DNA from: Perkinsus olseni
Taxonomy: Eukaryota
NCBI GenBank assembly: GCA_013115125.1
Contig: JABANN010000278.1
Coordinates: forward strand, 1 to 43,992
Length of the DNA: 43,992 nt
Reading direction: 5' to 3'
The notes beneath the pieces are model-generated. The model was not told the DNA's origin and did no database searches. It worked only from the letters and a program-made list of their open reading frames with translations. The number at the start of each line of letters is the position of its first letter. Positions within the stretch are counted from its first letter, which is position 1. Shown here piece after piece: positions 1 through 43,992 of this stretch. The position numbers were made by a program, and so were the translations under genes.

Positions 1-56
1 TACAGGCCATGGGGACAGATCGGCCACAATAATGTATTACAGTAGGCAATCATTGA

Positions 57-743
57 AAAGGCGGTTCACTACACTCGAGCAAGGTTGACCAAGCCGCCGA
101 GGGATGTGTACGTCGTCACGGTTGCTTGTGTACGTCCAACAGCGACAGGAACGCAGGCATCTGTCCCTACCATGTCCTCTGGCATTTGTGTCTCACGCGC
201 AAGCTTCAACGTGCTTGCCCGGGGTCGGCGGTGCTGGCGAATGAGCGTGGCAACAGGTTCCTGAAGAAGGAGTTCTTGGAATGTTTCCGGCGTGACGCGC
301 GGGAGAGTGGTATTGTCGTTGGGCCGAATTGTACCCTGGGTACCCACTCGTTCCGTCGTGGCGGTGTTCAGTTACTGGCTCTTGGTGGGGCCGCGTCTAG
401 AGATCAGTTGAAGCTCTTCGGCCGTTGGTCTTCTGATTGTATCGATAACTACCTGGAGGAGACGCTTATAGCTGACAGCCCTAGCTATGCCGCGCGTGCA
501 GTTAGCAGCGTCCAAGGTCAAGCGGTTCGTGCGGAAGTGGGACCAGCCTCAGTGCCCCACCAGCTTCCTCGGCCTGCTCCTGCCTCTTCGGAGGATCTAC
601 CGGCTGCAGAAGGCCTGCCGGCAGCTTCTGGTCTCTCACGTTCCCAAGCCCCTAAGAACAGATGGCTCACGGTTCCTGTGAGTGGTTGGTTCCGACAGGA
701 TCGGCCACAAGGCCTCACTACGAGAAAATGTCACAGTCACTGA
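57..743 (+). mobile_element. Tyrosine recombinase C-terminal fragment (DIRS/Ngaro- or Crypton-like element), 5'-truncated or degenerate
   Basis: Frame is open from 57 (TGA at 54-56) and reads SKVDQAAEG...ICPYH...GTHSFRRGG...LFGRWSSDCIDNYL. This gives the catalytic Lys (SKxDQ), HxxR, W and Tyr of eukaryotic YR elements. No introns. The first catalytic Arg box is absent. Confidence 0.8.
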
Positions 744-1275
744 GAGTTCTCGGGTCCGTCACCACACGTTGGTGCTACCATCTATCTTGGGCAGGTTCAG
801 CGTCCGATCCATTGATGTATATCGGCATAGTGCCCTGTCGTGCTTGGTCGGCGGCTGTATATGGATATTGCTGTATATCTGCTTCATCGAACCGCTGAGT
901 CAAGATGATAGCCCAATCCTGTGGTGTCTTGTGTTCGAGTCGAGGTTTGGCACGCGAAGGCAATGAACTGTATATACAGTGTAACCATCTCACTGAGTGG
1001 TGATACCCGGACACTTTCGTTGCTGCCGGTTCAAAACGTGTTGCGTCATCCACACCCCGGAATAAAATGAGATGCTGCTGCTCGCGAGCTGCGCACACCA
1101 GTGAAGGCCAAAGCCGGTACTGAGGCGTTGGACTATGAACTCACACACGAATTCAGTCGTTTAGATTACTGTGTCAAATTATCAATCATCAAGGAGTAAC
1201 ATGTCCCCACGCTACTTCCCAACACCTACACTGTGAACTCGACTCAATCAGTTGTGGTTAGTAAGGAACATCGTT

Positions 1276-2575
1276 CTACATACGTTTCTGTCTCTTGTTA
1301 GACATCTTGTAGTCCTGCTGAGCGCCAGCCTTCCGCCCCCACGAGGCTTGCTCTCCCGCCTTCTCCGAGTAGTTGTTCTTCCGTTTCTGGGACTTCATAA
1401 TATTTCTCTGTCGCTTGTACTCGGGGTCGTACTGATCATAGTACGTCAGAGGCAAATCGTGGACATCCTTCACCGCGAGAACTCCTTCAGAGCCCTCCAT
1501 TGCTGATTGCATGTCCTCTGGCGTGCACACGCCACAACCATTAATGAACCAGAACGAAGGGAAAGGGCTCGTCTTGGCCTCATCGGAGCTCGCACGCAAG
1601 TGTCTCGGGGTTTGGTAAACTGAGAAGAGTAGTCATCCAGAAGCCCAGATACCATCCATTCCCCAGCTAATAACGAGGGACACAGACTACTAATAGGCTC
1701 CAACAGAGAAGGGGCGGAAATGCGCGGAGTCAAATAAGGAGGATGCGACCTCCATTGCTTACCATATCTTTTCTTGGGCGCCACGAAGAACATCCCAGAC
1801 TGGCCAGGCTTCTCAATCAACTTCTTGTAGAAATCCTTCATATAAAACCAGTTGGGCACCAACCACAACCATGGCTTCCCCACCTTCGCCGTGAAATCGG
1901 CCAACTTTTCAGGCTGAAACAAAAATAATACCCAACCAAGTCGATGATGACCCAACAACTGATTTCTAAACCAGTTCCAACCGTACGGGCACATCACGGC
2001 CGGTAGCGGTCCTCCCATACAGTGAGACGGTGGCGGTGCATCCGAAAACTTTGACTCACATGCTCTCCACTATAAGGTGGATTGGTGAGCAAAACGTCGA
2101 ATTCCGGTGACTCGACCGAGTAGAAGTCCTCGCATTCATTATAGACATTAGTGAATCCCAATGCCTTCAAGTTGTCCACTACAGCTCCGTTGCAGTAATA
2201 CCTGAAGTGAATCCGAAATGTCGAAAATCACGCAAGTCGAGTTCATCATCGGAGGGGCTCTTACGGATCGTAAATTTTCAAATCTTCTTTGCTCTTCCCC
2301 AACTTCTCCGCCATTAGCTCAAGTATCGGCCCGACATGGCCGTATCTAAGTTTGAAGACAGCTCTTGATGGAAAGCAGCACACGATGACGTACGCCTTGG
2401 CAGGCGACTCAGCATGATCCAGCGAGTCGGTCGGATAGGGGAAAGCCTTTGACAGCACTTCCTCGACGGAGGTGCTCTCTGGTGTGCTTCCGCCTTCATC
2501 CACGGCCAGCTTCGGCTCAGCGGGCTGCTTCGACTGTTTCTTGTTCTTCCGTCGAGTTTGCTTCGTCCTGGCCAT
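1276..2575 (-). CDS. Putative SAM-dependent amino (N6-adenine-type) methyltransferase with histone H3-like N-terminus
   Basis: Manual splicing over 4 GT-AG introns gives MARTKQTRRK...KIYDPYYCNGAV...NECEDFY...DVLLTNPPYSGEH...KPWLWLVPNW...TSPFPSFWFI...KRQKRM*. It has a motif I-like DPYYCNG and a motif IV NPPY. Confidence 0.75.
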
Positions 2576-3035
2576 GCTTATCCAAAACACTGCTATGACG
2601 CGGGGTAAGCTATTCCTTAATGATCGCAATCATATGAAAATCCACAGTGTCAAGTCCAGAGAGGGGTTCCCAAGAACCAGAGGAGCTCGACCATCGTACC
2701 CAATGAGGCCAATCATGTCACGCACGGCTTAACGAGCCCGCCGCCCGCTAAAACCTCCATCGCGTACATAGGTGAGCATGAAGCTCAACGGAGCATGCCG
2801 GTTATAGTTGTCGTCGAAGGCATCTCGCTTGCCTTGCATCAGGGGAGCAGTGGAGACATAGTCCGCCTGGAACCTAGTCCCGCAGGGCCACCCACACTTG
2901 CCACCACTCCACGCAACACGGAAAAAAAAGGGAAAGGGTCAAGAAGAAATGGCTAACAGGCAGCCCAAAAAACGAATGGTTTGACTATACAGCAGCAAGT
3001 ATCGAGTAACATTTAGAGTGGTTTCTCGGCAGAAG

Positions 3036-5891
3036 CTAGACTTCTGAAACCGCTGAATCAGCCGACTCGAATGCGGCTGTATCAACGAACGAGCATCGGC
3101 TCGTGTATTGAACAGAGAACTCCACCGCACTGTGGACCTGAACAACAACAAGAAGAAGACTCAACGCTTGCTGTGTAGTACTGAAAGATAACGCTGCTGG
3201 CTCTCCATAGTAATTACTTACATCAGTGAAGAGTATACTATGGTCATCGTCCAGTTTGCAGCCCAATCGCAGGAGAAGCTCGTGCAGCCTTCGATCGACG
3301 TGCCCGTTGACGAGACTCTGGGCTACTTTACATTTACACGATGCAAGCGCTATGAACTTGCCCTCAAATTTTGTGTTGATAACGTCGATAAGGTCCTTAA
3401 TAGTGTCAACGCCTGTCGAATCTACAAAAGATACTGCGGACATATCCAGAACAACCACCTTGACCTCGTCGCTGGAGATCTCCTCAAGGACACGATCCTT
3501 GAAGTTATCGCTGTTAGCGTACCAAAGAGGCGCTTGGAAGTCCAGTACCACCACGGTCGAGATTGTTGCCAAGCAACGTGACTTCTTCAACGGCACGTAC
3601 GTGGTCGTTCCTGGCACACGGCCAAGGCGTTTGACCTTCGTACGCACGCTCGAACGAAAAATGAAGACCAGAAGGGTGAGTCCGACCGCGGTGGGCACTG
3701 CAATGTGGATACCAGTGAAGAGCATAAGAGCAAAGGTGACTACCCACACGACGAAGTCGATGAACTGCATCATCTTCAACAATGCCACAGGGGACTTGAA
3801 GTCCACCATCTTCGCAACAGCTACAACAACGTTGGCAGCTAGCACCGCTTCAGGCAAGTAAAAAAATACTGGGGTTAGTAACAGCAGGACGATGGCGATT
3901 ACCACGGAGCGTACGATGGCAGTAACTTGACTTCTCCCACCACACATAAGGGCCGCTGAGGTATTACACAAGGACCCCATCATAGGGAAGCCGCCAAGGA
4001 GCATCTGTGCGATGTTAGCAATGCCCAGTGATATGAATTCCCTATTCGGCGAGACTGGCTTCCGACCGCCGTGATCTTTGTAGATTTTCTTAGCCAGAGC
4101 GATGGACTCGAGGTACCCTGCTAGGCCGGCTAGGAGCGCTGTGGGGATGAGAGAGACGAAGTGAGCTCTCCACAAGGCTTGGGCGGGGAATAACGAAAAC
4201 GGTATGGGGATGCCTCGAGGGATCTGCCAGAAGGCAATGAGCGAATCCAACGGACTGTGTACACTAACCTCTCCCACTATCTCAATGCCATGCTGATCGT
4301 ACCGCACAGCATATCCGAGGGATATCGATATCACTAGTGTAGCCAAGGCAGCATAAGGCCGGGTTAGCTTAAACCACCGCATGGCGAGAATCTACAAGCA
4401 GCGAATAGTAGAAAAAGAAGAAAATTGTCCATCGTGAGACAGCAATCGGCTTCGCAAATGCCTTGTTAATTGATGACGATTCATCCACACAGCCTGTCGG
4501 TGGGCGGAAGCAGCAGACAAGGTGGGTGAAGCGGCGAAACACGTTGAACTTACTATAAGGAAGGCTATACACGATATGACAACAGTGTAAGGGTTGATCT
4601 GGCCGAGGTTGGTGATGATCTTCACAACAGCTTCGTGGACAAGAGTGCTACTCTTTACGTCAATACCTGTGAGTATGAAGGACAGTATCACTGGCGAGGC
4701 AACTTGCCTCAGGCAAGCAACCCTCCCCGACGCCGACCGTTCTACTAGAGATCCAATCCACTGAAACTTTGCAACGAAAGCCTTGCCGCCGGCCTACCTA
4801 GCAGGAGCTTCAGCTGGGAGCTGATGACCACTACCGCGATTGATGTGAGGAGGGCGGACATGAGGGGCCTCGATAGAAACTTCACAATCCACCCAAACCG
4901 CAGGAGGCCAAGGCCGACGTAAAGTACAGCCACCTGAACCAGTCATGAAGAGAAGTGAGAAAAACCCTGGGAATATGGATACCATAATGCTAGCCATTAT
5001 GGCTAGCGACCCCTTGTCCTCATCCGAGATTGGCAACCCTCCGAGCTGCGCTCCTAGTAGGAGAGAGGGCATGGCCATCGGCCCGACGATCACCAACGAC
5101 GAGGAACCCTGCACGGGAACGAATGGTTTTGAGAGGACGAGTTGTGAGACCTACTAGAAAGGCATATATAACAGGGGGTAGTAGGACTGCGTAAAGTCCA
5201 TAGACGGGCGGCAGGCCTGCCAAGGCGGCGTAGGCCAGGGCCTGGGGTATGGTTATGGACGAGAGAGCGATGGCTGCTATGATCTCCGGGAGGAGGTCCT
5301 TACGCCAATCATAGGGCAACCTAAGATACGATACATCGCCCTTCCCAGCAGGCCTTGCATGTCCCACACTACCACGCAGGGACCATCCCTCGGACAAACT
5401 CTCTCCACCAAAGGGTAACAGCCTTCCGCCAGCCAAGCTTCCGGAACGTGCAAGAGGCGGGCTGTTCGTGCCCCTTCACAGCTTCTCTGTTTTCGTGCAT
5501 TGAGTTCTTCGGGCTGTCCCCTCCCATACACAGAGTCTCGAAATCGTGACGAATCTCCTCCACCAGAGCTGCCTTATCGGGCGAGAGATTCTCGTACTGC
5601 GTTGCTAGCCGCCGCAGCTGCTGCTCGAATACTCCCAATCCCCAATGCCTCCGCGACAGTCCTTGCCGCCCATCCAACTCCACTTCGTAGTGCTCGAGAT
5701 CTGCCAGCGACTGCAGCGGGGCACCTGAGGGCGATTGCCCGACACATTAGTGGAGGCAGCCCACTACCCTGCTCGGTGGTTCGGACGAATTCGTCACGGC
5801 AGGAAACGGAATCTTCTACTGAACCACTGCCACCCTCGATATCACTACCCGGTGACGCAGTGACTCGACTATTGCGAGAAGGGCTCGGCAT
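3036..5891 (-). CDS. SLC26/SulP sulfate/anion transporter with C-terminal STAS domain
   Basis: Exons encode IPQALAYAALAGLPPVYGLY, GSSSLVIVGP, GLLRFGWIVKFLSRP, PNREFISLGIANI, LGRVPGT and the STAS motifs APLWYAN and VVLDMSAVSFVDSTG. Multi-exon; both ends approximate. Confidence 0.92.
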
Positions 5892-6142
5892 GAACGTCGA
5901 AAACCCCTGCTAAGCTCCTGTTAAACCCCAAGTACATACCCCGCTCGCCCAACTCAAACGAAACACGGCAAGGATTTGCTCACCAGCTGAACAGACGTTT
6001 CATCATACTGACTGCTACTGCAGCTGCTGGTCCTCGTCACAACAATTAACAAATAAAGGGATTGCGGGCACCACAGCCCTCCTTGCCCGACTTATTATAA
6101 TATTGGCATGCATCTTAACGAGAGCTGCAATGAGCTCTGCTC

Positions 6143-6852
6143 TCACAGAGCACGCTTCTTCTTGTGATAGGGCGTCTTCACCGTCAGGCTTTGGTGGATG
6201 TACGGTACGACTCCACCTGATAGCAAACATGGGAACAGTAAAGAGATGCGATCCCACCTCCAGCTATGGTAGCACGGATGAGAACGTCGAGCTCATCGTC
6301 ACCGCGAATGGCGAGTTGCAGATGTCGTGGAGTGATACGTTTCACCTGACACGGACGACGGCATTGGGGCAGGCAACTGCGGCAAGATGTTTACCTTCTG
6401 GTCCTTGGCAGCGTTACCAGCGAGTTCAAGGACTTCAGCTGTGAGGTACTCCAGGATGGCCGCTGTATACACAGCCGCAGTAGAGCCGACTCGGCAGCTA
6501 GTGGTCGTGCGATCCTTCAGATAACGCTGAACCCTTCCCACAGGGAATTGAAGGCCAGCCCTAGCAGATCTGGCCATAGATGAGCCCTTGCCGCCACCAA
6601 CCTTCCCTTTACCACCGTGAACCTGCACATCGGGAAAGGTTCGAGCGATGATAAAAGACGTTCCGACTCACTTTAGCACCCTTCCCGCCTTTGCCACCCT
6701 TACCTCCTTGCAGACCAGCGCCTTTGAGGCCCTTACCACCGGCTAAAGGAGCAACAGAGGGTGATGGCGCTGAGCTACGTGTTGGGATACCTACCTAGTT
6801 GGGTGACCACGGGCACCGACATGGCAACCTCAGCTTGCTTGAGGTCAGACAT
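6143..6852 (-). CDS. H2A.Z: Histone H2A.Z variant, paralogue 1 (5 exons)
   Basis: Spliced product reads MSDLKQ...[18 protein letters not shown]...[14 protein letters not shown]...[73 protein letters not shown]...KKKRAL*. These are H2A.Z-diagnostic segments. Confidence 0.95.
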
Positions 6853-7498
6853 AATTATAGAGATGCCGGGTAATATACTAAGCAGGTCGGAATGACATCA
6901 CCGCCACGACCAACGCACCTCCCGAGTGGTAGCGGTCGAACATAAGCCTCTTGCGCAGGTGAGCGCTGTAGAGGGAATTTCTACAATGAGCAATTCGCGA
7001 GTCGTTTTAACCCACGAACGTACCGCACAGCGGCAAAACCGTCACGGCAAGATGCGTTCTTGCACTCTCATTGCACGCGAGAGAAAATGCTTAAGAGTTC
7101 GCAAGTGTGCAAGATACAGCGCAGTTGTTGTGTCGACACGCAGCGCATAGGATCGGGTGAGCTTCACCTTACTACCGAGATCACGGTTCAATGTCGCTCT
7201 AATGAGGGGGCTTCCCCGCAAGCTTGTTAATGGTCTCGCCATATCCCGGATGCATACTCCGAAACGACCTTAATTCCGGCTTCCGTGTCCTGTGTTATGA
7301 TGTCAATGAAACATTTGCCCGTCTCCGGGCTTCTGCTGTTGCCGCTTGACATCGATAGGGTCCATAAGGATTCCACGCAGATTGCGGGTGAGTACTGCGC
7401 GTTTATATATCGGGCATCGGGAGGCGAACGAGGAAGAGCAAATCAGTGGAAGCCTCGTGGCGCGACTGTGGGGTTGATGTATTGGCAGTTTTAGTGCT

Positions 7499-9989
7499 TT
7501 GAGTTTATTGCTCATCATCATAAGTGGACCACCTTCTAAGAGCGGTGTAGAGAACCTTCCCGGTGAACCTGACGCTGCGGGCTCGCCCGACCACCTCAAT
7601 GACGCATTGGAGTCGGGCCACTCGCAAGGCGACGATGGTGAGCTCGTTGATGACTCTCCTGAGCTCATCTCAACTCCTTCAGGGTCCGCCCCAGATGCCC
7701 AGCCAGCATCGATGCATCGAGAGCGGACCGTACGTCTTAATGGAGGGTCGAATGAGGATCTGCGAGGAGATGAGGAACTCCAGGGAATAGAAGTTGCCAT
7801 AGATACCAACATAGTTGGGAACGATACCGAGCAGCACGTTCTGAGATCGTTCGGCTATAGGTTCCACGACGTTTGGCCGCTCGCCAATCCACCCTACAGT
7901 ACGTTGCTATAGTGCTGGTAGATAAGCATAACACAGCCTACAGGATAAGTGTGTTCCTTCTCTTGGTGAGTTTAAGACAACAATACAACAGTCTTGGGCC
8001 TCGACGGGCCTTTTGCTTGGGGGATAATTCCGCTGTCTCCTCGTATACGAGAGGACTTCTCCGATGCTTTCCTTCGGTGATGAGTCTAAGAGCGTCCCCC
8101 AACCTCCGTCGGCAGGTACTCCTCGCCTTCATCTGTGCTATTCAATGCTATGCTCAGTTCATTGTACCAGTACCCCCAACGGCCGCTGAGTTGGACACCC
8201 TTGCCCCGGAAACCCTCACAAATCCCCAGAATACTCGTTATGAAGTCACCGCAGTTGGCGTAGTTGAAAGTATCATGCTCGGAGCCGTTGGGGTGGTTGC
8301 ACTAGGCCGCGCAGCGATTGTGCTGAAAAAATTATTCATGAGCGATCAAGCGAAGATGAATGTCATGAGATATCTGTTCCCGGGCGTAACGATGAAGACC
8401 CAAATAGACTGGCCCGAGTGGTCCATCAAGGATCGAATCATGACCGCTGTGCAAACAATTAGAAGCAAGTTGGAGATAGGAGGAGAATGGTTCTGGTACG
8501 GCTTTTTCGGCCCTATCATCGCATCTACCCTACTGCAAATCACTCGTCTGATGGAGCAAGGCGGGCGCTCCTTGTCTGGTGAGCAAACCTTCGTTGCAGA
8601 CCGTACAGCTATCATGACACAGGCTACTATCATTATGTTGGTACTGGTCATCGGCCCAACCACCCTCATACTCAACAACAGAGTCTGGGCGGCCCTTTTC
8701 GATATTATAGCTGCCTTCAGCTTCACTGCTGCTTACCTCATAGTGTCTGGTGACATCGTCCAGCCCGACACCTGGCATGCTCTGCACTTTCACACTCTCA
8801 TCTCCTTCCTATCAAGTCTTGTCCCTACCGTTGCTGCATTGAACAACATCATGGGTGTTGATGAATATCTTTTAGAGATCGCTCGGAACCCTGCGCTCAC
8901 TCGCGCTGGGAAACGAGCGCATCCCGGATACTACGTCGTCAGTCTCGCACTCTGGGGTCTGGGCATCGGTGGCTATGTCTACGTAACGATGTCCCAGTTC
9001 AAAGGCAACTGTGATGAATTCATTCCAAGATTTGGTGATGAGTGTTTGCTCCCCGTATATCCTATCTTTGACTCCAAGTCGTGTGACTGTCGCATGGCCA
9101 TACTGTACCTGAATGAGAAGTGTGCGGATGAGGACATGGTCCGCCTGTCACTATACAACAGGCTGGAGTATCTGCAGGTCTCCAACAACACGACCCCGTC
9201 GCCCACATGTACAGATCAATCACAAGCTATCCTCAATACGGTTTCACAGTTCAAGGAGCTCGTAGTTCTGAGTTTCGTGGCTACGCCTACACAGACGCTG
9301 TACTTGGAGGAACTACCTCTCCTTGAAGTCCTCGGTGCGACAGCAACCCAGCTGACCACCATACCTCACAATATACATCAGTTACTCCCCTCCATCCGCT
9401 CCTTCCAGTTCCAGTTATCACGAATCGAACAGCTGCCGTTCGACTCGTTCCAGCAGATGCGTTACCTCGAGTATGTTGGTTTGGCTGGTAACCCGATTTG
9501 CGTGGGTGGTGATTTTCCTGAGTGGACTATTGGAATCATGGACTGCGGGGCAGGGTCGGGAGCGGCCTGTGCGGTTGACGACTCTCTCATCGGCTTATCA
9601 CAGTCACTCACGGGGTACTGCGAGAAATGGTTGCAGAACGGCGCTTCGACGCTATGCCTTCCAGCTTGTAGCACCAATCATGCAATATACAGTGCTTTGG
9701 ATAGAGATGGCAGTGAATCAATGAGCCCACCAGAGAACACTGAACTCCTGCAAATGTTTGGCCTGGCACCGGCGGGGACCGATATGAGTGCTGCCCTGCA
9801 TCAATGCGTCATGGAGTCCTGCGGCAAAGAGCCTTCGGACGATATAGCATTCCCGGTTCAAGCAGTGGTAAGCACTGGCAAGACCCTTTCGGGTTATGGG
9901 CTATGACGTTGCTAGCATTTTCACGGTTGCTTCTCCTTTTTCAGCTCTTCAATCGCGGTGAATCCAGCTGCGAAACATGTGAATTCTGA
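7499..9989 (+). CDS. Multi-pass membrane protein with C-terminal leucine-rich repeats and an EF-hand-like loop
   Basis: A large exon (about 8117-9867) has several hydrophobic helices, then CDCR, LRR-like LPLLEVLGATATQLTTIP / LPSIRSFQFQLSRIEQLP / MRYLEYVGLAGNPIC, and DRDGSESMSPPE. The last exon LFNRGESSCETCEF* ends at 9989. The 5' end is uncertain and may start near 7300. Confidence 0.65.
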
Positions 9990-10574
9990 CCAACTTTAAT
10001 AACTATCATAAATGTATTGGCTCATGCAATTTATCAAGCTGTTCACTTCCTTGTGCGACTCTATAGTGTTAGTAACACCAGTCATCTGATGACTGTCATC
10101 ACGGCCAATTCATTGGTGGCTGTATACGCGATCATCGAGAGTACGTCGCAGGTGACCTGCACAGGTGAGTCGCGAAGCGTGCGGAGTCTTGGTTGCACAC
10201 GAACGTCTACTGAGTGCTCACTCCATAGCAATCAAAGTTTGATCACCAAACCTATCCTCGGTATCAGAACTGGTGTTGCTGCGGACTCAGTGATACCCTC
10301 AGTGACAAGGCAGTGTCTGGAAGCTAGCTCGAGGGCTGCGCAGGACCCGATGCGGGTCCTCTGCCTCCTGGCCGGAGAACGAATGCCTTGGACGGCGTCC
10401 AATGGACGTCGATAGCACCGCTCAGCGAATGGCGCTGCGAGTTCTTCGTCGCTCGGAACTCAATAACGCAAGACCGAATAGTCGATGAGGAGCTATTGAT
10501 GTGATTCGACGCTGAAGAAGTAGATGCAAAGTTTTTGTATTCTATTTCATTGAGTTTTGGTAACATCTTCAAGG

Positions 10575-11416
10575 CTAGTTCTGCATGAATCGAGGCATCG
10601 TCATCGAGAAGGGCTGCTGCTGTTGCTGCGTTGGTACCGAAGGCGCTGTAGTCTTCTTCTTCTTCCCTTTAGACGAGGACGGCTTCATAGCCAGACTAGA
10701 ATGAATTTGGGGTATAACGCCACCTACAGCAGTCGCACAACGTAGAGTAAAAAGCATTCTAACGAGCCGTTCTCACCTCCAGAGATGGTGGCCTTGATGA
10801 GTTTGTCCAGCTCATCGTCTCCACGGATTGCCAACTGCAAGTGCCGAGGGGTAATCCTTTTTACCTGAAGCAGCCGACGCCTGCGTGGGGCTACAGCCAT
10901 GGGTTTTGCGGAGTCGACAAAACCCTCACCTTGAGATCCTTCGCAGCATTGCCGGCCAGCTCGAGCACTTCAGCTGTGAGGTACTCGAGGACAGCAGCAG
11001 TGTAGACAGCTGCTGTGGCGCCAACCCTCACATGAGAGATTGCTCGGGTCTTCAACTGTCGATACAGTCGGCCTACAGGGAACTGCAGCCCCGCTCGAGC
11101 TGATCTCGATGTCGATCTCTTCACACTGTGCCCCCCCTTGCCACCGCGAACCATCTAGCACAACCACAATATGCACCTTAGGGAGGCTAGGGATACGTAC
11201 CTTGGACGCTTTGCCACCCTTTCCCCCCGACATTATGGGAGACTTCATAGCTCGGCCACCGCCTGAGGGACAACACGGATGCTGAGCACACTTGCTGATA
11301 GCAACACATTCAATGCCGAGCAACACACATAAGGCTGACCGTGGAGAGTGTCCCGACTCACCTAGTATCGAGGCAACACTCAAAGGAGAGGATGGCGAGC
11401 CTGTCTCTTGCACCAT
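10575..11416 (-). CDS. H2A.Z: Histone H2A.Z variant, paralogue 2 (5 exons, extended C-tail)
   Basis: Spliced product reads MVQETGSP...[18 protein letters not shown]...[15 protein letters not shown]...[73 protein letters not shown]...PRFMQN*. Confidence 0.93.
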
Positions 11417-11525
11417 TAATGAGGCTATCGGGGGATGTTAAGTCTGCTATATTTAGACGTCGCGGACGACACGATTCTCACTTCAACAACGCAAGAACGG
11501 CAGAGTGTGCGGTCACGGGAACATC

Positions 11526-13474
11526 TCATGCTTCTATGCCCTGGGCTTCAACCCCTAACTCGATCTCGCAGTTCCCGTCTGCATTCTTGCCGTGCAGAAG
11601 CACCGCACCACGGAAGGCCATTTGCTCGCAGGCCTCCAGCTCACGCAGAGCTATGTCTCCTGCAAAGTCGATGATTTCACCGCGGCCTAGGAAACCACGG
11701 CCTTTCCTCAGCACCTCCACGCGCAACTTAACAGCGTTGAAGTGAAGACCAGAGGTGTCCAACAGATTGTACAATGCTTGGTTCCACACTACACTTAAGG
11801 AGGGTTTCTCCTCTACCACTTGGCCGATCACACCGGGCTCTACCTCGGCGATCGACGCCACCTCCGTCACACTCATTCTGTGCACCTCCCGCAGCTTCTC
11901 AATGATTCGCTGTACTCTAGGCTCGCAGGTCAGATCTCCCCTGACAGCCATTTCGCGCTTCGAACCAGGCTTGGATACCATCACAGCAGGCGTTGCCCCT
12001 GGGAGAGTGAACCGCACCCGGGAGCCTGGTTCGACCAAGCTGTCAGCACAATACAGGTCAATAGAAATCAAAATCTGACGGAACGAGTGCAGAGGCCTAT
12101 AGACGTGGTCCAAGTGTCTGAGTCGGCCGCGAACGTCCACCGCTACTTCACCAGCTATTCTAACCCAGTAGTCGGAAGACCCATCCTTATCGAGCAGGTC
12201 TCGAACCTTGATTGTCGCAGAACCAAAAAGTTCTCCTCCCGGACCGCACAGTCGTACGACAACTGGTTGATTGTGAGTGTATACAAAGAAGTCGCTACTG
12301 AAGGGCGGTTGCCACAGGTGATGGCCCCCCTCTTTGAACTTTCCCTTGGTAGTGGATACCAGCTTGGAGCCCAGGGACAGCTCGACGTGAGGACCCCTCG
12401 CTCTGGGCAGACCTCGGATTTGGTGCACTGAGAGCTGTAGAAGTGCACTTGGCTTGGGGTAAGCCCATTCGATATGGGGATGGACTTCCTCTTTCCTCAG
12501 GGGTATGTACACACAATTGGGCAGCAACAACGTTTCACGAATGGTCCTCTCCACCGCAGTCTGTACTACCGAACTGATACCGGGCATGTCGGCAAGGTTT
12601 GCTAGACCCGAGAACGACCAAGTGATGTCCAGTAGCGAAGCCAATGTGACCTAATCGTAGCACTCCACTCACACCCTGTAGCCGTCGAGTAGCGTCTTAC
12701 CTGTAAACCTCCGACAAGAGGTATCTCATCGACCAACGGATCCAGTGAGAGGCAAAGGTCCCCTTTGAAGTGAACACGTTCGATACCAACGCTGAGCACG
12801 CCTACTGAGAAGGCGACCCGAGCATCGCAGTCATACTCTAAATGCACATTGACATCGAGTGATTCATGCGTACCATGATCACGCCTAGAGGTCCGTATCG
12901 GCCCTAAAGTCGGAGTATTGCCTCCGAGCTTGAACTCCTTCAATTCGATCGCCCGACCGAGGCTCTCTCTCATGCTCGGTAGTACTTCCGTCTCTATTTT
13001 ATCGCGCACTATCGTGTCTATCTTGGGCCATAGTTGCTGCAGGAGCCAGTTCACCCAAGCCAACTGATCCGACCCGCCACTTGCCATAGCTGATGCACCG
13101 CCACCATCAGAACGCGCGGAGAACCGTTGCTCCATAACGTGATGGCTGGTCATCCTTCTCACTCGTCTTCGCCGATTCACTCTGGACAGTGATAAGCTGT
13201 TATCGACTCCCTCAAGGGCTGGTCTCAAGGGAAGATCCCTCGGTCGCTGTGATACGAATACCTCTCGCTGGCCTCTTCGTCGTCCTGTGAGAGGAGTCGC
13301 TGATAGCGGCGGTCGACAGCACAAGTAGTTCCACAGAGACGTTGGACGTGCGACCGCTCGAGACTGTACAGTTGACTCATGCACGTTATCGAACGCTTCT
13401 GAGGAAGCACCCTCCTCCTCATGGTCATCCGCGATGCTACCATAAAATGGCGACGGACTGAGGGAGTACTTCAT
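11526..13474 (-). CDS. Extended synaptotagmin-like protein (SMP domain plus C2-like region)
   Basis: WVNWLLQQLWPKID...FKLGGNTPTLG...LDPLVDEIPLVGGLQ, then an intron, then FSGLANLADMPGISSVV...LLLPN followed by C2-like LLQLSVHQIRGL...FFVY. Two exons. Confidence 0.82.
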
Positions 13475-13974
13475 GACTGACTAATGCATAGGAACTGGCA
13501 AAGGACCCCGGAAACAAGAGCCAGAGTGATATCAAAATCTAACGACGGTCCGTCCTCAAACGCAAAAGGCATCGTCATGACAACTTTATAACGACCATTG
13601 GGAGCTTAGGATCGCATAGAGGACAGATGGTCGCTACGACCACTACAGAAGAGCCCGAGTAGTGTATAATGGTGATGACAAGAGCTGCACGCTTCTTCCC
13701 TACAGTGATATGTTGTTGACGATTATTATTATCATTAACAGTGTTGTTAGATGTAGTAGCACAAGATAACGACGAATAGGACATAGACGACAGGGAAAAT
13801 AATAATAGTCGAATGCTGCTGCAGTCGCGCAAGCTGCTTCTGCTTCTGCTGCTGCCGCCGTCCGATAGTATCATCACCGAAAATGGTAAAGCAAAACTGT
13901 TATAGGATGGGGGTGAAGCACCCTAGAATGATTATCATCCCAGAAGGCGGTAGCCGAAGAATTACACAACAAAG

Positions 13975-14379
13975 CTACTGACCTGTGGTGAGGTCATCCT
14001 GGCTCTTCTCTCCGCCTTCGTCGTCCCTCTCATCACGATCTTCGACCTTGGTGGTATATAGAACGACTGGTATATCTCCAAAGGAGACAGTGTCGTCGTC
14101 GCCGTCACTGCTGTTGTGGTGGCTGCTGCCCCTTGTACACGCCACACGAGAACACTCTTCAATTTCAAAACGGCCAACTCTCCTAACGTCCGGTGATGCG
14201 GCATTGGAGAAGGGAATGCACTGCGGCATCGAGTCGCCTCGTGGTCGTTTACTCCGCAACAGGGCTTCTTCACTACGTCGACTTTTGTTGCTCACATTCG
14301 GCTGCTGCTGCTGTTGCTGTTGCTTTCTGTCGACTTTTTGTGTATGTCCAGTGCGGCGTTTCCGGCTGCTACGGGACAT
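13975..14379 (-). CDS. Hypothetical low-complexity protein with polyQ and RRVGRFEI motif
   Basis: ATG-initiated ORF MSRSSRKRR...QQQQQQQ...RRVGRFEIEE...; it may splice onward towards about 13750. No recognisable folded domain. Confidence 0.4.
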   Translation of the reverse strand: MSRSSRKRRTGHTQKVDRKQQQQQQQPNVSNKSRRSEEALLRSKRPRGDSMPQCIPFSNAASPDVRRVGRFEIEECSRVACTRGSSHHNSSDGDDDTVSFGDIPVVLYTTKVEDRDERDDEGGEKSQDDLTTGQ

Positions 14380-14771
14380 CAAAAAACTAGGGGTATGTCA
14401 TCTACCTGAAAGAGGGTACGAGCCAAGCGGCTTCATCGGCCTCGAGCCACTGTCAACAACGACGCTTGCTGTGCACCGCTCCGTCCGACTTCAAGAACAA
14501 AATTCCCTGGCCAGGGAGCAAAACGCCTCGTAGAACCCCTCTAGAAATACCGACTGTTCCACTGTGAACGCTGCGAGATAGTCAAGCGCCCGCTCGATCA
14601 GCTTCCTCGCCCGAACTCAACTCCTTCACACTGCAAAAATTGTTCCAACACCTAATTACCGACCGGTTGGGGAGTGTCGACAAAAAATATCCGACAAATC
14701 GATATAATGGTAAGACATGAGTGAGTGTATGTTACGGTGAGGGATGATAGGGATGAGACTGCCATGATCTA

Positions 14772-15302
14772 TCATCTCTCTAGAACAGGATAAACCATCA
14801 AAGTCGGCGTAACCGAACCGCTCCCCTCATGCGGGGCCACTTCGAAGCGGCCAATTCGGCGCCTCGAGGAGGCCCGGGCAGTTGAGCCACTGCCGGATTC
14901 AGAATTGGTCGTGGTCTCGACGTCAACATCCTCTTCGACCACAAAGCGACCGACCTTCTTCACGAATTTTCTCTGCTGTTGGGGCGTAATCACAACCAAG
15001 CTCGAGCTCGGAACGGGAGACAGTGCTAAATCGCAGTTAGCGTGAGTGACGTATAGCTGCTGCTCAGTGTGCTGATAATGATGCCGTCTTTCCTCTACCA
15101 ACTCAAGGGTAAACCTTCCCCTTCTAGATGGTGTGGATGCATTCTTGTCGGTTTGACGGCCTCCTTGCTGCTCAGCAGCAGCAGCAGTAGCAACCTCCAA
15201 ACGTGACTTGTCCACAGCCGTCATCTTGCCATCATCAGTATCATCATCACATAACGCAGTGTCCACGGCGGGTGCAGGGGGGCCAGGGGGAGCCTGAGCC
15301 AT
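14772..15302 (-). CDS. Hypothetical disordered protein with three GRFx[VL] motifs
   Basis: Intronless 176-aa ORF containing RRGRFTL, KKVGRFVV and RRIGRFEV. Confidence 0.55.
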   Translation of the reverse strand: MAQAPPGPPAPAVDTALCDDDTDDGKMTAVDKSRLEVATAAAAEQQGGRQTDKNASTPSRRGRFTLELVEERRHHYQHTEQQLYVTHANCDLALSPVPSSSLVVITPQQQRKFVKKVGRFVVEEDVDVETTTNSESGSGSTARASSRRRIGRFEVAPHEGSGSVTPTLMVYPVLER

Positions 15303-15668
15303 CTTTGTATCCTATGGTCGTAGACTCCGGCGGTGGTAGAGAGGCTCCTCTCAGGAAGGGTATGCCAAATGCAAAACAAGCCTAATAAAGCAGCAGTTCC
15401 CTCTTCGGCCCTGCCTAGACAACCCAACGCGGGATTGGCAAAGGAAGCTGCTGTGGTTACTCTGGGAATGGAGAAGGCTTCTCCCTTCCAGTAGCAGCAG
15501 GCCGATAGTACGCAAGAAACAACGCTCGTCCCGAGAACAACTTCCTCTATTGCTATCAGTCGGTCAATAGTTCACAGCAATAGACATCAATATTAGTAGT
15601 AACAATAATCAAGGAAATGATACTTACGACTGGTGAGATAAATGGCAGCAGCTTTGGTGATACTCCGA

Positions 15669-16979
15669 CTACGCAGCTCGGGCTCGGAAGGCTCTGAAGT
15701 CGTCCAAAGCCTTGAGGACCTGTCAACAGGCGGTAGTTGGCCGCTTCTATCGGCAGCCCATTCATGACCCACCTCCGAGTTCAACGAGATCGCTGTGTCC
15801 ATCATCTCCCCTGGCTCGAGGAGCTCGATCCACAGCTGCAACTGGATCGAGTAACGGTCAAGGTTACCTACACGATTACCGGAATGCGCGAATCGTGGAT
15901 CGGTGATTGATATAATTTGCCGTGATCACCTGCAAGCGATATGAGAGCCTCATTAGTGGAGACATCGGGTGTGGTCTCCTTCTTAGCCTTGGTAAAGCAC
16001 TCATTCCACAGCTCTATCGTCTGCTGGACCTGATCTCACCGCGTTAAAGGGCTCCATACATGCCATACCAGCCCACCTCAGGTATGAACGTCTCGGGGTC
16101 CTGGCCCTCAGCATCCTGCTCGTATGTGATGTCCATAAGGTTCCGATCGGACGCTTGATTGTCATTCCCATTGTCAACGAGCGTAGCCGCCGTTGCCACT
16201 GGGGTTGCCTTAGCTGAAAGGAGGACCATTGCACCAGGAAAGCCTATAAGGCTGCTGCCCCTGCCGTTGTGTCCTACCAACACCCGGCATAGTGAAGCCT
16301 TCATCCTGTAGTCGAATATAAAAGGATTGGAAATTTGGTAAAATGTCGGCATCTCGGGCGAACCTAAGACAACGACGCGCACCCATACAGTGCTGCGAGA
16401 CCGAGCTGCACAATACTCACCTCACCGCCCATTCGCTTGCTAACCGCAAGATAGTCGATTTCACTTCAGCATCACAGTCTGGACGCTGGAGCACCTGAAA
16501 AAACAACGCCGCGGTGAGCTCAAGATACGCCACGAGAAGCGGCGAAGGGCCGCCCACCTTCGACAGGCTGGTGAGAAACTCAGTATCAGCAATATTGAGG
16601 TGGAAGGTGACCTCAGTATGCTGCATAACCTCGTCCAACAGCAGCAGCGCTGCCCACTGTATTCTGCTCGATTCATGTGTTGTTATCTTCCTACGGAGCT
16701 CGGAGATCACAGCTCGACCTAAACCAGACAAAAGATTCCCACACCACCAGGAGATGCTCACCTACCGCTGTCGTTGGACATGTCCACTGCATCACTTATT
16801 TGAGATACTAGCGATGATGATGGTGTGGGCGGTGAGTGCCTGATGGGAAGATGCGACAGCAAACGCGTGAGGCCTACTCACGATTGTGAGGTCCTGTCTA
16901 GCGCTTCTTTGATTGCTTTATCGACGAGCTCGGCCTCGTCTCTCTTCCCGTTCTGTGAAGCAACAACAGCCGAAGCCAT
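15669..16979 (-). CDS. VHS-domain protein (TOM1/GGA-like, probable GAT-like C-terminus)
   Basis: Exons encode ISDAVDM..., AVISELRRKI...IQWAALLLLDEVMQH...FHLNIADTEFLTSL, VKSTILRLASEW and FQSFYIRLQDEGFTMP (VHS pattern). Helical C-terminal exons end ...ISLNSEVLKALDDFRAFRARAA*. Confidence 0.8.
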
Positions 16980-17448
16980 TGTTTTGTGGCGATACTATCA
17001 AAACTGAAAAATGAGCAACCTCATCCAGTGGCACTAAGTCCAACACAACACTGCTAGACTGATTCAAAAATTGTAAAATCGGGCGGCAGCAGCAGGCGAT
17101 GATACGAACAATAATAACAACAATGACGCCTTCAGCGCAGCCACTGTCGGCGGAGTACAGTCCTTCGACCCGCCACATCGAGGACGCCGAGCGCTATCCT
17201 CACTGATGAAGGGAGATGATTCTACTAATGGGAGCACTCCTGTGAGTACCCCACCATAGCGGAAGAGATGATCACCATGATTATGACAAGCTGGGGACAA
17301 ACAGAGAACTATTATTATCCTATTATTCATCTCTAAGCTCCTAACTATTGTTATCACTCGTAAATATGACAATGGGGGGCCGTCTAAGCAGAGTAATTTT
17401 ACAGGATAGGGGACGAAGTATGAGAAGACGAGGGTAAACGATTGGTCA

Positions 17449-20032
17449 TCAGTGCAGGGGCGCCTCTTGCTGCTGCTGCCGCTGCTGCTGCTGTTCGAGG
17501 CCTCCAACTTCACCTTGCAACATGTCAAGCAGACCTGCAGAGGGGAAAGCCGGGAAAGCATAGGGTCGAAGGGAGAGAGCGTATGAACTCACCATCGCCG
17601 AACTCTTCCTCCTCTGGGCCAACAGGGCTTTGATGCACTTGCTGCAGCGGTGATGATACGCTCGTTGAGGGCGCACGGCCCTACGACGAGAAGACAAGCA
17701 TACTCTGGCATGCAAGTGTGTCGGAGCCGATGTGCTCCAACCCACCTGCACTAGGAACTTCCACAGGTCGTAGGCGTCTATGACTGCCAGTACTGACCGA
17801 GTGTTGGGATCGACGATTACCTAAACTCCAGCAGCAGTGAAAGAACAAAGGGATAGGGTGAACGAGGAAGTCACACCATCGAGTGGGACTCCGATCCCAG
17901 CAGCATCGACCGTAAAATGTTCTTCAACGACACCGGGAAGTCTGTTGACAAATACACGGGCGCTATGTCGCCATTGACGTCCTGAGGGAACGACAACTGA
18001 GGGGATCGACAAGTACTACAGGGGAGAGCACCTCATCCTCCTCATCCAAGTCGGGGACAGTAATCCCTGCCTGCCTCTTCCTTCTGAGCTCGGCAGCCTT
18101 GGTCATCCTCACATAACGCTTGGTCAACTCTAATGCATCACCAGCACGCATGTCCAAAGATATGCTATGGCCGAGAACAGAATATTCGCTCCCGGTATAC
18201 CTGAAACCCACCAACTCGTGGACAGGCCGCTGACTATCGGCAAAGGATCTCCAAGACCCTGGGAGACACTCCTCTAACGTGTGACTCACATGTAATTCAC
18301 CGACTCCGTGATGAGCTGATTGACAGAGGTAAGAGTGAAGGAGCCGACGTACTGGCCCTCCTTCAACACTGGTAAGATCTGCCGCTGACAAGTGCCTGAC
18401 CGCAGTGGGCGTCAGCATCATCATCCGCTACAAATGCGATCAGTGGTGAGAGGACGACCTTACATATGAGCTCCATCACGTCCGCTAAGGTATGCTTGTC
18501 AGCGTCTACTGTCACAACATAGCCTCGGGATAAGGCACCTAAAGAAGTGCCAGGGAAAGCAGGCATCGTTGTTGTTGTTGTTGTTGTTACTGTAGTCCTG
18601 TACTGGTAGGTCGAATACCGGTGCCAAGTAGGGCCCTTTGCAGTGTATGGCAACATAGGCCATGATCTGTGTGAGGGTAATCTCAGCAAACATCTCTACT
18701 TCTGTTTTGGACTCGGTCTCGCCAGAGAGCGAAAGACTGTGAGCACCGGGTGTGGCGATGATGAGGGAGACCTAAAGAACAACATCACCTGATCTCATCT
18801 GGTCAGACATTATTCTATCGTCGTCTTACCGCCTGAAGGACTGATGCGTCCTGGTCTAACCGCAAGATGGGCACCTCCCTCGGCTGGAGCGTCCGTCGAG
18901 CTACCCACTGGTCCACTGTTATGGACTCTGATGCTTGATCCCGGTTATGATAGCACCACAAAGTGTACTGGAACAAGTCCAGTGCCGTCAACCAGGTGGT
19001 GCCAGTAGCGACAGGGAAGCCCTCTCCGTCTGTGGTCGGTGGGGTTTCACATGACCTTGTTTGGTCCACTTGTAAAGGCGTCGGCAGGCCTGAGTTGTTG
19101 TTGTTGTTGCTGTTGTTGTTTGCAAGGCTGTCGTAAGCCACCTCGTTCACTTGAGGAGCCATACCTGATAATAAGAAAGGCGGAGGCGTCTCCAGGAGAT
19201 TGAGGATTCTAAACAACAATATGGTTGATGTATCGATCCAGCGAGAATCTTAGGTTGAAGCTTGCATCTTACACTCAGTATTGTAATCGAAGTCAGCCCG
19301 GATGTCCCCAGGGGTATCGTCACTGAAGTACGTCTCGTTAGGCAACTGACAACCTGGTATGGTCACAACAGCGGCAGCGGCTGCTGCTACTGCTGATGGC
19401 GGCGGGGGAGGCCGCTTTCGCCGTAATACTCGGACTCGCCGCAGTGGTCCAACTTGTGTACCCGTCATAGTTGAACTCGGTTGCGCTGTAGCTGAGTATC
19501 AACGACCACTGCCATCACAGAATTCAATGATGCTCCTACGAGGGGTTGCTTCGTCTCGTCTTTGCTCGTACTCCCCTGTTAACCCACTCAATAGAAGCAC
19601 ACATGCCTGGCCCATCGGGATGTCATCGGTCACCTGAATAATGGGCAATACTACACTAGCGAGGCCTAGCGAGCTCCTTACACAGGCCGTAAGGCTGCGG
19701 TCAGGTATGGCCTCGTACACAGTGAGTGAGGCCATGAAGTCCAGGAACGTATCCAACGGGTCCTCCACCTGCTGGCAGCACGGAGCATTCACACTACGAT
19801 CGACTGGACACCAACAGCAGCAGCAGCAGCAGGAAGGCTCATTACAGGAGCTTCGTTGATGGTGTGCTGTATGGCTGCTGGAGGGGAAGAGGGCTCGAGG
19901 AGAGGGCCCGGCCGATGCAAGGCACCTGATCCATACCACACCTTGGAATACCATCGCCACAAGGAGGGGCTTACCAAAAGCCGTCGGGGGGATGACTGGA
20001 GGGTCACCGTCATCACGGGTGCTGGTAGAGGA
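17449..20032 (-). CDS. CBS-domain protein, AMPK-gamma/SNF4-like (multi-exon)
   Basis: FLDFMASLTVYEAIPDRS resembles the entry to AMPK-gamma CBS1. Further CBS-like pieces are WLTALDL, LRLDQDASVLQAV, VVTVDAD, PVVLVD and VLAVIDAYDLWKFL. Boundaries approximate. Confidence 0.55.
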
Positions 20033-20245
20033 CATACAGTTGCTCCAACTCGGAAAGGGAAGACGAGGAGCAACAAAACTGCTAATGATTCTGACCCCCC
20101 TGCGAGGTGAACTCAGAAGCGGTATGATGCTTGGAAACACTCCGAACGATAGGGGTAAGTCCACACAATGGTCATAGTTAGTATCGGGATGATAATCGGT
20201 GGCCGCCGCCGCCGGCTGGGGGACGCCATCCTAACTCGGGATATC

Positions 20246-23100
20246 TCATGGGCTGTGAAGCTCACTTGACGAAGAGGATGAAGAATCCGAGATCGAAGCT
20301 GACACTCCTGAGCACAACGCGGACGATCCTTTCAAGTGGCCATCAGAACCCTTACCTGTCACCGCTCGGATGGCCGAGCCAAGGCCCGTGGCTCCAGGAG
20401 ATCTAGCAGAACGGAAGAACCTGTCGAAGCCAGAGCCATCGATGGTGCGACTGTACTTCACCACCATCACGCTACTACCTGTACGTCGACGAAGTGGCTA
20501 TGCTCCGTAGGAGGGCATCAGGTAGCTCAGTCGGCCTCTCCCATACCGGAAAGAACTCACTGGAGCCGCGGCTCTGCGACTTCTAAACACGAGCAGGAAA
20601 TGCCCAATAGCAGTGATGGACGGTTATCACCTCTGAAGGAAGGGCTCCGTCGATCCAGGGGTCAAGAGGGTCGGTGACGGGGGTGGAGGTGGTGAGCTGA
20701 TGGTATAACGGGGGTATCCAGCCGTTCTGATGACAGGCTCTATTGAGAGGGCCGTCCTGGGATGCCTGCAGGGTAGCTGGGCTGTTCGTTACAGACCATC
20801 TCCCACTCATGTGATGTACCTAGGGAGCATCGCTCGGTCAGGACTCCGGCGGTAATCGAGAGTACGAGCATCGACGTTGACGACACTCACCTGTACCGAA
20901 TGGCCAAGTATGAGGAGGAGCCATGGAGCTATCCAGGCAGCTTTAGAGGTCGAGCATGCTGCTGGGTTGAGTACACGACGAGCGTCTCGTGCCTCCCAGT
21001 CGGTCGGGCCATCCCCTCCCACGTCCAACGTGAAGTTGATAAAGTCGTGCTGTACAGATATTGATGATACGGCCTTGGGTATAAAAGATCCCTCCTAGCA
21101 GGGAAAGGGCATTGGGCGGAACATCAGGACCGGAGGTTGGGCTGCTACCGGAGTACATACTCCAATCGACGAGGATGAGCGGTTGAACAATGCGCCATAG
21201 GCCATCTGAAGAGTAGGGAAAGGTGTGGTATAGATGGGAAGCGAGGGCTTGACTACCACTATAAAGTAAACCCAAGCCAAAAGGACGTGAAGGGTGAACA
21301 CTATCTGCCTGGTGAACACTACGTTACCGTAGAGACCCTGAGGGAAGAGGGCGTACGGCGGTCGATCGAGACTCCTCCCACAACCTCCAGCAGTACCGCG
21401 GAAACATGCTGAAAGACACCTCCATTTTGACTAGGTCTCATGGTATTCACAGCATTCTGGGCCTCATAATATCGACCATTGTCCCGAACGATGCTACCCT
21501 GAACACCGGAGGTAACCCCACCGACGGGATAGCTACTACTAGTACGACCTCAGCGTAGGGGCACTGCCTCGACGACCATTCCGGGACCTTGATTCCTGCT
21601 TGCTGGTGCGGGTGTCCCTTCGCTGGATATGGCGCCCCTCCTCCACCACCCTGAGTACCGTCCTCTGGCTCTCCCCTATTACTTCTACTATTACCGATGA
21701 TACCGCATTCTGCGCCCCAGCTTGAACCTTTATAAGAGCTGACTGCTCCGTTATAATCTTCCATCTTCCCAATAGATGTGTGAGATGCCTGAATGAGCGA
21801 CAAGGGGACCCCTCAGGGCGCCAGCGGCGGGAGAGGCCCTACTGCAGTTCAAGAGGTCTAATGTTGAGATCTGTGCAGAAAACTACAAGTAAAACATGCA
21901 AAGTAAAAATGGCCATCATAAAGCACCTGAAAAAGGAAGAGTACCGAGGATCGCCGGGAGTCGATACCACTACATCGTGACACTAGGGCTGCCGGGGACA
22001 GCCGAGCTGGCTGATACGCTGAGGAAGTCCAAGACGTTAACCCGAGTGTCACTGATGGACACATCGTTATGCAAAGGTCCCCGGGCAAATCGACAAGGGA
22101 GGACTCCGAGACACCACACTGCCTGAGCAGGGAGAGCACTGTGTGGTCCATCAGGGGTGACGCGCTACCTCGGCTGCGTAGACGACAAGTCTCCTGAGGC
22201 TCTGGACTATGGGGGCGAGGAAGAGGTTTTCGGTGGCATTGACCCGAGCGTCTAACGCTTCTGCTGTGAGATTAGCCGTATGGAAATCTGGGCTCCTGAA
22301 AGGGCGGCCTTCCACAGCGAGCACTGTGCTTCCACCAACCCTTACTACTGGCGCAAAAGGGCCACTGATACACTCGAGAGCAGCAATGGCGGCAGGAAAT
22401 ACTAAAGATGAGTTGTGGAGGGAGTGGTAGTAACAGTTAAATATGGCCCACCTCAGTAGCCAATACATAGCCGTAGAACGAGGAGCGCTTATCTCCCCCT
22501 TGTGCTACAAGATCCTGCTGTACTACCGCCGCCGTACAGTATCCGACGTCGAGGAATGTCATGGCTGAAGGGGGTTTTGGAGGGAATGGCGACTACGTGG
22601 AGGGCTAGTGCTGTTGTACTCTTACCAAGGAGAAAGAACCTCGCAACGTCCCGGGCAATGGTGGTGGCGGAACGATCCTGATCACCTGAATGAAGACCTG
22701 ATAGGCTAGGGTGGTCGGGGGAGTAGTACTACCGAAGTCCTCAGGCCGTATTAAGGAGCTGCGCCTGTGCGGTGAGTTGCCTCCCCAGAAGGCATAGAAG
22801 AGCCTCTGGGACATGAGAAAGGTGATTACCACGACTAAGTGTATATTGGCCTCCCATGGTGCCTGATGAGAGCTAGGGTGGCGAGAATGGGTATCGCGGG
22901 TAGAAGGACGACGCACCCCCGTGATGAATGATATCTGTATGAATGCTGCACATGCACAGAAGATGGCGTGGAGGATCTCCCACGACCAGTCGACAGGTGC
23001 CTCCGACCAGGTCCGCATGAAATCCGGCCCGGTGAAGTATCCTGCTTCGGTGTGGAATGCCGAGTAGTCGACACGATTCTGCTGTTTGCCGAGCTCCTCA
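20246..23100 (-). CDS. Hypothetical multi-exon protein(s) with hydrophobic segments
   Basis: A chain of protein-like minus-strand frames separated by GT-AG intron-like gaps (e.g. WEILHAIFCACAAFIQISFI, HLVVVITFLMSQRLFYAFW, YWLLRWAIFNCYYH). No family recognised; could be more than one gene. Confidence 0.4.
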
Positions 23101-23639
23101 TCTGAATGGTTACCCCTCCCAGTACCACACCCTCACCAACTACTACTACCATTAACGACACCATCGCATTTGAGCCTTTCACGTGGTGTGATGACCTCTC
23201 CGACGAGCTCCCCTCCCTCTATCAGCCCACCGCCACCTCCCGGCTCCGGTCGCCAAGCCATTGTGAAGAGAGGGTCACTACAATGACAACCACTGGTCTC
23301 AGCACCAGCCCTCCACGGGTCGCACAATGGTCGCAAGACCACAGAGAACAGATCCCTCCGCGACCAGGATTTGGGGGAAATGTGGTATGACAGCCTAGTG
23401 CTACTGATGAGAAAGGAAACCAGTCAGAGAATATCCGAAAGGACTTACGTGAGGTTGCGCCTATCGTTGACGGCGACTTCCAAAGGCGGGCCGATACGTT
23501 AAGTAAATGCAAGACATGCAAGATGCCCGAGGCCGTCGTCCTCGCGTAGTGCGACTACGAATTCACGGTGGTGGTTGGTTCCAGACTGCAGTGCTTTCCA
23601 GGCGGTTACTTGGATTTCCATCTTCGTCCTGTCGGTGGA

Positions 23640-26600
23640 ATGCCTCCGTCCACTGCCGAGCACACTACCGTTATGAACAATCTTACACTGCGTAAGGCTC
23701 GTGGGCAGTGAACGATACCACTCCTTTCACTACTTTCAGCTTCCCCCAGCAGCGAAGGGTCCTCTTACGTGTATCCCACCGATACTGGAGAAAACGAGCT
23801 TGGCGAGCTCAACTGCAAGCCGGCTCGTCTAGTCCTAGAGGACGGCACTGAGTTTGAAGGGTAGTAGACACGAAGCCTCGTGCGGGACCGAAGCATCAGC
23901 GACGGCTCAGGTACTCCTTCGGTTACCATGGCTCGGTCGCAGGCGAGTTGGTTTTCAACACTGGTATGGTCGGGTATCCTGAGAGCTTGACTGACCCTAG
24001 TTACACTGGCCAGCTCCTTTGCATCACCTTCCCTTTGGTTGGCAACTATGGCGTCCCCTCTGACGAGCTCGACCATCTAGGACTCCCACGTCACTTTGAG
24101 GGAAAGAGAGTCCACGTCAAGGCACTGGTCATCAGTGACTACAGCTTCGCCAGCAGCCACTACACGGCTAAGAGAACTCTGTCAGAGTGGCTCAGAAGGG
24201 AGAAGGTCCCCGGTATTTTTGGCGTTGATACCCGTGCTGTGACTAAGCATGTCCGGTCATGTGGCGCCATGCTGGCTAAGCTCGTTATAGCGGACGATGG
24301 CCCTGCTGGTGAGGTAGATGCTTGGCAAGATGTCGAGTGGGATGACCCTAACGTCCGCGTCCTCCAGAAGGAAGTATCTTGCACCGAGGTCAGAGTTTTC
24401 CACCCAGCAGCGCCTGGGGAAGAGGTCGTTGACATCGGCAGCCCCGTGAAGTCCATCAGACGCATTGGCGGCGATCCGGACCCGGATAGACCTATCCGCA
24501 TCTTGGCGGTGGATTGCGGTATGAAATACAACATAATTCGTTATTTTGTGGACGTTCTTAGAGTCCAGCTGACTGTGGTGCCGTGGGACTACGACTTTAC
24601 CGAGATGGACTTCGACGGCCTTTTTCTCTCCAACGGGCCTGGTGACCCGACCATGTGTGAGGCGACTATTAAACACGTACGAAAAATCATAGAAACTCCC
24701 CGGGAGAGGCCCATACCTATTTTCGGTATTTGCTTGGGTAACCAGATCTTGGCGCTGGCGGCGGGGGCGAAGACCTATAAGATGGTATTTGGTAACCGTG
24801 GAATGAATCAGCCCGTCATCGACCTCAGGACGGCCAAGTGCTACATCACACCTCAGAATCATGGTTTTGCTGTGGACACCGAGTCCCTGCCCGAGAATTG
24901 GACTTCTCTCTTCGTCAATGCTAACGATGGCACCAATGAGGGCATCATACATCGCTATCATCCATGGTTTTCGGTCCAATTCCATCCCGAGGCATGTGGC
25001 GGCCCGACGGACACCAGTTTTCTCTTCACCTACTTCATTAACGCTGTGGTCAATCCAACTGCCTTACCGGTTACTACGGTACCATACCGCTTGCCAAGTC
25101 CAGTGAAGAAAGTGCTCGTACTGGGGTCCGGCGGACTTAGCATTGGACAGGCCGGAGAGTTCGACTATTCTGGCTCACAGTGCATCAAGGCCCTGAAGGA
25201 GTCCAACATCATGTCGGTCCTTATCAACCCGAACATTGCCACTGTGCAGACGAGTAAAGGCCTGGCGGACAAGGTCTACTTCCTGCCGGTCACTCCGGAG
25301 TTCGTCACCAGTGTTATCGAGATCGAGAAACCGGATGGTCTCTTCTGCACTTTTGGTGGTCAGACTGCGCTCAACTGTGCAGTGGCTCTTCATGATGCTG
25401 GGGTGTTGAAGAAGCACAACGTGAGGGTGTTGGGCACGCCAATCTCGAGTATAGTCATGACGGAAGACAGAGATCTTTTCTCTAAGGCCGTTGAGACTGT
25501 TGGCTACAAGGTTGCCGAGTCGGAATCGTGTACGACGGTCCAAGAAGCCGTCGAGGCAGCTTCTAAGCTAGGCTATCCCGTCCTGGTGAGGGCGGCATAT
25601 GCACTTGGCGGGCTGGGCTCGGGATTCGCTGCCAACGAGGCGGAGCTACGTGATCTTTTGCCGATCAGCTTCGCGGCTTCTAAGCAGGTTATCGTGGACA
25701 AGAGCTTGAGGGGGTGGAAGGAGGTCGAGTATGAGGTTGTGAGGGATAGTCAAGACAACTGCATCACTGTATGTAACATGGAGAACTTCGACCCCATGGG
25801 TATCCACACTGGCGACTCTATCGTGGTGGCTCCCTCGCAGACCCTCTCCAACGCGGATTACTACAGACTCAGGAAGTGCGCTATTCAGATGATACGTCAC
25901 ATTGGTATTGTGGGCGAGTGCAACATCCAGTACGCTGTGGACCCCCACTCCGACCAGTTCCGCATCATCGAGGTCAATGCTCGTTTGTCGAGGTCCTCGG
26001 CTCTGGCTTCCAAAGCCACTGGTTATCCATTGGCCTACGTTGCTGCCAAGCTGGCCTTGGGCACTGATCTTGTGACTCTACGGAATATGGTCACCAAGTC
26101 CACTACTGCCTGTTTCGAGCCCAGTCTCGACTACTGCGTCGTCAAGGTACCTCGCTGGGACCTCAAGAAGTTTGCTACTGTTGATCCTCGGGTCGGCTCC
26201 TGTATGAAGAGCGTCGGCGAGGTAATGGCTATCGGCAGGAAGTTCGAGGAGACCATGCAGAAGGCTTTGAGAATGGTTGATGAATCTTGTGACGGTTTTA
26301 CATCCGAACGCTACGACCTAGAGTTCGAGGCCAACCCCTTCCTCGGTAAGGCAGCTGACGACCAGCAGATGCTGCGTGAGGAGCTATCTCAGCCTTCTCC
26401 GCTTCGGGTATGGGCCATCGCTAAGGCCCTTGATTTGGACTATGGCGTAGAGGAGCTCCATCAGCTCACTCGTATCGATAGGTGGTTCCTGTCGAAGCTG
26501 CACAACATCCACCTTATGAAGAGACAGCTCCAGGGCATGGACCTCAATGGGCTCAGACAGGATCCTCGTCTGTTCTTGGCCGCCAAACAGTTTGGTTTCA

Positions 26601-29600
26601 GCGACAAGTACATGTCACGTATTATCAAAGAGGGTATCCCTGCCTGTATCAATCCGAGGTATCTTCGTACTCCGCAGCAAGCCTACATCGACCCTGCATA
26701 CCTCAGCCCGGAGCTTGGCCCTAAGGTAGCGGGTTCGGTCGCCAATGGTGGTACTGATTCTAGTGTGGAGTTGAGTAGTCGGCAGAGAGTGGACGAATGG
26801 TACGTCCGTTGCGTTAGAAAGCAGCTCGGGATCCTGCCGGTTGCTAAGCAAATTGATACACTCGCGGCTGAGTTCCCGGCCCAGACCAACTATCTTTATA
26901 TGACGTACAATGGCGTCGAGGATGATGTGGCACGTGCTTCTTCGGAGCAGCCTTTGGGACTACAGTCCGGCCAAGTTGACCCTAAGAGGGACATACGCGG
27001 GAAGGCCTTCGTCCAGGGCGAGCTATCACCGATGACCAAGCTAGAGTTGTCGCAAGAACTACCGCACTCTGAAGCGATGAAGTATATGATGCTGCCTCCT
27101 GTGAGAAAAGGCAACGTCAAGAAGCCCGCCGCTGTAGCCTCCCTCACAGGATCTGACAGTAGGTTGTTTGACATGGGTGTGGCTCTACTGGATGTCCCTT
27201 TTTCAGGATCAGGTGGTCGAAGTTATCGCAACAGCGTACTGGTGTTGGGCTGCGGTTGTTATCGCATTGGCTCTAGCGTCGAGTTCGACTGGTGTTCTGT
27301 ATCCTGCGTACGAGAAGTGCGGAAGAATGGGAACGTCGCCATCGTCGTCAACTGCAATCCGGAGACCGTCTCGACAGATTACGACGAGTCCGACCGGCTT
27401 TACTTCGAGGAGCTCTCACTGGTGAGATACGCCCCTTTGTTTCTTCGCTTCCGCTCCGCTGTAATACAGTAATAATCTGTGCTCGCCTCATGCTGAGGTC
27501 CCTCTGGTCGTCACTGCTGTTGCTGCTCAGGAACGCGTGCTGGATGTGAACGACTTCGAGAATCCTGAAGGTGTCGTCATATCAGTGGGTGGGCAGACGC
27601 CTAACAACCTAGCAACAGCCCTCACGAGGAACGGTGCCAGCATCCTTGGCACCAGCGTTGAGAGTAAGAGCGACTGTCCTTCCATAGTGGTTTTCAGGGG
27701 ATGTCCGTTCAGGTATCGACACTGCTGAGGACAGGTCCAAGTTTTCAATGCTCTGTGATTCACTGGGGATCGATCAACCCGAGTGGAGTGCCTTCGCGAC
27801 TTTCGAGGAGGTGCGTCCGTTGAGATTGTCTCGTACCACACCATTCGTGAATCAGGCTCGCCACTTCGCCAACAGGGTCAAGTACCCAGTACTGGTCCGA
27901 CCATCCTATGTCCTCTCCGGAGCGGCCATGCGGTGCGTCTATGATGACCAGGAGCTCGAAAAGTATGCTCTTTCGCTCCAGGTTAGAAGCGTGAAGGTTG
28001 TGTCGTAGGTTTTTGAAGACTGCAGCTGTTGTGGCCCAAGACCATCCTGTGGTGGTATCTAAGTATATTGTAAACGCCAAGGAAGTCGAGATGGATGCTG
28101 TTGGATGCGCCGGTAAGTCGCCTGATATCAGACGAGGATCTCTAGCCTAAAACCAATCACTATGTCTCGAAATATGTTCTCCACCCAATGCCACATCGAT
28201 GCGAGTGCCCTTGTGATAACCCATCGGACGTGTCCGCTGTATCAAGATGATGGTGCCACGGTGGTTATTGTGATGATAAATTCAGGAGAAATCGTCAACT
28301 ACGCCATCTCGGAGCATGTACAAAACGCTGGTGTCCATTCGGGAGATGCCACCATCCTGTTACCAGCACAGAAACTGTAAGGGAACCTCTCATCACGGAG
28401 AAGGGATGGCTCGGTGATCAGATACGTGGAGACGCATCGTCGTATCAAGAAGGTGTCCCAGAAGCTATGCAAAGCCTTGAATATATCTGGGCCTTTCAAC
28501 ATACAGTTCATGTGCAAGGAGAACGAGGTAAAGTCTACAGGAATGAAGGCGGTCAGCCGGGAGTGGTCCTATCGTGGTCAGGTTAAAGTCATCGAGTGCA
28601 ACCTTCGGGCTTCTCGTACAGTACCATTTATCAGCAAAACTTTCAATGTCAACTTCATCGAGATAGCAACGAAGGTAGGTGGTTCATTGGAGTTGAGTCG
28701 TCTCTATGGTCGATCAGGTTATGCTACGTGTACCCGTGAGACCGTGGAACATCCATCCGATCGACACCGAGTTTGTCGGCTGCAAGGCGCCAGTGTTTAG
28801 CTTCCAGCGACTGAAGAACTCCGACCCTCGTCTTGGTGTTGAGATGCAAAGTAGCATTCACTGGCCTGTCACGGTTGTTGTAGTGGCTTGTTCCTGTACG
28901 TGCAGGCACTGGTGAAGTGGCGTGCTTCGGTAGAACACCGTACGAGGCTTACCTGAAGGCGTGGTTGTCGGCTGGCTACTGCTTGCCTACTAAGACGATA
29001 TTGGTCAGTATTGGTCCACAACAACAGAAGGAGGAGTTTTTGCCTTGGGCCAAGGTACTCAACTTGATGGGACTGTCGCCGCTATGGTGATCGTTTCAGG
29101 TCTTGATAAGGCTTGGATACCACTTGTTCGCTACGAGGTCGACCTACCAGACTATCAAGGACAAGTTGGATCCGAGCCAGAGCTCTCTCACGCTAGTGTA
29201 GGCTGGCTGTCATGCCTGGCTGCCGTTGAGGGCTGCGTCCAGGTACAAGCCCTATGCTCGACGAGAGCCTAACGTCAAGACACTCATACAGAGTGGGAAG
29301 ATCGACATGTGTATTGTCATCCCGAGCAGCGCCGACTCCTGCGCGGTAGACGGCATGCACTCTCGGTTGTTGCTGTTGTTGTGATGGTCGTCGTTGATGT
29401 AGATCACAGAGGGCTTTGAGATGAGGAGGTTGGCTGTTGATACGCGCACTGCCCTCATCAACGACATAAAGGAAGCTACCTTCCTCGTGCTCTCCTTACA
29501 GAAAAAGTAAGTTAATATTTGAGGTGCCTTTTGAGGATCTTTGGTCAGAGCGGAGCGAGAGAGGGACGGGAAGATTTTCTTCGGCATCGAGACGTGGCAA

Positions 29601-29621
29601 CGCTATCAAGAGCTGAAGTAG
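23640..29621 (+). CDS. CPSII: Glutamine-dependent carbamoyl-phosphate synthetase II (GATase + CPS.A + CPS.B + MGS-like domain), not fused to DHOase/ATCase
   Basis: [38 protein letters not shown] (catalytic Cys), [101 protein letters not shown]. Ends ...[10 protein letters not shown] at 29621. Confidence 0.97.
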
Positions 29622-29808
29622 AAGTATTGAATTTTATTACTGCTCTTTGGGGTAGAGGCCGATGGCCTAATTTTTTTTCTCGAATCTGCTGGCCTTTCGA
29701 GCTAGTTGCACACTGCAAGCTCCCACTGCAACAGAGTTTTTCTAATATCGGTGGCAGCTGTGCTTGCGTTGGCACGGCTGCATGCTGTGGATAGCAGTTT
29801 GTTGCACA

Positions 29809-31152
29809 ATGTCATCACCTTTTTACGCGGACTTCGAGAAGGTCAAGCAGTGGTTGTCGACAGGAAAGCTTGTCCACCCACTGTCGAGTGTCACTTCGGT
29901 TGATGTAATGACAGCTCTTATGAGCCAACCCAAAACGGAAGTCGCCAAGGGCCTTCACAAGACTCTATTTCGAGCGGCAGCTGAACACACAGTATTCGTG
30001 ATATTGGATGGGTGTGGTATCAATGTACTCGAGGAGCATTTGGATCGAAACAGCTTCCTTCGGAGGAACCTCATTGGCACGGTTAACAGTGTATTTCCTG
30101 CAACTACTAGTGCAGCGCTTACCTCCTATGCTACGGGAAAATACCCGGCAGAACACGGCCTTCTGGGCTGGACCACACACATCGACGGGGAAGTAGCGAT
30201 CCATCCTCTACCGTGGACTAATGCCGTGACAGGAGCCCCATTGGACGACACGAAGGAGATGCACGACAAAGTTTTTCGTTTTGATTCTTTTTATGACAAG
30301 CTTGATAAGGATGAGGTGAGACTCTATCAGTACTATGATGATAGTCCCTTCACGAGGGTCGTGCGGGGTGACGGGCCCAGAGTTATTAAAACTAGTCTTA
30401 CTGATTTACAGATGGTCATAGCGGAGTTGCCCAAGTATATACAGGAAAAGACTGACTCAAAGGAGACTACATTCACGGTAGTATACTGCCCGGAGCCAGA
30501 CACGACGGAGCATGCATTGGGGATACACGACCCAGCGACGGGTATCAAGCTACATGAGTTGAATGAGCAGCTCGAGGAGCTGTGGACGGCTTTGAATAGG
30601 ATTCCAGCATCAGTGCGGATGGTGGTGTCAGCTGATCATGGTCAGCTCAACCTGAGCCATGTACAAGTTTATGATTCGCAAGATGATGGTCATACTAGGG
30701 CCAACGTTCTTGCACTCGGCAGGCTTTTGAGAATACCTCCTACGGTTGAGCCTCGCTCTTTTGCCTTGCATCTGTGTGATGGAGTGACGGTAGAGGAAGC
30801 CCGGGAAGTGATTCTGAAGGAAGCCCCGGATGTGGCTGATCATTGGGTACTTCTCACCCCGGACGAGGTTGAGGCTTTACGGATATTGGGCCCTGGTAAG
30901 CTGTCAGAGGCTGCTAGAGAACAGCTTGGGGACCTCCTCGCTGTGACTAATGGGCCTTACCATTTAACTTATCATGTTAATGGGAAGGCTGGCACTGCGA
31001 AGATGGTTGGGCAGCATGGAGGGCTCTTGCCAGCGGAGGTCAGGATTCCCTTTATCGCGCTTGATACGGCACAGAGTGCTGATAAAATGAGGGGTGATTT
31101 CGCTACCATCAAGAAGGTATATTCCGCAGACTTCACGTGGTGTATGCCGTAG
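29809..31152 (+). CDS. Alkaline-phosphatase-superfamily nucleotide pyrophosphatase/phosphodiesterase (intronless)
   Basis: Metal and nucleophile motifs VILDGCG, SVFPATTSAALTSYATG..P.EHGLLG, PDTTEH..G, VSADHG and GQHGG....EVRIP. ATG at 29809 gives 447 aa. Confidence 0.9.
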   Translation: MSSPFYADFEKVKQWLSTGKLVHPLSSVTSVDVMTALMSQPKTEVAKGLHKTLFRAAAEHTVFVILDGCGINVLEEHLDRNSFLRRNLIGTVNSVFPATTSAALTSYATGKYPAEHGLLGWTTHIDGEVAIHPLPWTNAVTGAPLDDTKEMHDKVFRFDSFYDKLDKDEVRLYQYYDDSPFTRVVRGDGPRVIKTSLTDLQMVIAELPKYIQEKTDSKETTFTVVYCPEPDTTEHALGIHDPATGIKLHELNEQLEELWTALNRIPASVRMVVSADHGQLNLSHVQVYDSQDDGHTRANVLALGRLLRIPPTVEPRSFALHLCDGVTVEEAREVILKEAPDVADHWVLLTPDEVEALRILGPGKLSEAAREQLGDLLAVTNGPYHLTYHVNGKAGTAKMVGQHGGLLPAEVRIPFIALDTAQSADKMRGDFATIKKVYSADFTWCMP

Positions 31153-31347
31153 ATTCCCTTGGAGCCGCTGTCAGATCCTCATTTCTTGCTCGATTATATC
31201 TCCTAACAGCAGTCCCTCTTCTTGTAAATTTTTTTGTGATAAGTGTCAGTCTCGCAGGAAATGTTTTGTCGTCGTCAGCGGTGCCAGCGGTGTTGTGTTC
31301 GTGATCTCTGAAGCAACATTGGAGCATCGTCGTTCAGCTCTTATTTA

Positions 31348-31528
31348 ATGGGTTCAACCCGGTTGAATCATTCCAGCAAGACTTCGAAATCTACTTCTGC
31401 TTTTCCTTCACTTCACGTATCCCTCTCAACCATTGCTCTACTCCTCGGTACGGCAACCTCCCTCATCGTCACTATCATCCTTATTATGAGCACACGAAGC
31501 ATGACTGACGCAGAGCAGCCATCCTATC

Positions 31529-31565
<37 letters not shown>

Positions 31566-34500
31566 CCCTACACAGACGTCTAGTGATACATGGCCTGCTG
31601 CCGCTGCAGTTCTTGGAGTCACTGCTGTATCATCACCTGAGTCAACGGTAGGGTCTACGGCCAGTAGCAGCAGTGCGAGTATCAGCAACCAATGCAAAGC
31701 ACGGTAGTAGGGGGGGAGGGGCCGTTGTAGAGGGTCTGCGATGATAATGTCGTGTTGTACTCGTACCGTCTTTAGGCCAACTCTCGACAGTAGTAGCAGC
31801 GTGGAGAGCCTGTCGTCCTCAATGGTGCACCAGGCTGCACCAGGGGATGTGGTGGTCGCACCCAACGGCCAACAGTTCTTGCTAGTTCAGAAGCTGTGGA
31901 ACTCTGGTGGGATGAATACTCGGAGAGATTTCCCGAGATCGTGTTGGCTCGTGTAGGTCAGCCGGTGGATAAAAATCCGATACCACTCCTTCCACCAATT
32001 CCCGGGGGGCAAATTCGATATTTGCCATCTCCTGACGCCTCGATAGGGCCAGGTGAAACGCCTGAAGGTCACGAAGCTTCTCTCGGCGGGAAGGCACGGA
32101 CGGTGCCGCCTGGTGAGTTTCACCAGATCGCTTTACCCTTCTCAAGCGGTTGTTTTTGTAGGCTCATGTTCCGCGACCAACGGCATACTGGATCCGGCGC
32201 TTAGGGAGTACGTAGCATCTCAGCGTAAAACCTCATATATTTTTAATTCCTTGGCGGGTCGAGGAGCCTACGGAGAGGCGTGGCGGGCCATGATGATGGA
32301 TGGAACCTGTCGGGTAGTTGCGGTAATAGTTGCTCTTGGACTTTTGAGCTTCTTGTGTTCAGGAAGTTGTATTAAAGCGCATGTTCGTGGAGAAGGGCGA
32401 ACGAGTGAGACTCTCGGGCCTTCGGGAGGTGTACTTTGGTGAGCTCCTGCGCGATGATAAGGAGAAGGGTACGGCGAATCATACGGCCCGGTACTTGGGT
32501 CACTTCATAGCGAATGAAGCAACGAAGGGGGAGGAACTTTGGCTAGTCTTCGAGAACGAAGGCTTCTCTCTAGTACATTGGTTGTTCCAGCCCAGCGGAG
32601 GCATGGTTACTCGAAGCCTCTTCTGGCGGACACTCCGGTCGGACAACAACAAGCTACTGGATATCATGCGCCAGCTACTGGAAGGGTTAGACGAGATACA
32701 CTCGCGTGGTATCACTCACAGAGATGTCAAACTTGAGAATATACTCCTGAAAATTACGGAGTCCGGGAAGATGGACGTCAAATTAGGGGACTTCGGCAGC
32801 GCTGTCACGTCTGATGCCCTCTTTTACGGTGCGGAAGGCCCCACGACTGCGGAGGAGACCGCTCGCTACGCGCCCCCGCCGGGCTCAGGTAGGAAGGTCT
32901 GAATGGCCATTGACCGGCACTGAGTTCACAATCAGGTGACGCATGCTGTGTTAGACAGCCTTCCTTCGATATTTGGTGTGCCGGTGTGCTATGGTTGGAG
33001 CTCTTCCTCGGCAGTAGAGGGGTATTCGACCCTGATGTCGCTATTGACCCACGGCATAGGGTAGGCGCCGTCCTCTAGGTTGAAAGGCAGTCTTGTCTTT
33101 CTTAGAACCTCTTCGAGCATCGGCTCAGGGCTGTTGGTGTGCAGTCCGACGAGGAGATCGAGCGTGCCTTGCGTGTTGAGGCGTTCAGACTGTGGGGTAT
33201 AACAGAGCAGCCCTTAGGGGACCAGGCAGTTCTGGTGATACCATCTGCTGGCCAACGATGCTTCAATTGGGGGATTCACGCTGCTGTCAGGTTGCCTTCC
33301 AGGCCGCCCTCAACGAACAGGACCCGTTGGAGTCGGGGTTGATGCCTAGGAGCTGTATGGACCTACTACGGTCGCTACTGTCGTGGCATCCCGAGGCCCG
33401 TCCGACAGCTCGAGAAGCTCTCAATAGCGCATGTTTCTCACAACCAGTAGCTGAGCAAGCAAAATATCCTCACTCGAAGCTGCTGCCCCCACCCAAAGAC
33501 ATTGTTTTGAAACGGGAAGATTCCTTGAGGTTGGAGGCGACCTGGCCGAGCTCAAAGATTCCAATGGAGAGCCTAGTTAGTGCGACCAATACGGACATTG
33601 GCGTGCGGAGTCGGATGGAAGACCGTCATAGCCAGTCGGTGATCATCGATCCCAAGACTGGGAAGGAGTATTTCCTGGGCTGTGTGATGGACGGCCACAA
33701 TGGTCCAACAGTGGCAGCTATCCTCGCCAGGCAGTTGGAAGGACAAGTAAGAGTAGGGAGGGGTAGGCCGGTAGTACTATTACTATTCGCATGAATTGAA
33801 AAAAAATTGGTACCATGTATGTGCTATTTTATGTACCTGTTGTAAGTGCTTCCTAATAATTCTTTTGAACGACCACGCGCTTGGTTGTATGATTTTTTGG
33901 CTCATGTACTGTGATAGCCAACTTTCTTTTCTCTTGGAGGCGAATCCCGTAGAAAACCCAACTGGGCTGACGGGAAAAGTTTTCCTACTACGTCATCGAT
34001 TCAGGTGGCTGGGAGGCTTAGTTACGGTATGGATCCCCCGACAGCTCTGCGAACAGCCATACTCGATATCGATGATGCGGTGACGGATACTGACGACCTT
34101 ACTGGGATAGTTGGCAGCACGGTAGTCTCGAGGGGCGTCGAGGGTGTCTACTGTTGGGTGTAGGTGGTATGCCTTATGACGGACGGGTACTCCCTATGGA
34201 CGGCAAATACTGGCGATTGTCGTGCTGTGAAGGCCGAGATAGTGGATGAGAAGGACTGGTCTCCCGCGGTAGGAGAGCATCTTTACACTAGCTCTTTTGG
34301 TATCTTATGTTGCAGGTTGGAGGTCACGTATCCTGGGGTGAGAACTATTCAGGCGTAGTGTTAGGATCGGCACCTCATGGCCGTGTGTTGGTGCGGCCCG
34401 ATGACATGCCTAACAAGCGCAAATACGTTTTGAAGGAGAAGTAAGGATTCCATTCGAGCTCGCTTGCTCGTAACTGCTCTGTGGGATGTGTAGGCTTCGA

Positions 34501-35168
34501 CCATATAGTGACTTGGCTGTGATGACGTCTCGTCTAACGACTGATCACAAACCTGGTGATCCTCGAGAGGCCTCCAGAATTGAAGCTTCTGGAGGGAAGG
34601 TGGGCAGTGGAGACCAGTGCGAACCGAGATGGACTGACTTTCCGCCCAGGTTACGTATAGTGATCCATCTGACCCCGAGTCGTCTACGTATCGAGTGAAC
34701 GGTGCACTGGGTGTGTCTCGGTCGGTGGGTGTTCGCTCGTTGAAGCGGTATGGTGTTGTGGCCGATCCCGACGTCACGATGGTCAACACCGGCGACAAGT
34801 GAGTGGTTAATTCATGGTCCCTCTTCTTCTTTTCTTCAATGGTTTGATTCTGACTCATGGGTTGTTGAGCACGATCTAGTAGTAGGAGGGGTTGTGATGA
34901 TACCACCTCAGATTGGCACGACAATGGCTGGTCATGATGTGCAGTGACGGCGTTTGGGACGTCATGGACGATCAGACCGCAGCCGAGGTAACATCAATCA
35001 TCGACATCAATATCACCCTAACTCAGTTCTGATCAGATCGCTTTGAGCGTATCTCCGCGTACTGTCGAGAATATGAGCCAGGCTGTCGTCGAAGAGGCAA
35101 AGAAAAGAGGAAGCCGAGACAATCTCACGTGTATGGTTGTTTACCTCAAGTGGAAGGCTGACAGTTGA
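31348..35168 (+). CDS. Protein kinase-PP2C (PPM) phosphatase fusion with N-terminal hydrophobic helix
   Basis: Kinase motifs: AGRGAYGEAW, VVLKRM, LSGLREVYFG, HRDVKLENIL, KLGDFGSA, RPTAREAL. PP2C motifs: RSRMEDRH, VMDGHNG, ANTGDCRAV, LTTDHKP, RIEASGG, VSRSVG, CSDGVWD, GSRDNLT. The kinase end and the PP2C start lie in one continuous frame (33192-33794). Confidence 0.88.
31528..31563 (+). repeat. (CAA)12 microsatellite encoding polyQ
   Basis: 12 perfect CAA units in the first exon of the kinase-PP2C gene. Confidence 0.95.
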
Positions 35169-35717
35169 CTGCGATGATGATGATGATCAGCATCATTCTT
35201 ATGTACACTATCAGTGGTGATTCTTCTCTACCAGTTTTATCGACGACCTTCGGGCTACTGTTATGAATTAAGGCGCAGTACCATAGTATCATTTAAACAC
35301 CGTGTTACATCCCGTTCGGCGGCTGCGGCTGCTGCTGCTGTTACGTTATTCTCAACAGTCTTGTATAATAATACCACTCTACCAGCATACTTGTCACCTC
35401 TCCCTTGGCTATCGCAGCCGTCGCCGCTGATACTGTTGTTGTTATTAAACGATTAAGGTTGTGGTCCCCGCCAGGGCGTCTAATGTCCGGATCGTCTTGC
35501 GTTGTTACCCTTGTGCAGTGCCGGGTGAATCCTACTGGGCGCGCGCGGTTGTCGTAGAAGCAAAGTCGATCTCGCTCGCCCTAAATTGCTCACCATTGGA
35601 GACGTCTGCCCCTTGCGTTCCAGCTCTCTTCCAAGGCACAGTCTGGGAGGTTAATCGCCCCCAGAGAGTTAATTCATCCCGTCGCCATTTTTCTAATTAA
35701 CAGTCTTATATATACAA

Positions 35718-38437
35718 ATGACGGTCTGCCGGCGCCATTCCAGGGCACTCGCACTAGCAGCCATCACTTTGACAATCTCTTCAAGGGCTTGGGAGAATGA
35801 GGTCCCACCAGACGAGTTCATCGTGTCCCCGGTCCAATACGGTCATGGCCGTCGCCTTGGTACTAGCGCAGACACCTGTGAAGCCAGTCTTGATGGTCAG
35901 CCTTGGGAGCCCCTCCGTTTGGGTGTCCATTACATTGATCTTGAGACTGATCTCCCCGACCAGACTATGCGCGACTTCGTTCGAACAGACGCAGTGCCTA
36001 GAGCTGTCTCCTACTGGCAGAAGACGTTGAAGGTTCGTCGAGCCCAGGCACCTATCAGGGCTGGTAGATCCTGCCGTAGCCAGTGGCTTCCCGGCAAATG
36101 TGCTCGTGTGCGCTATGACGGCGGCGGGGCTTCCTGCGGGTCCATCGACGGTACCCCTATCATGATACCCGACGAGTACCTCGATGAGCTCATCACCTAC
36201 GGAGGTTGTTATACTGACGGTACCTGCATTTATCCGACGGTCTATCCAGCGGGCACTGGCTACAGCGATGTCGATATGGTCATACTCGTGACGGCCAAGC
36301 CTGATTCTGATTGCGGTTCCAATGGTGTTGGTACCTTCGCCTTCGCTCTGAGCTGTCAGAGAGATCAGTGTGACAGGCCCACTTTTGGCCTCATCAATGT
36401 ATGCCCGCAAATGATTGACGTGACTTCCCAGTTTGCCAAGGATGAGCTTGTCGGGACTATGATCCACGAGTTGACTCATGCTCTGGTATTCTCTACTAGC
36501 AAGTATCCACTCTTCCGATATGCTGACGGATCTCCCCGTGTGCCGAGAGACCCGGCGGACTCTCAGCTCCGTCCTTATAGCACCAGGTAGGGTGATCCAG
36601 CGAGAAGAGGATCTCAATGCAGTTGCTCAGGTACCAGTGTTCGACTTCTGGTGGCCTCTCTGTTACCTATCCTAAGTCGAGCGGGAACTACATGTACACT
36701 GACGCTCCTGGTGTAGTCGAAGTCTCGTCTGCTCGTGGTATGAATAAAGAGGACTGCAAGTGCCCTACTGGCCGTATGAGCTCGACCAGCAGCGATGATA
36801 TGCAGAAATGCCTGCTCAAACCAAAGGGCAGCTGCGTCTACAAGGTCGTCACGCCCAAGGTGGGCTTGACAGCTGGATGAAAGTCGGACTAGTAGTCGTC
36901 TCAGGTTGTTGAGAAGGCGAGGGACTATTTTGGATGCTCAACACTGGACGGTATGGAGCTTGAGAACCACGGTTCTGGTCAGGGCTGTACGGTGCTCGAA
37001 TCTCACTGGGAACAGAGGATTCTCGAGGGCGAGCTGATGGTGGGTGGAGTGGTAGCTTTCAATCAGGCTGTGAGGAGTCGAAGTTTAGGTACCAGTAACG
37101 GGCTTCTCCTACAACTTTATGTCCGAGATCACATTGGCGTTGTTTGAGGACAGCGGTTGGTATCTTCCTGACTACTCCATGGCGACGAAGATGTACAAGG
37201 GAATGTTCTTTGGGTAGGCTCTGTGGCGGAGCGACGCCAAGTGACGCTTTCCTGAGCAGGTACAAGCAAGGATGCTCGTTTGCGGAGGACAAGTGTATCA
37301 ACGATGCCGGGGCCGTGACGTTCGAGAATGGGCGAGAGAAGACGAGCCACTTTTGTAGTGCAGAAGATGATGACGAGCATCGGTAAGGGGCTCTGAACAC
37401 GGCGAGATGAGCAAACTGATGATCTGTGCAGATGCTCGCTTGACCTCAAGACTAAGGTTCAATGCACCATCAAGCACGAGAAGGCACCCTGCCCTCAATA
37501 CCAGTAAGAAAGAGGTGGATCGCTGTGCTGAGATACTGTCTTGGTATCAGGTATGGCGGTCCTGTTAAACATGGGAAGTCGTTTTATGGGGATTACTGCC
37601 CCATTTGGGAAGGCGCTTCTGCGTGGGACTGCGAACTGGGACGATGTGAGTTGCCCACACCGCGCTTTCCATTGCTGGGCTCACCATTGCTACAACCTCA
37701 TCATCAACTCAGTCGATGATATGTCTCGGCTTAATGGTGAGCTCTTCGCCACGGACAGCATCTGCCTGATGAGTTCATTGAGGAGATCGCAGTACCTTGG
37801 AGGTGGCAAAGTTAAGATTATTCCTAACCCAAAACAGGTGACTGCGGACAGCAAGGGCGTGGTAGCTATTAGCGGCTTGCGGTATCTCAGATTAGTGCTT
37901 GTCACAGAGTTGAGTGCAGCGCCGATAGGAAGAGCTACGCAGTCTTCGTAGCCGTCGGGTATGATGGCAACAGCAACGACGTGCGTCCAGTCGGCACCTG
38001 TAAGTTCAATCTACGATTCAAAGCTTCGCTGTCCCTGAAATTCTTGCGTAGGTTACACAGCTGGTCAAACGCTCAAGGATCCTAACGGCGAGTACTCGAA
38101 AGAAGTCAGTGCTTACAGCTACGAGGAAGGCTATCTCACGTGTGCAGATCCTGCCCTAGTGTGCGCTGTGAAGAAGTGCGTATCCTCGCTGCTCTGGCGA
38201 TTCATGGTTTATGCTCACTCGTTTATCAGTTACCCTCATTTGTCACTGCAGTCGAACAACGAGATCTCGGACGGCTCGGGTACGATAATCTGTTCCGCCG
38301 TTGAGACGCGCTATACCAGCAGAAATATGTCGTGCTACTTCCAACCGGATTATAGTGTTGCTGCCCCTCCGACATCCGCTCGACCTTTGTCTGTAGTGGT
38401 GACTCTCGTCACATATATATTTATGATAATCAGTTGA
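35718..38437 (+). CDS. Leishmanolysin/GP63-like M8 zinc metalloprotease
   Basis: Signal-like N-terminus, FAFALSCQRDQCDRPTFGLIN, HELTHALVFS (HExxH), VTPKV..KARDYFGC..LDGMELEN, SHWEQRIL.GELM, DYCP. Cys-rich C-terminus and a hydrophobic tail consistent with a GPI or TM anchor. Confidence 0.93.
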
Positions 38438-39230
38438 CTTTTCATTATCTGTTGCATGCATTCATTCGTCACGAAATCTCCGTGATTCGCATGCTTCTAC
38501 TGGCTCTAATGAGTTCATCATTCCGTTATCAATTGCGTAAATTATTGCTTATCCCGTACACTACTCACGTAAATTAAGTGCCGGTCTGTGCGCTGATAGT
38601 AGTGGTTGTAGTGATAGTAGAAGTTGTGATGATGGCAATGTTACTGCTTTTCCCTGTCCAAGGCAGAGGGAAAGATGTTGACTAGAACTTCATAGGCTCG
38701 CTTGGCCCATGATAACGCAGGCTACTGCATATGTGATCGGTGGGCGTTTGGTTGCTCGAGTGTCTGAATTAGTCCTAACAGTAGCTGTTGGTGCTTATTT
38801 CCTAGTTCCTCAGGTCCGGGGCCGAACCTGGGTGCTGAGGGCTTCGCCCCAGGTATCCGTCCAGGCTTATATGCCTCCACTCTCATTATAGTTATTTTCT
38901 CTATTGCACTTATGTGATTTCTGTAACGTTTTAGTCTCGGGAGATTATACACCCTATCGAGTATCTTTATCAATCGTTAAATTGCAGAATATACATAATC
39001 ACAACTGCATTGCATAAATTGATTACTCACAATATCAACTCTTTAACGTCTTGGATCCGCCCACACCTACTCTTCGTTGCGGAGCTTTGTTGCATTGATT
39101 GTGGTATAATGTTTAACTCGCGAATTCCCTCCTGCATGATGTTTATCTATTGAGAATGATTATCACGTTAGCTTTGTGTCTGTAGTCTCCAATGGAGGTC
39201 GTTTCTGCACAGTTCATCTTTCTGCTGTGA

Positions 39231-41870
39231 ATGACTAAACCGGAGATCGATCCCTCGGTTGCGGAGGTGATCGAGGAAGCGCTGCGAGAGGTGGCCATCC
39301 GACGGCCCGCGGATCCTGTTGCCTTCATGGCCGATAGACTTGCAGCTGAGAGCAAGTGCGAGAAAACTGATGATAGCCCGGGTTTGCACGCTGGACAATT
39401 CGTCAGGTTGAATGTTGATGACTATGCAGCTGCACACAGCGAGAGAATCCGAGCTTTGAGGTGGGGTGATAGACTGCTGTGATATAGATCCGCCCTGTGC
39501 ACTGTGTTGAGAGAACGTGAACCATGAGAAGGCTTGAAGACACACAGACCGCTTTTGTCTTATTCTGGCCTCTCTTCGTCTCCGCGGTGATTTCTGGCGG
39601 GGTCGACATGTTAATACTGGATGATAGATACGACGTCGACTGGTACTGCCCGCCGGGGGTCGACCCCTTCACTTGGGCTCCAGTTGCTTACTGTGATGTT
39701 AACTCGACCAGGCATGACATGCTGCGGGCATAGGGAACTGGATTGCCTTCAATCATTAGGAACCTCCGTGGGCGCGCTGAGAGCTTTTGGAAGGTGGTGC
39801 TAGAGGACCCTCAACACACGATAGACCGGACAGGATTGAGAGAGGTCGGTTGATGAAGCGATTCACTGAGCGACTTCAGTGAGTCGCCCCCATCCCCTCA
39901 CTGCGCCTCACTGGACAACACCGTTCCGTAAATTCTGTTAGATTGAACGCCAAAAACGATCCCCGTTGAACTACTGCCTGGTTCAGGTCTATCCTGAGCT
40001 CTATTACTTTCGAATCATCAATGATGAGGTCGAGGAATCAGCAGTGTTCGATAGACTGTGTGCCGCTATTGAGGTTATGATAGATATCCTCACGGCCGAT
40101 ACAACCATCGTTCGGTATTACAAACCATTCGATGGTGTTGGGGACTACAGGAGGACAGTCGGCAAGGTGGGGGCGTGCTATGTATTGTATGTGGTCGGGA
40201 TCATCACGTTCTGGCATAACTGGGGGGCCAGTATGAGGCTCTCTCAGGAATACTCTCGCCGGTCGGTGACACATTTCCTCGGTGCCATGATACCGGGGTT
40301 GGTGGCCCGTGCTGGTGAAGCGAAGGGCTTGGATAAATTGATTCCCAATATTCACAATCCGTTCAGCTCGCGGAACTACTGTAAGGACCCTCGTTCAGCG
40401 CACGATTTTTTGGGCCCGAATCACTCGTCTCCTCCGGAGTTCTTCAGGATTGTTTACCCCCTTCAGGGATACCGCGACCGGACGAAGAGTTGAGGGAACG
40501 AGATGCCGCCAGGGTTGCAGGTGCTATCTCGACCGTTAAGCTCGTGTTCATCGCCACACCCCTAGGCGGAGGCCTCAGCTGCCTCTGCATGTCGTTGTAT
40601 TCATCCTTCAGATCCGTCAGATTGTGCCTCTCTCACCTACCTCAGATAAAACTGACTGGCGTGATTGGGACACAGTCGAACGCCGCCTAGACCTTCTAGT
40701 AGTGAGGCTCATAATGCTTCGACTACTAGACAACTGCGTAGTGCACGAAAAGTTGGACTCGTACGCTGAGGACTACACCGAGAGATTTGTGAGGGATGGT
40801 ATGGGACCGAGAGAAGGGGCTGGAAAGTAGTTAATTTCTCGTCGATTGCTCCTCCATTGCTTCCACAGGTACTACGCGATGCTTCTTGAGTCCCCGCGCT
40901 TTTTGTCACTGTTTCCGTCCTTCAAGAAATATGAGTCGGACCACAAGCATGTGAGTGGCTACTGGGATATGTCCTCGATTAATGTGCTTGTTATAGTTTC
41001 TCCTATCCTGGCTGCGGACGGGCTTTCCCCTGCGTGACCTTCCTCGGGGCCGATTCATCACAGCTCATTTTGAGATACTGCGGGAGGGTACAGCGGTTGT
41101 GTGAATCAGCCGGTCTAACTCGTGGTGCGCAGAAACCCTGGCTCTGTTCCCTCCATTATCATTGGAGATAGTAGTGCAAGGCTTGGTGGGAGAGAGTATC
41201 TACGACCACTGGGATGAGATCCTCCCAAGATTTGACCCTGACCTTTTCTGCATAGAAGTTCAGATCGCTGCAGAGGTGGGTCCAACCTCGCCCAGTTGTT
41301 AGACCCTCATTGCTATGTCAGGCGATATGCGTCTGCCGGTACTATCCCTACCGAACGGTACAGTCATATCTCGGTCTCCGTTACAAACACATTATAACCC
41401 CAGCTTGCCTGAAGCTCGGTGAAGCCCTTCCATCTCAATGGTGGGAGTCTTACAAGCCTGTGAAACGCATCATCGTAAGGGCTTGTGGTTGAGAGAAGCA
41501 GTTTTGTGTGGCCATTTGCAGGTGAAATTTTGTAGCAAACCGGGCCACTTCATCCCCCTACGCGACGCCCTTCATGGTCGAGTGCTGACTGAGGAGCAAC
41601 TCGTAACCCTGGTTTCGTAGGCACTGGTTATCCCGCAATCTCGTGAACTATGCCTGTGACTGTTCAGTTGCCTCAATAAAGATGGACTGTCCCGGCGCCC
41701 TGTACTCCTGCCAGAGGGAGTCGAAGAGTTTTTCGAGGCTTGTATCGACAACCCCGAAGTTGGACCGTGTTGGGCGCTTGGGGTACCATCGACGACCGCA
41801 GTGGCTACTGCTCGGCTACTCTTAGGCACTTTCGAACATACTTGGCAGGGCTATGAAAGAGTTTGGTAAA
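39231..41870 (+). CDS. Hypothetical multi-exon protein with N-terminal Dpy-30/RIIa-like docking motif
   Basis: First exon VAEVIEEALREVAIRRPADPVAFMADRL matches the L...RP.DP..F.A..L pattern. Many further coding-like exons of unknown family follow. 3' end approximate. Confidence 0.55.
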
Positions 41871-42977
41871 ATTCATGCGAGGGAATGTGTTCTCATCATC
41901 GACCTGCGTGAGCTTTCCAAAAGGATAGAGGAATCTCCTGATGAATACGGTGGGACCAGTAGTACTGTTGTGTACGAGTGAGCCTCCTTCCAATAGGTTA
42001 TGATACTCACCGTTCAAGAGTTTACTTCCATGAGATTGGCCCTGTCGACCGAGGGCCGTTGATGCGGCGGACCGGGAGGTTGATCCCATATCTTGACTCA
42101 TGAGATGACGAGTGTAGCAAATCATGATGGAGTTGTGTTGAAGCCTGGCTGTCAGTAAATCGCCATTGGTCGTCGCAAGCAAGCAAATACTCTTTGAGTA
42201 CTGTCGCGGAGGAATCCGGTTGCATGAATCCTCACCTCACGGAGACATATCCGCTTGGAGAATGCACCAGTTATATTACACTTGTAGGATGAGAAAGATA
42301 GAAATAAGTCATAGAAATGTTCTAACCAACGATGCCGCAAACGCCTCGCTGGAAGCGTTAAAAAGCGAGCTCACTGGGTGATAACTGTATCAGCTTTCTC
42401 ACGATGATACGTTCATGTTATGCTTGACTTCCGACGCTGCGCTGCGAAAAGTACGAACCGTCGACGGAACCATTTAAACTCCAGCTTGAGTGTACATCAC
42501 GAGCGGTCTGTTTTCGATACGACCGCTCTTTACGATTCGAGGATAGCACCTTAGATTTCATGTCACCATAGCCACGAGCCATCGGAGTCTGAAGTCCGAT
42601 GATCGTGCGCTGCTCAACAATCGGTATGCTTGGCAAGCATTGCTTGCGCGTCCGAGGACAATATTTAGTATGGCGTAAGTGAAAAGTCGTCCAACTTCCA
42701 AGCCGCTAATCAATATCGACAATTATCGAAGAGATGTTGAGGCTGCGCGGTATGGAACTCGCGCAGACTAGAAGATATGAGGATCTTCCCGTTTCACGAG
42801 ACGCCAGATATCTTAGACGCATCGCAGAGGTACTGATGAAGAGGAGTATGCGCTTGCAATCTCTGGGGAACTTGATTCCCACGTCGTGAGAGGGTTAGTC
42901 ATCCTTCTTTGCGGGTTAAGATGATATCCTCATTTTGTGTAGCATTCACTTAGTGTTCCACGCTCCTCGATCCATTC

Positions 42978-43992
42978 ATGACTGTCACATTCCTCGTCGG
43001 AGCACTTCCTATTATGGTGACTGGAAGCCTTCGCCGTCTTCAGGTCAGTACTACGACCCCGAGTGCTACGACAACAGTTGCTACCAGCACGGTCGACGCT
43101 GGGACCTTACAGAATACCTGTGATGTCTACTGCCAGGGGCTCAATGGTGGTGCCTCGTACTGTAAGTTTGACCAGAACCCCCCTACTTGCCAAGGGGGCG
43201 ATCAGACATGCGGCACGATTGCCCTCTGTGGCCCTCCAGTAACTGTGACGCCGACTCAGGCCGTGCCGACTGGTGACGGAACCTATGAGCCAGCCTGTGA
43301 TACCATGTGCCAAAGTCTCAATGACGAGGCCTCTTACTGCAAGTGGTGGCTCCCAAAGCCTACTTGTCTCGGTGGTGACCAGCCGTGTGGTGATCAAACT
43401 GTGTGCACCTCCCAGACCTGGCCGCCCGCTCCAACGCCCTCCCTGCCTGCTGGTGCCCATCCTTACGAGTCTGCTCCCTGTAACGCCTACTGCGTTGGTC
43501 TCAACGGGCCAGCGTCCTTCTGTAAGTGGTGGAAGAATGAGCCTGTCTGTCAGGGCGGTGATCAGCCTTGCGGTCCTTCGGACTGTGCCACCGGTACCCC
43601 TGCTCCCACCGAGGGTCCCCCTGACTCTCATGCTGGCCCCAGCCCAAATTGTGATGCCTACTGCACTTCGGTAAACCCTGGCCTGTCCGGTGACCGCGTG
43701 TCGTACTGCAAGTGGTGGCTTTACGTGCCTGTCTGCTATGATGGTGACCAGCCATGCGGCCCGAGTGTTTGCAGTTCTTTCGGGGAAACCACAACGTCGA
43801 CTTCTACTGTCACTTCCACTACCCAGGCTACCACCACTCAGGCGACCACTACTGTGGCTATCACCACTCAAGGGGCTACCACAACGGCTGCTGTAACCAC
43901 CCAGGCAGCGACTACGCCAGTTCCTAGTACGCAGACACCTACTACTCAGGCCGCGACCACTTCTGTTGTCACCACTCAGGCTGCGACCACTG
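42978..43992 (+). CDS. Probable secreted/surface protein with four 6-Cys repeats and a Thr-rich mucin-like region (3'-incomplete)
   Basis: Frame is open from ATG 42978 to the window end, so it is missing from the ORF track. It has a hydrophobic N-terminus, four copies of C-x3-C-x2-[LV]N...S[YF]CK[WF]...P.C..GDQ.C...C, then TTQA repeats. Confidence 0.85.
   Translation, partial: MTVTFLVGALPIMVTGSLRRLQVSTTTPSATTTVATSTVDAGTLQNTCDVYCQGLNGGASYCKFDQNPPTCQGGDQTCGTIALCGPPVTVTPTQAVPTGDGTYEPACDTMCQSLNDEASYCKWWLPKPTCLGGDQPCGDQTVCTSQTWPPAPTPSLPAGAHPYESAPCNAYCVGLNGPASFCKWWKNEPVCQGGDQPCGPSDCATGTPAPTEGPPDSHAGPSPNCDAYCTSVNPGLSGDRVSYCKWWLYVPVCYDGDQPCGPSVCSSFGETTTSTSTVTSTTQATTTQATTTVAITTQGATTTAAVTTQAATTPVPSTQTPTTQAATTSVVTTQAATT

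What the first reader, a model, noticed from the sequence alone, without database searches (positions are those of the whole stretch)
2546..2575. Histone H3 N-tail mimic (MARTKQTRRK) at the start of an NPPY methyltransferase-like protein
Seen: the first in-context ATG of the 1276-2575 gene encodes MARTKQTRRK, 9/10 identical to histone H3 MARTKQTARK. It preserves A1, R2, T3, K4, T6, R8 and K9 at the free N-terminus, followed by a methyltransferase-like domain (DPYYCNG...EDFY...TNPPYS) instead of a histone fold. Known: H3K4 readers and writers need this N-terminal ARTK, and histone mimics exist (influenza NS1 ARSK, G9a ARKT). NPPY is the catalytic motif of amino-methyltransferases (m6A/m4C and HemK types). 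Inference: the enzyme could be modified or recruited by H3K4/H3K9 machinery, linking histone marks to nucleic-acid or protein methylation. I do not know of this architecture being described.
Basis: partly seen in the sequence, partly recalled or inferred. Interest (0 to 1): 0.8.

Follow-up and report, generated by a model that had tools for sequence, protein, structure and literature searches.

The report
H3-like tail on Perkinsus methyltransferase
A predicted adenine methyltransferase of the mollusc parasite Perkinsus begins with a short tail almost identical to the start of histone H3; the match is real and kept in two Perkinsus species, but it may be only a nuclear-targeting signal.

Summary
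Window 2575-2546 (minus strand) encodes MARTKQTRRK, which starts a five-exon gene (2575-1276). All four introns appear as joints in transcript contigs. The 299-aa product is Perkinsus olseni KAF4659146.

Transcript contigs of two runs stop matching the genome at 2591, beside an AG. This fits spliced-leader addition 14 nt before this ATG, with no other ATG between.

MARTKQTRRKNKK is identical in all 8 P. olseni copies that reach it and in the P. marinus orthologue. The next 27 residues are only 12/27 identical.

Outside Perkinsus it is absent: 0 of 242 family proteins and 0 of 80 metagenome loci. Many relatives carry generic Lys/Arg-rich N-termini instead.

The enzyme has a Rossmann fold and an NPPY motif. 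The P. marinus orthologue is already catalogued as a predicted N6-adenine methyltransferase (Iyer et al. 2016 supplement).

Best reading (0.5): a disordered basic nuclear or chromatin-targeting tail whose H3 likeness is not shown to be used. A true H3K4-type mimic stays open (about 0.35). The H3K9 part of the claim is weaker. No binding or modification was tested. Interest is moderate.

The parts
2546..2575 (-). Start codon and first ten codons, MARTKQTRRK (the H3-like tail; residues 2-7 equal H3 1-6)
   Evidence: H3 1-18 as printed in PMC8166343
2537..2575 (-). The 13-residue block MARTKQTRRKNKK, identical in P. olseni copies and in P. marinus
   Evidence: residues 2-13: 12/12 identical; linker 14-40: 12/27; Fisher one-sided p 0.0007
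2590..2591 (-). AG dinucleotide, candidate spliced-leader trans-splice acceptor. Transcript contigs of X10 and X2 stop matching the genome exactly at 2591
   Evidence: records 3 and 9; SL ends in AG per PMC3101222; sequence. No SL letters were seen, so this is inferred.
2394..2575 (-). Exon 1: disordered tail, linker, and the start of the conserved core (FPYPTDSLDHAESP)
2265..2345 (-). Exon 2, after a 48-nt in-frame intron (2346-2393)
   Evidence: joint 2345/2394 in X1, X10, X2
2060..2201 (-). Exon 3: DPYYCNG (SAM-binding loop, motif I-like), EDFY, TNPPYS (strand-4 catalytic motif)
   Evidence: D87 P88 C91 G93 N128 P129 P130 invariant in 124 sequences
1763..1913 (-). Exon 4 (core strands; L153, P155, Y185 invariant)
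1276..1619 (-). Exon 5: end of the core, conserved basic helix DPEYKRQRNIMKSQKRK, Lys/Arg-rich C-terminal tail, TAG stop at 1278-1276
   Evidence: (contigs continuous over 1255-1619)
2592..2902 (-). Long leader or intergenic RNA present in some spliced contigs (X1 record 1; X2 record 10 runs on into the upstream SulP gene). It holds 10 upstream ATGs and probably represents unprocessed or polycistronic precursor

Best explanation
The gene encodes a 299-aa nuclear Rossmann-fold amino-methyltransferase with an NPPY motif. It belongs to a broad family of microbial-eukaryote enzymes predicted to methylate adenine N6. The substrate, DNA or RNA, is unknown.

The catalytic core (about residues 41-250) is flanked by two basic segments. 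One is a disordered N-terminal tail of about 40 residues. The other is a conserved basic C-terminal helix followed by a tail.

Translation starts at the first AUG of a probably spliced-leader trans-spliced mRNA. After removal of the initiator Met, the protein should begin ARTKQTRRKNKK.

I read this 12-residue block as a selected short linear motif that targets the enzyme to the nucleus or to chromatin or nucleic acid. It is the Perkinsus version of the Lys/Arg-rich N-termini carried by many family members. Its identity to H3 residues 1-6 is real and conserved within the genus, but it is not shown to be used by histone readers or writers.

Shown: the sequence, the splicing, the position of the 5' boundary, the conservation pattern, the fold and the family.
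Inferred: SL addition, Met removal, nuclear targeting and catalytic activity.
For: Gene and start.

The tail is disordered. It has no secondary structure and pLDDT 60-64 over residues 1-30 in a model with mean pLDDT 87.4.

The block is under constraint. It is identical in 8 of 8 P. olseni cluster members that reach it (the ninth is truncated), and in P. marinus Pmar_PMAR017622 and a Logan fragment. Residues 2-13 are 12/12 identical against 12/27 in the linker (p 0.0007).

The generic basic-tail reading:
- 122 of 182 family members that start with M and have at least 30 residues before the core carry a 20-residue window with at least 8 K/R.
- 75 of those 182 have at least 6 K/R in residues 2-21.
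- None of 242 members starts with MART or ARTK.
- 0 of 80 metagenome loci have M-small-R-[TS]-K upstream of the core.
- RRKNKK within the block fits the classical monopartite nuclear-signal pattern (my recollection of that pattern).

Family:
- Fold Z 11.0 to 2f8l, 10.3 to METTL5, 9.6 to M.TaqI and similar for many amino-MTases.
- phrog_799 'DNA methyltransferase' at E 1.5e-4 for P0001 and 2e-8 for P0012.
- The P. marinus orthologue is listed as an N6-MTase in the same list as CHLREDRAFT_205675 in the supplement of PMC4738411.
Against: An 8 of 9 match to H3 is very unlikely for a random basic tail, at about 6e-8.

ARTKQ itself (residues 2-6) is 5/5 conserved between two species whose linker is 44% identical (p 0.03). 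A plain nuclear signal would not obviously require that.

The protein already has a family-wide conserved basic C-terminal element that could serve as the nuclear signal.

The closest relatives outside Perkinsus (about 50% identity; P0012-P0019) appear to start directly at the core with no tail. The tail is therefore an add-on with some lineage-specific purpose.

No localisation data exist.
Confidence: 0.5

Rival explanations
1. True functional H3 N-tail mimic. After Met removal, the free ARTKQT end is bound by proteins that normally recognise the unmodified or K4-methylated H3 tail (PHD fingers, Tudor or chromo readers, RbAp46/48-type WD40 proteins, histone importins or chaperones). It may also be methylated by H3K4 methyltransferases. 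This would recruit or regulate the nucleic-acid methyltransferase according to chromatin state.
For: The match is 8 of 9, and perfect over the six residues that H3K4 readers contact. The chance estimate is about 6e-8. The motif sits at the extreme N-terminus behind a Met-Ala, meeting the M-Z-R-X-K rule of PMC8166343. The start codon is supported by RNA contigs. The tail is disordered and exposed. Residues 2-13 are fully conserved between P. olseni and P. marinus while the linker diverges. Perkinsus has conventional histones with conserved H3 K4 and K9 contexts (PMC2939574 and PMC4751559, passages read). Human N-terminal mimics much less similar to H3 (PRTKQ, SRRKQ, VRTK) bind such readers in vitro (PMC8166343).
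Against: No binding, modification or localisation data exist. The motif is confined to one genus of a family with 1655 representative clusters. The conservation sample is two species, and ARTKQ alone reaches only p 0.03. The K9 context is degraded: position 7 is R and position 10 is N. From recall, HP1-type chromodomains need the small A7. Ala N-termini are often N-alpha-acetylated in eukaryotes (recall), which would block readers that need the free amine. Whether this one is acetylated is unknown.
Confidence: 0.35
2. Captured fragment of a histone H3 gene. The first 30 nt or so derive from an H3 5' end by recombination or gene conversion and persist without H3-related function.
For: This would explain a near-perfect match without selection for mimicry. 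Nothing in my calls supports it directly.
Against: Similarity ends after residue 9, and nothing resembles H3 residues 10-20. Conservation of the block against a diverging linker argues for function, not for a relic. I could not fetch a P. olseni H3 gene for a DNA-level comparison.
Confidence: 0.05
3. Annotation artefact. The protein really starts elsewhere, at an upstream exon, at the upstream Met annotated in some alleles (MAAFRIS-MARTK...), or at a downstream Met, so ARTK is not at a free N-terminus.
For: Two deposited P. olseni models (P0002, P0003) start 7 codons upstream, and one partial model (P0007) starts further upstream. The frame is open between the AG at 2591-2590 and the ATG. X1 and X2 hold spliced contigs with a long leader.
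Against: In this window the upstream frame has no ATG and closes with a stop. The Met of P0002 and P0003 corresponds to 2596-2594, which lies 5' of the point where most transcript depth leaves the genome (2591). No cis joint enters the region from upstream within 3300, and X10 has zero depth over 2654-2875. The long leader has 10 upstream ATGs. The next in-frame Met is residue 72, inside the invariant core. The P. marinus model starts at the same Met.
Confidence: 0.05

Closest known systems
Predicted N6-adenine methyltransferases of Iyer, Zhang and Aravind 2016 (PMC4738411), Group 2 (M.EcoKI/M.TaqI-like), third clade, typified by Chlamydomonas CHLREDRAFT_205675
   Same: The P. marinus orthologue (257/299 identical to the window's protein) is in the same supplement list as CHLREDRAFT_205675. 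Shared features are the NPPY strand-4 motif, a conserved motif N-terminal to the core, a broad spread in microbial eukaryotes, and a distant link to mobile-element or phage DNA methyltransferases.
   Different: The paper lists the Perkinsus protein with no extra domain and says nothing about its N-terminus. Some clade members carry CCCH or KH domains. In my sample of 103 long members, Pfam found only SDE2_2C (2), zf-met (1), Fpg/Nei domains (1) and a Glyco_hydro_20 fragment (1), plus two weaker sub-cutoff matches (PRP3, TMEM214). Some of these may be fused gene models. No member has been characterised experimentally as far as my searches show.
H3 N-terminal mimicry proteins (H3TMs) of Chen et al. 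2021 (PMC8166343): human proteins starting M-Z-R-X-K, such as VRK1, BCL11B, TSHZ1, HIVEP1, PCLAF
   Same: The motif sits at the extreme N-terminus behind a removable Met, with R at position 2 and K at position 4. The Perkinsus tail fits the rule and is closer to H3 than the seven peptides that paper screened on its domain array.
   Different: The human set is enriched in transcription factors and co-regulators and was tested in vitro. Here the carrier is a predicted nucleic-acid methyltransferase of a protist, and nothing has been tested.
Internal or C-terminal histone mimics (influenza NS1 ARSK, G9a K165, PRMT6 ARTK), as summarised in PMC8166343
   Same: Short H3-like ARxK motifs in non-histone proteins, some on methyltransferases that methylate themselves.
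   Different: Those motifs are not at a free N-terminus. The NPPY chemistry here is that of amino-group (adenine, cytosine or glutamine) methylation, not SET-domain lysine methylation.
Solved amino-methyltransferases with the most similar fold: lmo1582 (2f8l), PH1948 (1wy7), METTL5 (6h2u), DrdV, MmeI, M.TaqI, KsgA/DIMT1/Erm
   Same: Class I Rossmann fold with Z 9.6-11.0 over about 135-180 residues of model 40-247. The N/DPPY/F-type motif lies after strand 4.
   Different: Sequence identity is 5-14%. No single family stands out from the rest of the list, and no target-recognition domain is present. The fold match says nothing about substrate.

Membership tests
Iyer-Zhang-Aravind Group-2 clade-3 predicted N6A-MTases (CHLREDRAFT_205675 type) | Orthologue listed in the clade by its authors | tested here: met
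   Pmar_PMAR017622 (P0253, 257/299 identical to the window's product) appears as 'N6-MTase' in the same list as CHLREDRAFT_205675 in supplementary file 1, part 42. I did not see the list's heading. The assignment to 'clade 3' rests on the main text naming that Chlamydomonas protein as its type.
Iyer-Zhang-Aravind Group-2 clade-3 predicted N6A-MTases (CHLREDRAFT_205675 type) | Rossmann-fold SAM methyltransferase core with an (N/D)PP(Y/F) motif after strand 4 | tested here: met
   AF2 model pLDDT 87.4. Fold matches at Z up to 11.0 to class I MTases. N128 P129 P130 are invariant and Y131 at least 90% conserved in 124 sequences.
Iyer-Zhang-Aravind Group-2 clade-3 predicted N6A-MTases (CHLREDRAFT_205675 type) | [quoted passage not shown] | tested here: inconclusive
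   An invariant D53-H54-x-E56 motif with P58 and a short helix at 59-64 lies just before the core. Whether it is the element the paper means, and whether it positions the Asn, was not tested.
Iyer-Zhang-Aravind Group-2 clade-3 predicted N6A-MTases (CHLREDRAFT_205675 type) | SAM-dependent N6-adenine methylation of DNA or RNA | not testable with these tools
   No member has been assayed, to my knowledge. Only PMC4738411 holds the type protein's name in the library.
H3 N-terminal mimicry proteins (H3TM, PMC8166343) | M-Z-R-X-K at the protein's N-terminus (Z = A, G, S, C, T, P or V) | tested here: met
   M-A-R-T-K; rule quoted.
H3 N-terminal mimicry proteins (H3TM, PMC8166343) | The Met is the true initiator | tested here: met
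   It is the first ATG downstream of the 5' boundary of the main transcript form at 2591. There is an upstream in-frame stop and no ATG. P. marinus has the same start. Spliced-leader addition itself is inferred, not seen.
H3 N-terminal mimicry proteins (H3TM, PMC8166343) | Initiator Met removed, leaving a free alpha-amine on residue 2 | not testable with these tools
   Expected from the Met-aminopeptidase rule for Ala (stated in PMC8166343). N-alpha-acetylation cannot be excluded.
H3 N-terminal mimicry proteins (H3TM, PMC8166343) | Binding to H3K4me0 or H3K4me3 effector domains, and K4 methylation by H3K4 methyltransferases | not testable with these tools
Histone H3 | Histone fold following the tail | tested here: not met
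   No Pfam histone domain. The model is a Rossmann fold. Similarity to H3 ends at residue 10.
Pfam PF07669 Eco57I methylase | Score at or above the gathering cut-off (25.3 bits) | tested here: not met
   13.8 bits, E 0.063, over the NPPY region only; 16.2 bits for the exon alone.
HemK/PrmC glutamine methyltransferases | Score at or above the NCBIfam cut-off (TIGR03534, 199.1 bits) | tested here: not met
   11.1 bits, E 0.2, motif-IV region only.

The most novel reading that the evidence does not exclude
Perkinsus has grafted a near-perfect copy of the histone H3 K4 context (free ARTKQT) onto a predicted adenine N6-methyltransferase. The enzyme would then be read, methylated or chaperoned like an H3 tail, coupling nucleic-acid adenine methylation directly to the H3K4 reader and writer network. 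It would be the closest natural N-terminal H3 mimic yet seen, and the first on a nucleic-acid methyltransferase.
Probability: 0.3. Interest if true: 0.75.

Novelty: new variant of a known kind. Interest (0 to 1): 0.45.

Why it matters
If the tail is used as an H3 mimic, it would show that N-terminal histone mimicry, so far described for human transcription regulators, also arose in an early-branching relative of dinoflagellates. It would show this on an enzyme that marks nucleic acids, giving a simple peptide-level handle for asking how adenine methylation is aimed at chromatin.

It would also give a first functional clue for a large, uncharacterised family of eukaryotic predicted N6-adenine methyltransferases (1655 representative clusters).

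If it is only a nuclear signal, the gene remains an ordinary member of that family, and the finding is a cautionary case of a short-motif resemblance.

Tried and rejected
- The whole genome of the window is not held, and earlier findings are not open.
- Sequence search of PDB found nothing with the single protein. The family profile gave only NPPY-motif matches at E 0.57-0.73.
- Pfam and NCBIfam gave sub-threshold matches only.
- The raw-read RNA run X24 laid no reads, so there is no read-level view of 5' ends, strand or spliced-leader letters. The contigs showed no SL letters, so trans-splicing is inferred from where contigs break and from depths.
- Domain fusions in 103 longer family members gave no consistent clue to substrate.
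- I looked for an H3-like first exon upstream of the core in 80 metagenome loci and found none. Six loci have MARTISNPLGG about 2 kb downstream, in another ORF. Small 5' exons in unknown organisms could be missed.
- I could not fetch a Perkinsus H3 gene, P. marinus DNA, or other perkinsid orthologues. So there is no synonymous-site test of codons 2-13 and no DNA-level test of H3-fragment capture.
- I considered the deposited 407-aa model of this contig (P0004) and rejected its 3' extension, because RNA contigs run unspliced through the TAG at 1278-1276.
- I considered HemK-type protein methylation. Nothing here excludes it, but no evidence favours it.
- No complex prediction was run. No reader protein of Perkinsus was in hand, and the tail motif is shorter than the tool's minimum.
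- Literature searches for a non-histone MARTKQT protein, for histone mimic plus ARTK and for the clade's type protein found no description of this combination. Subscription-only papers are not covered.

Full report
**What is there.** On the minus strand, window 2575-2546 reads MARTKQTRRK. It opens a gene of five exons: 2575-2394, 2345-2265, 2201-2060, 1913-1763 and 1619-1276. The spliced product is a 299-aa protein identical to Perkinsus olseni KAF4659146 (P0001). Contigs of three coded RNA-type runs (X1, X10, X2) carry all four introns as clean GT..AG joints (CT..AC on the plus strand) and run unspliced through the TAG at 1278-1276. A fourth run of raw reads laid nothing. The model deposited for this very contig (P0004, 407 aa, partial) has the same N-terminus but a 3' extension that these contigs do not support.

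**Is MARTK the true start?**
- The reading frame has a stop 18 codons upstream and no ATG in between.
- The X10 transcript contig and one X2 contig both end exactly at 2591, 16 nt before the ATG. In X2, the contig ending there has depth about 3200, against 455 for the contig that continues into the intergenic region.
- An AG lies at 2591-2590. The Perkinsus spliced leader printed in PMC3101222 ends in AG and has no ATG (passages read). If the leader is joined at 2589, leader-bearing and unprocessed RNAs share sequence up to 2591 and diverge there. That is where the contigs break.
- No leader letters were seen, so trans-splicing is inferred.
- No ATG lies between 2589 and 2575, while the long leader (to 2902) has ten. 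The context is A at -3 and G at +4.
- Two deposited P. olseni alleles are annotated from a Met seven codons upstream. That codon corresponds to 2596-2594, 5' of the boundary, and in this window it is ATA.
- The next in-frame Met is residue 72, inside the invariant core.

I take the start as well supported.

**How H3-like, and how likely by chance?** After the Met, residues 1-6 (ARTKQT) and 8-9 (RK) equal H3 as printed in PMC8166343. Position 7 is R instead of A, and position 10 is N instead of S. With the residue frequencies of Lys/Arg-rich N-termini of this family, an independent-residue model gives about 6e-8 for at least 8 of 9 matches. With whole-protein frequencies it gives about 2e-9. 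That is well below one per proteome. It is a crude model, and many proteomes exist.

**Conservation.** All 8 P. olseni cluster members that reach the N-terminus have MARTKQTRRKNKK; the ninth is truncated. The P. marinus orthologue Pmar_PMAR017622 (P0253, 296 aa) and a Logan fragment (P0252) have the same 13 residues.

| Region, P. olseni vs P. marinus | Identical |
|---|---|
| Residues 2-13 | 12/12 |
| Linker 14-40 (includes a 3-residue gap) | 12/27 |
| Core 41-250 | 192/210 |

The Fisher one-sided test of 2-13 against the linker gives p 0.0007. For ARTKQ alone it gives p 0.03. The block is therefore under constraint in the genus. The evidence that the H3-specific residues, rather than the basic cluster, are the constrained part is weak.

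**Outside Perkinsus.**
- The family is large: 1655 representative clusters at E <= 1e-3. Named members come from Guillardia, diatoms, a haptophyte and a red alga, and the atlas adds chlorophytes.
- None of 242 non-Perkinsus members begins MART or ARTK. Four have an internal ARTK.
- Of 182 members that start with M and have at least 30 residues before the core, 122 have a 20-residue window with at least 8 K/R.
- In 80 metagenome loci (the best of 414 confirmed), none has M-small-R-[TS]-K upstream of the core.
- The nearest non-Perkinsus relatives (about 50% identity) seem to start right at the core.
- They share with Perkinsus a strongly conserved basic C-terminal element (DPEYKRQRNIMKSQKR ... 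WG-H/R-K), modelled as a helix.

**The enzyme.**
- Pfam gives only a sub-threshold Eco57I match over NPPY. NCBIfam gives nothing near its cut-offs. PDB sequence searches give nothing useful.
- PHROGs family 799, 'DNA methyltransferase', matches at E 1.5e-4 (P0001), 2e-8 (P0012, nearly the whole core) and 2e-5 (P0090).
- An AlphaFold model from 124 sequences has mean pLDDT 87.4. It shows a Rossmann core over about 40-250, no structure in residues 1-36 (pLDDT about 60-64 over 1-30), and a long C-terminal helix at 251-279.
- Fold searches return many amino-methyltransferases at similar scores: Z 11.0 for 2f8l, 10.9 for 1wy7, 10.6 for DrdV, 10.3 for METTL5 and 9.6 for M.TaqI, plus KsgA/DIMT1/Erm. 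Spermidine synthases score alike, so only the general class is established.
- Invariant in 124 sequences are D53 H54 E56, D87 P88 C91 G93, N128 P129 P130, L153 P155 and Y185. All are present here, so the enzyme looks catalytically intact.
- The P. marinus orthologue is listed as 'N6-MTase', without other domains, in the supplement of Iyer, Zhang and Aravind 2016, in the same list as CHLREDRAFT_205675. The main text names that protein as the type of the third clade of Group 2 (M.EcoKI/M.TaqI-like). It describes the clade as broadly distributed in microbial eukaryotes, sometimes fused to CCCH or KH domains, with bacterial cognates on conjugative elements (section 9 read).
- The catalytic family is thus already catalogued in silico. 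I found no experimental work on it.

**Mechanism.** The most economical reading is a nuclear adenine or amino methyltransferase with two basic flanks. The Perkinsus N-terminal block would be the local form of the family's basic N-terminal targeting segment. RRKNKK fits the classical monopartite signal pattern, which I recall rather than tested.

Against a purely generic signal stand four points: the improbability of the H3 match, the conservation of ARTKQ, the existence of a second, family-wide basic element, and the absence of any tail in the closest outgroup.

The rival, a working H3K4-type mimic, fits the rules in PMC8166343: a removable Met, R2, K4 and a free N-terminus. It also fits the fact that far poorer human mimics bind PHD and Tudor readers and NuRD in vitro. 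Perkinsus has conventional histones with conserved K4 and K9 contexts.

Against the rival stand the lack of any functional data, its confinement to one genus, possible N-alpha-acetylation, and a degraded K9 context. I put the generic-tail reading at 0.5, the functional mimic at 0.35, and H3-fragment capture and a wrong start at 0.05 each.

**Novelty and verdict.** The enzyme family and the idea of N-terminal H3 mimicry are both in print. An H3-identical N-terminus on a predicted nucleic-acid methyltransferase, conserved across two Perkinsus species, was not found in the literature I could search. It is a testable curiosity of moderate interest, not an established mechanism.

Noticed in passing
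window 1276-1290 and downstream to about 60 (minus strand): The gene model deposited for this contig (P0004, 407 aa, partial) splices around the stop codon and adds about 108 residues. RNA contigs run unspliced through the TAG at 1278-1276, so the 299-aa form is the supported one.
   Followed up: partly
window 2565-3300 (minus strand): One spliced X2 contig (record 10) runs from the upstream sulfate-permease gene, with its 84-nt intron 3136-3219 removed, across the intergenic region into the methyltransferase coding region. This suggests read-through or polycistronic precursor RNA that is later resolved by trans-splicing.
   Followed up: partly
window 3036-5475 (minus strand): The upstream neighbour is a SulP-type sulfate permease with a STAS domain (Pfam E 1.5e-30 and 8e-16), split over several exons.
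   Followed up: no
window 23858-27472 (+), 29746-31152 (+), 35697-36590 (+): Other genes in the window: a fused carbamoyl-phosphate synthase (small chain, GATase and large-chain domains in one 1204-aa open frame), a type I phosphodiesterase/nucleotide pyrophosphatase, and a leishmanolysin-like (M8) peptidase fragment.
   Followed up: no
P0001 residues 241-265 (window about 1380-1460, minus strand) and relatives P0012-P0019: A basic C-terminal element (LP-x-TY-x-DQ-x-DPEYKRQRNIMKSQKR, then WG-H/R-K) is almost identical between Perkinsus and metagenomic relatives that are only about 50% identical overall. It is better conserved than much of the catalytic core, and its function is unknown.
   Followed up: partly
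L051, L070, L072, L074, L075, L080 (about 2 kb downstream of the methyltransferase match): Six metagenome loci carry an ORF starting MARTISNPLGG downstream of the family member. It is an unrelated gene that merely shares MART.
   Followed up: no
P0229 (815 aa), P0207: Two family members carry an N-terminal SDE2 C-terminal domain, and one of them also has Fpg/Nei DNA-glycosylase domains after the methyltransferase. These may be real fusions hinting at DNA-related roles, or merged gene models.
   Followed up: no
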